In this document: one piece after another, positions 1-64,000 of the stretch
Position numbering within the stretch: the stretch's first letter is position 1
How the letters are laid out: each line of letters opens with the position of its first letter
DNA from: an uncultured Bacteroidia bacterium
GTDB lineage: Bacteria; Bacteroidota; Bacteroidia; Bacteroidales; F082
Assembly (NCBI GenBank): GCA_902786745.1
Contig: CADADR010000007.1
Coordinates: 80,282 to 144,281 of the forward strand
Direction: 5' to 3'
Length of the DNA: 64,000 bases
The notes under the pieces: model-generated
The model's input: only the letters and a program-made list of their open reading frames with translations
What the model was told of the DNA's origin: nothing
Database searches by the model: none
Translations under genes and position numbers: made by a program

Positions 1-573
1 GACGCCAGCATAACACACGGGGTAGCCAGGGCCTGTCTTCACGAATGGCGGGATATCCTTGTTGACCAAGGCACCACCCGATATCATCACATGAGAGCCA
101 ATGCGGCAGAACTGACTCACTGCGGCAAGGCCTCCGAAGATAGCCCAGTCGTCGACAGTGATATGGCCCGCCAAGGTGGCCGCGTTGGCCATGATGACAT
201 GGTCGCCAAGGAAACAGTCGTGCGCCACATGGGTGAAAGCCATCAGCAGACAATCCTTACCCACGACCGTCTTACCCGAAGCCACTGTGCCCTTGTTGAC
301 CGTCGCCGACTCGCGCACCGTGGTGCCGTCGCCGATATAGCAATAGGTGGTCTCACCTTTGTACTTTAGGTCTTGAGGGATAGCCGAGATGACAGCGCCA
401 GGGAAGATCTTGCAGTTCTTTCCGATGCGGGCACCGTCCATGATGACAGCGTTGGGGCCAATCCAGGTGCCACTATCAATCTCCACGTCTTCGCCAATCC
501 ATGCGAAAGCCTCGATCTTCACATCTTCAGCGATGCGGGCATTGGGATGGATATAGGCTAATGGCTGGTTCAT
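1..573 (-). CDS. lpxA: UDP-N-acetylglucosamine O-acyltransferase LpxA, 5' part (gene continues past the left edge)
   Basis: Open-ended, so absent from the ORF track. Minus-strand ATG at 573-571. Own translation MNQPLAYIHPNARIAEDVKIEAFAWIGEDVEIDSGTWIGPN...PQDLKYKGE...HVAHDC shows a hexapeptide beta-helix with LpxA motifs. Starts 2 nt after the lpxC stop. Confidence 0.9.
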   Translation of the reverse strand, partial: MNQPLAYIHPNARIAEDVKIEAFAWIGEDVEIDSGTWIGPNAVIMDGARIGKNCKIFPGAVISAIPQDLKYKGETTYCYIGDGTTVRESATVNKGTVASGKTVVGKDCLLMAFTHVAHDCFLGDHVIMANAATLAGHITVDDWAIFGGLAAVSQFCRIGSHVMISGGALVNKDIPPFVKTGPGYPVCYAGV

Positions 574-575
574 GT

Positions 576-1487
576 TTAATATAATAAGGTGTGCTTGATC
601 TTTCTTGCAAAAGAGGTGTTGGAGAAGTGACCCGGCTTCACCGCAGTCACCTTGCCCTTGATGGGACGGCCGACCAAGGTGAGGTCGCCGATGACATCCA
701 GCAGTTTGTGACGAGCGGGTTCATTGTCGAAATACAGTTCCACATTGTTCAGGATACCGCATTCCTTCACCGTGACTTTCGGCTTCTTGAAGAAGGCAGC
801 GATATGGTCGAGTTCCTCGGAAGAAACGTTACGGTTGACGAACACGATGGCGTTGGTCAGGTCGCCGCCCTTAATGAGGTTACGGCTGATGAGGGTCTCC
901 AACTCATGGAGGAACACAAAGGTACGGCAGGGAGCGATTTCTTTTTCAAAGTCATTGAGGTCGTGCAGAGAGGCATGCTGCTCGTCAAGCACGCGGGTGT
1001 TGTACTTCACCTTGACATCGATCTCGAACCTGTCGCAAGGCTCGATGCTCAACTCAATGCCCAGAACTTCGTTCTTGTAGGAAATAGGTTCCTCGATGAC
1101 GAGGTAGTTGCGATAAGCGTTCTGCTCAACGATGCCAGCCTGATGGATAGCCTCAACGAAATACTTGGCGCTACCGTCCATGATGGGGGTCTCTTCCACG
1201 TCGATGTCAATCAAAACATTATCGATGCCCATGCCACGCAGCGAAGCAAGGACATGTTCGACGGTGTAGATCTTCACGCCACCTTTACCGAGGGTGGTAC
1301 CACGGGCAGTGTCGATGACATTGTCGACATCGGCTTCGATGATAGGTTGGCTTTCAAGGTCAATTCTACGAAAACGAATTCCAGAATTTACGGGAGCCGG
1401 ATTAAAGGTGAGGGTGCCGCACTGACGCGTGTGGAGGCCCGCTCCTTTTATGCTGACTCTATTTTTGAGCGTACATTGTTTCTCCAT
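576..1487 (-). CDS. lpxC: UDP-3-O-acyl-N-acetylglucosamine deacetylase LpxC (stand-alone, not fused to FabZ)
   Basis: ORF 576..1532, with the start moved to ATG 1487 (MEKQCTLKNRVSIKGAGLHT, a typical LpxC N-terminus). Contains the HKLLDVIGDL motif. Lies between lpxD and lpxA. Confidence 0.9.
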   Translation of the reverse strand: MEKQCTLKNRVSIKGAGLHTRQCGTLTFNPAPVNSGIRFRRIDLESQPIIEADVDNVIDTARGTTLGKGGVKIYTVEHVLASLRGMGIDNVLIDIDVEETPIMDGSAKYFVEAIHQAGIVEQNAYRNYLVIEEPISYKNEVLGIELSIEPCDRFEIDVKVKYNTRVLDEQHASLHDLNDFEKEIAPCRTFVFLHELETLISRNLIKGGDLTNAIVFVNRNVSSEELDHIAAFFKKPKVTVKECGILNNVELYFDNEPARHKLLDVIGDLTLVGRPIKGKVTAVKPGHFSNTSFARKIKHTLLY

Positions 1488-1579
1488 AAAAAGACATATA
1501 TGTGGACATTCTTTTCCACAAAAAACGTGCAAAGATAGGAATTATTCTATCACCTGCAAAAAAAAATCCTCATTGGACA

Positions 1580-2629
1580 CTATTTCGGAGCTTTTCCACC
1601 CTTCAGTTCGGCCAATTCCTTTTCGAGTTGTTCCAATTTACGGGCCATCTCGTCGATATGGCGGAAACGAGCATTCGAAACCAGATATTGACGCAACGGC
1701 TGTATCGGGGTGCCCATAAACTCCTTGTTTTCTTCCTTGATGCTGCCCATGATACCGCTTTGTCCGCCGAACTTAGAGCCGTCAGCGATATTGATATGTC
1801 CCACGAAGCCCGACTGGCCACCGACCACGCAGTTCTTGCCGAGATGTGTCGATCCGCTCACGCCCACCTGGGCCGCCAGCGCCGAGTTCTCTCCCACTTC
1901 CACGTTATGGGCCAGATGCACCAGATTGTCGAGTTTCACGCCTTTATGGACACGTGTCGAGCCCATGGTGGAGCGGTCGATGGTGGTGTTGGCGCCAATC
2001 TCAACGTTGTCGTCGATGACCACATTGCCCACCTGCGGAATCTTTTCGTAATGTCCGTCGGGTTGTGGAGCAAAGCCGAAGCCATCCGCGCCAATGACTG
2101 CACCCGCATGAAGAATGCAATTCTTGCCCACCACCGTGTTGCGGTAGAGCTTCACGCCGGGATTTAGCACGGTATTGTCGCCAACGACGCAGCCGTCGCC
2201 CACATATACCTGGGGATAAATCTTCACATTATTACCGATTTTGACGTTCTCGCCCACATAGGCAAACTCACCAAGATAGATATTCTCACCGCATTGCGCC
2301 GTCGAAGACACAAAAGCCAAAGAGGAGATGCCTTGTTTGTTTTGCGTCATCTGGTCGTAGAAGGCCAGCAGCTTGGCAAAGCAGGCATAGGCATCGGGTA
2401 CTCGGATCAAAGTGGCGCTGATAGGAGCCGTTGCCACAAAGTCGTCGTTGACGATGACGATACTCGACTGGGTCTCGTAGATATAGTGTGTGTATTTCGG
2501 ATTGGCCAGGAAACTGATCATGCCGGGAGCGCCTTCTTCGATTTTGGCGACATTCCACACCTCGGCATTCGGGTTGCCTTCCACCTTGCCTTCAAGGATT
2601 CCAGCGATTTGGGTAGCGGTGAATTTCAT
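1580..2629 (-). CDS. lpxD: UDP-3-O-acylglucosamine N-acyltransferase LpxD
   Basis: 349-aa ORF with an LpxD-type N-terminal domain ([20 protein letters not shown]) followed by hexapeptide repeats. Sits upstream of lpxC-lpxA. Confidence 0.9.
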
Positions 2630-2641
2630 TTTCTTTAGTTT

Positions 2642-3166
2642 TTACAGCAAGCGTTCAAAATCGCGTTTCAGAACAGCGATAGCCTGTTCCACCACGGGAT
2701 TGGGCAAGGCCACCAGGCTCTGTGCCAGGATGGAGACATCCTCCTCGTCCTTCAGTTGCTCAAAAGTAGTATTGATTTGATTGATAAGTTCTTCCTTGGC
2801 ATTCACCACGGCGTTCCATGTGGTATTGGACACATAGAGCTGTTGGGCGAGGTTGTGTTCAAACTCCTCACGTACACTTTGCAGCAGCTGAAGATGGAAA
2901 GCCCCTTTCTCCATGCCGGGCGTATAAATGCGCTTCACCAGTTGGGGCAGCTGCACGCGCTCGAGATAAAGCAGGAAACGCTCATAGGCCTGCACCTTCA
3001 GCGGCATGATGATTTTCAAGGCCTGAACCTTGAGTTCCATAGCCTTCCCGTTACGGAGTTCTGCGTCCTTCATCTTCGAGAGACGGGCCAATATAACCAA
3101 AGCCGCGACCATCAGCAGAAGGCCGGCGCACATGATGGCGATGATAATCCAAGTGTTGGTGTTCAT
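2642..3166 (-). CDS. hypothetical membrane-anchored protein (single N-terminal TM helix, helical remainder)
   Basis: 174-aa ORF starting at an ATG, with hydrophobic segment WIIIAIMCAGLLLMVAALVILA. No family recognised. Confidence 0.6.
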   Translation of the reverse strand: MNTNTWIIIAIMCAGLLLMVAALVILARLSKMKDAELRNGKAMELKVQALKIIMPLKVQAYERFLLYLERVQLPQLVKRIYTPGMEKGAFHLQLLQSVREEFEHNLAQQLYVSNTTWNAVVNAKEELINQINTTFEQLKDEEDVSILAQSLVALPNPVVEQAIAVLKRDFERLL

Positions 3167-3255
3167 TTTTCGATGAAATTGGGCTGCAAAGGTAATGTTT
3201 TTCCTTTAATAATCAATTTTTCAGGGTATTCTGCCCACCCTATCGAAAAAAGGCC

Positions 3256-3263
3256 TACCTTTG
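3256..3263 (+). promoter_or_regulatory. Bacteroidota sigma-A -7 box (TACCTTTG) upstream of the aminotransferase gene
   Basis: Matches the TAnnTTTG consensus and is followed by GTAG/GCAG context, as at many other operon starts in this window. Confidence 0.5.
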
Positions 3264-3357
3264 TAGCCGCTTGTTGCCTCATCGCGGGCGAGACCCGCAA
3301 TCTCACAAGCGTCTACAAACAAACGTCAACAATCAAGCATTAACAATAGACACAATC

Positions 3358-4566
3358 ATGAGTGAAATCATCCTTTCCAACAGAGTATTGAACATGGCTG
3401 AGTCGGCAACGCTGGCCATGACCAACAAGAGCCGTGAGCTGAAAGCCCAAGGCATCGACGTCATCAGCCTGAGCATCGGTGAACCCGACTTCAACACGCC
3501 CGAATCGGCCAAGCAAGCTGGTGTCGACGCCATCAACAATAACGACACGCACTACCCGCCTGTGCCTGGTACGCCCGCCTTGCGCAAGGCCATCGCCAAC
3601 AAGCTGAAACGCGACAACGGCCTCGACTATAAGGATACCGATATCCTCGTCTCGAATGGTGCCAAGCAAGCCATCAACAACGTGCTTTTAGCCATCGTCA
3701 ACGACGGCGACGAGGTCATCATCCCCGCCCCGTTCTGGGTGTCCTACCCCGAGATGGTGAAGCTGGCTGGTGGTGTGCCCGTCATCGTCAAGAGCGACAT
3801 GGCCCACGACTTCAAGATCACGGCCGAGCAGCTGGAGAATGCCATCACCCGCAAGACCAAGGCCCTGCTCATCAACACGCCTTGCAACCCCAGCGGCAGC
3901 GTCTTCACCAAGGCCGAGCTGACCGCCATCGCAGAGGTGCTGAAGAAATACCCGAACATCATCATCATCTCCGATGAGATCTATGAGTTCATCCAATATG
4001 AGCACAAGCACGAGAGCATGGGACAGTTCGACTTCTTGAAAGACCGCCTCGTCCTCGTCAACGGCGTAGCCAAGGGTTATGCCATGACGGGTTGGCGCAT
4101 CGGCTACATCGCCGCTCCGCAAGCCATCGTGAAGGCCACCAACAAGATCCAAGGCCAGATCACCTCTGGTATCTGCACCATCGCACAAGCTGCCGCCGCC
4201 AAGGCCATGGAGCTCAGCCCTGAGAACTCCAAGGAGATCCAAGACATGCTCGCCGCCTTCCGTCACCGCCGCGACACCTTCGTGAAGCTGCTGAACGAGA
4301 TCCCTGGCGTGAAGTGCAACACCCCCGCCGGTGCCTTCTATGTCTTCCCCGAGATGAAGTCGTTCTACGGCAAGACCGACGGCGAGACCGTCATCAAGGG
4401 CAGTGACGACCTCTGCATGTGGCTGCTTTACAACGCCCATGTGGCTTGCGTGGCTGGTAACGCCTTCGGCAACGACGACTGCATCCGCCTGTCGTATGCC
4501 ACCAGCGAAGACAAGCTCATCGAGGCCGTGAAGCGCATCAAGGCCGCTTTGGCAAAACTGCACTAA
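3358..4566 (+). CDS. aspC: pyridoxal-phosphate-dependent aminotransferase (aspartate aminotransferase class I)
   Basis: ORF 3271..4566, with the start moved to ATG 3358 (MSEIILSNRVLNMAESATLAMTNKSRELKAQGIDVISLSIGEPDFNTP). Carries the NPSG and AKGYAMTGWRIGY motifs. Confidence 0.85.
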   Translation: MSEIILSNRVLNMAESATLAMTNKSRELKAQGIDVISLSIGEPDFNTPESAKQAGVDAINNNDTHYPPVPGTPALRKAIANKLKRDNGLDYKDTDILVSNGAKQAINNVLLAIVNDGDEVIIPAPFWVSYPEMVKLAGGVPVIVKSDMAHDFKITAEQLENAITRKTKALLINTPCNPSGSVFTKAELTAIAEVLKKYPNIIIISDEIYEFIQYEHKHESMGQFDFLKDRLVLVNGVAKGYAMTGWRIGYIAAPQAIVKATNKIQGQITSGICTIAQAAAAKAMELSPENSKEIQDMLAAFRHRRDTFVKLLNEIPGVKCNTPAGAFYVFPEMKSFYGKTDGETVIKGSDDLCMWLLYNAHVACVAGNAFGNDDCIRLSYATSEDKLIEAVKRIKAALAKLH

Positions 4567-4580
4567 TGCAACAAACTAAA

Positions 4581-4620
4581 CGCTCCGTTGGCAATAAAAC
4601 GCGCCAGCGGAGCGTTTTTC
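4581..4620 (+). terminator. rho-independent terminator after the aminotransferase gene
   Basis: 12-bp stem cgctccgttggc/gccagcggagcg (one G-T pair) followed by a T-run. Confidence 0.7.
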
Positions 4621-4637
4621 ATTTAAACACCTACGAC

Positions 4638-5243
4638 ATGACATTCATTCAGCAGGCCATCAGCATCTTCAACCAAGCCATCGAAGACTATCACAAGTAT
4701 GACGACGTGGACCATCCTTGCGACAACCCCTACGAGGAGCATTCCATCGAAGGATACCTTTACAAAAAGGAATGGATCGACACCGTACAGTGGCACCTCG
4801 AAGACCTCATCCGCGACCCGAACATCGACCCGGCGACAGCCTTGACCTTGAAACGGCGCATCGACAAGTCGAATCAGGACCGCACCGACCTCGTGGAGAT
4901 GATTGACGAGTATTACTGGCAACTCTTCCAACAAGTGAAGCCCCAACCGAAGGCTACACTTAACACAGAGAGTCCCGCATGGGCCATCGACCGGCTGTCC
5001 ATCTTGCAGTTGAAGATCTATCACATGAAGGTAGAAGTGGCAAGAGCCAATGTCAGCGAAACGCACAAGGCCAAATGCCAAGCCAAACTTGATGTGCTGC
5101 TGGAGCAAAACACCGACTTGAGCACCGCCATCAGTCAACTCTTGGAGGCTTACCAGCGGGGCGAGAAGGTGATGAAGGTATACAAGCAGATGAAGATGTA
5201 CAATGACCCTGCATTGAACCCTGTGCTCTACGGTCAAAAATGA
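4638..5243 (+). CDS. DUF4254-like protein (usual partner of GT9 glycosyltransferases)
   Basis: ORF 4566..5243, with the start moved to ATG 4638 because the upstream part overlaps the terminator. The stop overlaps the GT9 start (ATGA). Family assignment is from memory of this conserved gene pair. Confidence 0.6.
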   Translation: MTFIQQAISIFNQAIEDYHKYDDVDHPCDNPYEEHSIEGYLYKKEWIDTVQWHLEDLIRDPNIDPATALTLKRRIDKSNQDRTDLVEMIDEYYWQLFQQVKPQPKATLNTESPAWAIDRLSILQLKIYHMKVEVARANVSETHKAKCQAKLDVLLEQNTDLSTAISQLLEAYQRGEKVMKVYKQMKMYNDPALNPVLYGQK

Positions 5244-6244
5244 AAAAACTCCTTGTCATACGGTTCTCCGCCTTAGGCGACATAGCAATGACTGTTCCTG
5301 TCGTCCACGACTTGGCCGTGCAATATCCCGACTTGAATATCACCATGCTTAGTCGGGAGATGGCGAGGCCTTTGTTTGAGCAGATGCCCGAGAACGTTCA
5401 CTTCATCGCAGCGGATCTGAAAGGTCGGCACAAGGGATTGCTTGGACTCTGCCGTCTATGGCGCGATGCCCATCTGAGCGACTTCGACTACATTGCCGAC
5501 TTCCATGACGTGCTGCGTACCTGGTGGTTGCGTGCCGAAGGTTGTCTGCGACGCAAAAAGGTGGCCAAGATCGACAAGGGACGCAAAGGCAAGAAGGCCT
5601 TGACACGTCAGAAAAACAAGGTTTTCGTCCAACAAGCCACCTCGTTCGAGCGCTATGCCAAGGTGTTGGAACATTTGGGATTCCCGATAAAACCGCAATT
5701 CACTAAGCTCGATTATTCAGCTTTTTGCGAAACGCAAAAAGAAGACCATGAGACTTGGGTCGGCATTGCGCCGTTTGCCAAACACCTCGCTAAAGTCTAT
5801 CCATTGGGGAATATGGAGCAAGTCATCAAGACCTTGAGCGAGAGGAAAAACACGACCATCTTCCTTTTCGGTGGTGGCGAAGAAGAAAAACGGCAGATTG
5901 CCGAGCTTTGCGCCAAATACCCGAACGTGAAAGCTGCTCAAAGCCAACAAGGCTTGAAAGGCGAATTGGCCTTAATGGGCCAGTTGGACGTAATGCTCTC
6001 AATGGACTCCGCCAACATGCACTTGGCATCCTTGGTCGGGACACGAGTGGTCTCCCTCTGGGGCGGCACCCATCCCTATACCGGTTTCATGGGGTGGAAC
6101 CAAAAGACAGAAGACTGCATCCAGCTGGATTTGCCTTGCCGACCCTGTTCGGTGTACGGCAACAAGCCTTGCCTGCGGGGCGACTACGCCTGTATGAACG
6201 GCATCGCGCCCGAACAAATCATCGAAAAGCTTGGTCTGTCATGA
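5240..6244 (+). CDS. glycosyltransferase family 9 (LPS heptosyltransferase-like)
   Basis: MKKLLVIRFSALGDIAMTVPVV is a typical GT9 N-terminus. 334 aa. Confidence 0.8.
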   Translation: MKKLLVIRFSALGDIAMTVPVVHDLAVQYPDLNITMLSREMARPLFEQMPENVHFIAADLKGRHKGLLGLCRLWRDAHLSDFDYIADFHDVLRTWWLRAEGCLRRKKVAKIDKGRKGKKALTRQKNKVFVQQATSFERYAKVLEHLGFPIKPQFTKLDYSAFCETQKEDHETWVGIAPFAKHLAKVYPLGNMEQVIKTLSERKNTTIFLFGGGEEEKRQIAELCAKYPNVKAAQSQQGLKGELALMGQLDVMLSMDSANMHLASLVGTRVVSLWGGTHPYTGFMGWNQKTEDCIQLDLPCRPCSVYGNKPCLRGDYACMNGIAPEQIIEKLGLS

Positions 6245-6936
6245 GCGTCTCCCCCATCGCCGTCATGTTCGACCGCATCGCGTCAAAGTACGATGCGCTC
6301 AACCATTTGCTCTCCCTGAATATAGACAAGGTGTGGCGGCGAAAGACAGCCATAGCGGTGGCAAAGGCGCATCCCACAACCGTCCTTGACCTCGCCACTG
6401 GAACAGCCGATTTGGCCATTGCCTTAGCCAGGCACAATCCTCAGGCCCACATCGTTGGCATGGATATCTCCGAAAAGATGCTGGACATCGGGAAACAAAA
6501 AGTGGCCAAACAAAACCTTGAAAGCCAAATCGAATTGCGTCACGGAGATGCCGCCGCCTTGCCTTTTGAGGACGAGCATTTCGATGCCGTCACTGTGGCC
6601 TTCGGCGTCAGAAACTTCGAGGACTTGGACAAGGGTCTTTCGGAGATCAGTCGTATGTTGAAGTCCAACGGACAGGCGGTCATCTTGGAGTTTTCCATGC
6701 CTAAGAGATTCCCCGTAAAGCAACTCTACCGTTTCTATTTCAAGCGTATTCTTCCAAAGATTGGAAAAACCGTTTCAAAAGACCCAGGGGCATACGATTA
6801 CCTACCCGTTTCGGTAGAGCGTTTCCCAAGACCCGATGCCTTCCTTGAACTGATGAAACAACATGGGTTGGCTGAAGGCCATGCCCGTCCACTCACTTTT
6901 GGCATCGCCACATTATACACCGCCACCAAATCATAA
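6241..6936 (+). CDS. menG: demethylmenaquinone methyltransferase (UbiE/MenG)
   Basis: ORF 5908..6936, with the start moved to ATG 6241, which overlaps the GT9 stop. Contains FDRIASKYDALNHLLSLNIDKVWRRK and the SAM-binding motif VLDLATGTADL. Confidence 0.9.
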   Translation: MSVSPIAVMFDRIASKYDALNHLLSLNIDKVWRRKTAIAVAKAHPTTVLDLATGTADLAIALARHNPQAHIVGMDISEKMLDIGKQKVAKQNLESQIELRHGDAAALPFEDEHFDAVTVAFGVRNFEDLDKGLSEISRMLKSNGQAVILEFSMPKRFPVKQLYRFYFKRILPKIGKTVSKDPGAYDYLPVSVERFPRPDAFLELMKQHGLAEGHARPLTFGIATLYTATKS

Positions 6937-7025
6937 GGTATTTCTTTTTTTACTATTTTTGCCGCGGTTTTATTGCAATAAAAGCGCACGAAATGCGTTA
7001 ATCAGACATCTAAACACTCAAGATC

Positions 7026-7826
7026 TTGAAGAAAGCACTGAAAATATTGGCTGTCATGCTGTTGCTCACTGCGACGGTTATTCCGGCACAAGCCCAAAGA
7101 AGGGTGGTCAGATATTTGCCCAAGTATGAGCAGGAGCCCTATCATTTTGGATTTTTGCTGGCTTACAACCAGATGATGTATACCGTGAAGACCGTGGAGA
7201 ACTACCAAAACGCGGCTCAGCCTGCCGATTCATGGCCCAGCGGCCCTTATAGCATCTCCAACACCAGCTGCCTCTATGTCTATAACATCGAGACTTTGCA
7301 GACACCAGGTTTCACCGTGGGTATCATTGGCAGCAAACGCCTCGGCCGGTATTTCGACCTGCGTTTTATTCCCTCGTTGAGTTTCAGCGAACGACGCATG
7401 CGATACGACATCGCCGTGGTCAGTAGAGACAACACAGTCGACATGAAAGCCATCACCAAGTCGATCGGCACCACCTTTGTGGAGTTCCCTCTCAACATCA
7501 AGTACCGTTCAAAACGATACAACAACATTGGTGCTTACCTTATGGGCGGTGTCAACCCGAAACTCGACCTTGCCTCGCAGAAGGATAACAAGGAGATTGA
7601 CGGCCAAGGCAATGAGTTCATCAACAACCTCGTCACCAAGCGTTTCGACTGCGCCGCTGAACTCGGAGCCGGATTCGACATCTACAACCAGTGGTTCAAG
7701 ATGGGCATCGAGGTCAAGATGAGCTACGGACTGCTTGACATCGTGAAGAACCAAGCCTTCATCTACACCGCTCCTATCGACAAATTGCGCAACAAAATGT
7801 TCCAGATTTCGCTTTTGTTCGAATAA
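7026..7826 (+). CDS. porT: PorT/SprT-like outer-membrane beta-barrel protein (T9SS-associated)
   Basis: 266 aa with signal peptide MKKALKILAVMLLLTATVIPAQA and C-terminal ...SLLFE. The first codon is TTG. The position next to ubiE/menG matches my recollection of porT/sprT synteny. Confidence 0.55.
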   Translation: MKKALKILAVMLLLTATVIPAQAQRRVVRYLPKYEQEPYHFGFLLAYNQMMYTVKTVENYQNAAQPADSWPSGPYSISNTSCLYVYNIETLQTPGFTVGIIGSKRLGRYFDLRFIPSLSFSERRMRYDIAVVSRDNTVDMKAITKSIGTTFVEFPLNIKYRSKRYNNIGAYLMGGVNPKLDLASQKDNKEIDGQGNEFINNLVTKRFDCAAELGAGFDIYNQWFKMGIEVKMSYGLLDIVKNQAFIYTAPIDKLRNKMFQISLLFE

Positions 7827-7949
7827 TTTTGATTATTGTATTTTATTGGTTATAAGTAATTTACAAATTATTGTAGACTTTTTTTCAAGGAATATGTTGC
7901 GGGTATTGAAATTTTCTCTACTTTTGCAGCGTCAAAAATGACACGAAGT

Positions 7950-8026
7950 GGTCTCTTCGTCTAGTCTGGTCAGGACGTCAGGTTTTCATCCTGGTAACTC
8001 GGGTTCAAATCCCGGAGAGACTACCA
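7950..8026 (+). tRNA. tRNA-Glu (anticodon TTC), CCA encoded
   Basis: Hand-folded cloverleaf with acceptor GGTCTCT/AGAGACT, D stem GTCT/AGGAC, anticodon stem TCAGG/CCTGG with loop TTTTCAT, and T arm TCGGG-TTCAAAT-CCCGG. Discriminator A at 8023 is followed by CCA. Confidence 0.93.
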
Positions 8027-8030
8027 ACCA

Positions 8031-8057
8031 AGCCCGCCAAAGCAGCGGGCTTTTTTA
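8031..8057 (+). terminator. rho-independent terminator after tRNA-Glu
   Basis: Stem agcccgc/gcgggct followed by TTTTTT. Confidence 0.75.
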
Positions 8058-8075
8058 TTGTCAACTATTTGCACT

Positions 8076-9041
8076 ATGAACAAACTACAAGTCGTCGTCA
8101 GCAACCAATACGACCCCTTCTTCAACCGCGCCGTGGAGCAATACCTCACGGACCATCAGGAAGGAGGCACGGTCACCTTGTACCTTTGGAAAAACCAGCA
8201 GACGGTGGTCATCGGTTACAACCAGAACCCCTATTCTGAATGCAATGTCAAGTTATTGCTCGACGAAGGCGGCCATCTGATGCGTCGCGGTACGGGTGGC
8301 GGTGCCGTTTACCACGACTTGGGCAACATCAACTTCTCGTTCATTGCCGACAAGTCTTTATATGACGTAAGGAAACAACTTTCGGTCATCCAAGACGCAC
8401 TGCTTGCATACGGCTTGAAAGCTGAGATATCGGGACGCAACGACCTCACTTGCGAAGGACGCAAATTCAGCGGCAATGCCTTCGCCAAAGGGAAAAACAA
8501 CAACCTTCACCACGGCACCATCCTCATCAAGACTGATGGAGAGATGATGCAGCGTTACCTCATCGTCGACAAGGCCAAACTGATGAAAAACGGCGTGAAG
8601 AGCGTGGCCAGCCGTGTGGTCAACCTCAGCGAACTCGTGCCTGAATTGACTTCAGAGAACATCAAGAATCCATTGATTACCTCCTTTGAGAAGGTTTACG
8701 GGAGCGAGGCCATCACCCTCGACTTCGACACCTTAATAAATAACCCCGAGGTACGTGCCATCGAAGCGGAGATATCGTCGCACGACTTCCTCTTCGGCCG
8801 CTGGGAGCAGTTCAAGACCACGAAGAAGGCCCGTTTCGCATGGGGCGGCGTGGAGATTGCGCTGCAAATCGACGAGGCCAACGCCAAAATCAAGGGCATC
8901 CAAATCGCCTCGGACTGCCTTGAGCCTGACACCATCCAACAAGCCGAACAATTGCTGCAAGGCGCTAGCACCAAGTCAGCACCCAATGATGATTCAGGTA
9001 ACGAAATCATCCACGACATCATCCATTTGATCTACAGCTGA
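8076..9041 (+). CDS. lplA: lipoate-protein ligase A
   Basis: ORF 8058..9041 starts at a TTG, so the start was moved to ATG 8076. Carries the diagnostic RRGTGGGAVYHDLGN motif. Confidence 0.85.
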   Translation: MNKLQVVVSNQYDPFFNRAVEQYLTDHQEGGTVTLYLWKNQQTVVIGYNQNPYSECNVKLLLDEGGHLMRRGTGGGAVYHDLGNINFSFIADKSLYDVRKQLSVIQDALLAYGLKAEISGRNDLTCEGRKFSGNAFAKGKNNNLHHGTILIKTDGEMMQRYLIVDKAKLMKNGVKSVASRVVNLSELVPELTSENIKNPLITSFEKVYGSEAITLDFDTLINNPEVRAIEAEISSHDFLFGRWEQFKTTKKARFAWGGVEIALQIDEANAKIKGIQIASDCLEPDTIQQAEQLLQGASTKSAPNDDSGNEIIHDIIHLIYS

Positions 9042-9052
9042 ACAAAAAAGCG

Positions 9053-9060
9053 TACCTTTG
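9053..9060 (+). promoter_or_regulatory. -7 box TACCTTTG upstream of miaB
   Basis: Matches TAnnTTTG. Lies 41 nt before the ATG and is followed by an AT-rich leader. Confidence 0.5.
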
Positions 9061-9100
9061 CAGCCCAATTTTCAATTATAAATTGTCAATTATCAATTAA

Positions 9101-10483
9101 ATGAAATACTATCTTCTCCCATTAGGCTGTCAGATGAACTTGAGCGACACGGAGCGCGTGCGCACAGTGCTCAACGGCATGGGCTTTGTCCAGACTGACA
9201 ACGAAAGCGAGGCCACCATCCTCGGCATCATCGCCTGCTCGGTGCGCCAGAAAGGCATCGACAAGGTGTATGGCCGCATCGAGAAATGGAACGCCATGAA
9301 GAACCGCCAAAACGTCATCACCTTCGTGTCGGGCTGCATCCTGCCTGCCGACCGCTTGCGTTTCCTCAAGCTCTTCGACCTGGTTTTCGCCATGAACGAA
9401 CTGCCCAACCTGCCCGAGATGATCCGCCAATACGGCATCGTCACGCCAGCTTCGCTGCGCTACGGAGAAGAGATTGAATACCAACCCGTGGTCAAGCCTT
9501 TGGCACCCCTGTTCCACAAGGATGACAAGATCAATCCGTCGGCCAACATGGATAAGTTTTGGGCCATCACGCCTACGCAGACCTCCAGCTTTGAGGCATT
9601 CATCCCGATCCAGAACGGCTGCAACAAGTTCTGCACCTACTGTGCCGTGCCCTACACCCGTGGTCGCGAGGTGTCGCGCCCCTCGGAAGAGATTTTAGCC
9701 GAACTGAAGGATTTGGTCGAAAAAGGTTACAAGAGCATCACTTTGCTCGGACAAAACGTCAACTCCTACGGCCTTGACAAGAAAGGCGAAGAGATTGACT
9801 TCGCAGAACTGCTGCGTCGAGTGGGCGAATACGGCAAAGCCAGCGGCAAAGAGTTTTGGGTGTATTACACCGCGCCGCATCCTCGCGACATGAAAGACGA
9901 CGTCATCGAGGTGATGGCACAATACGCCTGCCTCGGCAAGCAAATTCACATCCCCATCCAGAGCGGCGACGAGAACATGCTGCAACGCATGAACCGCCAC
10001 CACGACTTGGCCACCTATAGGCATATCATCGAGACCATCCGCGAGAAACTGCCGACGGCTACCATCTTCACCGACATTATCGTGGGTTTCACCCACGAGA
10101 CCGAAGAGGAGTTTGAGAACACACGCAAGGCCATGGAGGAGTTCAAGTACAACATGGCGTTCATCGCGCAATACAGCGTGCGTCCTGGCGCCGTGGCCTC
10201 GGAATGGGACGATGACGTGCCGAAAGAAGTGAAGCGTGAGCGCTACCACCGCCTCACAGAGGAACTGATGAAACACAGCCTGGTCTACAACCAAGGCCTC
10301 ATCGGGAAGACTGTCAAGATGTTGGTGGAGACGCAAGACCGCAAAAACGGCTACCTGGCAGGACACACTGAAGGTAAGATTGTTATCCGCTTCGCGTCAA
10401 GAGACACCAGCCTTATTGGGCAAATCGTGAATGTAAAAGTGACTTCGGCTTCGCCGTTGTCGATTGAGGGAGTGTTAGTTTAG
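9101..10483 (+). CDS. miaB: tRNA-2-methylthio-N6-dimethylallyladenosine synthase MiaB (radical SAM methylthiotransferase)
   Basis: LGCQMNLSDTE N-terminal cluster, radical-SAM motif CNKFCTYC, and a C-terminal TRAM-like segment. Confidence 0.8.
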   Translation: MKYYLLPLGCQMNLSDTERVRTVLNGMGFVQTDNESEATILGIIACSVRQKGIDKVYGRIEKWNAMKNRQNVITFVSGCILPADRLRFLKLFDLVFAMNELPNLPEMIRQYGIVTPASLRYGEEIEYQPVVKPLAPLFHKDDKINPSANMDKFWAITPTQTSSFEAFIPIQNGCNKFCTYCAVPYTRGREVSRPSEEILAELKDLVEKGYKSITLLGQNVNSYGLDKKGEEIDFAELLRRVGEYGKASGKEFWVYYTAPHPRDMKDDVIEVMAQYACLGKQIHIPIQSGDENMLQRMNRHHDLATYRHIIETIREKLPTATIFTDIIVGFTHETEEEFENTRKAMEEFKYNMAFIAQYSVRPGAVASEWDDDVPKEVKRERYHRLTEELMKHSLVYNQGLIGKTVKMLVETQDRKNGYLAGHTEGKIVIRFASRDTSLIGQIVNVKVTSASPLSIEGVLV

Positions 10484-10501
10484 AGTTTAGAGTTTAGAGT
10501 C
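10478..10501 (+). repeat. GTTTAGA heptamer tandem repeat (3 units), site 1
   Basis: gtttagagtttagagtttagagtc. It contains the miaB stop codon and fills the whole 19-nt gap before the mtaB ATG. Confidence 0.85.
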
Positions 10502-10502
10502 G

Positions 10503-11798
10503 ATGAAGAAAGTAGCGTTCAAGACTTTGGGATGCCGCGTCAACTTGTATGAGACCGATGCCTTGGCATCGCGTTTCAAGGCGGCGGGCTATGAGATTGC
10601 CGACAGCGATAGCGGTGCCGACGTCTTTGTCGTGAACACTTGTACCGTCACCAATACCAGCGACCAGAAATGTCGTCAGGCCATCCGTCAGATCAGGCGC
10701 AAACACCCCGAGGCCCTAATTGCCGTCACCGGCTGCATGGTCAACCACAGAAAAGAGGAGTTGCTCAAATCCGGCATAGCGGATTATGTCATCGACAATG
10801 AGCGCAAGGCCGCCTTGTTCGACATCATCGACGAGCATTTCAAGACGGGCCACAGCGACCCCGAAGGCTACGACCGTGACCTGTTCAGCTACCAACCTGC
10901 CTTCGACACCTTCCACACGCGCAGCCTCATCAAGATCCACGACGGCTGCAACAACTTCTGCTCCTACTGCATCATCCCCATGGTGAGAGGCAGGGCTACC
11001 AGCCGTCGCGCCAACGACATCTATGACAATGTTCGCGAAGTCGTTGCCCATGGCTTCAAGGAGGTCGTGTTAACGGGAGTCAACATGGGTCGTTACCAAT
11101 CAGAAGGCACCAATTTCGAGCAACTCGTGGAGAACATCCTCAACATCGACGGTGACTTCCGCATCAGGGTCTCCTCCATCGAGCCCGACCAATTCAGTGA
11201 CCATTTCCTCAACCTCTTCCAACACGAGAAGTTGGCGCCCCACATGCACATCTGCCTGCAGAGTGGCTCCGACGACACCTTGAAGCGCATGCACCGCTTC
11301 TACACAGTCGCCCAGTTCCGTGACATGTGCCAACGCATCAAGGCCTTCCGTCCCGACTTCAACCTTACCACCGACATTATCGTGGGATTCCCGGGCGAGA
11401 CCGAACAAACCTTCAAGGAGAGCTGTGACTTCGCAAAGGAAATCGGCTTCAGCCACATCCACACCTTCAAATACTCGGTGCGCAACGGCACCAAGGCCGC
11501 TGCCATGCCCGACCAAGTGCCCGAAAGCATCAAGACGGAGCGCAGCGAGGTGATGCGTCAGATCTCGTTGGACAACAAAACCAAATACTTCGAGCTGATG
11601 CAAGGCAAGAGCCAACGCATGCTCATCGAGCGCATCGACAGCAAGGGGGTGGCTCGGGGCTATGGAGAGAACTATGTGCCCGTCATCCTCAATGCAAAAG
11701 GAATCGAAAAGAACACCTATATTAATAATAGGCTAGGCGAAATTGTCAACCAAGGGAACGAAGAAAAGATGGCATTTATCGGAGAATCAATAAGTTAA
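10503..11798 (+). CDS. mtaB: tRNA t6A37 methylthiotransferase MtaB
   Basis: FKTLGCRVNLYETDA N-terminus and radical-SAM motif CNNFCSYC. 431 aa. Confidence 0.8.
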   Translation: MKKVAFKTLGCRVNLYETDALASRFKAAGYEIADSDSGADVFVVNTCTVTNTSDQKCRQAIRQIRRKHPEALIAVTGCMVNHRKEELLKSGIADYVIDNERKAALFDIIDEHFKTGHSDPEGYDRDLFSYQPAFDTFHTRSLIKIHDGCNNFCSYCIIPMVRGRATSRRANDIYDNVREVVAHGFKEVVLTGVNMGRYQSEGTNFEQLVENILNIDGDFRIRVSSIEPDQFSDHFLNLFQHEKLAPHMHICLQSGSDDTLKRMHRFYTVAQFRDMCQRIKAFRPDFNLTTDIIVGFPGETEQTFKESCDFAKEIGFSHIHTFKYSVRNGTKAAAMPDQVPESIKTERSEVMRQISLDNKTKYFELMQGKSQRMLIERIDSKGVARGYGENYVPVILNAKGIEKNTYINNRLGEIVNQGNEEKMAFIGESIS

Positions 11799-11851
11799 AG
11801 AATTAAATGAAAAAATTTCATCTTTTTGGGTTCCAATTCAGAGAAAAGTTG

Positions 11852-11859
11852 TAATTTTG
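11852..11859 (+). promoter_or_regulatory. -7 box TAATTTTG upstream of rpsT
   Basis: TAnnTTTG match followed by GCAG. Confidence 0.5.
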
Positions 11860-11900
11860 CAGCCCGAATCGAAAAGAATAAGTAATAAGGAATTAGAGAT

Positions 11901-12155
11901 ATGGCAAATCACAAATCGTCAATCAAGAGAATTCGTCAGACAGAGAAGAGACGTTTGCACAACCGTTACTATGCCAAGAACATGCGTAACGAAGTGAAGA
12001 AATTCAGAGCTTTAACCGACAAGTCAGAAGCCGAGAACCAGCTCCCGATGATGTACCACATCATCGACAAGGTTGCCAAGCGCGGTATCATCCACAAGAA
12101 CAAAGCTGCCAACCTGAAGTCGAAGCTGACGAAGTTCATGAACAAATTGGCATAA
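11901..12155 (+). CDS. rpsT: 30S ribosomal protein S20
   Basis: [22 protein letters not shown] is the canonical S20 N-terminus. 84 aa. Confidence 0.95.
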
Positions 12156-12182
12156 TTGGAAGTTTTATTCATACATGTTGGT

Positions 12183-12215
12183 GCCTCTTCTACTTTTAGT
12201 GGAAGAGGCTTTTTT
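12183..12215 (+). terminator. rho-independent terminator after rpsT
   Basis: Stem gcctcttc/gaagaggc followed by TTTTTT. Confidence 0.75.
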
Positions 12216-12265
12216 GCTTGAGATAAGCCGAAAATCACTATCTTTACCGCTCCAAACTACCCAAC

Positions 12266-12961
12266 ATGAGCAAAAAGAAATCCATCAAGGAATGGGCCGA
12301 GGACGACAGGCCACGTGAGAAGATGGCCGAGAAAGGCAAGGCTGCCATGAGCGACTCGGAGCTTCTGGCCATCCTTCTGCGCACAGGCAAAGAGGGGCAG
12401 TCGGCCGTTGACCTGGCACGCGAAATCTTGGGCAAAGCCAACAACAACCTCATCAACCTCTCCAACTTCACATTGAAGGAGCTGGAAGCCTTCAAAGGCG
12501 TTGGCAAGGCTAAGGCCATCACCATCATGGCCGCCCTCGAGCTCGGCAAGCGTCGCCGCGGAGCCGAAGCCAGCCTGCCCGATGAGGTCAAGGACTCCAA
12601 AACCTCGTTCGAACGTTTCCTTTCCCATATCGATGACATGAAGCAGGAGCATTTCCTCGTCATGTATCTCGACCAAAGCTTCCACGAACTGAAGGTGGAA
12701 TGCATCAGCAACGGGGGCACAACCAATGTCATCGCCGATCCAAGGATCATCTTCAAGCAAGCCTTGAACTACGGCGCCACCTGCATCATCTTGGGGCACA
12801 ACCATCCCTCGGGCAACCCTCGTCCCAGTAAGGACGACCGCCAGCTGACCCAAAAAATCGTGTCGGCCGGCAAACTCTTGGATATCGCCGTCGTTGACCA
12901 CATCATCATCGGCAACGAACGCTATTACAGTTTCCGCGACCACGGAGAAATGACCTTCTGA
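12266..12961 (+). CDS. radC: RadC-family JAB-domain protein
   Basis: LSDSELLAILLRTG, a helix-hairpin-helix segment, and a C-terminal HNHPSG JAMM-like motif. Confidence 0.85.
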   Translation: MSKKKSIKEWAEDDRPREKMAEKGKAAMSDSELLAILLRTGKEGQSAVDLAREILGKANNNLINLSNFTLKELEAFKGVGKAKAITIMAALELGKRRRGAEASLPDEVKDSKTSFERFLSHIDDMKQEHFLVMYLDQSFHELKVECISNGGTTNVIADPRIIFKQALNYGATCIILGHNHPSGNPRPSKDDRQLTQKIVSAGKLLDIAVVDHIIIGNERYYSFRDHGEMTF

Positions 12962-12975
12962 AACAACAAACACCC

Positions 12976-14118
12976 ATGAAACTCGTCACCATCATAGGGG
13001 CAAGGCCCCAGATCATCAAGGCTGCCGCATTGAGCCGCGCCATCAAAAACCATTTTTCTGACCGCATACAGGAAGTCATCGTCCACACGGGGCAGCACTA
13101 CGACGACAACATGTCGCAGGTTTTCTTCGACGAACTCGGCATCCCGCGTCCCGATTACAACCTTCACGTCGGCTCGGCCTCACACGGCGTGCAGACTGCC
13201 CGCATGACCGAAGGCATCGAGGACATATTATTAAAAGAGCAGCCCGACTTCATCGTGCTTTATGGTGACACCAACTCAACCCTCGCTGGCGCCGTGGCCG
13301 CCGCCAAAATCCACGTGCCCATCGTCCACATCGAGGCAGGCCTGCGTTCGTTTAACAAGAGCATGCCCGAGGAAATCAACCGCATCGTGTGCGACCACTG
13401 CTCCACCCTGCTATTCTCTCCCACCCTCGCTGGTATCGAGAACCTGAAACATGAAGGCTTCCCCTTGGACAATGACGGGCCTTACACCATCGACAACCCT
13501 AAGGTCTACCACTGCGGCGACATCATGTACGACAACAGCCTGCATTTTGCCGACATTGCCGAGGTGAAGACCGACATCATACAACGTCTGGAATTGGCTG
13601 GCCAGCCTTTCATTCTGTCCACCATACATCGCGACAGCAACACCGACCATCCCGAGCGGCTTAATGCCATCTTTGACGCCTTAATTGGGCTCTCAAAAGA
13701 GAATCAAATCGTATTGCCGTTGCATCCCAGAACGGCCAAGTTGCTGAAGACCAATTTGAGCAACGAAAAGCAGACTTTGGTTTTCAGCAGCGCCAGCATC
13801 AAGCTCATCCCGCCCGTCTCCTTCCTTGAGATGATTGCCTTGGAGCGTCATGCCCAACTCGTCATGACCGACTCGGGCGGCGTGCAGAAAGAGGCCTACT
13901 TCTTCAAGAAGCCTTGCATCATCCTTCGCCCTGAAACGGAATGGGTAGAGATCGTGCAGACTGGCAACGCCATCCTCGCCGACGCCGATGAAAGCCGCAT
14001 CATGGAGGCTTGGCAACGCTTTAAGAACAACCCGCCGACTGTTTTCCCTGAAATCTTCGGTGATGGCCATGCAGCGGAATTCATGCTCGACAAAATTATT
14101 TCTTGTAAAGTGTTGTAG
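12976..14118 (+). CDS. wecB: UDP-N-acetylglucosamine 2-epimerase (non-hydrolysing)
   Basis: MKLVTIIGARPQIIKAA...HTGQHYD...DSGGVQKEA motifs. Confidence 0.9.
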   Translation: MKLVTIIGARPQIIKAAALSRAIKNHFSDRIQEVIVHTGQHYDDNMSQVFFDELGIPRPDYNLHVGSASHGVQTARMTEGIEDILLKEQPDFIVLYGDTNSTLAGAVAAAKIHVPIVHIEAGLRSFNKSMPEEINRIVCDHCSTLLFSPTLAGIENLKHEGFPLDNDGPYTIDNPKVYHCGDIMYDNSLHFADIAEVKTDIIQRLELAGQPFILSTIHRDSNTDHPERLNAIFDALIGLSKENQIVLPLHPRTAKLLKTNLSNEKQTLVFSSASIKLIPPVSFLEMIALERHAQLVMTDSGGVQKEAYFFKKPCIILRPETEWVEIVQTGNAILADADESRIMEAWQRFKNNPPTVFPEIFGDGHAAEFMLDKIISCKVL

Positions 14119-14134
14119 ATTAAGAAAAAAGTCG

Positions 14135-14142
14135 TACCTTTG
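14135..14142 (+). promoter_or_regulatory. -7 box TACCTTTG upstream of the rpsF operon
   Basis: TAnnTTTG match 58 nt before the rpsF ATG. Confidence 0.5.
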
Positions 14143-14199
14143 CACCCGCTTAACAAGCAAACCTAATTAACAATTTAATCATTTAATAATCAAACAGTT

Positions 14200-14550
14200 A
14201 TGAATCAGTACGAAACCGTTTTCATTTTAACTCCCGTTTTGTCTGAAGATCAGATGAAGGAAACGGTAAAGAAGTATGAAGATCAGCTGACCAACAATGG
14301 TGCAGAGATCGTTCATGAAGAGAACTGGGGCATGCGTAAGCTTGCCTATCCCATCCAGAAGAAGTCCACGGGCTTTTATCAACTCATTGAGTACAAGGCC
14401 GAGGGCAATGTGATCGCCGATGTCGAAACCGAACTGAAGCGCGACGAACGCGTTCTCCGTTTCCTCACCGTGAAGCTCGACAAGCACGCCGTTGCTTACA
14501 ACGAAAAGAAACGCAAGAAAGCCGAAGCCGCTGCCGAAGCTCAAGCCTAA
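14200..14550 (+). CDS. rpsF: 30S ribosomal protein S6
   Basis: [18 protein letters not shown] is a typical S6 start. Confidence 0.95.
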
Positions 14551-14576
14551 TGTTGAACAATTAAAAAGGAAGAAAA

Positions 14577-14852
14577 ATGGCACAAGTGAACAACAACAAC
14601 GACATCAAATATCTGACTCCCATCGCAGTCGATACCAAGAGAAAGAAATACTGCCGCTTCAAGAAGAACCGCATCAAGTACATCGACTACAAAGATGCCG
14701 ACTTCTTGCTGAAGTTCGTCAACGAGCAGGGTAAGATCCTGCCTCGCCGCATCACCGGTACTTCAACGAAATACCAGCGCAAGGTTGCCCAGGCCGTCAA
14801 GCGTGCCCGTCACCTCGCCCTGATGCCATTCGTAGCAGATTGTTTGAAATAA
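14577..14852 (+). CDS. rpsR: 30S ribosomal protein S18
   Basis: [18 protein letters not shown]...ILPRRITG motifs. Confidence 0.95.
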
Positions 14853-14870
14853 TTTGAAGGAGGACAACAC

Positions 14871-15320
14871 ATGGATATCATTCTGAAACAAGACGTCGCC
14901 AATTTAGGCTATAAGAACGACATCGTCACCGTGAAGGCTGGTTACGGCCGCAACTACCTCATCCCGCAGGGTCTGGCCATCCTCGCCACCGAGCGCAACC
15001 GCAAGATCTTGGCCGAAGAGATGCGTCAGCAGGCTCACAAGGAACAAAAGATCAAGGATGAAGCCACCGAGAAAGCCAAGGCTTTGGAAGGCCTGAAGCT
15101 GCAAATCCCCGCCAAGGCTGCTGCCACGGGTAAGATTTTCGGCTCGGTCAACAACATCATGATTGCCAACGCTATCAAGGAAGCCACAGGCATCGAAGTG
15201 GACCGCAAGAACATCGTCCTCAATGAAGACGCCATCAAGGAAGTGGGCGACTACACCGCCAAGATCAGACTCCACAAGGAAGTGGCCGTCGACATCAACT
15301 TCAACGTTTTCGCTGAATAA
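14871..15320 (+). CDS. rplI: 50S ribosomal protein L9
   Basis: MDIILKQDVANLGYKNDIVTVKAGYGRNYLIP is a typical L9 N-terminus. Confidence 0.95.
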   Translation: MDIILKQDVANLGYKNDIVTVKAGYGRNYLIPQGLAILATERNRKILAEEMRQQAHKEQKIKDEATEKAKALEGLKLQIPAKAAATGKIFGSVNNIMIANAIKEATGIEVDRKNIVLNEDAIKEVGDYTAKIRLHKEVAVDINFNVFAE

Positions 15321-15347
15321 TAGGATAAACTTTTTCATAATTTTGGG

Positions 15348-15377
15348 GGCTGTTCCATTATTGGGACAGCCTTTTTT
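15348..15377 (+). terminator. rho-independent terminator after rplI
   Basis: Stem ggctgttcc/gggacagcc (one G-T pair) followed by TTTTTT. Confidence 0.7.
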
Positions 15378-15391
15378 GTATTTTTGCCTAC

Positions 15392-16126
15392 ATGATTACC
15401 AAAAACACCATAAAGCAAATCGCATCCCTCCTTCAGCAGAAGTTCCGCAAGGAACTCGGCCTCTTCGTCGTAGAAGGACGCAAGATGACAGAGGAACTGC
15501 TCCAATCCAATTTTGAAACCGTGGGGCTCTATGCCACTGAGGCCTTCCTCGCCGACCATCCTGCTTTCGCTAACGCTGAAATCGTTAGCGAAGTGCAGAT
15601 GGACCAAATGAGCGGTCAGGACACACCACCCGGCATCCTTGCCGTAGTGAAAATTCCGCAACAAAGCGAAATCAAGACGACATCGCGACTTGTGCTCGCC
15701 TTGGATGGCATCGCCAACCCGGGCAACATGGGCACGCTCATACGCACGGCTGAGTGGTTTGGCATCCATGATGTGGTGTGCAGCTCCGACTGTGTGGAGC
15801 TTTGGAACCCCAAGACGGTGCAGGCCACTATGGGTTCGCTTTTCAGGATGAAGGTGTGGTCGACTGACTTGCCTGCTTATCTCAAGCAAGCCAAGGCTGA
15901 CGGCAAAGCCATTTATGGTGCCTTGTTGGACGGCGATAACCTGTTCCAGATGCAAGCCAAACCCGAAGGCATCCTCGTCATCGGGAGCGAGTCGCATGGC
16001 ATCAGGGCCGATGTTTTGCCTTGCATCACACACCCCATCACCATCCCCCGTGTGGGGGGCAGCATGACCGAGTCGCTCAACGCCGCTGTAGCAGGAGCTG
16101 TTCTAATGGCTGAGATGACAAAATAA
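15392..16126 (+). CDS. TrmH/SpoU-family RNA 2'-O-methyltransferase
   Basis: LDGIANPGNMGTLIRTAEWFG and the C-terminal knot region GSESHGI...SLNAAVA. Confidence 0.85.
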   Translation: MITKNTIKQIASLLQQKFRKELGLFVVEGRKMTEELLQSNFETVGLYATEAFLADHPAFANAEIVSEVQMDQMSGQDTPPGILAVVKIPQQSEIKTTSRLVLALDGIANPGNMGTLIRTAEWFGIHDVVCSSDCVELWNPKTVQATMGSLFRMKVWSTDLPAYLKQAKADGKAIYGALLDGDNLFQMQAKPEGILVIGSESHGIRADVLPCITHPITIPRVGGSMTESLNAAVAGAVLMAEMTK

Positions 16127-16141
16127 ACAATGACGAACAAT

Positions 16142-16174
16142 AAAAAAACCGCCCCGAAAGGAGCGGTTTTTTTC
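16142..16174. terminator. bidirectional terminator between convergent genes
   Basis: A-run, stem accgccc/ggagcggt, T-run. Confidence 0.7.
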
Positions 16175-16193
16175 ATTCAATCGTTGGGATTGA

Positions 16194-18554
16194 TTACTTC
16201 ACGATGACAACGCGCTGGACGCTGTTGCGGCCATTGTTGTCATAGATGCTGAAGAAGTAGACACCAGCCTCAACATCCATGTTGATGTTGTTGACCATGC
16301 CGCCGAGCTTCTCAACGCGGATCAGTTGGCCAGCCACATTGTAGATAGCCACGCTGTTCAGGTTCTCGCCTTCGAGGGTAACCATCGAAGTGGCGGGGTT
16401 AGGATAGACGTTGGCCAACTGGGCAATGGTCTCTTCAACGCCATCAGTGACGGCGAGGGTGATAGGAATCTCAACGTGAGGCAGTTCTTCATCGTTGGTG
16501 TTGATGATGAGATCAGCTTCATAGCTCGTACCCATATCAAGACCAATGGAATTCAAGGTAAGGGTGAAGGTCTGTGACTGACCGCTAGGGATAGAACCCA
16601 TTTCCTGACTGATAGTGGCCCAAGTGCCAGGAATGAGCTGGCCTTCGCAGTTGACCGTAATCAGCCATGCACCTTCGAAACTACCAGCACTATAGCAGTG
16701 ATCAAATGATCCGCCTTGCGTGCTGAGCCAGTTGCCGTCACCAGTTTCACCATAATGGCCTTCATCCATAGTCAGAGGATATTCACCAGCGGTTTGTAAG
16801 AGTTCGACAGTAGCCCAGATAGTTTGACCATCCATATAGACATCTTCATCGAAAGTGGCGGTAAGCCAAACACCGAGTTCAGAAGAAACAACGGTCTTTT
16901 CAGCGAGGAGTTCACCGGGCTGGTTGTTGGCACCTTGTCCATAAAGACGGAAGGTATAGGTGTTATCTTCTGATTTGTAAGTAGAACCAACTTGGTACTT
17001 AACCGAGGTAATCTTCATGCCCATAGCTGCGCCAGCGTATGCGGTGGCAGGAAGACGCATAGCCATCTCACGGGTGTAAGGGCCTCCTGTAGAACCAATT
17101 CCTTGAGCTTCTTGTCCATCATGATAGGCAAGTTCGCTAGTCTGCGAACCGGCACCGCCATGACCAAAATCAACGTAGGCATTCCAATCGCCGATAGAGT
17201 TACCAGCATTATTGATAGTAACATCAACCGTAACGATTTCGTCTTCTGGAAGTTCTTCAGAGATTGATTCGGGAGTAACGCTTAAAACAGGAGCGGAAAC
17301 ACCACCAAGTTTGTAGGCATACACATTGTCAATGTAATAGTCCGAAACAGCGGCACTGGTCGGAGGATAGAAGTCCATAGCGGCAAGTTGACGTGAACCA
17401 GCGGTGCCGTCGGCTTGGAGACTGTACTGCCAAGTATAGATTTCCTCATCATCCACATAGAAAGTTGCCTCGTCATTGTCAAGGTCAACCTCATACTTCA
17501 CAGTGAACCAACTGTCGAAGGGGCAATCGAAGTTGGTGGTTACGCCACCAGCTTTAATTGAAGTGCCGTTGTCAGAGGTCTTGTACCAAACCTCCGTGGC
17601 CCATTCGCTTCCGCTGCCGTTGAAGATGTGGAGAACGTTGTTGTAGGCATCCTTGCCATTAGGAATGTACATATCGAAGCCGAGTGTGTAGGTACCGCTT
17701 GTGGCATCACTCAAAAGAAGAACCTGGTCGTTGCCATAGGTAAGATGACCGCACTTGGTGCCTTCGAAAGAAGCGACAACTCCATCTTCGGCACCACCAG
17801 GAGCGTTGCTCCAAGTGGTCCACCAATCGTGACCGGCAGCAATGGCTTCAGCAGCAATCTTGTTGCCCTCGGTGTACTCCTCAAAGTCATCTTCAAGAAC
17901 CACCTCAAGGTTCATAACCGGCTGCACATCGAGATTGTCGATATAGTAGTCGGAAACAGCAGCACTGGTCGGGGGATAGAAGTCCATGGCACCGAGTTGA
18001 CGAGTGCCAGCGGCACCTTCAGCTTGAAGGCTGAATTGCCAAGTGTAGATTTCGACATCATCCACATAGAAAGTTGCCTCGTCATTGTCAAGGTCAACCA
18101 CATACTTCACAGTGAACCAACTGTCGAAGGGGCAATCGAAGTTGGTAGTCACATTAGCGGCTTTGATTGCAGTGCCGTTGTCAGAGGTCTTGTACCAAAC
18201 CTCTGTGGCCCATTCGCTGCCGCTGCCATTGAAGATATGGAGGATGTTGTTGTAGGCATCCTTGCCATTGGGGATGTACATGTCAAAACTGAGTTCCCAA
18301 GTACCAGTAGTGACATTACCAAGATCAAGCACCTGGTCGTTACCATAGGTGAAGTGAGCGGCCATAGAGTTCTGTTCGGCGAAAACACCGTCTTCGGCAC
18401 CGCCAGGAGCGTTGCTCCAAGTGGTCCAAGGATCACCATAGGTCTGAGCAATCTTAGCGCCGGCAACGCCGTCGTTAAAATCATAGCTCATCTGTGCGAA
18501 AGCATTGCCAAAAACAAAGGCAATCATTGCAATGAGTAAAGATACTTTTTTCAT
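16194..18554 (-). CDS. T9SS-sorted secreted protein with two tandem ~200-aa jelly-roll/lectin-like repeats and a C-terminal Por secretion tail
   Basis: Signal peptide MKKVSLLIAMIAFVFGNAFAQ. Internal duplication covers aa 42-208 and 244-410. The C-terminus NVYPNPATSMVTLEG...GVYFFSIYDNNGRNSVQRVVIVK is a typical T9SS CTD. Confidence 0.85.
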   Translation of the reverse strand: MKKVSLLIAMIAFVFGNAFAQMSYDFNDGVAGAKIAQTYGDPWTTWSNAPGGAEDGVFAEQNSMAAHFTYGNDQVLDLGNVTTGTWELSFDMYIPNGKDAYNNILHIFNGSGSEWATEVWYKTSDNGTAIKAANVTTNFDCPFDSWFTVKYVVDLDNDEATFYVDDVEIYTWQFSLQAEGAAGTRQLGAMDFYPPTSAAVSDYYIDNLDVQPVMNLEVVLEDDFEEYTEGNKIAAEAIAAGHDWWTTWSNAPGGAEDGVVASFEGTKCGHLTYGNDQVLLLSDATSGTYTLGFDMYIPNGKDAYNNVLHIFNGSGSEWATEVWYKTSDNGTSIKAGGVTTNFDCPFDSWFTVKYEVDLDNDEATFYVDDEEIYTWQYSLQADGTAGSRQLAAMDFYPPTSAAVSDYYIDNVYAYKLGGVSAPVLSVTPESISEELPEDEIVTVDVTINNAGNSIGDWNAYVDFGHGGAGSQTSELAYHDGQEAQGIGSTGGPYTREMAMRLPATAYAGAAMGMKITSVKYQVGSTYKSEDNTYTFRLYGQGANNQPGELLAEKTVVSSELGVWLTATFDEDVYMDGQTIWATVELLQTAGEYPLTMDEGHYGETGDGNWLSTQGGSFDHCYSAGSFEGAWLITVNCEGQLIPGTWATISQEMGSIPSGQSQTFTLTLNSIGLDMGTSYEADLIINTNDEELPHVEIPITLAVTDGVEETIAQLANVYPNPATSMVTLEGENLNSVAIYNVAGQLIRVEKLGGMVNNINMDVEAGVYFFSIYDNNGRNSVQRVVIVK
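17325..18431 (-). repeat. in-frame tandem duplication inside the T9SS cargo gene (units 17325-17825 and 17931-18431, offset 606 bp)
   Basis: Long runs are identical at the DNA level (for example catccacatagaaagttgcctcgtcattgtcaaggtcaacc and cttcacagtgaaccaactgtcgaaggggcaatcgaagttgg occur in both units). Confidence 0.9.
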
Positions 18555-18666
18555 TTTTTTGAACTTTTAGTTAGTATTAAGTGGATTGTTCATTCAAAAA
18601 ATCGCGAAATACGCGCTGCAAATATAACCATTTTTTGTTTGTTGCAAGAGGATTGAGGTTTTTTTT

Positions 18667-18732
18667 AGTTGAGAGTTTAGAGTGTAGAGTTTAGAGTCAG
18701 TTTATAGTTGAGAGTTTAGAGTTTAGAGTTGG
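18667..18732 (+). repeat. GTTTAGA-type repeat cluster, site 2 (two copies of agttgagagtttagagtNtagagtt)
   Basis: agttgagagtttagagtgtagagtttagagtc...agttgagagtttagagtttagagttg. The right end supplies the last codons and the stop of mazG (rc: caa ctc taa). Confidence 0.85.
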
Positions 18733-19496
18733 GATTTTGCTTCTTTCCAATAGGCAATCATCTCTTCAATGCCGAGGTGTTGCACGCCTTTGCCTTGTTC
18801 ACGGGCCTTCTGTTCCACGTACGCAAAGCGTTCGCGGAACTTCTTGTTGGTCTTTTCGAGGGCATCGTCGGGATTCACACCGATGTAGTTGCCATAAGCT
18901 GCCAAGGCAAAGAGCAAGTCGCCGTATTCTTCTTCGATATGAGTTAGGTCGTCGGGCTTTTTCAGTGCTTCATGGAGTTCACTCTTCTCCTCCTCCACCT
19001 TCTGCCAGGCCTGCTCGGCATCGGGCCAGCGGAAACCCACACCAGCAGTTTTCTGCGCCATACGGTAGGCCTTCAACAGCGACGGCAAGCCTTCTGGCAC
19101 ACCGCCCAAAACGCTGCGATTATGCTCGCGTTCCAGCTTGATCTTCTCCCAGTTTTGCTCCACTTGTTCCGCATTCTCAACATGCTCATTACCAAAGATA
19201 TGCGGATGGCGCACAATCATCTTGTCGCAGATGCCATTGAGCACATCAGCGATATCAAAGGCACCTTGTTCCTGCCCTATCTTGGCATAAAAGACAAGAT
19301 GGAGCATGAGGTCGCCGAGTTCCTTCTTCACCTCGTTGAGGTCGTCGTTGAGGATGGCCTGGCTGAGTTCGTAGGTCTCTTCGATGGTGAGATGGCGCAG
19401 GCTTTGAATGGTCTGGGTGCTATCCCAAGGGCAGCCAGCTCGCACGGCATCCATGATATCTAGTAAACGCTTGAAGGCTTGTAGTCTTTCGTCCAT
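18723..19496 (-). CDS. mazG: nucleoside triphosphate pyrophosphohydrolase MazG
   Basis: ORF 18723..19739, with the start moved to ATG 19496 (MDERLQAFKRLLDIMDAVRAGCPWDSTQT). Two MazG EExxE-type modules. Confidence 0.88.
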   Translation of the reverse strand: MDERLQAFKRLLDIMDAVRAGCPWDSTQTIQSLRHLTIEETYELSQAILNDDLNEVKKELGDLMLHLVFYAKIGQEQGAFDIADVLNGICDKMIVRHPHIFGNEHVENAEQVEQNWEKIKLEREHNRSVLGGVPEGLPSLLKAYRMAQKTAGVGFRWPDAEQAWQKVEEEKSELHEALKKPDDLTHIEEEYGDLLFALAAYGNYIGVNPDDALEKTNKKFRERFAYVEQKAREQGKGVQHLGIEEMIAYWKEAKSQL

Positions 19497-19515
19497 GATA
19501 GTCTGATTTGAGTTG

Positions 19516-19523
19516 CAAAAGTA
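19516..19523 (-). promoter_or_regulatory. -7 box (rc TACTTTTG) for mazG
   Basis: TAnnTTTG match on the minus strand, 20 nt upstream of the mazG ATG. Confidence 0.5.
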
Positions 19524-19542
19524 AGGAATAAAATTGAATGTT

Positions 19543-19677
19543 GAGATTCCCGCAAGCGGGAATGGAGTTTGTAACCAATGTGAAAAGCGGCGGTTTGTAA
19601 AGTTGACGAATCGTAAACGTCCAAAGCCGCCGCGGTTAACAACAACATCAGCACTCCATTCCCCGCAGGGGAATCTC
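19543..19677 (+). mobile_element. structured ~135-bp palindromic MITE-like element, copy A
   Basis: Left arm GAGATTCCCGCAAGCGGGAATGGAGT and right arm ACTCCATTCCCCGCAGGGGAATCTC. Internal helix GCGGCGG (19588-19594) pairs with CCGCCGC (19627-19633). A second copy lies at 45503-45634. Confidence 0.75.
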
Positions 19678-19697
19678 ACTATTTTCATAGAATTTTG

Positions 19698-19705
19698 TAC
19701 CTTTG
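19698..19705 (+). promoter_or_regulatory. -7 box TACCTTTG for the PagL-like gene
   Basis: TAnnTTTG match 9 nt before the ATG at 19714. Confidence 0.5.
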
Positions 19706-19713
19706 CAGGCTCG

Positions 19714-20913
19714 ATGAAACAACAAAAAAGCCATATCATCTTATTCGCGCTGCTTACCTTATTATTAATAGGGAAGACGGCAACTGCGCAGCTGAGCCAA
19801 AAGAATTACGAGATTGAGGCCAAGATGTATTATGGCTACATGTATTTCCAAAACGACGAATACCACTCGGCCTTGGGGCGTTACAGCCGTCACACCCCCA
19901 GTTACGAGGTCTCGTTGCATCGCAACACCTACGGCGAGCATCGTTGGGAGGTGCTCCACAACTACCCTTCCATCGGACTCTCCTTTTATTACTCGGGCTT
20001 TGGAAACGATAGTATCGCGGCGGAGCTGGGCAAGGTGTTCGCCCTTTACCCTTTCATCAACTTCCCCATCACGCCGGGCACCAATAGCAGGCTGACCTTC
20101 AAGTTGGGCGTAGGCATTGGCTATCTCACCAACAAGTTCGACCCGAAGGAGAACTACCACAACTATGCCATCGGCTCGCACGTGAATGCCGCCGTCAACC
20201 TGTCGTTCGAATACCGCCAGCGCATCACTGACCGACTGCATTGGGTGGCCTCAATCGGGCTCAACCACTTCTCGAACGGTGCCACACGCTCGCCCAATAT
20301 GGGCATCAACATCTTCAATGTGGCCACAGGCTTCTCATGGTATCTGGCATCGCCCAAAGCCTATCTCGACACAAGGCTCCGTCCGAAGAACTACCTCTTC
20401 GAATTTGACGGCAAGCGGCATTTCGTCACTGACTACCAATATACGGTTGGCTTCAAGGACCTGAGTCAGCAATATGGCACCCATCAGTATTACTTCGTCC
20501 ACGACGTCGCGGCCAACTTCATGTTCCAGCTCACCGAGCGCGACCGCTTGGGCCTTGGCATCGAGCTGGTCTACGACAACTCCGACAAGATCACCAAACC
20601 CGACTGGGACATCTATCTAAAACCGGGAGTCTTGCTCGCCTACGAGATGATGCTCGACCGGGTCAGCTTCATGTTCAATGTCGGCCTGCGCAACAACGTC
20701 CCGCTCAACTCAGGTAAGATGGGATTGTTGTTCTACCAGAAGGTCGCTGCCCGCTACTACCTCAACGACAACCTGTTTACCACCCTCGCCTTCACCACCT
20801 ACGACATCAAGGCCGACTTCATCAGCGTCGGTTTAGGTTACCATATCCAACACAAGTACTATCTACCACGTTATGAAAAGAAACGTCATCGCAGTCCTGT
20901 TTTTCCTCGTTAG
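19714..20913 (+). CDS. acyloxyacyl hydrolase / lipid A deacylase PagL-like outer membrane protein
   Basis: ORF 19534..20913, with the start moved to ATG 19714 (signal peptide MKQQKSHIILFALLTLLLIGKTATA). Carries the HFSNG His/Ser motif typical of the PagL family. Confidence 0.7.
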   Translation: MKQQKSHIILFALLTLLLIGKTATAQLSQKNYEIEAKMYYGYMYFQNDEYHSALGRYSRHTPSYEVSLHRNTYGEHRWEVLHNYPSIGLSFYYSGFGNDSIAAELGKVFALYPFINFPITPGTNSRLTFKLGVGIGYLTNKFDPKENYHNYAIGSHVNAAVNLSFEYRQRITDRLHWVASIGLNHFSNGATRSPNMGINIFNVATGFSWYLASPKAYLDTRLRPKNYLFEFDGKRHFVTDYQYTVGFKDLSQQYGTHQYYFVHDVAANFMFQLTERDRLGLGIELVYDNSDKITKPDWDIYLKPGVLLAYEMMLDRVSFMFNVGLRNNVPLNSGKMGLLFYQKVAARYYLNDNLFTTLAFTTYDIKADFISVGLGYHIQHKYYLPRYEKKRHRSPVFPR

Positions 20914-21679
20914 TCTGCTGACGTCCTCTTGCACCAAGATGGACCAGCTCTTCAACAACGGGAAGCCCGTCACCGAGCAACGCGAAGTAGGCCAACACTT
21001 CAGCGCTATCTCGATGTATAATAACGTGAATGTCAAGTTAGTACAGAGCAACCGCCCTCATTTGGAGCTGACCTGTCCCGAGAACCTCATCGAAAAGGTG
21101 ACCACCGAGGTGACGGGCGACACGCTCATCATCAAGAACGAGAACGAGCACAACTGGCTGCGCAGCTACGACTACAGCATCGACCTGACCGTTTATTACG
21201 ACAGCCTGCGCGAAATCACCTACTTCTCCAATGGCGACTTGCGTTGCACCGACTCCCTGAAAGGATATAGCACGCTGAGCATCGACACCATCAGCATCGA
21301 CTCACTCAACATTGACACCATCGAGGCCTATTGGAACCGCGGATTCACCCTCAGGATCAAGGAGGGCAGCGGCGACATCGACCTATGCTTAAACTGCGAC
21401 GTATTGAAGACCGTGTTCAGTTACGGTACCTCAAAAGTCACCTTACATGGCACTGCGGGTTATGCCGAGCATTACATAAAAAGCTATGGCTGCATCCATG
21501 CCGAGGCGCTCAACTCCAACATTGTCAAGGTGATGTCGGAGTCGACCAACGACATCTACGTTTGGGCCCGAAGCCAACTCGTTGCCTACCTCAGCAGCAT
21601 CGGCAACGTCTACTACAAAGGCTATCCCTGGATAGAAAAATACTGCATGGGCGACGGGCAAGTCATCAAACTGGAATAA
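20873..21679 (+). CDS. DUF2807-like (putative adhesin head GIN domain) lipoprotein
   Basis: Lipobox LLTSSC. Repetitive beta-solenoid-like sequence with NVNVKLVQ and GDTLIIKN motifs. Overlaps the upstream gene by 41 nt. Confidence 0.6.
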   Translation: MKRNVIAVLFFLVSLLTSSCTKMDQLFNNGKPVTEQREVGQHFSAISMYNNVNVKLVQSNRPHLELTCPENLIEKVTTEVTGDTLIIKNENEHNWLRSYDYSIDLTVYYDSLREITYFSNGDLRCTDSLKGYSTLSIDTISIDSLNIDTIEAYWNRGFTLRIKEGSGDIDLCLNCDVLKTVFSYGTSKVTLHGTAGYAEHYIKSYGCIHAEALNSNIVKVMSESTNDIYVWARSQLVAYLSSIGNVYYKGYPWIEKYCMGDGQVIKLE

Positions 21680-21781
21680 TTTTGAAATCCGAAAACGCAA
21701 AAGGCATTTTTGGTACGATATTTGTAAGTTTTTTGGCGATTGACAAATTAATATCAAGAACAAATAAATACCCAATAAAAA

Positions 21782-23194
21782 ATGAAAGCATTAAGACTTC
21801 TTCCGCTTCTGGCCTTGATGGTCTTCGCCAGCTGCTCAGCGAACCGTCAGATGGCTAAAGACGACACCTACTATTCGCCTTATGGCAATAGCGGCGAGCG
21901 TTTGGCCAAGAGCAACGGCTCATACGTGAGCCCCAGCATCAGCAGCAACTCGGAATATGACTATCAAGCCTATTATTCCGACAGCAAGAACTACGTCAAC
22001 AATGCCGAGCCCGTCTATCAGACCACGGAGACGGTGACCGACACCAACGGCGTGGTGTACACCACCACCGAGACCTACTACGATGCCGACTTCGCCAGCC
22101 GCATCAAGCGTTTCGGCACTCAAGCCTCTTCCACGAGAAGCTATTATGACGACTACTACACTGGAGGAGACACCTACAACATCTACGTGAACGGCTACGA
22201 TCCCTTCTATTGGAACTATACGCCGAGCATCTACATTGGCTGGGGTTATCGTCCCTACTGGAGAACCTACTGGGGTTGGAACTGGAACTATTCCTGGTAT
22301 CCTTACTCCTATTGGGGCTATCCTTACTACTACTCCTACTGGGGATGGGATCCTTACTGGTCATACGGCTGGGGATACTACGACTACTGGTATCATCCCT
22401 ACCATCACCATCATCACCATCACCACGACTGGCACGGCCACGGCTATGGCGGCGGCAACCACAACGGTGGCAACGGTAGCCTCGGCAGCTATGTGGCCAG
22501 TGTGAGACACGGCAACAGCACCGCCGGCTCCATGAGCAGCAGCCTGCAGAGCGACGGTCGCAAGCCGAACAATAGCGGCAGCATGTCGGGCACCACAGGT
22601 GCAGGTGCAGCCAGCAGAGTGAACGGCAGCAGCTCAAGTCGTCCTTCGGCCAGCAGCGCCACAGGTCGCACCAGCGCCAACGGTAGCGTCAGCAGACCTA
22701 CGGTGAGCAACCGCCCCACCACGAGCAGCCGTCCTTCGGTAGGCACCAGCGGTCGCACGGGCAACGTCTCAGCCACCCGTCCTTCAAGTGCCAGCAGCGG
22801 CCGCACGGGCAGCCAGAGCGGCGAACGTCAGACCTACACCTCGCCCAACAGCACCCGCCCCTCACGCTCCAGCTCTGAATATGTGCGCCCACAAAGCTCG
22901 TCGCGTCCCTCCACTTCAGGAACGAACAGAAGCAGCTCGTCGAGCAGCGGTAGCTACAACAGAAGCAGCAGCTCCAGTGGCTCCTACAACAGAAGCAACT
23001 CCTCGAGCGGCAGCTACAACAGAAGCAACTCATCCAGCAGCTACAACAGAGGCAGCAGCTCGTCGAGCTCAAGCCGCAGCTCGGGTAGCAGCTACAGCGG
23101 CGGCAGCCGTAGCTCAAGCTCAAGCAGTCACAGCTCGGGCGGAAGCCATAGCTCAGGCGGCGGCGGTCGTAGCTCAGGCGGCGGAAGAAGATAA
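21782..23194 (+). CDS. extreme low-complexity lipoprotein (Tyr/Trp-rich block, His8, Ser/Arg/Gly-rich tail)
   Basis: Lipobox MVFASC. 470-aa uninterrupted ORF despite the repeats. See findings. Confidence 0.75.
   Translation: MKALRLLPLLALMVFASCSANRQMAKDDTYYSPYGNSGERLAKSNGSYVSPSISSNSEYDYQAYYSDSKNYVNNAEPVYQTTETVTDTNGVVYTTTETYYDADFASRIKRFGTQASSTRSYYDDYYTGGDTYNIYVNGYDPFYWNYTPSIYIGWGYRPYWRTYWGWNWNYSWYPYSYWGYPYYYSYWGWDPYWSYGWGYYDYWYHPYHHHHHHHHDWHGHGYGGGNHNGGNGSLGSYVASVRHGNSTAGSMSSSLQSDGRKPNNSGSMSGTTGAGAASRVNGSSSSRPSASSATGRTSANGSVSRPTVSNRPTTSSRPSVGTSGRTGNVSATRPSSASSGRTGSQSGERQTYTSPNSTRPSRSSSEYVRPQSSSRPSTSGTNRSSSSSSGSYNRSSSSSGSYNRSNSSSGSYNRSNSSSSYNRGSSSSSSSRSSGSSYSGGSRSSSSSSHSSGGSHSSGGGGRSSGGGRR
22949..23068 (+). 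repeat. 30-bp coding tandem repeat x4 (GSYNRS(S/N)SSS)
   Basis: Units start at 22949, 22979, 23009 and 23039, and all contain tacaacaga. Confidence 0.85.
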
Positions 23195-23226
23195 ATAACA
23201 ACACGCAAGTGATATTTGACAAGAAA

Positions 23227-23267
23227 AGACTACCTTTGCAGTTGCAAAAAGCAAGGTAGTCTTTTTT
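23227..23267 (+). terminator. rho-independent terminator after the low-complexity lipoprotein gene
   Basis: Stem agactacctttgc/gcaaggtagtct followed by TTTTTT. The -7 box of the next gene is embedded in the left stem. Confidence 0.65.
23231..23238 (+). promoter_or_regulatory. -7 box TACCTTTG for the OMP gene at 23279
   Basis: TAnnTTTG match followed by CAG. Confidence 0.45.
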
Positions 23268-23278
23268 ATTCCAATGCC

Positions 23279-24730
23279 ATGAAGAGAATCGCAATCACTA
23301 CATTCGCCCTGCTGTTCACCCTCGCGGTGTTCGGCCAAGGCAGCGACGACGCCTGCCTCTTTTCACAGACCTATTACCAAGGCACAGCCAAGTCGCTGGG
23401 CATGGGCAACGCCTTAGGCGCCGTTGGTGGCGACATGACCTCCGTATGCATCAATCCCGCTGGACTGGGCATCTACAGGAGCAATGAGTTCACCACCACC
23501 GTCAATCTGCTGGACAATCACGCTCGATCCACCTACTATGGCACATCCAACGGTGCCAACCAGATGCGTCTTTCCATCCCCAACGTAGGCTATGTGAGCA
23601 CCAAGCAAAAGAGCAACTACCGCAACCTGCGCTTCACGCAGTTTGGTATCGGACTCACACGGACCAACGACTACAACACACATGCCTTTGCAAGAGGCAT
23701 CAACCCCACCAGCTCGAAGATCGACGACTACCTCGCACAAATCGACGGCTTTTCGGAGAGCGAGATCCAGGACGCCTTCCCTTACACCATCTATCCGGCT
23801 TGGAACACCTATCTTATCGACATCTATCAGGATCAACAGGGCGAGTATTATGGCAGCCCCGTGCCTCAAGGCAACATCTGGCAAGGGCAGGAAAGCGAGT
23901 TCAAAGGGCGTTCCGAAGAATGGACTTTCGTAGGTAGCGCCAACTACGCGGAAAGGCTATTCCTTGGCATCAGCGCCAACCTCGGCCACATCAAACGTGT
24001 CGGTTACCGCAACCTCAAAGAAGAAGCCCGCGAAGGCGACGACACCCCATTTAATGAATGGAGCTTCAGAGAAGACCTGAGTTCGAACGGCCTCGGAGGC
24101 AGCGTGAAGGTGGGCATGATCTATCATGCCAGCCCTGTGGTACGCATCGGTGCCGCATTCCATTCGCCGACCATCTATTCCATCGACGAGGCATGGCAGA
24201 CCCAGACCGAATCGAAAATCAACCTGATAACCCGGAAATACGTATCGCCTGAGTCGAACTACGAATACACCTTCATCAGCCCTTTGAAATGGGTGGGTAG
24301 CTTGGCCTTCGTCATCGGATACCAAGGGCTGATCAGTCTGGATGCCGAATACATCAACTATGGCGCTGCCCAATTCAGGGCCAACGATTGGGACTATAGC
24401 GAGGTGAACCAAAGCATCAAAGCGACCTACGGCCGCACCTTCAACTTCCGTTTAGGCAGCGAATGGCGCATCGGGAGTTCCTATCTCAGGATGGGAGCCG
24501 GCTATTACGGCAGTCCCTTTGGATTGGGCAAAACAGGCGGCAGCGTAAAGAAGGCCTCGTGCGGTATCAGCGTGCCCGTCTCCTACGACTCTTCTTTCGA
24601 CTTCGCATACGAGTTGTCGTACGGCAAGACCTACCGCTACCTCTATGACGCCGGTGAGCTTGGCATTGAGCCTGTCACTCAAAACAGTTTCAGGCATGTC
24701 TTTGCCACCACGCTAAAGGTAAGATTCTAA
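23279..24730 (+). CDS. outer-membrane beta-barrel protein (FadL/PorV-like fold), function unknown
   Basis: ORF 23216..24730, with the start moved to ATG 23279 (signal peptide MKRIAITTFALLFTLAVFGQ). Carries an N-terminal GMGNALGAVGGD...NPAGL motif, alternating beta-strand pattern and terminal Phe. Confidence 0.6.
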   Translation: MKRIAITTFALLFTLAVFGQGSDDACLFSQTYYQGTAKSLGMGNALGAVGGDMTSVCINPAGLGIYRSNEFTTTVNLLDNHARSTYYGTSNGANQMRLSIPNVGYVSTKQKSNYRNLRFTQFGIGLTRTNDYNTHAFARGINPTSSKIDDYLAQIDGFSESEIQDAFPYTIYPAWNTYLIDIYQDQQGEYYGSPVPQGNIWQGQESEFKGRSEEWTFVGSANYAERLFLGISANLGHIKRVGYRNLKEEAREGDDTPFNEWSFREDLSSNGLGGSVKVGMIYHASPVVRIGAAFHSPTIYSIDEAWQTQTESKINLITRKYVSPESNYEYTFISPLKWVGSLAFVIGYQGLISLDAEYINYGAAQFRANDWDYSEVNQSIKATYGRTFNFRLGSEWRIGSSYLRMGAGYYGSPFGLGKTGGSVKKASCGISVPVSYDSSFDFAYELSYGKTYRYLYDAGELGIEPVTQNSFRHVFATTLKVRF

Positions 24731-24732
24731 AC

Positions 24733-24765
24733 AAAAAAGAGCCGCTCAATGAGCGGCTCTTTTTA
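24733..24765. terminator. bidirectional terminator between convergent genes
   Basis: A-run, stem agagccgctc/gagcggctct, T-run. Confidence 0.8.
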
Positions 24766-24784
24766 ATATCATAGCAATCGATGA

Positions 24785-25774
24785 TTACTTGTACTGGTTG
24801 ATAATGCCCTTGTCGACCAAGATACGACCGCAGTATTCGCACACGATGATCTTCTTGTGCGTGCAGATGTCCAGTTGGTGTTGAGGCGGGATGCGGTTGA
24901 AGCAGCCACCGCAAGCCTCATCGAAGATGCCGACGACGGCCAGACCATTGCGGGCATTCTTGCGGATGCGCTTGTAAGCGACCAAGAGACGGTCTTCCAC
25001 CAGCTTCTCGCACTCGGCTGAACGCTGCAGCAGCTGTTCCTCTTCCTTCTCGGTGCCTTCCACCAGCGAATGCAGTTCCTCTTTCTTTTCCTGGAGCGAG
25101 TTCTGCAGCTCGGTGAGGCGGAGCTGGGCTTGAGCCACCTTGGTAGCCACGTCGTTGTCCTTAGCCGTAATCTCACGGATGCGTTTCTCGGAGAGTTGGA
25201 TGTCCAACTGCTGGTATTCGATCTCCTTGGTCAGTGAGTCGTATTCGCGGTTGTTGCGGACATTGTTCTGTTGTTCTTCGTACTTCTTGATCAAAGCCTC
25301 AATTTCCTTGATCTTGATCTTATAGTCGGAAATATCTTTCTGATGTTTCTTGCTTTCGTCTTTCAGGTTGGTGATACGGGTCTCAAGACCGGCGATCTCG
25401 TCTTCCATATCCTGAATCTCGAGCGGCAGGTTGCCACGATAGGCACGGATCTCGTCAATCTTGGAGTCGACCTGTTGCAAGGTATACAAAGCCACCAGCT
25501 TCTGCTCGACGCTTACCTCAATCGGGTCTTCCACCGGTTTGGGAGCCTCTTCCTTCACGACAGGAGCTTCCTCTTTGGGTGCTTCTGCTTCAACCTCAGC
25601 CTTGGCAGCCTTTTTGACCGTCTTCTTGGGCTTCTTTTCCTCAACAACTTCCTCCTTCACTTCAGGTTCAGCAGTGGCTTTAACAGCTTTCTTTGTTGTT
25701 TTCTTTGTTTCCTTAACTTCCTTAGCCTCAGCAACTTCAGTCACTTCGGCCTCTTTATTCACTTTCTTAGCCAT
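24785..25774 (-). CDS. coiled-coil C4 zinc-ribbon protein (COG1579-like) with a Lys/Glu/Ala/Pro-rich N-terminal extension
   Basis: C-terminal CGGCFNRIPPQ...CEYCGRIL zinc ribbon and a long coiled coil. Conserved pairing with the Nif3 gene downstream. Confidence 0.8.
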   Translation of the reverse strand: MAKKVNKEAEVTEVAEAKEVKETKKTTKKAVKATAEPEVKEEVVEEKKPKKTVKKAAKAEVEAEAPKEEAPVVKEEAPKPVEDPIEVSVEQKLVALYTLQQVDSKIDEIRAYRGNLPLEIQDMEDEIAGLETRITNLKDESKKHQKDISDYKIKIKEIEALIKKYEEQQNNVRNNREYDSLTKEIEYQQLDIQLSEKRIREITAKDNDVATKVAQAQLRLTELQNSLQEKKEELHSLVEGTEKEEEQLLQRSAECEKLVEDRLLVAYKRIRKNARNGLAVVGIFDEACGGCFNRIPPQHQLDICTHKKIIVCEYCGRILVDKGIINQYK

Positions 25775-25785
25775 ATGATTGATTT

Positions 25786-26580
25786 CTATTTATTTACAAA
25801 ATAATAAACCGCATTCGTCCTAGTTTCAGCGATTTCGGCTGCAAAGGTAGGAAATTTTTTCCGAATTAGTTCAACTATTAATTCTTTCGTAAACTGTTCG
25901 GTCTCAAAATGTCCGCCATCGACCAGCAAAACATTGCCTTCTGGGATAAAAAAGTCGTGGTATTTGATGTCGGCGGTGAGGTAGGCATCGGCTTTTTGGC
26001 GCAAAGCGTCCTGCATGAAGGGGCTTCCCGAGCCACCACAGAGTGCGACCTTCTTGATCGGACGACCTGTCAAGGCGGAATGGCGCAAGCAAGGCGAACC
26101 AATGACCTCTGCAACAAGGCCTAAAAATGCGGTCTCACCCATAGGATTCTCGAATTCACCAATCATTCCAGCACCACAAAGTTTGGGTTCGGCCTCGGAA
26201 GGCTGAAGCAGATGCAGGTTCTTCAGGCCAAGTCGTTCGGCCAGCACGCGGCTCACACCCAAATAGCTGTTGTCCAAATTGGTATGCATCGAAATCATGG
26301 CGATGTCGTGCTTGACGGCCTTCATCACGGCACGCTCGATATAAGTCTCAGGCGTGAGATGCTTCAAGCCACGGAAAATCAAAGGATGATGGCTGACGAT
26401 GAGGTCGCAGCCTTTGGCGATGGCTTCGTCGACGACTTCTTCAGTGATATCCAAGCACACCAAGGCCTTGCGGGCTTCAGCGGTAAGGTCGCCGACCTGA
26501 AGGCCAGCATTGTCGTAACTCTCCTGCCATTGCAACGGCGCCACTTCGGTGATGCAGTTCAGAATGTCTTTTACGGTCAT
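25786..26580 (-). CDS. Nif3-like dinuclear metal centre protein (GTP cyclohydrolase 1 type 2 homologue)
   Basis: ORF 25786..26658, with the start moved to ATG 26580 (MTVKDILNCITEVAPLQWQESYDNAGLQVG...SHHPLIF). Confidence 0.88.
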   Translation of the reverse strand: MTVKDILNCITEVAPLQWQESYDNAGLQVGDLTAEARKALVCLDITEEVVDEAIAKGCDLIVSHHPLIFRGLKHLTPETYIERAVMKAVKHDIAMISMHTNLDNSYLGVSRVLAERLGLKNLHLLQPSEAEPKLCGAGMIGEFENPMGETAFLGLVAEVIGSPCLRHSALTGRPIKKVALCGGSGSPFMQDALRQKADAYLTADIKYHDFFIPEGNVLLVDGGHFETEQFTKELIVELIRKKFPTFAAEIAETRTNAVYYFVNK

Positions 26581-26635
26581 AAATTCAAAATTGAGGCTCA
26601 AAATTAGGAAAAAATGTCTAATTTTGACCCCTACA

Positions 26636-27679
26636 ATGAGAATTTTGCTGCTACCCATATCGCTTTTGTATCATATCGTGCTCAGTATCAGGCACAAGCT
26701 ATACGATTGGCATCTATTGAGAAGCACACAATTCGAAAAGCCGGTAATTTGCGTGGGTAACCTCAACCTGGGTGGCACGGGAAAAACACCGCACACGGAA
26801 TACCTGATCAAACTGCTGAAAGGCGACTACCGTGTGGCGACCTTGAGTCGAGGCTACGGCAGGAAGACCAGAGGCTTCAAAATGGCGGAAACTACAAGCA
26901 CTTACGAAGACTTGGGCGACGAGCCGCTGCAATACTTCAAAAAATTTCCAGGGATTCAAGTCGCGGTAGACGAAAACCGTGCAGAAGGTGCCTCCCTGCT
27001 TTGGGAGCAGGGGGTCGAAGTTGTGCTTTTGGACGACGCCTTCCAACACCGCAGTATCAAGGCAGGATTGAATCTCCTTTTGACGGAATACCAACATCTA
27101 TATTGCGACGATTTCCTCTTCCCTGCCGGCAACTTGCGCGACGTGAGATCAGCTGCCAAACGTGCCGACATCATCGTGGTCAGCAAGTCGCCGGAAGTAT
27201 TGGCAGCAGAGGAAAAACAAACCATTATCAACAAGCTAAATCCTACGGAAAAACAACAGGTGTTTTTCTCCCATTTGGAATATGCATCATTGAAGCCTTT
27301 GAACGAGACGGCTAAAACAAAGACCGCCGAGAATACAGATTCGGTCTTGGCATTCTGTGGCATCGCTGACCCCGAGCCTTTCAAAACAGCATTGGAAAAG
27401 CAATACAAAAACGTTGTCGTTCTGCCTTTTGCCGACCATCACGCCTACACCGAAAACGACATAAAGGCCATACTAAAATGCTTTGGGAACCTTTTAGGCG
27501 AGAAGAAAATCATCGTCACTACAGAGAAAGATGCAGCGCGATTGACAAATTCTCCTTATCTTTGTCAGTTTGATGGCGCTCCGTTATACGATTTGCCCGT
27601 CAACGTGCGTTTCCATGAAGAAGAAAAGTTTAACGAAGAAATATTGAGATATGTACGACAAAATCATCACCACTGTTGA
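26636..27679 (+). CDS. lpxK: tetraacyldisaccharide 4'-kinase LpxK
   Basis: ORF 26549..27679, with the start moved to ATG 26636. P-loop VGNLNLGGTGKTP and motif LSRGYGRK. Confidence 0.9.
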   Translation: MRILLLPISLLYHIVLSIRHKLYDWHLLRSTQFEKPVICVGNLNLGGTGKTPHTEYLIKLLKGDYRVATLSRGYGRKTRGFKMAETTSTYEDLGDEPLQYFKKFPGIQVAVDENRAEGASLLWEQGVEVVLLDDAFQHRSIKAGLNLLLTEYQHLYCDDFLFPAGNLRDVRSAAKRADIIVVSKSPEVLAAEEKQTIINKLNPTEKQQVFFSHLEYASLKPLNETAKTKTAENTDSVLAFCGIADPEPFKTALEKQYKNVVVLPFADHHAYTENDIKAILKCFGNLLGEKKIIVTTEKDAARLTNSPYLCQFDGAPLYDLPVNVRFHEEEKFNEEILRYVRQNHHHC

Positions 27680-28487
27680 ATATATCAACCTGAAGACCAA
27701 AGGCTTCAGGCCCGAAATTGGCATTGTCTTGGGTTCGGGCTTGGGTGGCTTGGCCAACGGCATCACCGTGCAACACACCCTTCCCTACTCAGAGATACCC
27801 AATTTCCATGTCTCGACCGTGAAAGGCCACAAGGGGCAACTGCTGTTTGGCACCATCGCTGGTCGGCGTGTGGTAGCCATGCAAGGCCGTTTCCACTATT
27901 ATGAGGGTTACCCGATGAGTGCCATTACCTTCCCCATTCGTGTGATGATGCAGTTAGGCATACAGTTCCTCATACTCAGCAATGCTGCAGGCGGACTGAA
28001 CCCAAGCTACAAGGTGGGCGACATCATGATCATTAACGACCAAATCCATATGATGCCCAACCCGCTCATTGGTCAGCACGACGAGCGTTTCGGCGACCGC
28101 TTCCCCGACATGAGTGAGCCTTACGACAAGCGCCTCATCCGTTTGGCCGACGACATCGCCCGAGAGAAAGGCATCGAGGTACAACATGGCGTGTATTGCT
28201 CCACTTCCGGTCCGACCTACGAGACGCCTGCCGAATGCCGTTTCTTCCGCATCATCGGTGCCGACACCATCGGCATGTCGACCACCCACGAGGTCATCGT
28301 GGCACGTCAAGGCAAGCTACCCGTCTTCGGCTTAAGTATCGTCTCCGACATGGGCAATATCTATGGTGAGGAAAAGACCGTCACCATCACCCATGAAGAA
28401 GTCATCAAAGCCGTGAACGCCGTGGAGCCGAAGCTCATCACCCTTATCACCGAACTCATCCGCCGCAGCGCCGAAATCAAGTTCTGA
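27651..28487 (+). CDS. punA: purine nucleoside phosphorylase (PunA type)
   Basis: GIVLGSGLGGLA, GRFHYYEGY and MSTTHEV motifs. Overlaps the lpxK 3' end. Confidence 0.88.
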   Translation: MYDKIITTVEYINLKTKGFRPEIGIVLGSGLGGLANGITVQHTLPYSEIPNFHVSTVKGHKGQLLFGTIAGRRVVAMQGRFHYYEGYPMSAITFPIRVMMQLGIQFLILSNAAGGLNPSYKVGDIMIINDQIHMMPNPLIGQHDERFGDRFPDMSEPYDKRLIRLADDIAREKGIEVQHGVYCSTSGPTYETPAECRFFRIIGADTIGMSTTHEVIVARQGKLPVFGLSIVSDMGNIYGEEKTVTITHEEVIKAVNAVEPKLITLITELIRRSAEIKF

Positions 28488-29251
28488 TGGCCGTCTATTT
28501 CGTCACCGATTTTCATCTAGGCATTCCTACGCTTGAGGATAGCAAGGAACGCGAGCGCAAGCTGTTGCGTTTCTTCGACATGATCCGTCCTGACTGCGAG
28601 GAGCTCTACCTGATGGGCGACCTCTTCGACTTTTGGTTTGAATATAAGACCGTGATCCCGAGAGGTTTCGTCAGGCTGCAAGGTAAGCTGGCCGAGTTCA
28701 CCGATGCTGGCATCCCCGTGCACATGTTCATCGGCAACCACGACCTATGGAGTTTCGGCTACCTACATGACGAGCTTGGTCTTGAGATGCACCGCGAGCC
28801 CGTCATCAAGGACATCAAAGGCAAGAAGTTCTTTTTGGTCCACGGCGACGGCCAAGGGCCGGGAGACAATGGCTACAAGTTCTTGAAAAAAGTGTTTGAG
28901 TGCAAGTTCAACCAATGGTTGTTCAGACATTTACATCCTGATATTGGCATTGGTTTGGCTTTAAAATGGTCGCACAACCACCGTCTGAAGAAACTCAAGA
29001 ACGAGGTAGAGCGGGGCTATTACGATAATGTCCCAGAGACCCGGCTCTACCAATACGCCCAAGAGCAAGCCGCCCTTGACCCAAGCATCGACTTCTTTGT
29101 CTTTGGCCACCAACACAAGCCCATGCAATATAAGTCCGGCAACCATGCCTTGACCACTGTCGTTGGCAATTGGATTTACGATTTCACTTATGCCGTGTTT
29201 GACGGAGAGACGGTGGAATTGAAATATTTTGAGAAGCAAGACAACAACTAA
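28487..29251 (+). CDS. lpxH: UDP-2,3-diacylglucosamine diphosphatase LpxH-like metallophosphoesterase
   Basis: TDFHLG, GDLFDFW and GNHD calcineurin-like motifs. Start overlaps the punA stop. Confidence 0.8.
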   Translation: MAVYFVTDFHLGIPTLEDSKERERKLLRFFDMIRPDCEELYLMGDLFDFWFEYKTVIPRGFVRLQGKLAEFTDAGIPVHMFIGNHDLWSFGYLHDELGLEMHREPVIKDIKGKKFFLVHGDGQGPGDNGYKFLKKVFECKFNQWLFRHLHPDIGIGLALKWSHNHRLKKLKNEVERGYYDNVPETRLYQYAQEQAALDPSIDFFVFGHQHKPMQYKSGNHALTTVVGNWIYDFTYAVFDGETVELKYFEKQDNN

Positions 29252-29263
29252 AAAACATACATT

Positions 29264-30640
29264 ATGCAAATCACGAAGAATTACATTGAAGCCAACAAGG
29301 AGCGTTTCCTTGAGGAACTCTTTGGCTTGATTAGAATCCCATCTATCAGTTCAGAATCAGCCCACAAGCCGGACATGATCCGTTGTGCCGAATACTGGCG
29401 CGATGCCATCCTGGCCGCTGGTGCCGACAAGGCCGAGGTGATGCCCACCGAGGGCAACCCCATCGTCTACGGTGAGAAGATCATTGACCCGAAACTGCCT
29501 ACCGTGCTTGTTTACGGCCACTACGACGTGATGCCCGTCGACCCTATCGACCTGTGGCACACTGATCCGTTTGAACCTGTTATCAAAGACGGTAAAATCT
29601 GGGCTCGTGGCGCTGACGACGACAAAGGCCAGTCGTTCATGCACGCCAAGGCCTTTGAAACCATGGTAAAGACCAACACCCTCCCCTGCAACGTGAAGTT
29701 CATGCTCGAAGGCGAAGAGGAAATCGGCTCAGGCAGCCTATCGAAATGGGTCGTGGATTACAAAGACCTCGTCAAAGCCGACGTCATCCTTGTGTCCGAC
29801 ACCTCGATGATTGGTCCCGACGTGCCGAGCATCACTACGGGTTTGCGTGGCCTCGCCTATTGGGAGATTGAAGTCACCGGTCCCAATGCCGACCTGCACT
29901 CTGGTCTCTTCGGCGGCAGCGTTGCCAACCCGCTCAACACCCTCTGCGAGATGATCGCCAAGTGCATGGACGAGAACAACCACATCACCATACCGCATTT
30001 CTATGACGACGTCATCGAATGCTCTCCCCGCGAGCGCGAACTGCTCAACATGGCACCTTACAACGAGGAGAACTACAAGAACAGCCTCGGTGTGAAAGCC
30101 CTGCGCGGCGAAGAAGGCTATACCAAGATCGAACGCGTCGGCATACGTCCCACCTTCGACCTCTGTGGTATGTGGGGTGGCTACACAGGCGAAGGCGCCA
30201 AGACCGTGTTGCCTTCGAAGGCTTACGCCAAGCTCTCCTGCCGCCTCGTACCCAACCAAAACAATGAGAAGATTGCCGTTTTGGTGAAGGACTATCTGGA
30301 GAAGAACGCTCCCGACTATGTCACCGTGAAGGTCACGCCGCTGCATGGCGGACAAGCCTATGGTTGCCCTGTCGACCTACCGGCTTACAAAGCCGCAGAA
30401 GCCGCCTATATGGACACCTATGGCAAACTGCCCATCCCGATGCGTTCGGGCGGCTCGATTCCGATTATCGCCAGATTTGAGGAAGTGCTGGGCATCAAGT
30501 CCATCCTCATGGGCTTCGGCCTTGGCGAAGACGCCATCCACTCACCCAACGAGAACTATCGCCTCGACCACTTCTACAAAGGCATCGAGACCATCATTGC
30601 CTTCTATCAGCATTTTGCCAAAGGCAGTGAACTTGCATAA
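29264..30640 (+). CDS. M20-family dipeptidase
   Basis: GHYDVMPVD and ARGADDDKGQ metal-binding motifs. 458 aa. Confidence 0.85.
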   Translation: MQITKNYIEANKERFLEELFGLIRIPSISSESAHKPDMIRCAEYWRDAILAAGADKAEVMPTEGNPIVYGEKIIDPKLPTVLVYGHYDVMPVDPIDLWHTDPFEPVIKDGKIWARGADDDKGQSFMHAKAFETMVKTNTLPCNVKFMLEGEEEIGSGSLSKWVVDYKDLVKADVILVSDTSMIGPDVPSITTGLRGLAYWEIEVTGPNADLHSGLFGGSVANPLNTLCEMIAKCMDENNHITIPHFYDDVIECSPRERELLNMAPYNEENYKNSLGVKALRGEEGYTKIERVGIRPTFDLCGMWGGYTGEGAKTVLPSKAYAKLSCRLVPNQNNEKIAVLVKDYLEKNAPDYVTVKVTPLHGGQAYGCPVDLPAYKAAEAAYMDTYGKLPIPMRSGGSIPIIARFEEVLGIKSILMGFGLGEDAIHSPNENYRLDHFYKGIETIIAFYQHFAKGSELA

Positions 30641-30662
30641 AGAATAGCTATTTATTGAAACT

Positions 30663-30691
30663 AAAAAGAGCGGCGATTGCCGCTCTTTTTA
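30663..30691. terminator. bidirectional terminator
   Basis: A-run, stem agagcggc/gccgctct, T-run. Confidence 0.8.
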
Positions 30692-30693
30692 GT

Positions 30694-31887
30694 TTATTTC
30701 GAGAACATCACCTTCTCGCTGTTGAACATTCGAGTTAGCCCCCAAACGGCGAAGCCCGTGTAAACCACATTGGCCGCTAAGGTAACGATGACCGGCATCC
30801 ACCTCATCTCGTGGGCGAAGACAGCCGTCATCACCTGGATGGAGTTGTAGAAAGGTATCAGGTAGGCCGTCAGACTCTCAGGCGTGCCACTTTGGAACAT
30901 AGGCGTCAGGCCGCAGAACATCACCACCAGCATGAAAGGCGTGATCATCGTGCCCGCGTTCTTCACGTCTTTGGCCAAGGCAGAAAGCAAGCTGACAGCT
31001 GATGCCATGATAAGCACAGAAGACAAAATGATAAGTAGCAAAACCGTATAATCTGCACTCGTGTAGTTGAGCCCCAGTTCTATGCCAGCCTCGTCGGCTT
31101 GTATCATCTTAGGCAATGACAGCACGATACCAATAAAACTCGAGATACCGCTCAGCAGCGCGATGCCGCTCAATGAGACCACTTTGCCCAAGGCCAGCTC
31201 ATTCCTCTTCAACGGCGTCACCAACAAGGTGGCGATGGTGCCGCGTTCTTTCTCGCCAGCGATGCTACTTGGCGCTATGGCCATCACACCACTGAAGAGC
31301 ATCATCAGAATGAGCATAGGGATGAGTTTAGACAAGATGCTACCCAGCACATCGTCCTTGTTAGCCATGTCGAATTGGGCTTCCTCAGAATCGGCGCGGT
31401 TGATGTCGAAGCGATTGCTCAGCTGGTCTTCGTAAGCAGAAAGCGAGGCTTCAATGATGTGATAGACGCGACTTGACGCGTTGTTGGCCGAGTTGTAATA
31501 AATCTCCACATTGGGAGCTGCCATACCGCTTTGCGGGTCAAAGGCAGCCACCTTTTCATCAAACGCTTCGGGAAAACGCATCAGCACGACATCGAGGTCT
31601 TTGTTTTCAAGATTCTTGACATCATCCTCCAACAGGGGCATTGGCATCAGTGTCGTATTGGGTATCTCTTTCAGTATAGGGAGCATACTTTCTGGCAGAT
31701 TCTCCACTTGGAGAATGACATCCTCATTGGCTCCCTCGTTGGCCATCTTTTTCATGCCCATACCCATGAAGGAGTAAATAATGTAGATGAGCAGGCCTGG
31801 CATGATGACTGTAGTGAACAGCAGCTGACGGTCGCCAAAGAAACGGGCAAACTCTTTCTTGATGATCGTTAAGGTGTTGCTTTTCAT
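30694..31887 (-). CDS. ABC-2 type transporter permease (NatB-like)
   Basis: ORF 30694..31953, with the start moved to ATG 31887 ([21 protein letters not shown]), which overlaps the stop of the ATPase gene. Multiple TM segments. Confidence 0.8.
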   Translation of the reverse strand: MKSNTLTIIKKEFARFFGDRQLLFTTVIMPGLLIYIIYSFMGMGMKKMANEGANEDVILQVENLPESMLPILKEIPNTTLMPMPLLEDDVKNLENKDLDVVLMRFPEAFDEKVAAFDPQSGMAAPNVEIYYNSANNASSRVYHIIEASLSAYEDQLSNRFDINRADSEEAQFDMANKDDVLGSILSKLIPMLILMMLFSGVMAIAPSSIAGEKERGTIATLLVTPLKRNELALGKVVSLSGIALLSGISSFIGIVLSLPKMIQADEAGIELGLNYTSADYTVLLLIILSSVLIMASAVSLLSALAKDVKNAGTMITPFMLVVMFCGLTPMFQSGTPESLTAYLIPFYNSIQVMTAVFAHEMRWMPVIVTLAANVVYTGFAVWGLTRMFNSEKVMFSK

Positions 31888-32660
31888 TCTTCGCCTCCTT
31901 TCACTTCTTTGTACATTTCGAAGAAACGATCCTCCAGCGAGAGGCCGTCGCACACCTCTTCGAGGGTGCCACAGGCTGTCATGCGGCCATCGATGATGAT
32001 GCCCACACGGTCGCAGAGACGCTCCACCAGACTGAAAATATGGGTACTGAGGATAATGGTCTTGCCCTCGGCACGCAACTCCTGCAAGTAATCGGTAACG
32101 GTGCGGGCCGTCAACACGTCGAGTCCGTTGGTGGGCTCATCGAAGATGATGATGTCGGGGTTGTGCACCAGTGAGATGACCAGCGACAGCTTCTGCTTCA
32201 TACCTGTGGACAGGTTGGCCACCTTCACCTCAGCGAATTTGTTGATGCCGAAACGCTCAAACAACTGGGTTTTGCGTGCTGAGATAACCTCTGGTGCAAT
32301 ACCGTAAAGTTGTGAGAAGAAGTCAAACAGGTAATTGGGCGTAAAGAAATCCTCGAGTTTCAGTTCCGAGGTCAGGAAGCCGATCTTACCGCGCACCTCT
32401 TCGGGTTGGTTCACTACGCTGCAACCATCCAGCAACGCATCGCCACTGTCGGGGCGTATCAAGGTCGCCAACATACGGAGCGTGGTGGTCTTGCCGGCAC
32501 CGTTGGGACCTAGCAGTCCAAAAATCTCACCTTTGTTGGCAGTAAATGAAAGGTCATTGACCGCAATAATCTCCTTACGGTTGGTCCTTTCTATCTGTTG
32601 TTGTTTGCGCGAAAGCCTGAAAGTCTTGCTCAAGCCCTCAACGCGAAGGATCTCATTCAT
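31884..32660 (-). CDS. ABC transporter ATP-binding protein (NatA-like)
   Basis: Walker [10 protein letters not shown], signature LSTGMKQK and Walker B IIIFDEP. Confidence 0.9.
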
Positions 32661-32672
32661 ATTTCAACGAAA

Positions 32673-34730
32673 TTAATCTATCACATGCTGATAATATGTG
32701 CCTTCCTGGAAGTTCTTGATGCCATCTTTCAGGAAAGCCACAAAAGCGTCTTTGTCCAAATCATAAGCACGAGGCTTCATCAGCAGGTTGCCATTGTGGT
32801 CAAGCAGGCAGTAGTAGGGTTGCGCATTGGTACCAAACTTAGAGATTTGGAAGTCGGCATACTTGCGACCGATGGTCTTCTTTTCCTTGCCGTCGTAAGT
32901 AGAGGTATACCATTCGTTCTCCGGCAATGAAGTCTTATCATCAACGTATAAGGCACAGAGGACAAAATCGTGGCGCAACATATCCTTCACGCGCGGGTCA
33001 CTCCACACATTGGCTTCCATCTCACGGCAGTTAACACAGCCGTGGCCGGTGAAGTCGACAAAGATGGGACGGTTGAGCGCCTTTGCAGCAGCAAGGGCTT
33101 GGTCGTAATCGAAATAGCCCTTCAGGTTATGTGGCAGATGGAAGAGGTCAGCATACTTGGGCTCTTCGTCAAACTCGCCCACGGCCACCGTCTCACCTTG
33201 TGGCGCCACCGCCATATTGGCGAACTTGGCATCCACATAGTCGATGACCTTCTCACTGTTCTCCTCGATAATGCGGTTGAGGTCGAAGTCGAGGGTCTGC
33301 TTGGGCGGCAGATAACCCGAGAGGGCCTTCAAAGGAGCGCCCCACATACCAGGAATCATATACACCACAAAGACAAGGTCGATGATGATCAGGACGAGGC
33401 GGAACACGCCCAGTTCCTTGACTTCCTTCTCGCCTTTGAAACGAATCTTACCCAAAAGATAAAGGCCGAGCAAGGCGAAGCATACAATCCAAATGCCGAG
33501 GTAGACCTCACGGTCGAGCAAGTGCCAGTGGTAGGTCTGGTCAGCCACACTGAGGAACTTGAAGCCCAGGGCGACTTCGATGAAACCTAACACGACCTTC
33601 ACGGAAGTGAGCCAGCCACCGCTCTTGGGCAGACGCTGCAGCAGGTTCGGGAAGAAGGCAAACAGGGCAAACGGAAGGGCAAAGGCCACGGCGAAGGCAA
33701 ACATCGTCACGATAGGAGCCCAGAACTCGCCCGAGGTCGACTTGATGAGCACCGTGCCCACGATAGGGCCCGTGCAGGCGAACGACACCAACACCAAAGT
33801 CAAGGCCATGAAGAAGATGCCACCGAGGTTCTTGGTGCTTTGCTTGCTGTCGCTCTTGTTCACCATGTTGCTACCCAGTGTGATTTCGAAAGCGCCGAAG
33901 AACGAGGCCGCGAAGATCATGAACACCAGGAAGAAAATGATGTTGGGCAGCCAGTGCGTGGCCAGCCAGTTAAAGATGTCGGCCGTGACGCTGTTGCCGC
34001 CCACAAGCCAAGTCACCAGGATGATGATGGCGATAGGCAAGGTGTAAAGCAACACGATGAAAAGGAAATACATGAAAGCCTTGAAACGACCTTGTGCCTT
34101 GGTTTCGCCCTCACCGTGCATGAAGAACGACACGGTCATGGGGATCATGGGGAACACGCAAGGCGTTAGGATGGCGGCGAAGCCCCAAAGGATGGCTTCG
34201 AGAATCATTCCCCAGATATTGGATTTCTTGCCAGCAGTGGCTTCGGGTTCAGCGGCCTCAATCACAGCAGGTTCACCATATTGCAGGTCAACGTCTTCCG
34301 CCAAGGAGACACACTGTCCGTCCTTGCAGGCTTGGTAAGTGATCTCGCCCGTAACGGGGAAGCCACCGTCCTTCAGCTTACGGAAGGTCTGGGCAAACTG
34401 CGCCGTGCCAGCAAACTGCTTGTATTCCACCTCAAAGATGTCGTCGTAATACATCGGCACCTCGGTGAGGTCGCGCGCCTCGCCCACCGCCTCGAAAAAC
34501 TCAGAGGTCTTGATGTCGAACACCGTAGGAAGCGGTCCTAAGGCAGGCATCGTAGTGGAATAGATGTGATACTCAGGGTCGATGGTGGCTGTAGCCACAA
34601 CATCAAACTCCGTTTCATTGAGGTCTTCGATTGTGATTGACCACTTGACAGGGTCAATGATCTGAGCACGAACCTGCATGGGCATAATAGCAACAAAGGC
34701 CATCAGCAGGCAGAAAAACAGTCGTTTCAT
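32673..34730 (-). CDS. dsbD: thiol:disulfide interchange protein DsbD-like (N-terminal domain, CcdA-type TM core, C-terminal thioredoxin)
   Basis: Start taken at ATG 34730 (MKRLFFCLLMAFVAIMPMQVRAQ). Contains TPCVFPMIP and the thioredoxin motif GHGCVNC. Confidence 0.85.
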   Translation of the reverse strand: MKRLFFCLLMAFVAIMPMQVRAQIIDPVKWSITIEDLNETEFDVVATATIDPEYHIYSTTMPALGPLPTVFDIKTSEFFEAVGEARDLTEVPMYYDDIFEVEYKQFAGTAQFAQTFRKLKDGGFPVTGEITYQACKDGQCVSLAEDVDLQYGEPAVIEAAEPEATAGKKSNIWGMILEAILWGFAAILTPCVFPMIPMTVSFFMHGEGETKAQGRFKAFMYFLFIVLLYTLPIAIIILVTWLVGGNSVTADIFNWLATHWLPNIIFFLVFMIFAASFFGAFEITLGSNMVNKSDSKQSTKNLGGIFFMALTLVLVSFACTGPIVGTVLIKSTSGEFWAPIVTMFAFAVAFALPFALFAFFPNLLQRLPKSGGWLTSVKVVLGFIEVALGFKFLSVADQTYHWHLLDREVYLGIWIVCFALLGLYLLGKIRFKGEKEVKELGVFRLVLIIIDLVFVVYMIPGMWGAPLKALSGYLPPKQTLDFDLNRIIEENSEKVIDYVDAKFANMAVAPQGETVAVGEFDEEPKYADLFHLPHNLKGYFDYDQALAAAKALNRPIFVDFTGHGCVNCREMEANVWSDPRVKDMLRHDFVLCALYVDDKTSLPENEWYTSTYDGKEKKTIGRKYADFQISKFGTNAQPYYCLLDHNGNLLMKPRAYDLDKDAFVAFLKDGIKNFQEGTYYQHVID

Positions 34731-34847
34731 AGGTAACTTTGTATTTGTTTGCAAACAATGATATTAATTAAGGTGCAAAAATAATAAGATTTACAACATG
34801 ACCGAGAAAAAATATGTTTTTGCCAACAAAGAGCAGAGAGGACATAC

Positions 34848-36212
34848 TTAGGACCGATTCCATCTGCATTCAAAAACAGTCTTTGTGTCGTCGGTAATCT
34901 TGAAACGGTCATCCATGCGGTAGCCAACCACCCAAAGAATGTCGCCATCAGCGGAAACCAATAGCCACACATTTTGTTTTTGGTATTCCGTAAACTTCTG
35001 GTCCACAAAGAAATCGCTCAGCAGTTTGGAGCCTTTCATGCCCAAAGGATGGAAGCGGTCACCGTGGCGCCAGTGCCTCAAGGTCAAGGGAAAACTCAAT
35101 TTGTTGAAATCCAGTTGCGCCACTTCGGGCGACTTGTCGATGATGAAATCGGCATTCTTCTCAAACCTGAAAAAACGAAGATGCACAGGCGAAAGGACTT
35201 CCTCCTCCCCTATTTCGATTTGGATTTCATCATCTTTTTTCTCCTTTATTTCAGAGAGTTGCAAGTCATCCCTACCGATTACTACGTGATGCGTAGGCGA
35301 ACAATATTGATTCCCGATACCAGTTCCGATGGAATCGTAGATGAAACGGCATTGGTCGGTGTTAAAGCCGTATTGTCTTAGCCATTCGAAAAGCAATTGG
35401 AATGAATAAACCGGCCCTTCGACGGGCTCAGGGACCTTAGCTTTTACGAGTTTAGAAAAAGGCAGTCTTTGAACATCTCCACCTTGCTCAACAATTTGCG
35501 CCAACTTCTCTTTCAATAAGGCCCTATAAAGCTCATTTTCAGCAGAAAGATGCTCCAACGATTTGTACAATCCTTGGCGCGCCTCAGGATGCAATTCATC
35601 GAAAGTGGGCAATAATTGATTGCGGATTTTGTTGCGCAGATAAACTGACTCGGCATTGGTATGGTCTTCATGCCATGTGATTTGGCTCTCAACGGCATAC
35701 TGACGGATTTGCTCTCGTGATGCCCACAACAATGGACGAATGATCGCGCCGTTTTGTGGCTTCATGCCTTTCAGTCCGTTGAGGCCTGCACCACGCAATA
35801 AGTTGATGAAAAAAGTCTCGGCTTGATCGTCGGCATGGTGGGCCACAGCGATTTTGTCATAACCTAACTGCTGCCGCAATTCTTCAAACCAAGCATAGCG
35901 CATATCTCGGGCGGCCATTTCAATAGAAATTCCGTTTTCTGAAGCGTATTTCTCGGTATCAAAATGCTTTACAAAGCACTGTATTCCATGCTTTTCCGCA
36001 AACTTGCGCACGAACCAATCGTCTCCGTCCGACTCCTCGCCGCGCAAATGAAAATTGCAATGCGCCGCAACAAACTCCACCTTGGTTTTTAGCAACAAAT
36101 CCGCCAAAACCATGGAGTCGATGCCGCCACTGAGGGCCAAAATGACTTTTTCGCCCTCGGCAATCAAATTATACCTATTAATATATGCCTGAAACTGCTC
36201 GAGCATGGTCAT
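34848..36212 (-). CDS. tilS: tRNA(Ile)-lysidine synthetase TilS
   Basis: PP-loop SGGIDS. Start overlaps the flavin reductase stop (ATGA). Confidence 0.9.
   Translation of the reverse strand: MTMLEQFQAYINRYNLIAEGEKVILALSGGIDSMVLADLLLKTKVEFVAAHCNFHLRGEESDGDDWFVRKFAEKHGIQCFVKHFDTEKYASENGISIEMAARDMRYAWFEELRQQLGYDKIAVAHHADDQAETFFINLLRGAGLNGLKGMKPQNGAIIRPLLWASREQIRQYAVESQITWHEDHTNAESVYLRNKIRNQLLPTFDELHPEARQGLYKSLEHLSAENELYRALLKEKLAQIVEQGGDVQRLPFSKLVKAKVPEPVEGPVYSFQLLFEWLRQYGFNTDQCRFIYDSIGTGIGNQYCSPTHHVVIGRDDLQLSEIKEKKDDEIQIEIGEEEVLSPVHLRFFRFEKNADFIIDKSPEVAQLDFNKLSFPLTLRHWRHGDRFHPLGMKGSKLLSDFFVDQKFTEYQKQNVWLLVSADGDILWVVGYRMDDRFKITDDTKTVFECRWNRS
35411..35438. repeat. 28-nt dispersed repeat, copy inside the tilS CDS
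   Basis: ccggcccttcgacgggctcagggacctt. A near-identical copy, tcggcccttcgacgggctcaggggcctt, lies at 39241-39268. Confidence 0.85.
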
Positions 36213-36775
36213 TTCTTTTTCTTCACCGAGAAGCCAAAGCCCCCGATTTTCTCGCCGAGGCCATAATACTTGCCATGGGAATAGGCCAAAGGCTTAGCGT
36301 GATTCAACTGAAAAGCACCCGTGCCCTTGTCGATGAGTTTTTCCTCCGCATTGACGGCCACCACCTCAGCGATGAACATATCGTGTGAACCCAATTCCTT
36401 TACCTCCACCACCTTGCACTCGATGCTCAACGGCGATTCCTTTATCAAAGGTGCTTTCACGACTTGGGCAGGCTCAGTGTGCAGGTGCATCTCCTTGAAC
36501 TTGTTGTAGTCGCGGCCTGAGCGCACGCCACACCAGTCTGTGGCAGCGGCCAAGTCCTCCGTCGTCAGGTTGATGACAAACTCCTTGTTTTTCATGATGA
36601 GTTCGTGCGAGTGGCGTTCCTTGCGGACGGAAATGTAGCACATGGGCGGGTCGGAGCAAATCGTTCCCGTCCAGCCGATGGTGATGATATTATAGTTTTC
36701 CTCGCAGTCGCCGCAAGTGACCATCACGGCGGGCAAGGGATAAATCAATGTACCGGGTTTGAAGGGGATTTTCAT
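36209..36775 (-). CDS. flavin reductase family protein
   Basis: 188 aa with a flavin reductase-like beta-barrel pattern (PLPAVMVTCGD...ITIGW...HDMFIAEVV). Confidence 0.8.
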   Translation of the reverse strand: MKIPFKPGTLIYPLPAVMVTCGDCEENYNIITIGWTGTICSDPPMCYISVRKERHSHELIMKNKEFVINLTTEDLAAATDWCGVRSGRDYNKFKEMHLHTEPAQVVKAPLIKESPLSIECKVVEVKELGSHDMFIAEVVAVNAEEKLIDKGTGAFQLNHAKPLAYSHGKYYGLGEKIGGFGFSVKKKK

Positions 36776-36840
36776 TTTAGTTGGCAGTTTGCAGTTGTTC
36801 AGTTGGCAGTTAGGAGTTCAACTCCGAGACGCTTTTGATT

Positions 36841-36887
36841 TTGGTGCAAAAATAACGATTTTCTTTGTCATCTTGCGGAGAATGATT
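36841..36887 (-). repeat. promoter-bearing ~47-bp segment, copy 1 (drives the flavin reductase-tilS operon)
   Basis: Contains rc TATTTTTG (36847-36854) and tcatcttgcggagaat (36868-36883). About 38/47 identical, by my hand alignment, to 37551-37597. Confidence 0.7.
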
Positions 36888-36934
36888 CGTAGTATTTATA
36901 CGCAAGCATCCAAATCATGCTACTTTAATACAGC

Positions 36935-37537
36935 TCACCATTCCAAGTGCTTCTTGTCAAAAGACTCTTGTTTCTCTTCCCATAGTTTTTTTCGTTCAAT
37001 CCCATGTTGACTTGCTAATCGCAAAAAATCCGACCGAAAAGACTTCATTACCATGTTCTGTTCTCGTTCACGACGAGAAAAAGCCATCGCACTAAAAGAA
37101 TACGGTCTTTGTTTCGTTCCAATAAAAAAGTCATTACCATCAAACGCAGCATGACGACCACACCCTCTTCTTATACCAAACAAATAAAAATAACGCATGT
37201 CTTCCCATTTAACTATTCTATTTTCAGGAATCCAAGACGCCCCTGACACTTTCCTTTGCTCCAATCCAACATCTGTCAGCCTAATGTTGACCTTGGCATT
37301 CGTCAGTTTCCATATTAAAAACGTCGAAAGATACAAAAGTATAAATAGAATAATACAAAAAACGCCCAAAAAAAGCCACACATTCAAAGACGAAAACAAC
37401 GGCTTAAGCATTCCCTTAAACATATACACTAAAACCATAGAAATGACTAAACTGAACACTCCCGTCCAATACTCAGGATAGATTGTAATATCGTATCCAT
37501 CAGGATTGGGAGCATGCTTCTTTTCTTTTTCGCTCAT
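36935..37537 (-). CDS. hypothetical membrane protein (two TM helices plus a cytoplasmic domain)
   Basis: ORF 36935..37600, with the start moved to ATG 37537 (MSEKEKKHAPNPDGY...). AT-rich. No family recognised. Confidence 0.55.
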   Translation of the reverse strand: MSEKEKKHAPNPDGYDITIYPEYWTGVFSLVISMVLVYMFKGMLKPLFSSLNVWLFLGVFCIILFILLYLSTFLIWKLTNAKVNIRLTDVGLEQRKVSGASWIPENRIVKWEDMRYFYLFGIRRGCGRHAAFDGNDFFIGTKQRPYSFSAMAFSRREREQNMVMKSFRSDFLRLASQHGIERKKLWEEKQESFDKKHLEW

Positions 37538-37550
37538 GGCTGATTGTTTT

Positions 37551-37597
37551 ATGGTTGCAAAGATAATGATTCTCCCATCATCTTGCGGAGAATACAA
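37551..37597 (-). repeat. promoter-bearing ~47-bp segment, copy 2 (drives the hypothetical membrane protein gene)
   Basis: Contains rc TATCTTTG (37558-37565) and tcatcttgcggagaat (37578-37593). Confidence 0.7.
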
Positions 37598-37600
37598 CAA

Positions 37601-37625
37601 AAATCCCGCCCAAACGAGCGGGGTT
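37601..37625 (-). terminator. terminator after the ATPase gene (duplicate of the korB terminator)
   Basis: aaaatcccgcccaaacgagcggg, 23 nt identical to 39168-39191. Read on the minus strand it is a hairpin followed by a T-run. Confidence 0.7.
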
Positions 37626-37634
37626 TACTTCAAT

Positions 37635-38990
37635 TTACAACAAATGCTGGTTTAATATAGCCTCTAATTGTCCAATATAATAAAACGGCACATTGATGAG
37701 TCGATAAGGCCGCTTTTCGGGTTCGGGCGTGAAGGTATCCTGAACGCTAAATTCGCCACTCCAAAAACGCACAGCCGTAACATGTCGGTCGGCCGTATTG
37801 ACAAAACTATGCAACGAGCGAAGATGGGAATGTAGCCCCGTCTTCACCTCAATGGGAATGATTTGGGCATTTTGCTGCCAGATGAAGTCGATTTCCGCCG
37901 TGGTGCCTTTCTTGTCGCGCACCCAATAATACTGCTTCTCTTGGAACTTGTTATCCAACAACACCCGAAGTTCCTGTGCCACAATCTGTTCGGCAGCACG
38001 ACCACGCCAAGTGTCAAGCAAGTCCTTGTTTTGAAGGTATTCTATTTGTATGTCGGCCACAAAATTGGTAATGCCACTATCCACCATAATGAGTTTAGGG
38101 GCACGGCGCAAGGCCGGGATGGCTGGCGCAGAAGTCGTGGTAATGGGATAGTCTAACGACAGGATATAAGCCCTTTCAAGACAATCCATTGCATTGTGAA
38201 TCTGCTTGCTGGTATAACTGCTATTGCCAAAATTATTCATAGCAATGGCTTCGGCAGCCGAAAACCAAGCCGTTTCCAACAAATGGCGGATAACGCGCAC
38301 CTGTTCTTCATTTTTGGCATATCGCTCCACATCCTCATTGTATCCTTTCAGCAAAGAATTGAAAATCGGTGAAAGTCGCTCAATGTCATGGTATTGCACA
38401 TAATTGGAAACCACTTCAGGCATTCCGCCAATGAGCGCGTATTGATTAAAATGTCCAATCAATTTCGGGTGCATCACTGCCGTCACATTTAACTGCCGAA
38501 CCATCTCGCACCAAGCCTCGCCTTCAACTGCGTTGAGGTATTCCATGAACGAGAACGGGCGCAAGTTCAGGTATTCCACTCGCGCCACTGGAAACGAAAC
38601 GCGCTGTTTGAGCAGACTTTGCAACCGACTTCCCGCCGTAACAACATACAGCCAAGGCATTTTCTCATAGAAATAGCGCAACAAGGCCACGGCCTGCGGT
38701 ACTTCCTGAATCTCGTCGATGAAGAGCAACATACGCTTGTTCTTGTCGGAAACAACACGGTTGCGCAGACACAAAAACTGCCAGATTTCAAGCACATCAT
38801 CAGTACGAGTGAAGATTTCGGCATCCTCCGACAATTCATGATTGACCTCAATGAAAATGTCGAATTCCTTGCCAAATTCCCTCACAAGAGTGCTCTTCCC
38901 CACTTGCCTTGCCCCTCGAATAACAAGAGGTTTGTGGGGACTTCTTTCGCTCCATTGGCGCAACTGTTTTATGGCTATCCGATTAAACAT
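37635..38990 (-). CDS. AAA+ ATPase of the AAA_14/DUF4143 type (COG1373-like)
   Basis: Walker A GARQVGKST and Walker B LLFIDEIQ. The C-terminal EIDFIW...IPIEVK restriction-endonuclease-like segment is typical of DUF4143 proteins. Confidence 0.8.
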   Translation of the reverse strand: MFNRIAIKQLRQWSERSPHKPLVIRGARQVGKSTLVREFGKEFDIFIEVNHELSEDAEIFTRTDDVLEIWQFLCLRNRVVSDKNKRMLLFIDEIQEVPQAVALLRYFYEKMPWLYVVTAGSRLQSLLKQRVSFPVARVEYLNLRPFSFMEYLNAVEGEAWCEMVRQLNVTAVMHPKLIGHFNQYALIGGMPEVVSNYVQYHDIERLSPIFNSLLKGYNEDVERYAKNEEQVRVIRHLLETAWFSAAEAIAMNNFGNSSYTSKQIHNAMDCLERAYILSLDYPITTTSAPAIPALRRAPKLIMVDSGITNFVADIQIEYLQNKDLLDTWRGRAAEQIVAQELRVLLDNKFQEKQYYWVRDKKGTTAEIDFIWQQNAQIIPIEVKTGLHSHLRSLHSFVNTADRHVTAVRFWSGEFSVQDTFTPEPEKRPYRLINVPFYYIGQLEAILNQHLL

Positions 38991-39016
38991 TGTATATCTA
39001 TTTGTTTTTCAGACTG

Positions 39017-39024
39017 CAAAGATA
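39017..39024 (-). promoter_or_regulatory. -7 box (rc TATCTTTG) for the ATPase gene
   Basis: TAnnTTTG match 27 nt upstream of ATG 38990. Confidence 0.5.
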
Positions 39025-39036
39025 CAATTTTTTCCT

Positions 39037-39151
39037 AATTCATATGCAAGAACAAGCAAATTTTTTCCTAATTCATAGGCAAGAATAACTAAAAACTTAC
39101 ACAATTCATAGGCAAGAATGGGTCAAAATTTGCCAAATTCATAGGCAAGAA
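39037..39151 (-). repeat. phased direct repeat array: 4 x AATTCATA(T/G)GCAAGAA at an exact 33-bp period
   Basis: Motif starts at 39037, 39070, 39103 and 39136. The variable 17-nt spacers are not conserved. The array is flanked by tttttcagac at 39005-39014 and 39155-39164. Confidence 0.85.
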
Positions 39152-39169
39152 CCTTTTTTCAGACAAAAA

Positions 39170-39196
39170 AAATCCCGCCCAAACGAGCGGGATTTT
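39170..39196 (-). terminator. korB terminator (bidirectional hairpin)
   Basis: aaatcccgc-ccaaacga-gcgggattt with an A-run and a T-run on either side. Confidence 0.75.
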
Positions 39197-39240
39197 TCAG
39201 TTTTTAAGGTCGGCCGGTCGAGGCTTAATATTTCTATCAG

Positions 39241-39268
39241 TCGGCCCTTCGACGGGCTCAGGGGCCTT
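39241..39268. repeat. 28-nt dispersed repeat, copy just after the korB stop
   Basis: tcggcccttcgacgggctcaggggcctt. Forms an imperfect inverted repeat with aaggtcggccggtcgaggctt (39207-39227). Confidence 0.8.
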
Positions 39269-39271
39269 GGT

Positions 39272-40303
39272 TTACTCGATGGTCCAGGTCGAACCGCTGT
39301 TCAGCAGGTCGTCCATGCACTTGATCTTCGAGTTGGCCTTCTCGTTTTCGATGACTTGGTCAAGGCTGTCGTTGAAGGTCGGGGCTTTCACGTCGCGGAT
39401 GACGCCGATGGCGACGGGGAAATGAGGCGGCATCATGTGTGCCAGCATCATGTGGATACCCGTGTCTTCGGTGGTCTTGTCGTGGACGAGAATGTCCTTC
39501 TCGGTGATGCCGTTTTCGCCAATCTTCACCACTTCAAGTTGGTTGCCGTTCAGGCGGATACCCTTGTCGCGGTTCTTACCGAAAATGAGCGGCTGGCCGT
39601 GGACACACTTCACCTGCATGTCGTCGCGGACATCCTTGCCAGTGATGTTTTCGTGCACGCCATTGGAGAAGATCATGCAGTTTTGCAGGACCTCGGTCAC
39701 GGCGATGCCGTCGTGCTTGTACGACTCCCAGAAAATTTCGCTCAGTTCCTTGGGGTTGATATCCACGCCACGGGCAAAGAAGGTAGCCTTGGCTCCAATG
39801 GCAAGTTCACCAGGATTGAACGGATCTTCGTAAGTACCTTGCGGCGAAGTCTTGGTCTTCGTGCCACGGAAGGTGCAGGGCGAGAACTGACCCTTGGTCA
39901 TACCGTAGATACGGTTGTTGAACAGGATCAGGTTGATGTCGATGTTACGACGGCAGGCGTGGATGAAGTGGTTGCCACCGATGGCGGTGCAGTCGCCGTC
40001 GCCGGTGATCATCCACACGCTGAGGTTCGGGTTGGCCAGCTTCACGCCAGTGGCGGCAGCGGCAGCACGACCGTGGATGCTATGGAAACCATAGGTATTC
40101 ATGTAGTAAGGGAAGCGCGAGGAGCAGCCGATGCCAGAAACGACAACGATGTCTTCCTTCTTCTTACCCAACTTCGGGAAAATGTCTTGAACGGCCTTCA
40201 AGATGGCGTGGTCACCACAACCGGGGCACCATTTCACCACCTGATCGCTTGCAAAATCCTCTTTGGTCAGCATGACCTCTTGTTCGATATTCTGATTTTC
40301 CAT
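39272..40303 (-). CDS. korB: 2-oxoglutarate:ferredoxin oxidoreductase subunit beta
   Basis: WCPGCGDH and the TPP motif GDGD...GGNH. Confidence 0.9.
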   Translation of the reverse strand: MENQNIEQEVMLTKEDFASDQVVKWCPGCGDHAILKAVQDIFPKLGKKKEDIVVVSGIGCSSRFPYYMNTYGFHSIHGRAAAAATGVKLANPNLSVWMITGDGDCTAIGGNHFIHACRRNIDINLILFNNRIYGMTKGQFSPCTFRGTKTKTSPQGTYEDPFNPGELAIGAKATFFARGVDINPKELSEIFWESYKHDGIAVTEVLQNCMIFSNGVHENITGKDVRDDMQVKCVHGQPLIFGKNRDKGIRLNGNQLEVVKIGENGITEKDILVHDKTTEDTGIHMMLAHMMPPHFPVAIGVIRDVKAPTFNDSLDQVIENEKANSKIKCMDDLLNSGSTWTIE

Positions 40304-40310
40304 AGTCGTA

Positions 40311-42152
40311 TTATTTTAAAAGGTCGTTAAACTTAGCTTCAAGCTCGCCGATGGTGAACGGCAGGCCCATCACCTTATTGAATTGCTCGCACTTGTATTC
40401 GGGGAAGTTCATGCGCAGGTACTTGGCGAACTGGCCGCGGTTGATTTCGCAGACCACGATCTTCTTGTGACCTTGCAGTACTTCCTCAGTGTTGCGCGGC
40501 AGCGGCATGATGTAGTCAAAGTGGGCGTGAGCAATGCTCTTGCCTTCTTCCATCAGGCCCTCGACGGCGGTGCGGACGGTACCGTAGGTGCCACCCCAGC
40601 TCACCACGAGGAGGTCGGCGTTCTTGTCGCCGTAAACCTCTTGCGGCGGAATGTCATTGGCCACGCGGTTGATCTTCTCTTCACGGAGTTCGGTCATGAT
40701 CTGGTGGTTCTCAGGATTGGTCGACAGGTTGCCCTTGCCGTTTTCCTTTTCCAGACCGCCGACGCGGTGACGCAGGCCAGGCGTGCCCGGGATAGCCCAT
40801 TCGCGACGGAGCCATTTCTCGTCGCGACGGTATGGCATGTAGTTCGGGTCATCGGCTTTGGCCAGCGGAGGCGTGATGCTCGGAAGGTCAGCCATCTTAG
40901 GGATGCGGAACACCTCGGAGCCGTTACCCAGTGAACCATCGCTGAGCATGATGACAGGCGTCATGTGCTCCATGGCGATACGGGCGGCTTCGTAAGCGGT
41001 GTAGAAGCAACCGGCAGAGCTACGGGCAGCGATAACCACGAGCGGAGCGTCGCCGTTACGGCCGTAGAGGGCCTGCATCAGGTCGCTCTGTTCCATCTTG
41101 GTCGGCAGACCCGTGGAGGGACCGCCACGTTGCACGTCGATGATCACCAGCGGAAGCTCGGTCATCACGGCGAGACCCATGGCTTCGCTCTTCAGCGAGA
41201 GGCCAGGACCCGAAGTCGTCGTCACGGCCATGCAACCAGTGTAGGCAGCGCCGATCGACGACATGATGCCGGCGATTTCGTCTTCAGCCTGATAAGCCTT
41301 GACGTTGAGGTTCTTGTATTTCGTCAACTCGGCAAGGATGTCGGTGGCAGGAGTGATGGGGTACGAACCGAGGAAGAGCGGGCGGCCCGACTTCTCGGAG
41401 GCAGCCATCAAGCCCCAAGCGGCGGCGGTGTTGCCGGTGATGTTGCGGTACTTGCCCTTTTCAAGGTCGGCGGCTTCCACACGATAGGTGTTCGTGAAGA
41501 GTTCCCAAGTGTCGGCATAGTGGTAACCGGCGTCGAGGACGGTGCGGTTGGCCTTAATCACTTGGTCCTTGCCTTTGAACTTGGTCTCGAAATACTTGTA
41601 AACGGTGTCGAGTTCGCGGTTGAACAAGTACATCACGATACCGAGGGCGAACATGTTCTTCGACTTGAGCATCGACTTGTTGTCCATGCCGAAGTCCTTC
41701 AGGGCCTCTTTGGTGAGTTCCGAGATGGGAGCTTTGACCACCTGATAGTCGGCGAGAGTGCCGTCGACGGTCGGGTCATCGGCATAGCCGGCCTTCTCGA
41801 GGGCCTTTTCGGTCACCGAGTCGGAGTCGAAGATGATGATGGTTCCAGGACGGAGCCAGCGCATGTTAGCCTTGATGGAGGCGGGGTTCATAGCCACGAG
41901 GACGTCGCAGAGGTCGCCGGTGGTGTGAACGGGTTTGTGTCCAAAGTGCACTTGGAAGCCAGAGACGCCAGCCACGGTGCCTTGCGGTGGGCGGATTTCA
42001 GCCGGATAGTCCGGGAAAGTGGCGAAATCGTTTCCGGCAAATGCTGTTGAATCCGAAAAAAGATTTCCGGTAAGTTGCATACCATCGCCCGAGTCGCCCG
42101 AAAAGCGGATGACGACGTGTTCAAGTGGAACAACCTTACTTTTTGCTGTCAT
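40311..42152 (-). CDS. korA: 2-oxoglutarate:ferredoxin oxidoreductase subunit alpha
   Basis: 613 aa. Typical N-terminus RFSGDSGDGMQLTG and a pyruvate:ferredoxin oxidoreductase core. Confidence 0.9.
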   Translation of the reverse strand: MTAKSKVVPLEHVVIRFSGDSGDGMQLTGNLFSDSTAFAGNDFATFPDYPAEIRPPQGTVAGVSGFQVHFGHKPVHTTGDLCDVLVAMNPASIKANMRWLRPGTIIIFDSDSVTEKALEKAGYADDPTVDGTLADYQVVKAPISELTKEALKDFGMDNKSMLKSKNMFALGIVMYLFNRELDTVYKYFETKFKGKDQVIKANRTVLDAGYHYADTWELFTNTYRVEAADLEKGKYRNITGNTAAAWGLMAASEKSGRPLFLGSYPITPATDILAELTKYKNLNVKAYQAEDEIAGIMSSIGAAYTGCMAVTTTSGPGLSLKSEAMGLAVMTELPLVIIDVQRGGPSTGLPTKMEQSDLMQALYGRNGDAPLVVIAARSSAGCFYTAYEAARIAMEHMTPVIMLSDGSLGNGSEVFRIPKMADLPSITPPLAKADDPNYMPYRRDEKWLRREWAIPGTPGLRHRVGGLEKENGKGNLSTNPENHQIMTELREEKINRVANDIPPQEVYGDKNADLLVVSWGGTYGTVRTAVEGLMEEGKSIAHAHFDYIMPLPRNTEEVLQGHKKIVVCEINRGQFAKYLRMNFPEYKCEQFNKVMGLPFTIGELEAKFNDLLK

Positions 42153-42246
42153 ATTAACTGTTTTTAGATTTATTGATTTACAATAACTTAGATAGAGCGG
42201 TGAGGTGTCGTTTGGAAAGCGCCCCTACCCCTCTTTGATTTCGTTG

Positions 42247-42254
42247 CAAAGGTA
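42247..42254 (-). promoter_or_regulatory. -7 box (rc TACCTTTG) for korAB
   Basis: TAnnTTTG match upstream of korA. Confidence 0.5.
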
Positions 42255-42408
42255 CGTAATAAAAAGGTGCAAACCTAAAGAAAAACGTTTTTTATTTTGC
42301 CCTTCTACACTTGTTTTGTATACCATTATCAATCAACCGATTGCAATAATCTTTTATTTAGAATCCATAAAAATTACAAAATATTAAGCAATGGAATGAA
42401 AGTTGTAG

Positions 42409-42416
42409 TATTTTTG
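42409..42416 (+). promoter_or_regulatory. -7 box TATTTTTG for the ferredoxin gene
   Basis: TAnnTTTG match 41 nt before ATG 42457. Confidence 0.5.
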
Positions 42417-42456
42417 CCGCACGAAAACACAAACTAAACTCAAAATTAAAAACATT

Positions 42457-42624
42457 ATGGCTTACAAAATCACAGACAGCTGCGTTGCTTGCGGCACATG
42501 TATTGACGAATGCCCCGTGGGCGCTATTTCAGAAGGCGACATCTATGTCATCGACCCTGATACCTGCGTTGGTTGCGGCACTTGCGCCGGCGCTTGCCCG
42601 AACGAAGCAATCGTTGAGGACTAA
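42457..42624 (+). CDS. fdx: 2x[4Fe-4S] ferredoxin (55 aa)
   Basis: Below the ORF-track size cutoff. Own translation [55 protein letters not shown] has two CxxCxxCxxxCP motifs. Divergent from korAB. Confidence 0.9.
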
Positions 42625-42656
42625 TTGCATCAAATAAAAATGAAACTGCATTAAAG

Positions 42657-42688
42657 AAAAAAAGCCTGCCAAAAACAGGCTTTTTTTG
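42657..42688 (+). terminator. rho-independent terminator after the ferredoxin gene
   Basis: Stem agcctg/caggct followed by TTTTTTT. Confidence 0.75.
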
Positions 42689-42802
42689 TATTTTTTGGCA
42701 GTTTTGAAAAGTTTGGCAAACTATTTGCTATCTTTGCAACGTTCTTTGAAAGAAAAAACACATTTAATCAATAACTCAAGTTTAACTAAACAAATTAAAA
42801 AA

Positions 42803-43612
42803 ATGAAGAAATTAGCTTTAGCACTTGTGTGCTTCGCCAGCCTTGCTTTCTTTGCAAGCTGCAACAAGGAAGGTCAACCCACCATCCAGGTCTACAACGC
42901 CGAAGATGGTTATGTCATGGCTACCGACACTGTCGACGTGAACACTGAAGTCAACTTTGGTTTCGTTGTTGCTTCCAGCCCTGTTACCAACAAAGAACTC
43001 TCCACGCTTGTGGTGAAAGTTGACGACTACGATGAGCTGACCGACACCATCAATTTGGCTGGTATGACTTCCTACACCTACAAAGGCACGCTTTCCTACA
43101 CAGCCAAAGACGAAATCGTCGGCACCTCTGTCATTACTGCTATTGTGACTGATGCCGCTGGCCAAACCGCCACTGCGTCCATCAATCTTACCATTATCCA
43201 ACCCGATCAGCCCCTCATCAGCAAGACTGTTGAATGGATCCGCAAGGGCACTAACTTCGTTGGCATCACCGAAGCTGAAATGAGAGAAATTGGATTGGAG
43301 TGGACTGGCAACTTCAGAGCCCCCATGGTCACCATTGTGCCCCTCGACGGTGCTCAACTCTATGTGTGCAGCGGCGACGACTATGCTGACATTGCTACCA
43401 TCAGCGACAAGAACGCCTACTTCACCAGCCTGCATGAAACCGGCACTGCCGTTGAGTCCTATCGTAACATCACCACCAACAACAGCGCTGACTACAACGA
43501 TATGCTGGCTGTGATTTATGGTGAAAAGCTCACTCTGGTCCGTATCAACCGCGCCGAAATCGAAACCGGCAACTACGGCACTCAAGTCACCATCAAGGGT
43601 GAAATGAAATAA
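42803..43612 (+). CDS. hypothetical lipoprotein
   Basis: ORF 42686..43612, with the start moved to ATG 42803 (MKKLALALVCFASLAFFASC lipobox). Beta-rich, and no family recognised. Confidence 0.6.
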   Translation: MKKLALALVCFASLAFFASCNKEGQPTIQVYNAEDGYVMATDTVDVNTEVNFGFVVASSPVTNKELSTLVVKVDDYDELTDTINLAGMTSYTYKGTLSYTAKDEIVGTSVITAIVTDAAGQTATASINLTIIQPDQPLISKTVEWIRKGTNFVGITEAEMREIGLEWTGNFRAPMVTIVPLDGAQLYVCSGDDYADIATISDKNAYFTSLHETGTAVESYRNITTNNSADYNDMLAVIYGEKLTLVRINRAEIETGNYGTQVTIKGEMK

Positions 43613-43627
43613 TCATCCTCACCTTAC

Positions 43628-43668
43628 AAAAAAAAGAGACGTGGTCATGACCGCGTCTCTTTTTTTTA
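43628..43668. terminator. bidirectional terminator between convergent genes
   Basis: A-run, stem agagacgtggtc/gaccgcgtctct, T-run. Confidence 0.8.
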
Positions 43669-45474
43669 TTCTGCCAAAGCGTGGCTGATCTTCCGATTGA
43701 TTTGTAGCAGCCGCTTCTCATTGAGTTTGACGACCGCCCTATCGTAAGTCATCAGGCCGTTGAGCTCAGTCTCGCAGTCGGTGGTCTGGGTGTAGACCGC
43801 TGCCGAGAAGCCTTGGAAAGCCATCTTGTAGAGCTTTTCCGCATATTCCACATAGGTGTCGGTCACCTTTTCTTCCGTGTCAAACTCCACATAGCCCCAG
43901 CCTTGGTCTTTCACCCAGGTGTGGCCTTCCACCTTACGCCCGATGCCGCCATATTCGCCGAGCACCGTGGCACGGGTCGGGTCGTAGAGCGCCATCTTCG
44001 GGTCGGGATAGTGGTGTAGGTCGAGGATGTCTCCACACTGGTAGAAGTTCCCACCTGAGGCAGGGTTTACTAAGCGTGTCGGGTCGAGTTTCTTGGTCAT
44101 CTCCACGATTTCGGGGGTCTTGAACTGTCCCCACGACTCATTGAAAGGCACCCAAACGCCGATACAAGGCACCGACTTCAGACTGTTGATGATCTCCGTC
44201 CACTCCTTCTTATAGCATTCCTCCGATTCAAGTGTACGCATACTCTCTGGGCCTTGGTAGTATTGTGTGGTCTGCCATTCGGGGCCACGGCCGCCGCTGG
44301 GCATGTCCTGCCAGACGATGATGCCGAGGCGATCGCAATGGTAGTACCAACGCGCCGGCTCCACTTTGACGTGCTTACGAATCATATTAAAGCCCAAGTC
44401 CTTGGTTTTCTGTATGTCGTAGGCCAATGCTTCGTCGGTAGGTGCGGTGTAGAGGCCATCGGGCCACCAGCCTTGGTCGAGCGGACCAAAATGGAAGACG
44501 GGAAGGCCATTGAGCGTGAGACGCACGATACCGCTTTCGTCGCGTTGCGTGCCGAAGCTTCGCATGGCAAAATAGCTGTCCACCTCATCGATTACTTTGC
44601 CCTTACGCAGCACCTTGACTTTCATGTCATACAAGAAAGGATGGTCGGGCGTCCATCGCAGGAACTCCTCGGGCATGTTCACCTCGACAGGTTGCCCGTT
44701 GATGGCCTTAGCCGATGCCACGGGCTGGCCTTCAAACGACACTTCCACCTGATAGAGGTCGTCCTTGGTCGGGTTGGAGAAGTCCACCTCCACATTGACA
44801 GTGGCCTTGTCAAAGTTGGGCGTGGTGACTAGGTTTTGGATGTAATCTTCAGGCACGTTCTCGAGCCACACCGTCTGCCAGATACCCGTCACTGCGGTGT
44901 AGAAGATGCCGTGAGGCTTGAGAACCTGTTTTCCATGAGGGATATAACTGGCGTTAGTCGGATCCCAAACACGGATGACGAGGGTGTTTTGTTTGCCTTT
45001 CAAGGCTTGGGTGATGTCGAAGGTAAAGGGAGTGTAACCACCTGTGTGCGAGCCTACTTTGATATTGTTCACCCACACATCCGTCATCCAGTCGACGGCA
45101 CCAAAATGCAGCAACACACGGCCGCCTTTCCAATTGCCCGGCACGGCAAAAGTCCTCTGGTACCACAGGGCATTGTCGGGACCTACCTCCTTCTGAACAC
45201 CCGAGAGTGCCGACTCGATGCAGAACGGCACGAGGATGTCGCCCTCATACTGTTGCGGGGCCTTCTCCCCTTTCGCCGTGATGGCATATTGCCATAGGCC
45301 GTTGAGGTTTTTCCATTCGGGTCGCACCATCATCGGGCGGGGATATTCGGGTAGGGCATTCTCTGGAGAGACTTGTTCAGCCCAACGTGTCTTGATCTTG
45401 TCGCCAGCGGGGGCATATTGGGCGACAGCGATGTTCGCTAAGAGCATTGAGATTAGTAAGAGTTTGATTTTCAT
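43666..45474 (-). CDS. glycoside hydrolase family 2 (beta-galactosidase/beta-glucuronidase-like), secreted
   Basis: Signal peptide present. GH2 sugar-binding motifs WYQRTFAVP and GGYTPFTFDIT. Catalytic region WVPFNESWGQ. Confidence 0.8.
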   Translation of the reverse strand: MKIKLLLISMLLANIAVAQYAPAGDKIKTRWAEQVSPENALPEYPRPMMVRPEWKNLNGLWQYAITAKGEKAPQQYEGDILVPFCIESALSGVQKEVGPDNALWYQRTFAVPGNWKGGRVLLHFGAVDWMTDVWVNNIKVGSHTGGYTPFTFDITQALKGKQNTLVIRVWDPTNASYIPHGKQVLKPHGIFYTAVTGIWQTVWLENVPEDYIQNLVTTPNFDKATVNVEVDFSNPTKDDLYQVEVSFEGQPVASAKAINGQPVEVNMPEEFLRWTPDHPFLYDMKVKVLRKGKVIDEVDSYFAMRSFGTQRDESGIVRLTLNGLPVFHFGPLDQGWWPDGLYTAPTDEALAYDIQKTKDLGFNMIRKHVKVEPARWYYHCDRLGIIVWQDMPSGGRGPEWQTTQYYQGPESMRTLESEECYKKEWTEIINSLKSVPCIGVWVPFNESWGQFKTPEIVEMTKKLDPTRLVNPASGGNFYQCGDILDLHHYPDPKMALYDPTRATVLGEYGGIGRKVEGHTWVKDQGWGYVEFDTEEKVTDTYVEYAEKLYKMAFQGFSAAVYTQTTDCETELNGLMTYDRAVVKLNEKRLLQINRKISHALAE

Positions 45475-45502
45475 ATTATTGTTAGTTTATTGTTTCTTAT
45501 TC

Positions 45503-45634
45503 GAGATTCCCTTCGGGAATGGAGTAAGATTTGTTTTGTAACCTGCGGCGGATTGTTATGTCATAGTATCGTAACCATTACTGACCGCCGCTGTCTACTT
45601 AATGACCTGTATCCATTCCCCGCAGGGGAATCTC
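45503..45634 (+). mobile_element. structured ~135-bp palindromic MITE-like element, copy B
   Basis: Left arm GAGATTCCCTTCGGGAATGGAGT and right arm TCCATTCCCCGCAGGGGAATCTC. Internal helix GCGGCGG (45545-45551) pairs with CCGCCGC (45586-45592). Same order of GTAACC and ATCGTAA blocks as copy A. Confidence 0.75.
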
Positions 45635-46037
45635 ATTCCTCCGTCATTTCCTTATTAAACGCCTCGGCGGCGGCGATGAGACTGTGGACTGCACGGGGAA
45701 TCAATTCCTCAACTTGTGGCGTGGCGTCGAGCACCTGCTCGAAGCACATCCATACCGAGGTCCCCTTGTCATGCTCATCCTCAAACTCATACAGAACGGC
45801 TTTCACCACCTTATAGTTCCAGTTGACGTTGTTGCAGGCCATGATGGCCTCGGCGAAGTTGTCGTCAGTCACATCGAACACACCTGGCAGGATGAGACGG
45901 AAAAACAACGGGTCGTCGGCATCCTCCCAAAGGAGGAAGTTCCAGCCTTCGTAGCTGAAATTCAGTCCCAGTTCGTTCTTTTTTGGAACGATACCTTGCG
46001 ACTTCAGATACCTTGACACCCAGGTCTTCGCGTTCAT
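45633..46037 (-). CDS. YbjN/type-III-chaperone-like small protein
   Basis: 134 aa. The pattern LNFSYEGWNFLLWEDADDPLFFRLILPGVF...ACNNVNWNYKVVKA resembles the YbjN family by eye. Starts 5 nt after the kinase-AAA stop. Confidence 0.55.
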   Translation of the reverse strand: MNAKTWVSRYLKSQGIVPKKNELGLNFSYEGWNFLLWEDADDPLFFRLILPGVFDVTDDNFAEAIMACNNVNWNYKVVKAVLYEFEDEHDKGTSVWMCFEQVLDATPQVEELIPRAVHSLIAAAEAFNKEMTEE

Positions 46038-46042
46038 TTCCT

Positions 46043-47785
46043 TCAGTTTTTGTTGAATCCGATGCGGGTCTTGGTGGAATAAGTCGGATTCTTGTATTTC
46101 AGCACATCGACAAGGATCTTCTGGGATATCGGGACGTTATTGTAGGCAGCCGTCATGGCGGCTTCGTTGACGGTCTCAGTGATGTCGCCAGCGTTGAAGT
46201 CATCCGACATACGGGCCAACTCGTCGAAATCAAGTTCTTCGCAGGGGCGATCCTTCAGATGGGCCATGAAGATATCCTTACGGGCCTCAAAGTCAGGCTG
46301 TGAGACGAAGAACACGCGGTCGATGCAGCCCACACGCATGATGACGGGGCTGATCAGGTCGGGACGGTTGGAAGTGGCCACGACGAGGATGCCTTTCTTG
46401 GAGCATTCGTTCATCATGCCGAACAGAGCCGAGGCCTGCGGGGTGATGGCGTTCTCCTTTTCCCCGGCATTGGGTGCGATGAACTCCAACTCATCGATAC
46501 AGATGACGAAAGGAGCCTTGATTTCGGCAGCGTCAAAGAGGCGTTGCAGGTTGTCGAGCACGCCTTCCTGATAGATGTGGCCCATCTCGGCGCCTTTGAT
46601 CAAGGAGTAGTGGAAACCAAGCTCCTCGGCAAAGCTCTGCAAGACGAGGCTCTTGCCGCATCCAGGAGGGCCATAGAGCAGGATGCCATTGATTGCCGGC
46701 AGTTTATATATCTCTGCTTTCTCGGGATTTTGCAAGGCAAACAGGACCTCCTTGCGCAGTTGTTCCTTGAGTTCGTCGCGACCCGTCACATTGTCGAAAC
46801 CACTTCCCGAGCCTTTCTTCACCGTGATGGTAGGTCCCAGATTGGGGTTTTCCTGCATGCCTTCTTCATCGGCTTTCTCGTTGTCTTCCATTAACTTGGC
46901 AAGCTCCGGCATCACCTGTTCTATCAGCGCCTGAGCAAAATCGGCGGCCGACACAAAGCGGTCGCTACGCTTCTTGGCTAGGGCCTTTTGCAGGATGGCT
47001 TTCATATAGTCGGGCAACTTCACCTGCTCCGTCTCCAAGACGAGGTCTTGTTTACGCGCTTTCTTCACGGCATCAGCAATTTTCTGCTTATCGCCATCGA
47101 GCGTACGCAGGTCGATCGACTCCCAAGGCGACTTGCCGAACAGCAGGAAATAAAGCAACGCACCCGTCGAGAAGATGTCGCTTTGCACGGTATAGACCGC
47201 GCGGAAGGTCTCAGGGGCACGGAAATAGGGCATCAGGTCCTCGTCAACGAAGGTAGGACGCCCCTTGACCATATAGGAGATATGTCCAAGGTCGATGATC
47301 GTAGGCATCAGCATACCGTCATCCAATTCTTGGAGCATAATGTTGGAGGGACGAATGTCGTTATGGATCAATGCTCTGGAATGGATAAACGAGAGGCCAC
47401 TCAACACACAGAGTGTGATTTGGACTGCGTCTTCGAGGTCGAAAGGACCGTCTTGCCTGACCGCCTCAAAGAGCGATATGCCGCGATAGTACTCGGTGAC
47501 CAGATAGTGGTAGACGTTATTGCCCTTGCGGATCTCGCCGTTGTCGACGTAACGGATGACATTCACGTCTTCGGTCGAGTTCAGTTCCTTGCAGAGCTGG
47601 ATCTCATAGACCTCCTTGCCTTCGAAAAGCTGTTCGTGCGGGATGCGTCCGAGGTCGAACACCTTCATGAAGTACATCATATCGTCGGGACCGAGCACCG
47701 TATACGACTCAGCCACAATGCCTTTCTTTATGAACGAGTTGACGACATACTTGCCAATCTTCTCTCCTTTTTTGAACATTTCCAT
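46043..47785 (-). CDS. Hanks-type Ser/Thr protein kinase fused to a classical AAA+ ATPase domain
   Basis: Kinase features: K41 (YFMKV), catalytic loop HNDIRPSN (141-148), DLG (165-167), APE (190-192) and SDIFSTGALLYFLLFG. AAA+ features: FDNVTGRDELK, Walker A GPPGCGKS (372-379), Walker B VICIDE (427-432) and TSNRPDLISPVIMRVGCIDR. Confidence 0.85.
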   Translation of the reverse strand: MEMFKKGEKIGKYVVNSFIKKGIVAESYTVLGPDDMMYFMKVFDLGRIPHEQLFEGKEVYEIQLCKELNSTEDVNVIRYVDNGEIRKGNNVYHYLVTEYYRGISLFEAVRQDGPFDLEDAVQITLCVLSGLSFIHSRALIHNDIRPSNIMLQELDDGMLMPTIIDLGHISYMVKGRPTFVDEDLMPYFRAPETFRAVYTVQSDIFSTGALLYFLLFGKSPWESIDLRTLDGDKQKIADAVKKARKQDLVLETEQVKLPDYMKAILQKALAKKRSDRFVSAADFAQALIEQVMPELAKLMEDNEKADEEGMQENPNLGPTITVKKGSGSGFDNVTGRDELKEQLRKEVLFALQNPEKAEIYKLPAINGILLYGPPGCGKSLVLQSFAEELGFHYSLIKGAEMGHIYQEGVLDNLQRLFDAAEIKAPFVICIDELEFIAPNAGEKENAITPQASALFGMMNECSKKGILVVATSNRPDLISPVIMRVGCIDRVFFVSQPDFEARKDIFMAHLKDRPCEELDFDELARMSDDFNAGDITETVNEAAMTAAYNNVPISQKILVDVLKYKNPTYSTKTRIGFNKN

Positions 47786-47852
47786 ACACTATATTTTTGT
47801 GCAAAGTTCAAGATTAAATTTGACTTGTGCAAGAGGGAGCCCTCTTTTTTCC

Positions 47853-47881
47853 ATAAAAAAAGGCCGCATGTAGCGGCCTTT
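47853..47881 (-). terminator. gyrB terminator
   Basis: Stem aaggccgc/gcggcctt with a T-run on the minus strand. Confidence 0.8.
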
Positions 47882-47904
47882 CTATATCGTCGTACGTCTG
47901 ACAA

Positions 47905-49905
<2,001 letters not shown>

Positions 49906-49914
49906 TTAAAGGTG

Positions 49915-49922
49915 CAAAGATA
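49915..49922 (-). promoter_or_regulatory. -7 box (rc TATCTTTG) for gyrB
   Basis: TAnnTTTG match upstream of gyrB. Confidence 0.5.
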
Positions 49923-50041
49923 CGCTTTTTTTCGGCACAATGCACAAAAAAGTTGAAAAATTTGTTTTTGGCGCAAAATGGCTCTATGAGGCTAAAAATA
50001 GGCAATTTTTTGAAACACCTTATTATCTCGCGTACGCGGGA

Positions 50042-50076
50042 AAGAAAAAGCCCCATCCGCAGGAAGGGGCTTTTTA
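50042..50076. terminator. bidirectional hairpin terminator after the OMP gene
   Basis: A-run, stem agcccc/ggggct, T-run. Confidence 0.7.
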
Positions 50077-50093
50077 AGGCGTTTAAGGCACTT

Positions 50094-51848
50094 TCAGAAT
50101 TTCAACTTCACGCCGGCAAAGAGTTGGATGCCAGTAACAGGATAATTGTAGTAAAGCTGGTATTTTTGGTGCGCCAAATTATCAATCAACGCAAAGGCCG
50201 TGATTTGGTCATTCACCTTATAGTCGGCACCGAGACTGAGGTCGAAAACATTCTTAAGTTTTTCAGCGTAAAACCGAGGGGGATACTTCCAGTAAGGACC
50301 ATCATCCGAGACCTTGGCATAACGTCCACCTTGATAAAGCAAAGTGGTGTTAAACGCCAGCTTGTCGTTGTAATCGTAGGTCACTTTCAGTTTGGCTTCC
50401 GTCGTGGGACGATACCAGGCGTATTCCTGAATGGCAGGCGAACAGCTATGATAGGCCAGGCCAAGGTCGGCCGTGAGGCTGTTGCGCATCTTGACGCGGG
50501 CATCGGCCAAGACAGACACGGTCTTCGTTTCGTCATAAACGATCCCGTAAGTGTTATACAGTCGTGGGTATGAATAGTCGTCATGGAAAAGGTCTGACAA
50601 TTGGCCGGGACCGATATCGTCCATCACAAAAAAGGCATCATTGTCGACATGGCGATAGCGCACGCCCACGTGCAAATCAACGATTTCGGCAATGTTGGTG
50701 CGGACACCACCCTCGAAACAGAGTTTTTCGTTTCTCACCACATGAACTTCATCATGTGAAGTGATGAAGACGAAGGGGTTGTCCTCGACGATTTCGCTGA
50801 ACCGCATCAACTTGCGACCACCCTTTAGACCAGCGTAGAACTCCAGTTTCTTGTCCAAGACAAACAAGCTACCGCTAAGATCGGGACGTAGGGCAAAGTG
50901 TCTATCTTCCAACTCTTCGCCAGCGACGACATCCATCCACAGACCCAGATGCATGCGGTAGAAATCGTCTTTCATCTCAAAAAACGGATTGACTTTGAAG
51001 AAGATACGATTTTCAACATAGCCTGCCGGGGCATAACCATCGTATTGGAAGCTCACATTCACGCCAACCTTTTGAGGGCGCTCCTTAGGGCCCCACCACA
51101 TATCGGTATAACCGAGACCATAGTCCAAGCCCAAGAAGTGTTCCTTTGAGCTGAATGCATCGAAAGTGTATTGGTAATCCATGCTACCCGAATGGCTCAG
51201 TTCACCAGCACGCGTCGAAGTGGGTGCCAATCCGACATGTCCACCGATGCTATTGTAGGCCTGACGCGGGCAGTACTTTTCGATCTGTTCATCCGTCAAA
51301 GGCGTTTCAGTAAGGTTGACACCATAATAATGGTACACATCGTTTTTGTAAAACACGCCTCCGTCGACCTGGAAGCCGTCAAACTGACTCGTCGTAAGGT
51401 TGACCTCGAAGGCATTGTTCATATAGCCCGACGGTGCATAGTCCTTGATATTGAGCCACGAAGAGTGATGCTTGACGCCCACACCAAGGCCAAGTTGTTT
51501 GGTCAGCATGGAGTTATGCTTATAGAGGAAAATCGGCGAGAGCCGCGTTCCTATGCCTGCCATCACGAAGTTCTCCGTCGGGGTGACGAGTTTATCGTTT
51601 TTCGCCGCGAAAGCGGTTGGGGCTATCTTCTCGAGATCGAGGGCGAACTTCTGCGTTGCGTCCTTGGGCGTCACCTCCGAACTGGGAAATCTGTAAGAAG
51701 GCTGGGGCGTCTCAGGTTGCAGCTGCAGCTTATTGACCTTATTGACCTTAGGCCTGAACTTGCCTTCCACCGTGACTTGTTCGTCATGCTGTCCGAAAGC
51801 GGTGACGGCCATAATGGCCAGGATGATTATAGTGACAATTCTTTTCAT
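50094..51848 (-). CDS. outer-membrane beta-barrel protein, function unknown
   Basis: Signal peptide MKRIVTIIILAIMAVTAFGQ, alternating beta pattern and C-terminal ...GVKLKF. Lies 3 nt downstream of the TPR gene. Confidence 0.6.
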   Translation of the reverse strand: MKRIVTIIILAIMAVTAFGQHDEQVTVEGKFRPKVNKVNKLQLQPETPQPSYRFPSSEVTPKDATQKFALDLEKIAPTAFAAKNDKLVTPTENFVMAGIGTRLSPIFLYKHNSMLTKQLGLGVGVKHHSSWLNIKDYAPSGYMNNAFEVNLTTSQFDGFQVDGGVFYKNDVYHYYGVNLTETPLTDEQIEKYCPRQAYNSIGGHVGLAPTSTRAGELSHSGSMDYQYTFDAFSSKEHFLGLDYGLGYTDMWWGPKERPQKVGVNVSFQYDGYAPAGYVENRIFFKVNPFFEMKDDFYRMHLGLWMDVVAGEELEDRHFALRPDLSGSLFVLDKKLEFYAGLKGGRKLMRFSEIVEDNPFVFITSHDEVHVVRNEKLCFEGGVRTNIAEIVDLHVGVRYRHVDNDAFFVMDDIGPGQLSDLFHDDYSYPRLYNTYGIVYDETKTVSVLADARVKMRNSLTADLGLAYHSCSPAIQEYAWYRPTTEAKLKVTYDYNDKLAFNTTLLYQGGRYAKVSDDGPYWKYPPRFYAEKLKNVFDLSLGADYKVNDQITAFALIDNLAHQKYQLYYNYPVTGIQLFAGVKLKF

Positions 51849-51851
51849 GAC

Positions 51852-54800
51852 TTATTCCATTTCTAAAGGTTCGATGCCATTGCTGCTGCTCACCTTGGGC
51901 TCTTTACCCTCCACCTCGGCGAGTTTGGCACGGGCTTCCTGTTTCAGGTCGCTGCCTTTGTAGTTGTCGATAACGCTACGGAGTGTCTCCTTGGCCTGGA
52001 AGTAATTCTCCTTGGCCACATACACATCGGCGAGCGCGATGAACGATTTGGCGACCCAGTAATCGTATTTCGAGAAGTTATCCGAGATATCGAAGACCTT
52101 GTTCTCGGCCTCGTCATATTGTTTCAGTTTGATGGAAGCCAAGGCGGAGTAATAGGCACTCTCGGCGCCATACACCGACTTGTCGTTGCGGGCGCTCTTG
52201 TCAAGTTTTTCGATGGCGGCATTGTAGTTGCCCTTCTCGAAATACGACTTACCCATGATGTGGTTGATCTGGTTGACCTGGTCTTCGGTCAAGTCGCGCG
52301 ACTGGCGAAGGCTCTCCCCCATTTCGATGGCCTTGTCGTATTTGCCTTGGAAGAAGTTGCTCTTCATGCTGCCTTCGAGAGCCTCAAGACGCTTGAGTGG
52401 CTCTTCGGTGATGCGCGACAGTCGCTCGTAGTATTCACCCGCCTTGCCATAGTTGCTCTTCTCATACTCGATACGTGCCATCTTCAGCAGGGCGTTATCG
52501 GTGTAGTCGTTGTCGGGTTGCGACAATATATAATTAAGGTGCGTGACCACCTGGTCTTGCGTCCCAACCCTTTCGGCGCATTCAAGGCCGTAGTAGTGGG
52601 CTTTCAGCAGATAGGCGCCCCGTTTGAAGTTATCGAAGTAATACTGCAGAGCCGTCTGTGCCTTCTGGTATTGACCATCGAGATAGAAGCCTTCCGCATT
52701 GGCGAATGCCAAGGAATCCTGTTGCGTCACCTTCACCTGGCCGCCGTTGGCGTTGACGTAGCCGAAATACTCGTCCAAGTTGTTCTGCTCCATATAGATG
52801 CTGCGGATGATGCTCAAGGCTTCGCGCGACTCGTCAGTATTGGGATAGGAAGCCACCAGATTCTTCAAGTTGGTCAGGGCTTGGTCGTACTGGTTGTTGT
52901 TGTAATAGATCATGCCCACCTTCATCATCGCTTGACGTGTGTAGCTCGAACGAGGCCTGTCTTTGATCAAGCGGTTGAAGTTGGCTATGGCCGAACGCTT
53001 GTCGCCATGCACGAGATAGGTGTTGCCGATCTCAAACAAAGCCTGTTCATAATATGGCGTGCTCGGATAGGTCTGTATCAAGTCGTTCAGCATATTGATT
53101 TTCTGGTTCACCTTGCCCTTGGCGCCATAGCAAAGTCCCTGTTGGAAGAGCGCATAATCCGAATTGCGCTTCCCGACGCGGGTGGCCAAATCATAATAGT
53201 TGATGGCGTTGTCATAGTTACGTTCCATGAACTGGCAGTCGCCCAAACGGATGTAGGCGTCGTTCTTGAGGTCGTTTTGGTCCTCGCTAGCCAAACGGAT
53301 GAAACTCCTGAAGCGTTCCGTCGCTGCGTCATAGTCGGGTTTCTGATAGTAGATATAGCCCAAATCGTAGTCGGCGAGGCTGTATTCAGGTAGCCCTGCG
53401 GCGGCATCCATCTCCTTGAACTGTTTCAGGTACTTCCCCGCCTTGTTGAAGTCACCCAGCTGATAGGCCGACTCACCCAGCCAGAAACAGGCCTGTGCCT
53501 TGTTGGCAGCCGACTGCTTGCCATTCATGATCTTGGAGAAATACACTTGTGCCTTGTCGTAGCTTCCCTTCTGGTAGTTGTCGATGCCGGTAGCATACAA
53601 GAGCTCGTCGTAGACCGTCTGCAACGCCGAGCTTTTCTTTCGCATCGCTTCAAGACGGCTCAAGGCCTCGTCATTCTCTTTGGCATTGAGCAGCAGGTAG
53701 ATGGCCATCTCCTCAGCCTCGGCCTTCCTCGGCGAGCGGGGATATTCGGCGATAAAGCTATCCAGCAGGCCCACGGCCTCGTTGAAGGGGTCGGCACCTG
53801 GGATGAGACTCAGCCTTGCATAGTCGAACAGGGCCTCATTGCTGAGTTCCTTGTCGAATCCAGCGGAATAAGCGGTATAGAATGCACTTCTCGCGTATTT
53901 GAGCTCGTCGGTCTTGGCATAACATGAGGCCAGATAATACGAGGCATATTGGGCAAGGATGTCGTTGCTTCCAGCCACTTTCTGCAGGTCGGAGATGGCA
54001 CCCTTGTAGTCGCCCTTCATCATCTTGCTGACGCCCATCTGATAGTAGGCCTCACGCGAGATGCCTCGGGTCAAGTTCTTCGTATAGATTTGGTAATACT
54101 CCAAAGCGTTGTCGTAGTCCTTTTGCTGGAAATAGGCATCAGCGACAATTTGAGCCATTTCCGACTTACGTTTCTTGTCGGCTTGTTGGATATAACCCGG
54201 TCCTTCTTCGATCACCGCCTTATAATCCCCCTTGAGGTAGGCTATCTGCATAATATAGGAAGGCACCACCTTGGCATAGTCGGGATGGACGCGCAGACGG
54301 CGGAAGTTATCTAGCGCCTCATTGTATTTCTCTTTAACGTATTGGATATGTGCATAGTAATAACGGGCATTATCCTTGTATTTGCCCTCATTCATCATCA
54401 AGCCATGAAAGAGCGGCATGGCTTTATCCAGGTCGCCAGTCTGGAAATAGGCATAGCCCATATTGAACTGCAGCTGCTGCGCCTCATCGGTGGTGAGGGA
54501 GAAAGCATCCGTTTTCTCGTAAATAACTAGGGCATCCTTGTATTTCTTGTTTTGGAACAGGTTGTTGGCATACAAGAAATTGGCATGACGCGCCCAAGTG
54601 CTACCTGGGTTGTCGTTCACGAACTTGATGATTTTGGCCGGACCGTCGGCCTGACCGAGATAGAGGGAGCTGACGGCTTCATAGTATTGTGCGTCGACAC
54701 AGCGTTGCGACTTGGCATCGGTGGCTTGAGCACGATATTGGGTAAAAGCGGAAAGCGCGGCGCCATATTCTTGGTTTTTAAACAGCAGGACTCCTTCGTT

Positions 54801-54908
54801 GAAGAGGGCCTCAGGGTCATAGGCTTCGATATGCTTTTGCGCTGATATAGAATTTGTTACAAAAAACAAAGCACCTAATATCAAGCAAAATCTTAGTCGC
54901 GATCTCAT
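51852..54908 (-). CDS. large tetratricopeptide-repeat protein (1018 aa, secreted/periplasmic)
   Basis: Signal peptide followed by many TPR-like A/Y/L-periodic helices (for example YYQMGVSKMMKGDYKGAISDLQKV). Confidence 0.75.
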   Translation of the reverse strand: MRSRLRFCLILGALFFVTNSISAQKHIEAYDPEALFNEGVLLFKNQEYGAALSAFTQYRAQATDAKSQRCVDAQYYEAVSSLYLGQADGPAKIIKFVNDNPGSTWARHANFLYANNLFQNKKYKDALVIYEKTDAFSLTTDEAQQLQFNMGYAYFQTGDLDKAMPLFHGLMMNEGKYKDNARYYYAHIQYVKEKYNEALDNFRRLRVHPDYAKVVPSYIMQIAYLKGDYKAVIEEGPGYIQQADKKRKSEMAQIVADAYFQQKDYDNALEYYQIYTKNLTRGISREAYYQMGVSKMMKGDYKGAISDLQKVAGSNDILAQYASYYLASCYAKTDELKYARSAFYTAYSAGFDKELSNEALFDYARLSLIPGADPFNEAVGLLDSFIAEYPRSPRKAEAEEMAIYLLLNAKENDEALSRLEAMRKKSSALQTVYDELLYATGIDNYQKGSYDKAQVYFSKIMNGKQSAANKAQACFWLGESAYQLGDFNKAGKYLKQFKEMDAAAGLPEYSLADYDLGYIYYQKPDYDAATERFRSFIRLASEDQNDLKNDAYIRLGDCQFMERNYDNAINYYDLATRVGKRNSDYALFQQGLCYGAKGKVNQKINMLNDLIQTYPSTPYYEQALFEIGNTYLVHGDKRSAIANFNRLIKDRPRSSYTRQAMMKVGMIYYNNNQYDQALTNLKNLVASYPNTDESREALSIIRSIYMEQNNLDEYFGYVNANGGQVKVTQQDSLAFANAEGFYLDGQYQKAQTALQYYFDNFKRGAYLLKAHYYGLECAERVGTQDQVVTHLNYILSQPDNDYTDNALLKMARIEYEKSNYGKAGEYYERLSRITEEPLKRLEALEGSMKSNFFQGKYDKAIEMGESLRQSRDLTEDQVNQINHIMGKSYFEKGNYNAAIEKLDKSARNDKSVYGAESAYYSALASIKLKQYDEAENKVFDISDNFSKYDYWVAKSFIALADVYVAKENYFQAKETLRSVIDNYKGSDLKQEARAKLAEVEGKEPKVSSSNGIEPLEME

Positions 54909-55123
54909 AGGTCAAAATTTTTGACGAAAGTACAAAATTCTCTCTTACGTTCTGCAGAAAAGTTCAAAATTCATGCCGAACGACGATAAGAAAACGGAAT
55001 TAGAAGCTTTTTATTATTGTTTTTTGGCCGTTGACGCGCAAAAACAACATTTTTGCAGCCAAGCTACGACGGGACACCTGATACCATCTATATGATGCTT
55101 TTTGTGTAGGGGCACCGAAATAG

Positions 55124-55960
55124 TTAAACACACAATTCACCTTTTGCCACAATCGCCGCAGTACCACCTACATAGATGGTCCCATCCTTTCGGATCTGTG
55201 TGGCCACCACCGAAGGTCTTCCCATGGCCTCGCCTTGCATGAAAGCGCATTCCGCTTCTGCACCAAGACATCCGTTATGCTGCAGATAGAAGGTCAAGGC
55301 AGCGTTGGCCGTGCCAGTGGCCGACTCTTCAGGCACGCCGTACAAAGGCCCGAAGTCGCGGACACGGGCCGTGTATTCATCGTTGGCGAAGGCAAAGACG
55401 TGGAAACTGACGGCATCGTATTTCTTCGTTATGGCAGCGATGGCCTCCATGTCGGGATTCAAAGCCTGCAAAGTATTCACATCGGGCAAGGGAATCATCA
55501 AGTCGGGAAGGCCAGAATAGGCGATTTGCACGGGCAAAGATGGTTGGTAATCACTGACACCCAATGCCTTATAGATCTCATCCGTCTCTTCGATGGTAGC
55601 CACAATGCACGGCATGGCCATCTGCATCATCACCCTCTCCCCTGCTTCTATACGCAAATTACCGGCAAGCGTGTGGCAAAGGCAAGTCCCCGAAGCCAAC
55701 CCTTCATGGTGCAGCAAATAGAATGAGGCTATGGTGGCATGGCCACACAGCTCCACCTCGGCTTTGGGCGTGAAATACCGGATAGTATACTCCTTATCGG
55801 AGTGTCGCCTGATGAAAGCCGTCTCCGAATAGCGCAACTCGGCAGCAATTTGCAGCATCAACTTTTCTTCGGGGAACTGGCCAGAGTCAAGCAGCACCAC
55901 ACCCGCAGGATTGCCGCCAAAAGGCTGGTCGGTAAAGGCATCAAGGATATAGTATGTCAT
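55124..55960 (-). CDS. PhzF-family isomerase
   Basis: MTYYILDAFTDQPFGGNPAGVV...ETAF...CGHATIA are PhzF motifs. Confidence 0.85.
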   Translation of the reverse strand: MTYYILDAFTDQPFGGNPAGVVLLDSGQFPEEKLMLQIAAELRYSETAFIRRHSDKEYTIRYFTPKAEVELCGHATIASFYLLHHEGLASGTCLCHTLAGNLRIEAGERVMMQMAMPCIVATIEETDEIYKALGVSDYQPSLPVQIAYSGLPDLMIPLPDVNTLQALNPDMEAIAAITKKYDAVSFHVFAFANDEYTARVRDFGPLYGVPEESATGTANAALTFYLQHNGCLGAEAECAFMQGEAMGRPSVVATQIRKDGTIYVGGTAAIVAKGELCV

Positions 55961-55978
55961 TATTTTATTCTATTTGTA

Positions 55979-57229
55979 CTATGGCTCATCTGTTTTGTTT
56001 TGCCTAACCACTATTGAAGCATCTTTTTGTACTGGTTTGCAACAGCTTTCATACAATTCTTGATTCTCCACGCGGAACGACTTGCTATCAAAAATGGTAC
56101 AATAGCTTCTGTATAGTTTTTCATCTTTCTCTCGGAGAAGATCGCTGTCAAATTTCAAAACAGTCTTTGGAGGAGAATAAGTAATAGTGAACCTAGTTGA
56201 CTTCATCTTCTCTTCACCATGGATTTCCATTTGTTGAAGCAGCTCTTTTCGCAATGCTCCAATTTGGTTCTCTGTCTCTTTCTTGAGGTCAATCAAACGA
56301 GCCAATTCATGGTCATAGTAATCAAACCAATTACATGATGAGTCTTCGACAAGTAGTTTTTTCAACCGAGCACGGATCGATCCTTCATTCCGCTGAAATC
56401 GAGTCATGATTTCAATAAGCGAAGCACCCTGTCTATGCATCTCCATCAATAAACTATCATCCTCTTGACTCCATTTAGCATAGGCATTCGGATGAAGTTG
56501 TTTCTGCCGATCTATATATGAAAGCTCCTTGTCAGAAGAAGAAATTTCTTTCTTTTCCAATTCTATTTTTGGAGGCAAAAACACACCAGCAACCAGTTTG
56601 AAATGAAAACCTTCGAATTCCAACCCCAATGAGAGTGTAAGGTAAACTCCTTTTAAGTTCGTGTATCTTTCGGGATTCTTCTTAAAAGCATCCAAAAAAT
56701 AAGGGTCCGTAATAGGGAAGTCATATTTTGAGCCATAATAAGTAAACTTCATCCGATACTTAGACTTTTCCCTTTCTTCGTCAATGTAGGCACTAGCTAT
56801 TTCAGGGCGTATGAGCATCAATGAATAGTTGAGCCGATCTATCATCTTTGCTGGGATGGCTTTCCCTCGAAAATAAAATACCGCTTGGTGAACAGGGTCA
56901 ATGAGTTGGCTCATGAAATCGTCTTTGAACTCATTGTCATTGGGACAGCATTCCATGCGCGAACAATGCACATCCTCGGTGTGAGCCTTATGAGGGCAAG
57001 GTACCACGTCAGTAAGTCTTACCAAAGAAAGCAATTTGACATCTTGCGCCAATTGCATTGGGATTTCTCCGTTTTCAGCCATCGAAACCGGGCGAATCCA
57101 ACAAGGGCGGCCGTCATCATGGCGAACAATATCCATACGACCGTCTGGCCTTGGCGAGACCTCAATGCCTGCGATGCAACGTCCACCATGTTTGTATGAA
57201 TTTGCCAAACAAATGAAATACTTATCCAT
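55979..57229 (-). CDS. multidomain hypothetical protein: Cys/His-rich N-terminal domain, Myb/HTH-like segment, coiled coil, duplicated FDSx9LYxSxC C-terminal motif
   Basis: ORF 55979..57238 begins at a TTG. ATG 57229 (MDKYFICLANSYKHGGRCIAG) lies 5 nt after the upstream stop. AT-rich. Confidence 0.7.
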   Translation of the reverse strand: MDKYFICLANSYKHGGRCIAGIEVSPRPDGRMDIVRHDDGRPCWIRPVSMAENGEIPMQLAQDVKLLSLVRLTDVVPCPHKAHTEDVHCSRMECCPNDNEFKDDFMSQLIDPVHQAVFYFRGKAIPAKMIDRLNYSLMLIRPEIASAYIDEEREKSKYRMKFTYYGSKYDFPITDPYFLDAFKKNPERYTNLKGVYLTLSLGLEFEGFHFKLVAGVFLPPKIELEKKEISSSDKELSYIDRQKQLHPNAYAKWSQEDDSLLMEMHRQGASLIEIMTRFQRNEGSIRARLKKLLVEDSSCNWFDYYDHELARLIDLKKETENQIGALRKELLQQMEIHGEEKMKSTRFTITYSPPKTVLKFDSDLLREKDEKLYRSYCTIFDSKSFRVENQELYESCCKPVQKDASIVVRQNKTDEP

Positions 57230-57234
57230 AATGC

Positions 57235-57678
57235 TCAAATGAGGTGAACAATCGTGACCTTTTCTTTACTATGCGTTTGCAGATATTCGGCCAATAGCCT
57301 GCGATGGCATTGCTCAGGTGTGTCTTCGCTACACAGGAAGCACGAGCCATCAAAAGCTTTTACACCGTATTTACGAATTATATCTCTGGCTTTCAGTAAG
57401 TTCGTATAAATATCTACATATTCTTCCCAGGTTACTTCCTCTTTGTGCCACCTGTCAAGCAACTCTTTTGTCGGTGCAAAATCGTCAATATGCTGATATG
57501 GAATATGGCAAATCTCGTTGACGAAAAACTCCAAGTCTTTTCCTTTGGCAAAACCAGCCAACTGACTACTGTTATTGATGCGAACATCCACCAATTGCTT
57601 CACGTGATTGTCGCGCAGCAAATTAAAAAAGTGTTCGGCACTTTTTTTCGTAAAGCCGATAGTAAAAAGAGTAATCAT
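57235..57678 (-). CDS. DUF488-family protein (short paralogue, 147 aa)
   Basis: LFTIGFT...LVDVR...LCSEDTPEQCHRRLL is the DUF488 signature. Confidence 0.8.
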   Translation of the reverse strand: MITLFTIGFTKKSAEHFFNLLRDNHVKQLVDVRINNSSQLAGFAKGKDLEFFVNEICHIPYQHIDDFAPTKELLDRWHKEEVTWEEYVDIYTNLLKARDIIRKYGVKAFDGSCFLCSEDTPEQCHRRLLAEYLQTHSKEKVTIVHLI

Positions 57679-57681
57679 AAG

Positions 57682-58314
57682 TTAATAGATTTCTTCGCTT
57701 TGCAATTCGGGCTTGTATCCTATTTCCTTGTTTTTCAGCCGATAGGCATCTCTTCGCTGATCTTCTTCAGTATACAATCCAAACATGTAATCCACTTCAG
57801 AAAGATGGTATTTGCGCGAATGGATGTAGGTAGCAATCATCTCTTTTTCCAACTTGTCCTGGGATGCCAATGAAGCGTCTTTCAAAATATGCTGGACATC
57901 GGTTCCATTGTCATAAAAATAGCGAGAAACAAGTGAAAAACGATGGCATTCTAAAGGATCGGCCTCAGAGCACATGAAAGCAATTCGGAAGCCTTTTTCC
58001 AAGCCTTTCATAACACGCTCAACGCCTTTCTTGAATAGGGGAGTCTCAACTGCTTTTTCAAAATCGACTTGGTCATTCTCATCCAAGCAATCCGTTCGTC
58101 TTGCGCCAAACTCGTCGCCAAAGTGCAAATACTGAATGTTGTGAGCCTTCAAATAGCATTTCAAACCATCTTGGTTGAATTGTGGAGAGTACTTACTAGC
58201 AGGAATGCTTCTGACATCAATCACACAATTGATGCCATGTGCATTCAGTAGTCCCATAAACTCCTCCAAAGATTGGTTGGAATGTCCTATACTATATACC
58301 TGGTAGTTATCCAT
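57682..58314 (-). CDS. DUF488-family protein (long paralogue, 210 aa)
   Basis: VYSIGHSNQSLEEF...VIDVRSIPASKYSPQF...MCSEADPLECHRF is the DUF488 signature. Confidence 0.8.
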   Translation of the reverse strand: MDNYQVYSIGHSNQSLEEFMGLLNAHGINCVIDVRSIPASKYSPQFNQDGLKCYLKAHNIQYLHFGDEFGARRTDCLDENDQVDFEKAVETPLFKKGVERVMKGLEKGFRIAFMCSEADPLECHRFSLVSRYFYDNGTDVQHILKDASLASQDKLEKEMIATYIHSRKYHLSEVDYMFGLYTEEDQRRDAYRLKNKEIGYKPELQSEEIY

Positions 58315-58339
58315 TCAAAGCTATTCAATTGTCTGGCTG

Positions 58340-58347
58340 CAAAAATA
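58340..58347 (-). promoter_or_regulatory. -7 box (rc TATTTTTG) for the DUF488 operon
   Basis: TAnnTTTG match 26 nt upstream of ATG 58314 and directly after the bcp stop. Confidence 0.5.
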
Positions 58348-58374
58348 AAGAATTATTTCCATTATCGCAACGGC

Positions 58375-58818
58375 TTATAAAATCTGTGCCGTATGGTTTT
58401 TCGTGTCCACCTTACCTATGGCATCAACGATAATGCCTTGTTCATCAATGACGTATGTGGTGCGCAGCGTGCCTTCAGTCACCTTGCCGTACATCTTTTT
58501 CTCACCCCATGCCTCGTAGGCTTTCAGGATGGTCAAGTCGGTATCGGCGATGAGATGGAAAGGCAGGTTGTATTTGGCGATGAAGTTTAGGTGCGACTTG
58601 GCGCTATCACGGCTGACGCCCAGCACGTTATAGCCCAAGGCCAAAAAGCGCTCGTAGTTGTCGCGCAGGTCACAAGCCTCGGCCGTGCAGCCCGGCGTGC
58701 TGTCCTTGGGATAGAAATAGAGCACCAGTTTCTTTCCAGCAAAATCCGTCAATTTGACGAGATTACCGTTCTCGTCTTGCCCTTCAAAGTAAGGGGCTTT
58801 TGTTCCTTTTTGCAACAT
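58375..58818 (-). CDS. bcp: thioredoxin-dependent thiol peroxidase (peroxiredoxin Bcp)
   Basis: YFYPKDSTPGCTAEAC peroxidatic Cys motif. 147 aa. Confidence 0.9.
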   Translation of the reverse strand: MLQKGTKAPYFEGQDENGNLVKLTDFAGKKLVLYFYPKDSTPGCTAEACDLRDNYERFLALGYNVLGVSRDSAKSHLNFIAKYNLPFHLIADTDLTILKAYEAWGEKKMYGKVTEGTLRTTYVIDEQGIIVDAIGKVDTKNHTAQIL

Positions 58819-58956
58819 GGCTTATATATTAGTGTGTGCAAAGTTACACATTTTGACACTAATGCAAGTAAAAACAAATAATTCGTCCACCTACCAAAAA
58901 AAAAACAGTAATTTTGCAGACGAAAACGAATACACTTTTTTAAACTTGCAATCATC

Positions 58957-60141
58957 ATGTTGAATCTTTTCACTGGTTCGGGTGTAGGTCCCACCGTTTT
59001 ATATCTCGCCTTATCCATTTTTATAGGCTTGTTATTGGGCAAAATCAAGATTGCCAAGATTTCATTAGGCATCACTTGGGTGCTCTTTGTGGGCATCGCT
59101 TTCAGTGCGTGTGGCGTCAGCCTCAACGCCGAGATGTTGCATGTCATCAAGGAGTTCGGCCTGATCCTCTTTGTGGTGGCTGTAGGCCTGCAAGTAGGTC
59201 CCGGCTTCTTCCGTTCATTCAAAAAAGGCGGCTTGGCCATGAATTTGATGGCCTTGGTCAACGTGGCATTAGGCGTTCTCATCACCTATATCATCGCCAA
59301 GGTCGCCCATCAAGACCTTGCCGACATGGCGGGCGTCTATACGGGTGCCATCACCAACACGCCTGGTCTCTCGGCGGCCCAACAAGCCGTAACCGACATC
59401 GGCATTGAAGGTGCAGCCGACCGTTTGGCAGCAGGCTATGCTGTGGCCTATCCCCTTGCGGTGGTCGGCATGATTGTGACCTGCATCCTGTTGCGTCCGC
59501 TCTGCCGCATCGACTTGGCAAAAGAGCCCACCGACCTATCAGAAACAACTCTCAATTCTAAACCCTCAACTCTAAACTCAAAAAAAGGTGGTTTTCTGCT
59601 CATTCCGATCTTCGTCATCATTGCCCTGGGCATTATTATTGGCTCCATCCCGATTCCCGTAGGCATGAAAGCACCCATTAAGTTAGGGTTGGCTGGCGGT
59701 CCTCTCGTGGTCGCCATCATCGGTGGCTGGCTGGGCGTCAAGAAAGGCTGGTTCAGCACCGACTTCACAGAGGGTCAAGGTGTGCATGCCTTGCGCGAGG
59801 TGGGCATCGCACTCTTCCTTGCCGGTGTGGGGCTAAGCGCTGGAGGACAATTTGTCGCCACCGTACAAGAGCACTATATGTGGGTCGTCTACGGTGTCAT
59901 TATTACTATGGTGCCGCCCATTTTGGTCACGCTCTTCGGACGTCTGGTTCTGAAGTTGAACTACTACACCTTGATGGGCTTCATTGGCGGCGCACACACC
60001 GACCCGCCCACATTGGCCTTCGCCAACACCGTGGCGCCCGAAGGTTGCAAACTGCCCAACATGGGTTACGCAACGGTATATCCGCTGACTATGTTTTTGC
60101 GTATTTTCACAGCGCAATTGCTGGTGCTGATGGCGGTGTAA
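58957..60141 (+). CDS. YidE/YbjL/AspT-type duplicated transporter lacking the central RCK_C (TrkA-C) domains
   Basis: Two homologous membrane halves (GxxLGxxxxG-type motifs in both) are joined by a short linker SETTLNSKPSTLNSKKGG. 394 aa. Confidence 0.65.
   Translation: MLNLFTGSGVGPTVLYLALSIFIGLLLGKIKIAKISLGITWVLFVGIAFSACGVSLNAEMLHVIKEFGLILFVVAVGLQVGPGFFRSFKKGGLAMNLMALVNVALGVLITYIIAKVAHQDLADMAGVYTGAITNTPGLSAAQQAVTDIGIEGAADRLAAGYAVAYPLAVVGMIVTCILLRPLCRIDLAKEPTDLSETTLNSKPSTLNSKKGGFLLIPIFVIIALGIIIGSIPIPVGMKAPIKLGLAGGPLVVAIIGGWLGVKKGWFSTDFTEGQGVHALREVGIALFLAGVGLSAGGQFVATVQEHYMWVVYGVIITMVPPILVTLFGRLVLKLNYYTLMGFIGGAHTDPPTLAFANTVAPEGCKLPNMGYATVYPLTMFLRIFTAQLLVLMAV
59547..59582 (-). repeat. GTTTAGA-type repeat, site 3 (reverse orientation, in frame inside the transporter CDS)
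   Basis: The reverse complement of aactctcaattctaaaccctcaactctaaactcaaa is tttgagtttagagttgagggtttagaattgagagtt, the same family as 18667-18732. Confidence 0.75.
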
Positions 60142-60181
60142 AATAATCGCCCGCTTTTGTAACGCCAGAAAGAAAAAGCAG

Positions 60182-60189
60182 TATCTTTG
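60182..60189 (+). promoter_or_regulatory. -7 box TATCTTTG ahead of riboswitch 1
   Basis: TAnnTTTG match 5 nt before the P1 stem. Confidence 0.5.
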
Positions 60190-60193
60190 CCGT

Positions 60194-60357
60194 CGATTTG
60201 CGGTGTCCCTTGCGGACTCAATAGGGAATCGGGTGTGAATCCCGGACAGTTCCCGCTGCTGTGATGGCTACAACGCTTGCCATGAATGCCACTGAAAGCC
60301 AGTCTTTCGGGAAGGCGGCAATGCGAGACCTCAGTCAGAAGACCTGCCTCAAGTCGC
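60194..60357 (+). promoter_or_regulatory. cobalamin (B12) riboswitch 1
   Basis: P1 pairs cgatttg with caagtcg. Conserved core AATAGGGAATCGGGTGTGAATCCCGGACAGTTCCCGCTGCTGTGA, then GCCACTG and GGGAAGGC. B12 box AGTCAGAAGACCTGCC (60334-60349). Confidence 0.9.
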
Positions 60358-60393
60358 TAAAAAAGACTTCCGGGAATTGAAGTTAGTAATATT

Positions 60394-61710
60394 ATGAAGA
60401 AACAATATCAAGCAGTTACGGCCGAGGAGGCCGTCAAAGTCATCAAGTCGGGCGATCACGTCCACATCAGTTCAGTTTCGAACGTTCCGCAATGTTTAGT
60501 CAAGGCCTTATGCGACAGAGGTCGCGCGGGCGAGCTCAAAAACGTATACATCCATCACCTACATACCGAGGGTGCCGCGCCATACGTCAACCCCGAATTT
60601 GAGGGCATCTTCCAACACAACGCCTTCTTCGTGGGCGCCAACGTACGTGAGAGCGTACAAAAAGGCCTCGCCGACTACATCCCCGTGTTCCTTGGTGAGA
60701 CCTCGAAGCTCTATCGTGAGCGTTACATCAAATGCAACGTGGCGATGATCCAGGTGTGTCCGCCCGACAAATTCGGCTATGTGTCGTTAGGTTCGTCGGT
60801 GGATGCCACCCTTGCCGCCATGGAGAGTGCAGAGTTCGTTATCGCCGTTGTAAACAAGCATGTGCCTCGTACCTTCGGCGACGCGTTGGTCCACATCAGC
60901 AGGATCAACATCTTTGTTGAAGATGATTCGCCATTGCTCACTGTCGACATGCCCGAGCCCAACGAGGTGGAGAAGACCATCGGTCGCTATTGCGCCGAAT
61001 TGATCGAAGACGGTGCCTGCCTGCAGATGGGCATCGGTTCCATACCCAACGCCATCCTCTCGTGCCTCCACAACCATAAAAACATCGGCATCCATACAGA
61101 GATGTTCTCCGACGGCATTCTGCCGCTTGTGAAGAAAGGCGTCATCACAGGCGACAACAAGAAACTCAACAAGGGCAAAATCGTTTCCACCTTCGTGATG
61201 GGTTCGAAGAAAATCTACGACTTCATCGATGGTAACCACGAGGTGCTGCTGATGGACGTGGAATACACCAACGACCCTTTTATCATTGCTCAACAGCCGA
61301 AGATGACTTCCATCAACTCGGGCATCCAGATCGACCTATCGGGACAGGTGTGCGCCGACTCGTTGGGTGAACGTATCTATTCAGGTGTGGGCGGACAGAT
61401 TGACTACGTCTATGGCGCCTCACGTTCCAAAGGCGGCAAGGCCATCATCGCCATGCCGTCCACCACGCGTAAGGGCATCAACAAAATCGTGCCCACCCTT
61501 GATTTGGGTTCAGGTGCTGTCACCACGCGTAACCACATTCACTGGTTCGTCACCGAATATGGTGCCGTGAACTTATATGGACGCTCGTTGCAGGAGCGAG
61601 CCAAACTCATCATCTCGGTGGCGCATCCGCAATTCCAGGAGATGCTCGACGAGGCAGCCTTCAAACGCTTTGGTCCGCATTTCCATTACCTTTGGAATAA
61701 CATCCTATAA
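60394..61710 (+). CDS. acetyl-CoA hydrolase/transferase family protein (4-hydroxybutyrate/succinate CoA-transferase-like)
   Basis: 438 aa with GIGSIPNA, HTEMFSDG and SINSGIQIDLSGQVCADS motifs typical of the family. Confidence 0.8.
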   Translation: MKKQYQAVTAEEAVKVIKSGDHVHISSVSNVPQCLVKALCDRGRAGELKNVYIHHLHTEGAAPYVNPEFEGIFQHNAFFVGANVRESVQKGLADYIPVFLGETSKLYRERYIKCNVAMIQVCPPDKFGYVSLGSSVDATLAAMESAEFVIAVVNKHVPRTFGDALVHISRINIFVEDDSPLLTVDMPEPNEVEKTIGRYCAELIEDGACLQMGIGSIPNAILSCLHNHKNIGIHTEMFSDGILPLVKKGVITGDNKKLNKGKIVSTFVMGSKKIYDFIDGNHEVLLMDVEYTNDPFIIAQQPKMTSINSGIQIDLSGQVCADSLGERIYSGVGGQIDYVYGASRSKGGKAIIAMPSTTRKGINKIVPTLDLGSGAVTTRNHIHWFVTEYGAVNLYGRSLQERAKLIISVAHPQFQEMLDEAAFKRFGPHFHYLWNNIL

Positions 61711-61718
61711 TTATATCT

Positions 61719-62315
61719 ATGTTCTCTCAAATCAACTTCGTAGAAATCTTTGGCGCCTTTATCGTCATGGCTGCCATCATCGACATCTTTGGCTCCATCC
61801 CCATCTTCATGAGCATGAAGGAGCAAAACAAGACTATCAAAGCGGGGCAGGCCTGTCTTACGGCTCTTGGGTTGTTTCTAGCCTTCTTCTTTGCTGGCGA
61901 CGCCTTGCTGAAACTTTTCGGCATCGACGCTGCCTCATTTGCCGTGGCCGGTGCTTTCGTGTTGTTCATCCTTGCCGTGGAGATGATCCTCGGCCGCGAA
62001 ATCATCAAGAATGAGGGCGGCAAAAGCGGTGCCAGCATCGTCCCCATCGCCTTCCCTTTGATTGCCGGTCCTGGTGCGCTGACCGCCTTGCTCTCACTGC
62101 GTGCCGACTATGCTGTCATCAACATCATCATCGCCTTGTTGCTCAACATTCTGTTGGACTACATCGTCATCAGCCAACTGGACCGCATCCACAAGCTCTT
62201 GGGTGATAATCTGATCTTTATTTTGCGTAAGTTTTTTGGTGTCATCCTATTGGCTATCGCCGTGAACATGTTTGTGAATAATATTCTCGTGATTATAGCG
62301 AGTGTACCGAAATAA
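61719..62315 (+). CDS. MarC-family (UPF0056) integral membrane protein
   Basis: 198 aa, six TM segments, and typical IVPIAFPLIAGPGA motif. Confidence 0.8.
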   Translation: MFSQINFVEIFGAFIVMAAIIDIFGSIPIFMSMKEQNKTIKAGQACLTALGLFLAFFFAGDALLKLFGIDAASFAVAGAFVLFILAVEMILGREIIKNEGGKSGASIVPIAFPLIAGPGALTALLSLRADYAVINIIIALLLNILLDYIVISQLDRIHKLLGDNLIFILRKFFGVILLAIAVNMFVNNILVIIASVPK

Positions 62316-62319
62316 TCCA

Positions 62320-62327
62320 TAAATTTG
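62320..62327 (+). promoter_or_regulatory. -7 box TAAATTTG ahead of riboswitch 2
   Basis: TAnnTTTG match 5 nt before the P1 stem. Confidence 0.5.
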
Positions 62328-62331
62328 CAGC

Positions 62332-62494
62332 CGATTTGTGGTGTCCTTCACGGACTCAATAGGGAATCGGGTGTGAATCCCGTACAGTTCCCGCTGCTGT
62401 GATGGCCAATCGCCTGCCACTGTGCCACTGAAAACTTAGTTTTTCGGGAAGGCGGCAGAAGCGAGGCCTCAGTCAGAAGACCTGCCTCAAGTCG
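62332..62494 (+). promoter_or_regulatory. cobalamin (B12) riboswitch 2 (close paralogue of riboswitch 1)
   Basis: Same P1 (cgatttg/caagtcg), same core and the same B12 box AGTCAGAAGACCTGCC (62471-62486). The downstream CTTCCGGGAATTG block is also shared. Confidence 0.9.
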
Positions 62495-62644
62495 CGAAAC
62501 AAGGCTTCCGGGAATTGGAGCTGGGATTCTATATTTAACAAGGTATGCCCAACGCAGGGTGTTATCTTCATTTTAGGTATTCCAACATTTTTCCAAGAAG
62601 TTTTGAGGTAAGAAACTGAATGTCTAACCTTTAAACTTATATTT

Positions 62645-64000
62645 ATGTATTCAAAATTATTTACACGATTGTTCCTATTGATAGGAATGATTGGAATGTT
62701 TTCGGTTCCTTTGAGAGCTGATGAGATTCAGATTGGTTCGGGATCACAAACCGATGCCAATCTCCCAACCCATTCCTACTACAAGTATTCCCTAACACAA
62801 CAAATTTATACCGCTGCAGAGATTGAAGAGGCGGGCGGTGGTGCAGGTACCATCAACAGCATCGCTTTTTACAACGGCGGTTCAACCAAGACCCGCAATT
62901 TCAGTGTCTATCTAGTCAACACTGATAAAGAGTCGTTCTCAAATGCCACAGACTGGATTACCGTCTCCGCCAATGATTTAGTGTTTAGCGACAACGTTGA
63001 CATGACAGCAAATGTCTGGACTACTATTACTTTCAGCAATCCTTTCTCATACGATGGCGGTAACCTGGCCGTTGTTGTGGACGACAACACTGGCAATGAT
63101 ATCAGCGGAATGGCTTGCCGTATTTTTACTGCTTCTTCCACGCAATCCATCTATTACAGAAATGATGGTACGAATCCAGACCCTACCAATCCAACGATTT
63201 CTGGCATACCAACAACGAACAAAAACCAAGTCATTTTGGACATCGAAATGGCTTCTGTCACTTGTGCCAAACCTAAGAACTTTGCAGCAACCAACATTGC
63301 CGCACATACGGCTACACTGACTTGGACCGCAGGTGCCGAAGGGCAAAACAACTGGGATGTGTATGTAACCACGACGGCCACAGACGTTCCTGATGAGAAC
63401 ACCTTGCCCACCTATCAAGTCACAGAATGCACCAAGTCCTTAAGCGGTCTAACTACACAGACTACCTATTACGCGTATGTCCGTTCCGCTTGCGGTGGCG
63501 ATGATGGTAACAGCAAATGGGCCAGCACTTCTTTCACTACCACACGCGAAGCATTAACCATTGATGCAGAAAACCCATACTCACAAGACTTTGAGGCCAA
63601 TAACGATTGGAGTTTTGCCAATGGCACATTAACTAACCAATGGCAATACGGCAATGCCACCCACAATGGTAATGGATCAAACGCCATATATATCTCGGAT
63701 GACAATGGCGCGACCAATCATTATACTAACAATAAAGCTGTCGTGGTTTACGCTTCCCAGTTGTTTAACTTCGCACAAGGCACCTACACCTTCTCTTTCG
63801 ATTGGAATGCAAACGGCGAAAGCTCCTATGATTTTCTCCGCGTGGCTTTGGTTCCTGGAGACAAAACCTTTACTGCCGGTGTCTCATTACCATCGGGAGT
63901 CACTGCAAGCGCATTACCCAGCACATGGATTGCGCTCGATGGTGGAAGCAAACTCAACCAAAGCAGTGATTGGCAAAACAAAGTAGCCGAAACTACGCTT
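62645..64000 (+). CDS. large secreted surface protein, N-terminal 452 aa (signal peptide, unknown N-domain, FN3-like module, adhesin/MAM-like module); continues past the right edge
   Basis: Open-ended, so absent from the ORF track. Own translation from ATG 62645: MYSKLFTRLFLLIGMIGMFSVPLRADEIQIGSGSQTDANLPTHSYYKYSLTQQIYTAAEIEEAGG...PKNFAATNIAAHTATLTWTAGAEGQNNWDVYV...YYAYVRSACGGDDGNSKWAS...ENPYSQDFEANNDWSFANG. No stop through 64000. Confidence 0.75.
   Translation, partial: MYSKLFTRLFLLIGMIGMFSVPLRADEIQIGSGSQTDANLPTHSYYKYSLTQQIYTAAEIEEAGGGAGTINSIAFYNGGSTKTRNFSVYLVNTDKESFSNATDWITVSANDLVFSDNVDMTANVWTTITFSNPFSYDGGNLAVVVDDNTGNDISGMACRIFTASSTQSIYYRNDGTNPDPTNPTISGIPTTNKNQVILDIEMASVTCAKPKNFAATNIAAHTATLTWTAGAEGQNNWDVYVTTTATDVPDENTLPTYQVTECTKSLSGLTTQTTYYAYVRSACGGDDGNSKWASTSFTTTREALTIDAENPYSQDFEANNDWSFANGTLTNQWQYGNATHNGNGSNAIYISDDNGATNHYTNNKAVVVYASQLFNFAQGTYTFSFDWNANGESSYDFLRVALVPGDKTFTAGVSLPSGVTASALPSTWIALDGGSKLNQSSDWQNKVAETTL

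Follow-up and report, generated by a model that had tools for sequence, protein, structure and literature searches.

Kinases and AAA+ unfoldases rank among the most thoroughly studied protein machines. In Firmicutes the two are coupled in the McsB-ClpC-ClpP phospho-degron pathway, with phosphorylation serving to mark or gate the clients. The kinase there, McsB, is an arginine kinase of unrelated fold on a separate polypeptide, and ClpC is a two-ring Hsp100 that docks onto ClpP through an internal loop, which is also where the ClpP-docking tripeptide [LIV]-G-[FL] of the ClpX/ClpA/ClpC type sits. PrkA/YeaG are bacterial proteins that join an AAA+ domain to a kinase-like domain (PMC13001217). Neither the Pfam results for the protein described here, a fusion of a Hanks-type kinase fold with a classical AAA+ module, nor the 25 NCBIfam families listed as its matches include a PrkA family; with McsB-ClpC-ClpP, the fusion shares the coupling of a kinase to an AAA+ unfoldase, possibly with ClpP, as a functional analogy only. 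PrkA itself has the reversed domain order, a Lon-like AAA domain and a C-terminal domain that is not a Hanks-type Pkinase. We found no characterised protein in which a kinase fold of the Hanks type is combined with a classical AAA+ ring, and no published characterisation of the kinase::AAA+ family in the literature, in agreement with an earlier note on this DNA whose author knew of no such bacterial fusion.

The gene pair downstream of gyrB

In the window, i.e., the whole 64,000-nucleotide stretch of DNA that was analyzed, the fusion gene lies on the minus strand at positions 46043-47785 and encodes a protein of 580 aa (65 kDa, pI 5.0) with Pfam Pkinase and AAA matches. A small acidic partner gene with a YbjN-like predicted fold follows on the same strand (45633-46037; 134 aa, 15.5 kDa, pI 4.5). 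An ORF check placed both reading frames where the earlier note had put them, with 5 nt between the fusion stop and the small-ORF start (TGA-AGGAA-ATG), and the small ORF is probably translationally coupled to the fusion. The upstream gene is gyrB (Pfam DNA_gyraseB, Toprim, and HATPase_c). Its intrinsic terminator, which had also been noticed earlier, is visible by direct reading of the minus strand at about 47855-47879 as an AGGCCGC-TACAT-GCGGCCT hairpin followed by TTTTTT, and was not among the hits of a consensus scanner.

Between the terminator and the fusion, a conserved promoter-like region (47802-47832, minus strand) consists of TTG (-33-like), a 20-nt spacer and GAACTTTG (-7-like), which ends 17 nt before the fusion ATG. 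We compared GAACTTTG with the Bacteroidetes element TAnnTTTG, and the region presumably functions as a promoter by analogy with Bacteroides promoters. Most of the 54 related loci keep the pattern cTTGc...TGA[AC]CTTTGC 5' of the fusion; five lack it (L016, L039, L043, L050, and L051), and in these the fusion starts 11 to 16 nt past the gyrB stop. In L041, about 30 nt separate the gyrB stop from the downstream fusion, yet the -7-like element TACCTTTG is retained. On the other side of the pair, between the small gene and a GH2 gene, lies a MITE/REP-like element, about 130 bp long, whose terminal inverted repeats form hairpins (45505-45632, no strand assigned). This element, already pointed out in the earlier note, is real: a second copy at 19545-19675 aligns with it at both ends, and the pattern of its terminal repeats has four occurrences in the window where 0 would be expected. 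The spacer at the same site is about 108 nt shorter in genome L002, which is 99% identical. The element is an insertion and not a functional part of the pair.

Domains of the fusion and its partner

The atypical Hanks-type kinase domain, delimited with Pfam, PDB alignments and family columns, covers aa 1 to 295 (46901-47785, minus strand). It passes the superfamily threshold of Pfam Pkinase (PF00069; 106.4 bits against a cut-off of 31.7, E value of 2.1e-30, aa 24 to 278), can be aligned to CDPK and PknB structures in the PDB, and contains K41, E61, H141-N-D143, R145, N148, D165-L-G, APE (190 to 192), D203, and R276. The fold, the beta3 Lys, the alphaC Glu, the catalytic Asp/Asn, the DxG Asp, the APE, the subdomain IX Asp and the XI Arg are common to Hanks-type bacterial Ser/Thr kinases (PknB/Stk1) and CDPK-like kinases. 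In contrast to these, the Gly-rich loop GxGxxG is missing (IKKGIVAESY, with a single Gly; family consensus IKxGxYAETYRV), and the catalytic loop reads H-N-D-I-R-P-S-N, with HND for HRD (non-RD) and Arg145 for the Lys of HRDLKxxN, a position that holds Thr in most relatives, otherwise C or N, and never K. With neither a Gly-rich loop nor the Lys in its catalytic loop, the domain may have no phosphotransfer activity at all. K41, E61, D143, N148, D165, and A190-P-E192 are nonetheless invariant in all 55 clade sequences (the window gene plus 54 related loci), 49 of which also have R145, and a dN/dS of 0.064 indicates purifying selection on the domain. The fusion also differs from Hanks kinases in lacking a transmembrane (TM) segment, PASTA or other sensor domains, in being fused to an AAA+ motor, and in the decay of catalytic residues in its sister clade. 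The highest Kyte-Doolittle mean over 19 residues was 1.47, which agrees with the earlier statement that the fusion has no TM segment.

In an AlphaFold model (AF2, pLDDT of 84.9), two folded domains are separated by a disordered linker. This acidic, poorly conserved stretch (aa 296 to 328; 46802-46900, minus strand) has a pLDDT below 50 at aa 302 to 316, a column conservation of 0.52 at aa 301 to 320, and a dN/dS of 0.23. It leads into a single classical-clade AAA+ module with its lid (aa 329 to 565; 46091-46801, minus strand), recognized by Pfam AAA (PF00004; 81.5 bits against a cut-off of 21.2, E value of 9.9e-23, aa 368 to 495), by alignment with Cdc48 D1 and D2, and by Foldseek. Among solved structures, the C-terminal half is closest to p97/Cdc48, with D2 aligning best, VAT, and AFG2 (phmmer E values down to 1.6e-63), and Foldseek returned p97 D2, PAN, and FtsH-like structures, with an rmsd of about 3.5 Å over roughly 250 to 270 aligned columns for p97 D2 and PAN. 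The module carries Walker A GPPGCGKS378-9, Walker B D431-E432, the sensor-1 N473, the Arg finger R484, and the pore-loop Y405, and its dN/dS is 0.042. Walker A and B, the sensor-1 Asn, the Arg finger of the second region of homology (SRH), the pore-loop aromatic and the lid are all shared with Cdc48/p97/VAT (D2), PAN/Rpt, and FtsH. Unlike Cdc48 with its tandem D1-D2 rings, however, the fusion has one AAA ring only; its N-domain is a kinase fold rather than a double-psi barrel or a coiled-coil/OB domain; and unlike FtsH, it has neither a TM segment nor an M41 protease domain. It misses the curated NCBIfam cut-offs for CDC48 (TIGR01243; 129.5 versus 802.65), FtsH (TIGR01241; 112.5 versus 600), and PAN (TIGR01242; 106.6 versus 500).

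Compared to the classical unfoldases, the module has three further peculiarities. In the SRH, R484 is kept, but the second Arg (RxGR) is replaced by Cys487 in 55 of 55 clade sequences, whereas this position is Arg in 63 of 66 family representatives. Pore loop 1 reads I-Y405-Q-E, compared to the classical aromatic-hydrophobic-Gly and to the Y-[VI]-H consensus of the family; Y405 is invariant in the clade and aligns with W561 of Cdc48 D2. The C terminus bears an IGF-type tail rather than HbYX. Since Cys487 and Y-Q-E alter two near-invariant features of the family, the motor may be slow or repurposed. As a whole, all three earlier domain calls hold, and the motifs that had been named (K41, HNDIRPSN with D143 and N148, DLG at 165 to 167, APE at 190 to 192, GPPGCGKS, VICIDE, TSN, and RVGCIDR) are found at the positions reported. 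Their description as textbook has to be withdrawn for both halves, for the kinase because of its missing Gly-rich loop, HND and Arg145, and for the AAA module because of Cys487 and the Y-Q-E pore loop; of the two classical SRH arginines, the Arg-finger region RVGCIDR has only the first. The kinase is atypical.

The protein ends in a flexible tail, T-R-I-G-F-N-K-N, delimited by a family motif search and pLDDT (46046-46090, minus strand), in which the IGF tripeptide occupies aa 575 to 577 (nt 46055-46063) and the last 10 residues have a mean pLDDT of 56. The motif [RK]-x-[IV]-G-[FYW] was found 0 to 8 residues from the C terminus in 121 of 144 family sequences, dead-kinase members included, a count that pools two sets which may share some proteins. 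Its presence is independent of kinase integrity and partner type, and G576 shows almost no variation in A2 and A4. The tail resembles the ClpP-docking motif of ClpX/ClpA; a tripeptide I-G-F is there, but it sits on a C-terminal tail instead of the internal loop that bears the docking tripeptide in the ClpP-partner AAA+ ATPases. A ClpP gene lies directly downstream of the fusion homologue in 3 of about 77 loci (L069, L073, and L083), and two of these three have a variant tail (…VQGL or …VQSL) together with Leu for the pore-loop Tyr.

As for the small partner, its own score against Pfam YbjN (PF10722) is 14 bits (E value of 0.06), below the cut-off of 22. The homologue of L059, a relative in clade A (the branch of the family that includes the window gene), reaches 33.2 bits, and precomputed YbjN matches are present as well. 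Among the downstream ORFs of the loci, 8 of 58 match YbjN and 4 of 58 match TY-Chap1 (PF22551), the best of the latter just under the cut-off. The AF2 model, of low confidence (pLDDT of 63), has the order a-bbb-a-bb-a of the type III secretion (T3S) chaperone fold, and its top Foldseek matches are YbjN 6vu7 (prob 0.99, TM of about 0.5), SycE, CesT, and Spa15; a profile of the partner family found no relative by sequence among solved structures. We therefore keep the YbjN-like assignment that had been proposed from the sequence, on account of the predicted fold and of the relatives that pass the cut-off, although the score of the protein itself does not reach it. The partner is like YbjN/AmyR/DR1245, class I T3S chaperones and TY-Chap1 in its length (about 130 aa), acidity and topology. 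It differs from T3S chaperones in being tied to an AAA+ ATPase where these are tied to a secretion ATPase, and Bacteroidales are not known to have a T3S system.

Conservation, genomic context, and the wider family

The fusion is intact in all 54 full-length loci of related Bacteroidales genomes, and the small ORF stands immediately 3' of it in each of the 53 whose contig extends that far; the partner family also adjoins the fusion in distant clade-A relatives at 30 to 40% identity. The fusion is thus genuine and not a strain-specific artifact, and the small ORF is conserved beside it, as the earlier reading implied. The pair is downstream of gyrB in every related locus with a contig reaching gyrB, adjacent in most and otherwise close. 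Synonymous divergence within the clade is saturated (dS of about 1.4), and both genes are under purifying selection, with dN/dS values of 0.04 to 0.11 across the kinase, the AAA module and the partner (0.11 for the latter) and no sign of diversifying selection. The neighbors of the pair in the window are core-genome housekeeping genes; around clade-A and clade-B loci, too, housekeeping genes predominate, with only sporadic AbiE or AbiG matches. Full-length fusions numbered 0 among 50,697 phage records, 1 in 72,556 plasmids, and 2 in 2.9 million viral contigs. The behavior of the pair in these rumen Bacteroidales is that of a stable chromosomal gene of housekeeping or regulatory character and not that of a mobile defense module.

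We also considered membership in known defense systems. The kinase half matches the models mad6 (7e-37) and PD-T4-6 (3e-31) and the AAA half matches IetA (3e-17), but the curated NCBIfam cut-offs are missed (MAD6, 82.9 bits versus 460; IteA, 52.4 versus 510). The similarity to IetA/IetS, PD-T4-6, and MADS MAD6 is at the domain level only, in another architecture and with no IetS protease or MADS partner. Membership in MADS MAD6, PD-T4-6, or Iet was rejected given these scores, the lack of partner genes, the core-genome locus and the non-defense neighbors.

Clustered at 90% identity, the wider family comprises at least 1,400 clusters, one of which alone holds 2,292 gut-metagenome sequences. Dominant Bacteroidales of the rumen and the human gut carry it, and its members appear in databases only as "AAA family ATPase" or, wrongly, as "transitional endoplasmic reticulum ATPase". 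Clade A, with the window gene and Prevotella, has the two-gene module with a YbjN/TY-Chap1-like partner and retains the kinase catalytic residues, whereas clade B occurs in an operon of five genes that also encodes an Hsp70-like ATPase and a TerB protein, and the clade-B kinase is usually HNE or fully degenerate. Neither the IGF tail nor this sister operon figured in the earlier note. A chaperone/protease theme is apparent in other branches, which pair the fusion with the Hsp70-like ATPase and TerB or with ClpP. In column counts over 66 family representatives, mostly 27 to 39% identical to the query, conservation is stronger in the AAA half: the Walker A Lys is present in 66, the Walker B D in 66 and E in 65, the sensor-1 N in 65, R484 in 64, and the pore-loop aromatic in 60. 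In the kinase half, K41 is kept in 61 and the structural residues H141, E192, D203, and R276 in at least 62 each, but the DFG Asp in 41, the catalytic Asp in 28, and the catalytic-loop Lys in none; some members lack K41 and D165 as well as the catalytic Asp. Clearly dead kinases retain a perfect AAA module and the IGF tail. With the catalytic Asp in 28 of 66 and the catalytic-loop Lys in 0 of 66, phosphotransfer cannot be the core function of the family.

Candidate mechanism and rival readings

The reading we favor, with slightly less than even confidence, is that the pair is an adaptor-assisted AAA+ remodeler with a kinase fold as its N-domain, in a large uncharacterized bacterial family. In a single-ring classical AAA+ unfoldase of the Cdc48-D2/PAN/FtsH type, the atypical Hanks-type fold would stand where the N-terminal domain for client recognition usually is. 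The ATPase would form a hexamer with six kinase domains crowning the pore, and the co-expressed acidic protein of T3S-chaperone/YbjN fold may be an adaptor or holder that presents the client or a regulator of pore access. ATP hydrolysis would pull the client through the pore via Y405, and the flexible [R/K]-x-IGF tail could dock the ring onto a partner, ClpP being the best candidate. Since clade A strictly keeps K41, E61, D143, N148, and D165, phosphorylation probably gates or marks remodeling there, the putative target being the fusion itself, the partner or the client; since the sister-clade kinase is often catalytically dead, the family-wide function would be binding or sensing by the kinase fold and not phosphotransfer. 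The earlier proposal of phosphorylation-coupled unfolding with a chaperone-like partner survives in its unfoldase and adaptor, which remain the best reading, and not in phosphotransfer as the family's core function.

The invariance of the clade kinase could also be read differently. The protein might be mainly a Ser/Thr signaling kinase whose AAA half serves only for oligomerization or conformational regulation, without unfolding, with the small protein as substrate, inhibitor or partner-switch. In its favor, none of K41, E61, D143, N148, D165, and APE varies in the 55 sequences, and all are retained throughout clade A; purifying selection acts on the kinase domain; and the clade ATPase no longer has one of the SRH arginines or the hydrophobic residue of the pore loop. 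We nevertheless consider this unlikely: family-wide, conservation is far higher in the ATPase and pore-loop motifs than at the kinase catalytic residues, clearly dead kinases sit on a perfect AAA module with its IGF tail, links to Hsp70, ClpP, and chaperone-fold partners suggest protein remodeling, and no PP2C-type phosphatase was seen among the best 25 of the 58 Pfam families of the window ORFs. Conversely, the clade kinase fold could be a pseudokinase scaffold that binds nucleotide or client without phosphorylation, purely as the N-domain of an unfoldase. The missing Gly-rich loop, HND for HRD and the family-wide absence of the catalytic-loop Lys speak for it, as do the more than half of representatives without the catalytic Asp, some of them also without K41 and D165. 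The strict invariance of D143, N148, D165, K41, and E61 over a dS of about 1.4, and their retention across clade A, are hard to explain without catalysis or precise Mg-ATP binding, and make this quite improbable for the clade.

A conflict or anti-phage role, in which the ATPase or the chaperone-like partner would sense a phage product and the kinase or unfoldase would execute growth arrest, draws on the mad6, PD-T4-6, and IetA matches, on a clade-B operon that abuts a BREX cluster (brxL and pglZ) on the Haliscomenobacter hydrossis plasmid pHALHY02, and on the swapping of partners (YbjN, TerB, ClpP, and Hsp70), which is typical of conflict systems. The first description of TY-Chap1 domains, moreover, came from predicted anti-viral ADP-ribose systems (PMC9503650). 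The defense-model matches, however, reflect generic domain similarity far under the curated cut-offs. The abortive-infection alternative raised in the earlier note is disfavored at this locus because of the fixed position downstream of gyrB in every locus whose contig reaches it, the low dN/dS with no diversifying selection, the mostly housekeeping neighbors with only sporadic AbiE/AbiG, and the near absence of the fusion from phage, plasmid and viral-contig collections. We regard a defense role as distinctly unlikely.

Within the adaptor-assisted remodeler that we favor, the ClpP link is a candidate one, suggested by the tripeptide resemblance and 3 of about 77 loci. A fuller version, in which the kinase-fold crown writes or reads a phospho-mark, clients fed in by a T3S-chaperone-like (or TerB/Hsp70) adaptor are unfolded by the single Cdc48-like ring and the IGF tail plugs into ClpP, is speculative, and we give it only a small chance of being correct as a whole. 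If true, it would represent a previously unrecognized class of bacterial AAA+ machine for degradation or remodeling, a one-polypeptide equivalent of McsB-ClpC-ClpP, widespread in gut Bacteroidales including Prevotella. The IGF tail and the swapping of YbjN, TerB, Hsp70, and ClpP partners provide concrete, testable hypotheses. If the kinase marks or gates clients for unfolding or degradation, the pair would constitute a new route of regulated proteolysis in Bacteroidota, and the series from intact kinases (clade A) through HNE to dead kinases (clade B) on an unchanged motor would offer a natural system in which to study the passage from a kinase to a pseudokinase adaptor.

Domain architecture of the kinase::AAA fusion and its small partner

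The gene at 46043-47785 on the minus strand encodes a 580-aa protein (the query) in which Pfam recognized a Pkinase domain at aa 24 to 278 (106 bits, E 2e-30) and an AAA domain (PF00004) at aa 368 to 495 (81.5 bits, E 1e-22), along with a sub-threshold AAA_lid_3 match. No transmembrane segment was found in the protein. The N-terminal half aligned best with CDPKs and PknB (E 1e-21 to 1e-15), and the C-terminal half aligned with both rings of Cdc48/p97, best with D2 (phmmer E down to 1.6e-63). CDC48, FtsH, and PAN led the NCBIfam ranking, every score lying far under the curated cut-off. An AlphaFold model built on a 65-sequence alignment (pLDDT 84.9) displayed two folded domains joined by an acidic, disordered linker (aa 302 to 316), and its AAA module matched p97 D2, PAN, and FtsH-type structures in Foldseek.

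According to the alignments, the kinase half carries K41, E61 (alphaC), D143, N148, D165, the APE motif, and the structural residues D203 and R276. It has no Gly-rich loop (the region reads IKKGIVAESY), HRD is replaced by HND, and Arg145 stands in place of the catalytic-loop lysine. The AAA half shares intact Walker A, Walker B, and sensor-1 motifs and the first SRH arginine (R484) with Cdc48/p97, but differs from it by Cys487 at the second SRH arginine position and by pore loop 1, which reads I-Y405-Q-E compared to M-W-Y-G in Cdc48 D2. These differences at the Gly-rich loop, the HRD arginine, the catalytic-loop lysine, the second SRH arginine, and pore loop 1 correct the earlier note, which had called the kinase and AAA+ motifs textbook.

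An ORF starting 5 nt past the fusion stop (45633-46037, minus strand) encodes the partner, an acidic protein of 134 residues (15.5 kDa, pI 4.5). Its low-confidence AlphaFold model (pLDDT 63) has its structural elements in the order a-bbb-a-bb-a, as in class I type III secretion chaperones, and the best Foldseek matches were E. coli YbjN (6vu7), SycE, CesT, Spa15, and AmyR. A profile of the partner family searched against solved structures returned no relative, only spurious matches to coiled-coil or designed proteins. Homologues of the partner (516 matches) are apparently restricted to the lineage of the query and its close relatives.

Genomic setting and conservation in the lineage

The fusion gene matches a contig of the rumen MAG "bacterium F082" at 100% identity, and the labels given to close relatives are Bacteroidales or Candidatus Limimorpha. 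The gene lies downstream of gyrB (47905-49905; Pfam DNA_gyraseB, Toprim, and HATPase_c), and a GH2 glycosidase gene (43666-45474) lies downstream of the small ORF. The remainder of the window encodes core functions, e.g., LpxC, LpxK, a 2-oxoacid:ferredoxin oxidoreductase, and radical-SAM enzymes. Two ORFs had no Pfam match at E ≤ 1e-5, one of 308 aa with a lipoprotein-like N-terminus (42686-43612, plus strand) and one of 584 aa with a signal-peptide-like N-terminus (50094-51848, minus strand).

A hairpin followed by a T-run, read directly in the sequence, forms a terminator after gyrB, although it was missing from the output of a consensus terminator scan. Upstream of the fusion, the element cTTGc-N20-GA[AC]CTTTG is conserved across most related loci and is in keeping with the Bacteroidetes -33/-7 promoter pattern. 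Between terminator and promoter-like motif lies a second G+C-rich hairpin (47831-47846, AAGAGGG-AGCC-CCTCTT), whose 3' arm overlaps the -33-like TTG and which could be a bidirectional terminator given the A-run on one flank and the T-run on the other. In five related loci (L016, L039, L043, L050, and L051), the fusion starts 11 to 16 nt past the gyrB stop without terminator or promoter-like element, and the two genes are therefore probably cotranscribed there. In another related locus, L041, the gyrB stop is located ~30 nt upstream of the fusion and the -7-like element is retained.

An element of ~130 bp with hairpin-forming ends (GAGATTCCC..GGGAATGGAGT and TCCATTCCCCGCAGGGGAATCTC) and an internal GCGGCGG/CCGCCGC inverted repeat occurs twice in the window (45505-45632 and 19545-19675), and its TIR pattern was found 4 times, compared to 0 expected. 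The copy behind the small gene seems to be missing from the 99%-identical genome L002, in which the spacer is ~108 nt shorter.

A scan of the lineage with one genome per GTDB species yielded 54 full-length fusion loci, 69 to 100% identical to the query, and one fragment. In each of the 53 loci with a sufficiently long contig, the small ORF comes 2 to 14 nt after the end of the fusion, confirming that the two genes are conserved side by side. The gyrB gene was found upstream in every locus whose contig extends to it, adjacent in most and set apart by insertions of 1 to 6 kb in about a dozen, and the GH2 gene is downstream in most related loci. The fusion is intact in these 54 genomes and likewise across hundreds of distant clusters, ruling out the strain-specific gene-fusion artifact that the earlier note had allowed for.

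Nei-Gojobori estimates from 40 orthologue sets, in which synonymous sites are saturated (dS 0.9 to 1.6), gave dN/dS values of 0.027 for gyrB and 0.040 for GH2. Within the gene pair, dN/dS was lowest in the AAA module (0.042), followed by the kinase domain (0.064), the small protein (0.11), and the linker (0.23). Such low values indicate ordinary purifying selection on both genes, and no signature of diversifying selection or an arms race was detected by dN/dS in either the folded parts (0.04 to 0.11) or the linker (0.23). None of the 55 sequences (the window and the 54 loci) deviates at the kinase catalytic residues or at Y405, R484, and Cys487, and 49 of them have R145. Divergence is discordant in a few loci: L046 and L047 share 99.5% identity with the window in gyrB and 90 to 92% in the small protein, yet only 76% in the kinase domain and 85% in the AAA module, whereas L009 and L027 are ~86% identical in the fusion and only 67% in the small protein, suggesting recombination or allele exchange within the module.

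Two clades, their partner genes, and a conserved tail

Dozens of full-length relatives (560 to 630 aa, 28 to 49% identical) emerged when 1.8 billion representatives were searched exhaustively with HMMER. With a profile, 1,440 clusters were recovered at E ≤ 1e-30, one of which comprises 2,292 gut-metagenome sequences. The only names carried by the clusters are "AAA family ATPase" (e.g., in Prevotella sp.), used by NCBI, and "transitional endoplasmic reticulum ATPase," used by JGI/IMG for many members. Both names conceal the kinase domain, and the latter misleads because the protein is bacterial and has a single ring.

Among 66 representatives, the ATPase motifs are near-invariant, with a family pore loop S-x-[YFW]-[VI]-H. 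The kinase domain retains its structural residues well, along with K41 (61/66) and the alphaC glutamate (59/66). The catalytic Asp position is D in 28, N in 15, and E in 11 representatives, the DFG Asp is D in 41, and the catalytic-loop Lys position is never K.

Clustering of neighbor ORFs from 80 fetched metagenomic loci and a neighbor-joining tree divided the family into two clades. Clade A, which includes the query, is a two-gene module that retains K-E-H-N-D-T-N-D at the kinase catalytic positions. A partner from the same family as the 134-aa protein was found beside the fusion in about 17 loci (jackhmmer and hmmsearch), and several clade A partners were assigned by Pfam to YbjN, while some matched TY-Chap1 (the best just under its cut-off), a domain defined in another setting, that of predicted ADP-ribose-linked systems (PMC9503650).

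Clade B corresponds to a five-gene operon, seen at L140:2887-10249 and L142:3790-11315 (Haliscomenobacter hydrossis pHALHY02), encoding in order a protein of ~558 aa, a coiled-coil protein of ~311 aa, an Hsp70 nucleotide-binding domain protein of ~832 aa whose C-terminal half was unmatched, the fusion, and a protein of ~167 aa. The Hsp70 is present in 47 loci and the 167-aa cluster lies downstream in 36, TerB being matched by Pfam in 20 of 58 scanned downstream ORFs. RefSeq annotates the pHALHY02 operon, which adjoins brxL and pglZ, as CFI-box-CTERM (~558 aa), septum formation initiator (~311 aa), Hsp70 family, AAA family ATPase, and TerB family. The four non-fusion proteins were all without a significant PADLOC 2.0 match, and a system of this composition has, to our knowledge, not been described. 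Clade B kinases mostly read H-N-E, and several are without K41, the catalytic Asp, and the DFG Asp. In a third arrangement (L063:9706-15951 and L064:5499-11720), the fusion is followed by a stand-alone Pkinase protein (~429 aa), proteins of ~257 and ~454 aa, an Hsp70-like protein (~735 aa), and a protein of ~184 aa.

The C-terminus of nearly all family members, which the earlier note did not mention, consists of a variable low-complexity stretch, then [R/K]-x-[IV]-G-[FY], then 0 to 8 residues. This motif was found in 121 of 144 sequences (pooled from two sets with possibly overlapping proteins), covering both clades and dead-kinase members. In the query, the protein ends in T-R-I-G-F-N-K-N and the tail is of low confidence in the AlphaFold model. 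The tripeptide fits [LIV]-G-[FL], which we take to be the ClpP-docking motif of ClpX and ClpA. Immediately after the fusion, three loci from two sub-branches of clade A encode a canonical-looking ClpP (L069:9763-10437, L073:8480-9100, and L083:9729-10400). In L069 and L073, a YbjN-like gene instead precedes the fusion, and an oppositely oriented Hsp90 gene follows. Two of the three loci have a variant tail and a Leu for the pore-loop Tyr. Docking of ClpP through the tail is a candidate lead rather than a demonstration.

Proposed function and competing explanations

The earlier note had offered an abortive-infection effector as an alternative. Two observations point in this direction, i.e., PADLOC matches of the fusion (mad6, PD-T4-6, IetA, and MkoA) and the plasmid locus adjoining BREX. 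However, we took the former as generic domain matches since NCBIfam curated cut-offs were missed 5- to 10-fold. The stable site downstream of gyrB and the low dN/dS argue against a conflict module, as do the 66 clade A neighbors (scanned with Pfam and PADLOC) and 91 clade B neighbors (scanned with Pfam), which are mostly housekeeping genes. A defense-island context was therefore rejected, only the Haliscomenobacter plasmid locus abutting BREX. Carriage by mobile elements was likewise discarded: tblastn found no full-length fusion in phages and a single one in plasmids, and IMG/VR contained two, a near-absence that also argues against the conflict reading, which we consider quite improbable.

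Judging from the sequences compared, the AAA motor and tail make up the part that stays constant throughout the family. The kinase fold serves as a conserved scaffold, with catalytic residues that clade A retains and that are relaxed in clade B. A signaling kinase with a regulatory AAA module is unlikely, and a noncatalytic pseudokinase crown, even in the clade of the query, is quite improbable. All partners are chaperone-like, adaptor-like, or proteolytic (YbjN fold, TerB, Hsp70-like, and ClpP). The most economical reading, which we favor tentatively, is an adaptor-assisted AAA+ remodeler or unfoldase with a kinase-fold N-domain. The adaptor would assist the AAA+ ring in remodeling or unfolding proteins, and in this lineage the kinase, probably still active, would gate or mark the remodeling.

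The earlier note knew of no characterized kinase::classical-AAA+ fusion, and this held in full-text searches of the literature, where neither the fusion nor the Hsp70/TerB operon or the "CFI-box" proteins were found described, although the Ter-system literature may mention them. Early surveys of bacterial kinomes are silent on an AAA partner. The module combines known kinds, i.e., a Hanks-type kinase fold, a classical AAA+ unfoldase, and an adaptor with the type III secretion chaperone fold, in an uncharacterized combination that is widespread in gut Bacteroidales.

Follow-up and report, generated by a model that had tools for sequence, protein, structure and literature searches.

The closest described counterpart of the locus analysed here is PDC-M45, a three-family candidate that was kept by guilt-by-embedding in BREX, DISARM and RM-I loci and is one of 145 PDCs, all of them listed as candidates (Payne et al., bioRxiv 10.1101/2024.01.29.577857). 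In the literature searched, the name PDC-M45 was found only in a supplement and in no main text. Burroughs and Aravind reportedly predicted, in 2023, DNA-end processing in virus-host conflict, and are said to have united the PTP fold with the tetrapyrrole-methylase fold. Among PTP-fold enzymes, the cysteine-dependent polynucleotide phosphatases, of which the baculovirus RNA 5'-phosphatase BVP is one and DUSP11 and the metazoan capping-enzyme triphosphatases are others, have terminal phosphates of nucleic acids as their substrates. HIN-200 proteins (AIM2/IFI16/p202), POT1/TEBP-alpha/Teb1, RPA and LEF-3 are dsDNA sensors and binders of ssDNA or telomere ends. No biochemical work on DUF488 or DUF4326, and no experimentally defined DUF488 activity, turned up in the searchable literature, and a 2024 preprint states that there is no literature on YeaO, a DUF488 protein of E. 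coli. A 'resistance' reported for phage Gp157 has been attributed to a non-coding ori element.

By its profile matches, the trio found in our window (the whole 64,000-nt stretch of DNA analysed) is the PADLOC candidate PDC-M45: families A (DuOB), B (long DUF488) and C (short DUF488) are all matched strongly within one co-directional cassette, and Pfam already holds DuOB and DUF488-N3a/N3i models, so that the "undescribed system" proposed in the first-pass annotation turns out to be catalogued. It differs from PDC-M45 in gene order, which is B-C-A here and A-B-C on a Rhodovastum plasmid, in the extra HTH-Gp157 tail of the third protein, where the PADLOC A match covers only aa 3-221, and in its position outside BREX/DISARM/RM-I loci and any defence island, the embedding criterion. 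The likeness to the families of Burroughs and Aravind lies in the second protein passing DUF488-N3a, the third passing DuOB and the model of the first giving weak matches to both of the united folds.

Layout and composition of the locus

Three minus-strand reading frames, 58314->57682 (g1, 210 aa), 57678->57235 (g2, 147 aa) and 57229->55979 (g3, 416 aa), are separated by 3 and 5 nt and followed by phzF after a further 18 nt, and the bcp stop lies 60 nt before g1. Coordinates, tight packing and all three spacers of the trio and phzF agree with the first-pass annotation. The features are as follows.

58846-58839, minus strand: putative bcp promoter box TAACTTTG, from a motif scan of the window
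58375..58818, minus strand: bcp (AhpC/TSA peroxiredoxin), upstream flank; Pfam AhpC-TSA E 8e-40
55961..58374, minus strand: whole accessory insert, 2,414 bp, GC 0.408, delimited by comparison with empty bcp/phzF sites
58340..58347 (58347->58340), minus strand: TAnnTTTG box TATTTTTG, putative Bacteroidota-type -7 promoter upstream of g1, read from the sequence
57682..58314, minus strand: g1, long DUF488 (210 aa), PDC-M45B type; Pfam DUF488 E 1.7e-21, PADLOC PDC-M45B E 1.1e-53
57235..57678, minus strand: g2, short DUF488 (147 aa), DUF488-N3a 'active' subclade, PDC-M45C type; Pfam DUF488 E 1.2e-21, PADLOC PDC-M45C E 1.3e-57
55979..57229, minus strand: g3, DuOB-HTH-Gp157-like protein (416 aa), PDC-M45A type; PADLOC PDC-M45A E 3.7e-29
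56579..57229, minus strand: DuOB domain of g3, aa 1-217, two beta-rich lobes, tandem OB; Pfam PF22557, 125 bits
56348..56518, minus strand: three-helix HTH of g3, aa 238-294; model helices, profile match to PDB 2lvs E 1.7e-3
56000..56329, minus strand: coiled-coil and beta module of g3, aa 301-410, Gp157-like; Pfam Sipho_Gp157, PHROG, BFVD
55124..55960, minus strand: phzF-like gene, downstream flank; Pfam PhzC-PhzF E 1.5e-63

With 40.8% GC, compared with 50.8% across the window, the insert (55961-58374) is the GC-poorest segment of its length in the 64 kb, which bears out the earlier remark that the block is AT-richer than its flanks; the hand counts of G+C behind that remark, 33/90 and 50/90, were reproduced exactly. 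GC3 is 0.41-0.45 in the islet genes versus 0.61-0.70 in the flanking ones. An in-frame TTG at 57238 lies upstream of the g3 ATG, and the ATG is the correct start because all relatives begin MDKYF/MEKYF.

The TAnnTTTG motif is commoner than expected in the window (58 observed, 29 expected), which makes TATTTTTG, the box behind which the islet had been placed, a plausible g1 promoter element, although a single copy is not significant by itself. A second box, TAGCTTTG, occupies 58323->58316, 2 nt from the g1 ATG. No terminator was found between bcp and g1, and bcp is the probable co-transcription partner of the islet. Co-transcription with phzF, previously raised as a possibility, appears likely from the sequence, because the islet lies inside a bcp-phzF operon that otherwise has a 3-nt spacer and in which no terminator-like site was seen.

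Domain architecture of the three proteins

Profile-HMM searches confirmed that g1 and g2 are both DUF488 proteins (PF04343, 77.5 and 78.1 bits against a gathering threshold of 22.2) and, as had been supposed, only distant relatives, with 27% identity over 133 aa. On DUF488-N3a (PF22751, gathering threshold 27 bits) g2 scores 34.8 bits and g1 only 13.4 bits, which places g1 outside that subclade. The motifs G10-H11-S12, D33-x-R35 and C115-S-E-x2-P-x2-C123-H124-R125 of g1, accompanied by a conserved C-terminal extension (68 sequences), correspond to G8-F9-T10, D31-x-R33 and C116-S-E-x5-C124-H125-R126 of g2 (53 sequences), and in each paralogue family conservation of G-H/F-S/T, D-x-R and C-S-E...C-H-R reaches at least 95%. 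A g1-type long DUF488 is found in every variant of the system.

Searches of PDB sequences with g1 and with g2 returned nothing meaningful. The AF2 model of g1 (pLDDT 83.7) has weak PTP-fold matches: its best Foldseek matches are PTP/DSP enzymes (E 5e-3 to 6e-2, TM 0.3-0.5), including, also weakly, BVP (PDB 1yn9; E ~2e-2, TM 0.33-0.46), and tetrapyrrole-methylase-fold enzymes are matched as well. In the model, C115 and R125 bracket a strand-loop-helix, from strand end to helix start, in a manner analogous to PTP topology. The PTP-fold polynucleotide phosphatases have a Rossmann-like fold in which the nucleophilic Cys ends a strand and an Arg opens the helix that follows, an arrangement that DUF488 may share; its invariant pair (C115...R125 in g1, C116...R126 in g2) forms a C-x9-R loop that differs from the C-x5-R signature of PTPs.

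The g3 protein (AF2 pLDDT 77) has the four parts attributed to it, namely DuOB, the HTH (aa 238-294), a long helix (aa 301-337) and a Gp157-like tail. The N-terminal segment of about 220 aa first described as Cys/His-rich is DuOB (about 217 aa; E 4.9e-36, profile positions 2-210 of 210), so that its extent stood and its generic Cys/His character did not; only C7 and C18 are conserved among the cysteines family-wide, and a zinc-cluster reading was rejected on that ground. DuOB has many family-wide invariant polar residues and may therefore be more than a passive binder. Structure modelling followed by Foldseek indicated a tandem-OB fold of two OB-like lobes, whose best matches are HIN-200, Teb1, POT1, TEBP-alpha, RPA and LEF-3, all weak (TM 0.3-0.4). 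This likeness is at the level of fold only, with about 8% identity, and the invariant motifs of DuOB itself, C-LANS-K, RC-AG, W-RP and Y-x4-TD, are absent from those families.

The HTH is variable among relatives and absent from P0033 and P0034. The tail passes Sipho_Gp157 (PF05565) marginally, at 30.8 bits against a threshold of 28.6 over aa 305-364, the alignment being confined to 61 central positions (59-119) of the 162 in the profile; it also matches phrog_6244 (E 2e-13) and phrog_253 (E 1.8e-7), and BFVD gives Gp157-type matches. Structural matches include small phage Gp157 proteins and RecB-like exonucleases bearing the module, a tail of this type being seen on phage RecB/PD-(D/E)XK exonucleases too. 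The suggested Gp157/Gam kinship is marginally supported for Gp157, while Gam traces solely to the phrog_253 label, 'Mu Gam-like end protection', as Phage_Mu_Gam gave no Pfam match in g3 at E<=0.1. The reported duplication of FDSx9LYxSxC was recovered at aa 359-377 (56099-56155) and aa 379-397 (56039-56095), and the motif is single-copy in 394-aa relatives. A word-indexed homology search with the tail alone gave at least 4 proteins, one of which revealed a split-gene version, with locus L113 encoding the Gp157-like module as a separate adjacent gene.

Recurrence, neighbourhoods and strain-level gain and loss

The trio is a conserved three-gene unit under purifying selection, with dN/dS of 0.08-0.17 for the islet genes. 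In the gene-neighbourhood survey, the order long DUF488, short DUF488, DuOB, on the same strand and tightly spaced, recurs at about 58 of 79 species-level loci; trio-bearing loci span Bacteroidales, Chitinophagales and Ignavibacteriales, and the cassette also occurs on proteobacterial plasmids. Any thought that the three genes might never be co-located elsewhere is thus contradicted across dozens of species. Two-gene, NUDIX-linked and plasmid-borne DUF4326-containing variants exist, the NUDIX partner being itself the PADLOC candidate PDC-S07. DuOB also occurs in fusions with a complete RecQ and with PIF1-HTH_40 helicases, in 10 loci the gene next upstream encodes a PIF1-HRDC-HTH_40 helicase, and DuOB tails are hypervariable among relatives.

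DuOB cassettes reside on 16 plasmids, a 4.2-kb mobilizable plasmid carries the cassette as sole cargo, and the A-B-C trio of the Rhodovastum plasmid lies beside a giant SNF2-related protein with many small unknown genes around. The g2 protein shares 46-52% identity with DUF488 proteins encoded on 122 plasmids, of which 80 are conjugative. Unrelated plasmids carry formaldehyde-response clusters in which a stand-alone g2-type DUF488 gene follows a UvrA paralogue or precedes UvrB. Complete E. coli genomes matched the proteobacterial cassette only by DUF4326 fragments. The absence of DuOB from INPHARED phages and IMG/VR contigs led us to reject a prophage origin of this domain.

Whether the trio sits in defence islands, as the first-pass annotation had asked, was answered in the negative: neighbours at the 79 loci and in the window are housekeeping genes, including across loci bcp, an MGMT-like protein and NUDIX/MutT-like proteins. 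Neither the window nor the 150 neighbours surveyed showed a defence-island setting, and any one PADLOC family accounts for at most 2 of the 150. Genes of mobile elements, integrase and relaxase included, are lacking beside the Bacteroidales copies.

The islet has been gained or lost by recombination within the bcp-phzF operon of a rumen Bacteroidales (F082-like) population, probably through homologous recombination of the flanks. Among rumen Bacteroidales contigs, L081, L091, L093 and others have an empty site at which bcp runs into phzF as TAA-GCT-ATG, phzF beginning 3 nt past the bcp stop, and the flanks of these three share 95-97% identity at the DNA level and 99% at the protein level. A survey of the site found it empty in 17 cases, occupied by the trio in 4 and by other cargo in 2, the latter a secreted phosphatase/peptidase with no defence gene. 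In the islet dS ranges from 0.05 to 0.14, compared with 0.22-0.37 for the flanks, a 4-7-fold reduction; the 5' 600 bp of phzF are more diverged than the outer flanks. Low GC accompanies the cassette in 71 of 76 loci. Empty sites in near-identical contigs, alternative cargo, low islet dS and this compositional signal together substantiate the lateral acquisition suspected earlier. No integrase or transposase lies inside the insert, and no convincing terminal repeat or target-site duplication was found at its borders; a flanking 13-mer was rejected as a border repeat because it lies within the bcp and phzF coding sequence.

A possible role at DNA ends

Our reading of the whole, offered tentatively and with real doubt, is a PDC-M45-type operon in which DUF488 enzymes targeted by g3 would process DNA ends and defend the cell by way of non-self ends. 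In broader terms the cassette is best read as a DNA-terminus recognition and phosphoester-processing module whose role is probably in conflict with invading DNA, with accessory DNA repair as a close rival. Here g3 would be the targeting subunit, whose DuOB, aided by the HTH and the Gp157-type module, would bind ssDNA or DNA termini and recruit both DUF488 enzymes. The invariant Cys and Arg of their putative PTP-like fold, at strand end and helix start, would form an enlarged phosphate-binding loop with which g1 and g2 may remove or transfer a phosphate-linked group at the DNA end, either a plain 5'/3' phosphate or a phosphotyrosyl, adenylyl or ADP-ribosyl phospho-adduct. If incoming DNA from phages or plasmids is marked by its free or adducted termini, processing of these would keep the invader from being ligated, circularised, recombined or replicated, and a block exerted through ends would constitute a defence system that separates non-self from self by DNA ends. 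The DNA-end processing in virus-host conflict that Burroughs and Aravind reportedly predicted agrees with this proposal.

As pointing to DNA targeting we counted the DuOB fold matches, the RecQ/PIF1 fusions, the adjacent PIF1-HRDC-HTH_40 helicase and the Gp157-type tail, and as pointing to an enzyme the g1 matches to Cys-PTP/DSP enzymes, including the baculovirus phosphatase. Retained function is suggested by the dN/dS values and the full motif set in both DUF488 paralogues. For a conflict role, presence or absence in near-identical strains, low islet dS, low GC, hypervariable tails, mini-plasmid carriage and the PDC-S07 identity of the NUDIX partner were considered; the weak fold matches, the C-x9-R loop, the housekeeping neighbours, the non-defence cargo at the same hotspot, the UvrA/UvrB pairing of g2-type DUF488 and the invariant polar residues of DuOB were counted against. 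The nucleic-acid-directed conflict or repair function initially expected of the trio agrees with its tandem-OB fold, with the fusions to helicases and with UvrA/UvrB as neighbours, and its defence-island setting is unsupported here because the neighbours are housekeeping genes.

Much of this evidence has to be weighed against an accessory repair or damage-tolerance module that, with PIF1/RecQ-type helicases and expressed together with bcp, would act on host DNA after oxidative or aldehyde damage, DuOB binding ssDNA or broken ends and the DUF488 enzymes cleaning blocked termini or phospho-adducts. Though on balance rather unlikely, such a role would suit the DuOB fusions to complete RecQ and PIF1, the helicase adjacent in 10 loci, the housekeeping or stress neighbours (bcp, MGMT-like, NUDIX/MutT-like) outside defence islands and the terminator-free position within the bcp operon, and the stand-alone g2-type DUF488 genes beside UvrA/UvrB in formaldehyde-stress clusters on unrelated plasmids point to repair. 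Strain-level presence/absence, low islet dS, low GC, hypervariable tails and sole carriage on a mini-plasmid are more conflict-like, as is the embedding of PDC-M45 in BREX/DISARM/RM-I loci described by the PADLOC authors; accessory repair genes can be mobile too, however, so the mobility evidence against repair is not decisive.

Mobility also bears on an improbable third possibility, in which the cassette serves establishment or counter-defence of a mobile element by guarding or processing the incoming ssDNA or ends of plasmids or other mobile DNA, for instance against RecBCD-like or restriction attack. The 16 DuOB plasmids, the 122 plasmids (80 conjugative) with g2-type DUF488, the Rhodovastum trio next to a giant SNF2-related protein among small unknown genes, the derivation of the Gp157 tail from phage replication/recombination modules and the frequency of the plasmid partner DUF4326 in viruses speak for it; against it stand the lack of DuOB in INPHARED phages or IMG/VR contigs, the Bacteroidales copies amid housekeeping genes without integrase, relaxase or other mobile-element genes, and the lack of terminal repeats at the insert borders. 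Chromosomal copies would, on such an account, be domesticated or hitch-hiking. That the islet is instead a degraded prophage remnant or functionless hitch-hiker, with g3 a leftover phage gene unrelated to the DUF488s, was one earlier concern and is hardly credible: the phage flavour of the Gp157-like tail and its PHROG matches notwithstanding, it is contradicted by fixed-order co-occurrence in dozens of species and purifying selection on all three genes, and further phage genes are lacking nearby as is DuOB in phage collections.

Within the preferred end-processing reading, a more specific version, which we regard as unlikely, makes DuOB an end- or adduct-specific reader, perhaps catalytic through a near-invariant Cys7/Cys18 pocket, and has the DUF488s strip phospho-adducts from DNA ends as part of an immune or repair machine. 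Candidate adducts are the 5'-phosphotyrosyl protein links of relaxases, terminal proteins and rolling-circle Rep, as well as adenylyl and ADP-ribosyl groups. If true, the cassette would stop invaders that are protein-primed or led by a relaxase from entering or replicating, it would resolve DNA-protein crosslinks in the plasmid UvrA/UvrB contexts, and the DUF488s would be the first bacterial esterases removing phosphate-linked adducts from DNA ends.

Members of DUF488 are very widespread, and the cassette fixes two such enzymes to a predicted DNA-binding subunit. Near-isogenic strains with and without it offer natural controls, and the minimal 4.2-kb plasmid version, together with the NUDIX, DUF4326, PIF1/RecQ-fusion and UvrA/UvrB variants, makes the chemistry directly testable. 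Should end processing prove true, it would add a way of discriminating self from non-self, or of repairing ends, via DNA termini, and three orphan domain families would gain a function together.

Composition and identity of the islet

The islet is a further member of the catalogued phage-defence candidate system PDC-M45 of PADLOC, carrying an HTH-Gp157 tail on its DuOB subunit. It consists of three packed minus-strand ORFs, whose coordinates and gaps of 3 nt (genes 1 and 2) and 5 nt (genes 2 and 3), as read in the first-pass annotation, were all confirmed in the sequence.

58314-57682, minus strand: gene 1, long DUF488 protein, 210 aa
57678-57235, minus strand: gene 2, short DUF488 protein (DUF488-N3a), 147 aa
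57229-55979, minus strand: gene 3, DuOB protein, 416 aa

Gene 3 is taken to start at the ATG at 57229 rather than at an upstream TTG, because all its relatives open with MDKYF or MEKYF. The spacers are 60 nt from the bcp stop to gene 1 and 18 nt from gene 3 to the phzF start, and no terminator-like site was found in either. Upstream of gene 1 the minus strand reads TATTTTTG at 58347-58340, a TAnnTTTG box; this motif is about two-fold enriched window-wide (58 observed versus 29 expected), consistent with a Bacteroidota genome, and one copy alone would be no proof of a promoter.

Both smaller proteins match Pfam DUF488 in profile searches (E about 1e-21 each) and share 27% identity, in agreement with their description as distant paralogues; gene 2 additionally exceeds the Pfam threshold of the 'active DUF488-N3' subclade. 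The N-terminal 217 aa of gene 3, initially read as a Cys/His-rich region, form a Pfam DuOB (dual OB) domain (125 bits), and a zinc-cluster reading of it is rejected, since C7 and C18 are the only conserved cysteines across 139 DuOB representatives. Its phage-like tail was upheld at the margin, passing the Sipho_Gp157 threshold narrowly over only a third of the model, with PHROG matches to phrog_6244 and to a family labelled 'Mu Gam-like end protection'. The Gp157 'resistance' effect is caused by a non-coding ori element. Burroughs and Aravind (2023) is presumably the source of the Pfam DuOB and DUF488-N3 models, and literature searches yielded no biochemical study of DUF488 or DUF4326.

All three proteins match PDC-M45 profiles: gene 1 component B (1e-53), gene 2 component C (1e-57) and gene 3 component A (4e-29). 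PDC systems are the output of a 'guilt-by-embedding' screen for genes lying inside BREX, DISARM and type I RM loci, and their authors describe the 145 PDCs as untested candidates; the supplementary table lists this three-family cassette with 68 occurrences under the entry 'Assign as candidate PDC-M45' (Payne et al., bioRxiv 10.1101/2024.01.29.577857). The trio is therefore a catalogued, uncharacterised system and not an undescribed one as first proposed, while the broader view of it as laterally acquired and nucleic-acid-directed is retained.

Acquisition at the junction of bcp and phzF

Compositional, comparative and divergence data converge on lateral acquisition, as the low G+C content had suggested. 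The 2,414-bp block at 55961-58374 has 40.8% GC against 50.8% for the window, the minimum for that size across the 64 kb, and hand counts made earlier in the islet and in phzF (33/90 and 50/90) proved exact. GC3 is 0.41-0.45 in the islet genes versus 0.61-0.70 in their neighbours, and in 71/76 loci the cassette has a higher AT content than its flanks. Among metagenome contigs anchored on PhzF, 17 loci are empty, with bcp leading directly into phzF (TAA-GCT-ATG), 4 carry the trio, and 2 (L097, at 4597-5994, and L098) hold in its place a different, 1.4-kb cargo encoding a 465-aa secreted protein, judged by eye to be an acid-phosphatase/VanX-like fusion; the junction is a cargo hotspot. In three empty-site contigs the flanks match those of the window at 95-97% identity in DNA and 99% in protein. 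The natural presence/absence setting is unusually clean.

When the window is compared with a trio-bearing strain, the islet genes show synonymous divergences of 0.05, 0.05 and 0.14, against 0.37 and 0.22 for bcp and phzF, which indicates that the islet is more recent than its surroundings. The 5' ~600 bp of phzF (55360-55960) are 84-94% identical to other strains, compared with 96-100% in the outer flanks, and this lower identity appears even against another trio-bearing strain; such elevated divergence suggests that the junction has recombined repeatedly. No mobility genes were found in the insert and no convincing border repeats at its ends, and the probable route is recombination through the flanks. 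The insert interrupts the 3-nt junction between bcp and phzF and has the same orientation, so phzF must depend on read-through from upstream, which lends inferential support to the proposed co-transcription of islet and phzF.

Conservation and predicted folds

Gene 3 has hundreds of relatives. When one genome per species was scanned, 79 loci were obtained, the nearest (94-96% identity) in MAGs resembling 'bacterium F082'. They lie mostly in rumen Bacteroidales and Prevotella, with others in Bacteroides, Segatella copri, Chitinophagales and Ignavibacteriales. The trio recurs: in a mechanical survey, long DUF488, short DUF488 and DuOB follow one another tightly on one strand in about 58/79 loci, a two-gene form (long DUF488 and DuOB) occupies about 17, and an extra upstream DuOB gene is present in 4. 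G-H/F-S/T, D-x-R and C-S-E...C-H-R are conserved at 95% or more in each of the two paralogue families, so that neither looks inactive. The DuOB tail is hypervariable, being absent, limited to the HTH, composed of the HTH with one or two FDS...LY...YC repeats, or replaced by unrelated extensions that Pfam does not match; one contig encodes the Gp157-like module as a gene of its own directly after DuOB.

Several loci depart from this layout. In Segatella copri N016-9 (L071, 8396-9682) a DDE IS transposase lies between the short DUF488 and DuOB, splitting the operon. In four Prevotella-type loci (L022, L026, L027 and L048; about 6664-8820 in L022) a 447-aa protein and then a second, divergent DuOB lie 5' of the trio, the former matching nothing in Pfam or PADLOC. 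A conserved 274-aa protein, likewise lacking Pfam and PADLOC matches, follows a stand-alone DuOB in Ignavibacteriales, Chitinophagaceae and Bacteroidia (L073, L075, L077; e.g., L075 9045-9869) and may be a fourth component of the DuOB system.

Structural models suggest for the trio a DNA-binding-type subunit and two predicted enzymes of a probably cysteine-phosphatase-like fold. The gene 3 model (pLDDT 77) shows two beta-rich lobes together with a three-helix bundle, a helix of 37 residues and a small alpha/beta module; at fold level only, it resembles HIN-200 domains (AIM2, IFI16, p202), Teb1, POT1, TEBP-alpha and RPA in the PDB; its viral matches are baculovirus LEF-3, RecB-like exonucleases and small phage proteins of Gp157 type. 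The near-invariant polar set of DuOB, unusually rich across the 139 representatives, consists of N10, S11, K13, R17, W44, R46 and E85, continued by S136, R159, Y169, T174, D175, S200 and K211. The gene 1 model (pLDDT 84, pTM 0.81) gives weak but coherent matches to Cys-dependent PTP/DSP enzymes, including baculovirus RNA 5'-phosphatase, and to tetrapyrrole-methylase-fold enzymes. Its invariant C115 sits at the end of a beta-strand, with R125 at the start of the helix that follows, a predicted geometry similar to the PTP P-loop, although their spacing is nine residues rather than five.

Genomic settings and possible role

In the loci surveyed the trio does not occupy a defence island: housekeeping genes (tRNA synthetases, GAPDH, GroEL, DnaB, ECF sigma factors, SusD) surround it in about 55 different contexts, a PADLOC search of 150 neighbours found no family recurring more than twice, and the remainder of the window, with LpxC, LpxK, GyrB and ribosomal protein S6 among its products, belongs to the core genome. 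Elsewhere in the window, single ORFs match PADLOC candidate PDC-S01 (E 1e-162) and PD-T4-6 (about 1e-31), and two full-length cobalamin riboswitches lie at 60184-60365 (+) and 62322-62503 (+) (105.6 and 107.6 bits), the first just 5' of an acetyl-CoA hydrolase/transferase-like ORF (60394-61710). A 130-aa NUDIX protein matching candidate PDC-S07 (E 7.7e-52) is encoded 5' of the two-gene variant in four loci (L057, L059, L060, L064), and NUDIX, long DUF488 and DuOB may form an alternative three-gene system.

DuOB was absent from the phage collections searched and occurs on 16 proteobacterial plasmids, with the order DuOB-DUF488-DUF488 on a Rhodovastum plasmid and DuOB-DUF488-DUF4326 on a Citrobacter IncFII plasmid and a 4.2-kb Klebsiella plasmid (L112), where it is essentially the sole cargo. 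The latter shares its replicon type with the 8.2-kb Salmonella plasmid pA172 (L116), in which an ISEcp1-blaCMY-31 unit lies just 5' of DUF488-DUF4326, apparently at the DuOB position. Stand-alone gene 2-type DUF488 was found on 122 plasmids, of which 80 are conjugative; on those inspected it stands after a UvrA paralogue or ahead of UvrB, within formaldehyde-response clusters of enterobacterial IncX5/IncFII plasmids and one Acinetobacter plasmid.

Gene 2-type DUF488 beside UvrA/UvrB paralogues and a formaldehyde-responsive repressor
L115, 4161-7435
L118, 2161-5435
L117, 5004-7655

A role in conflict is tentatively favoured, at somewhat under even chances, because of strain-level presence and absence, young islet alleles and low GC, together with variable tails, mini-plasmid carriage and the embedding evidence behind PADLOC. 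Accessory DNA repair is a close rival, if a rather doubtful one: 10 loci have a PIF1-HRDC-HTH_40 helicase as their immediate upstream neighbour and one has it on the downstream side, helicases of this type are fused to DuOB in L053 and P0341, and a complete RecQ is fused to another DuOB, to which are added the UvrA/UvrB links of gene 2-type DUF488 and the housekeeping or stress context. Both are preferred to a part in plasmid establishment or counter-defence, which we consider improbable, and still more to a functionless remnant, which is very improbable; dN/dS is 0.08-0.17 in all three genes.

The trio is a conserved, selected and mobile three-gene unit. In the proposed mechanism, gene 3 would recognise single-stranded DNA or DNA termini and then recruit the DUF488 pair, which would process a phosphate-linked group at the terminus.
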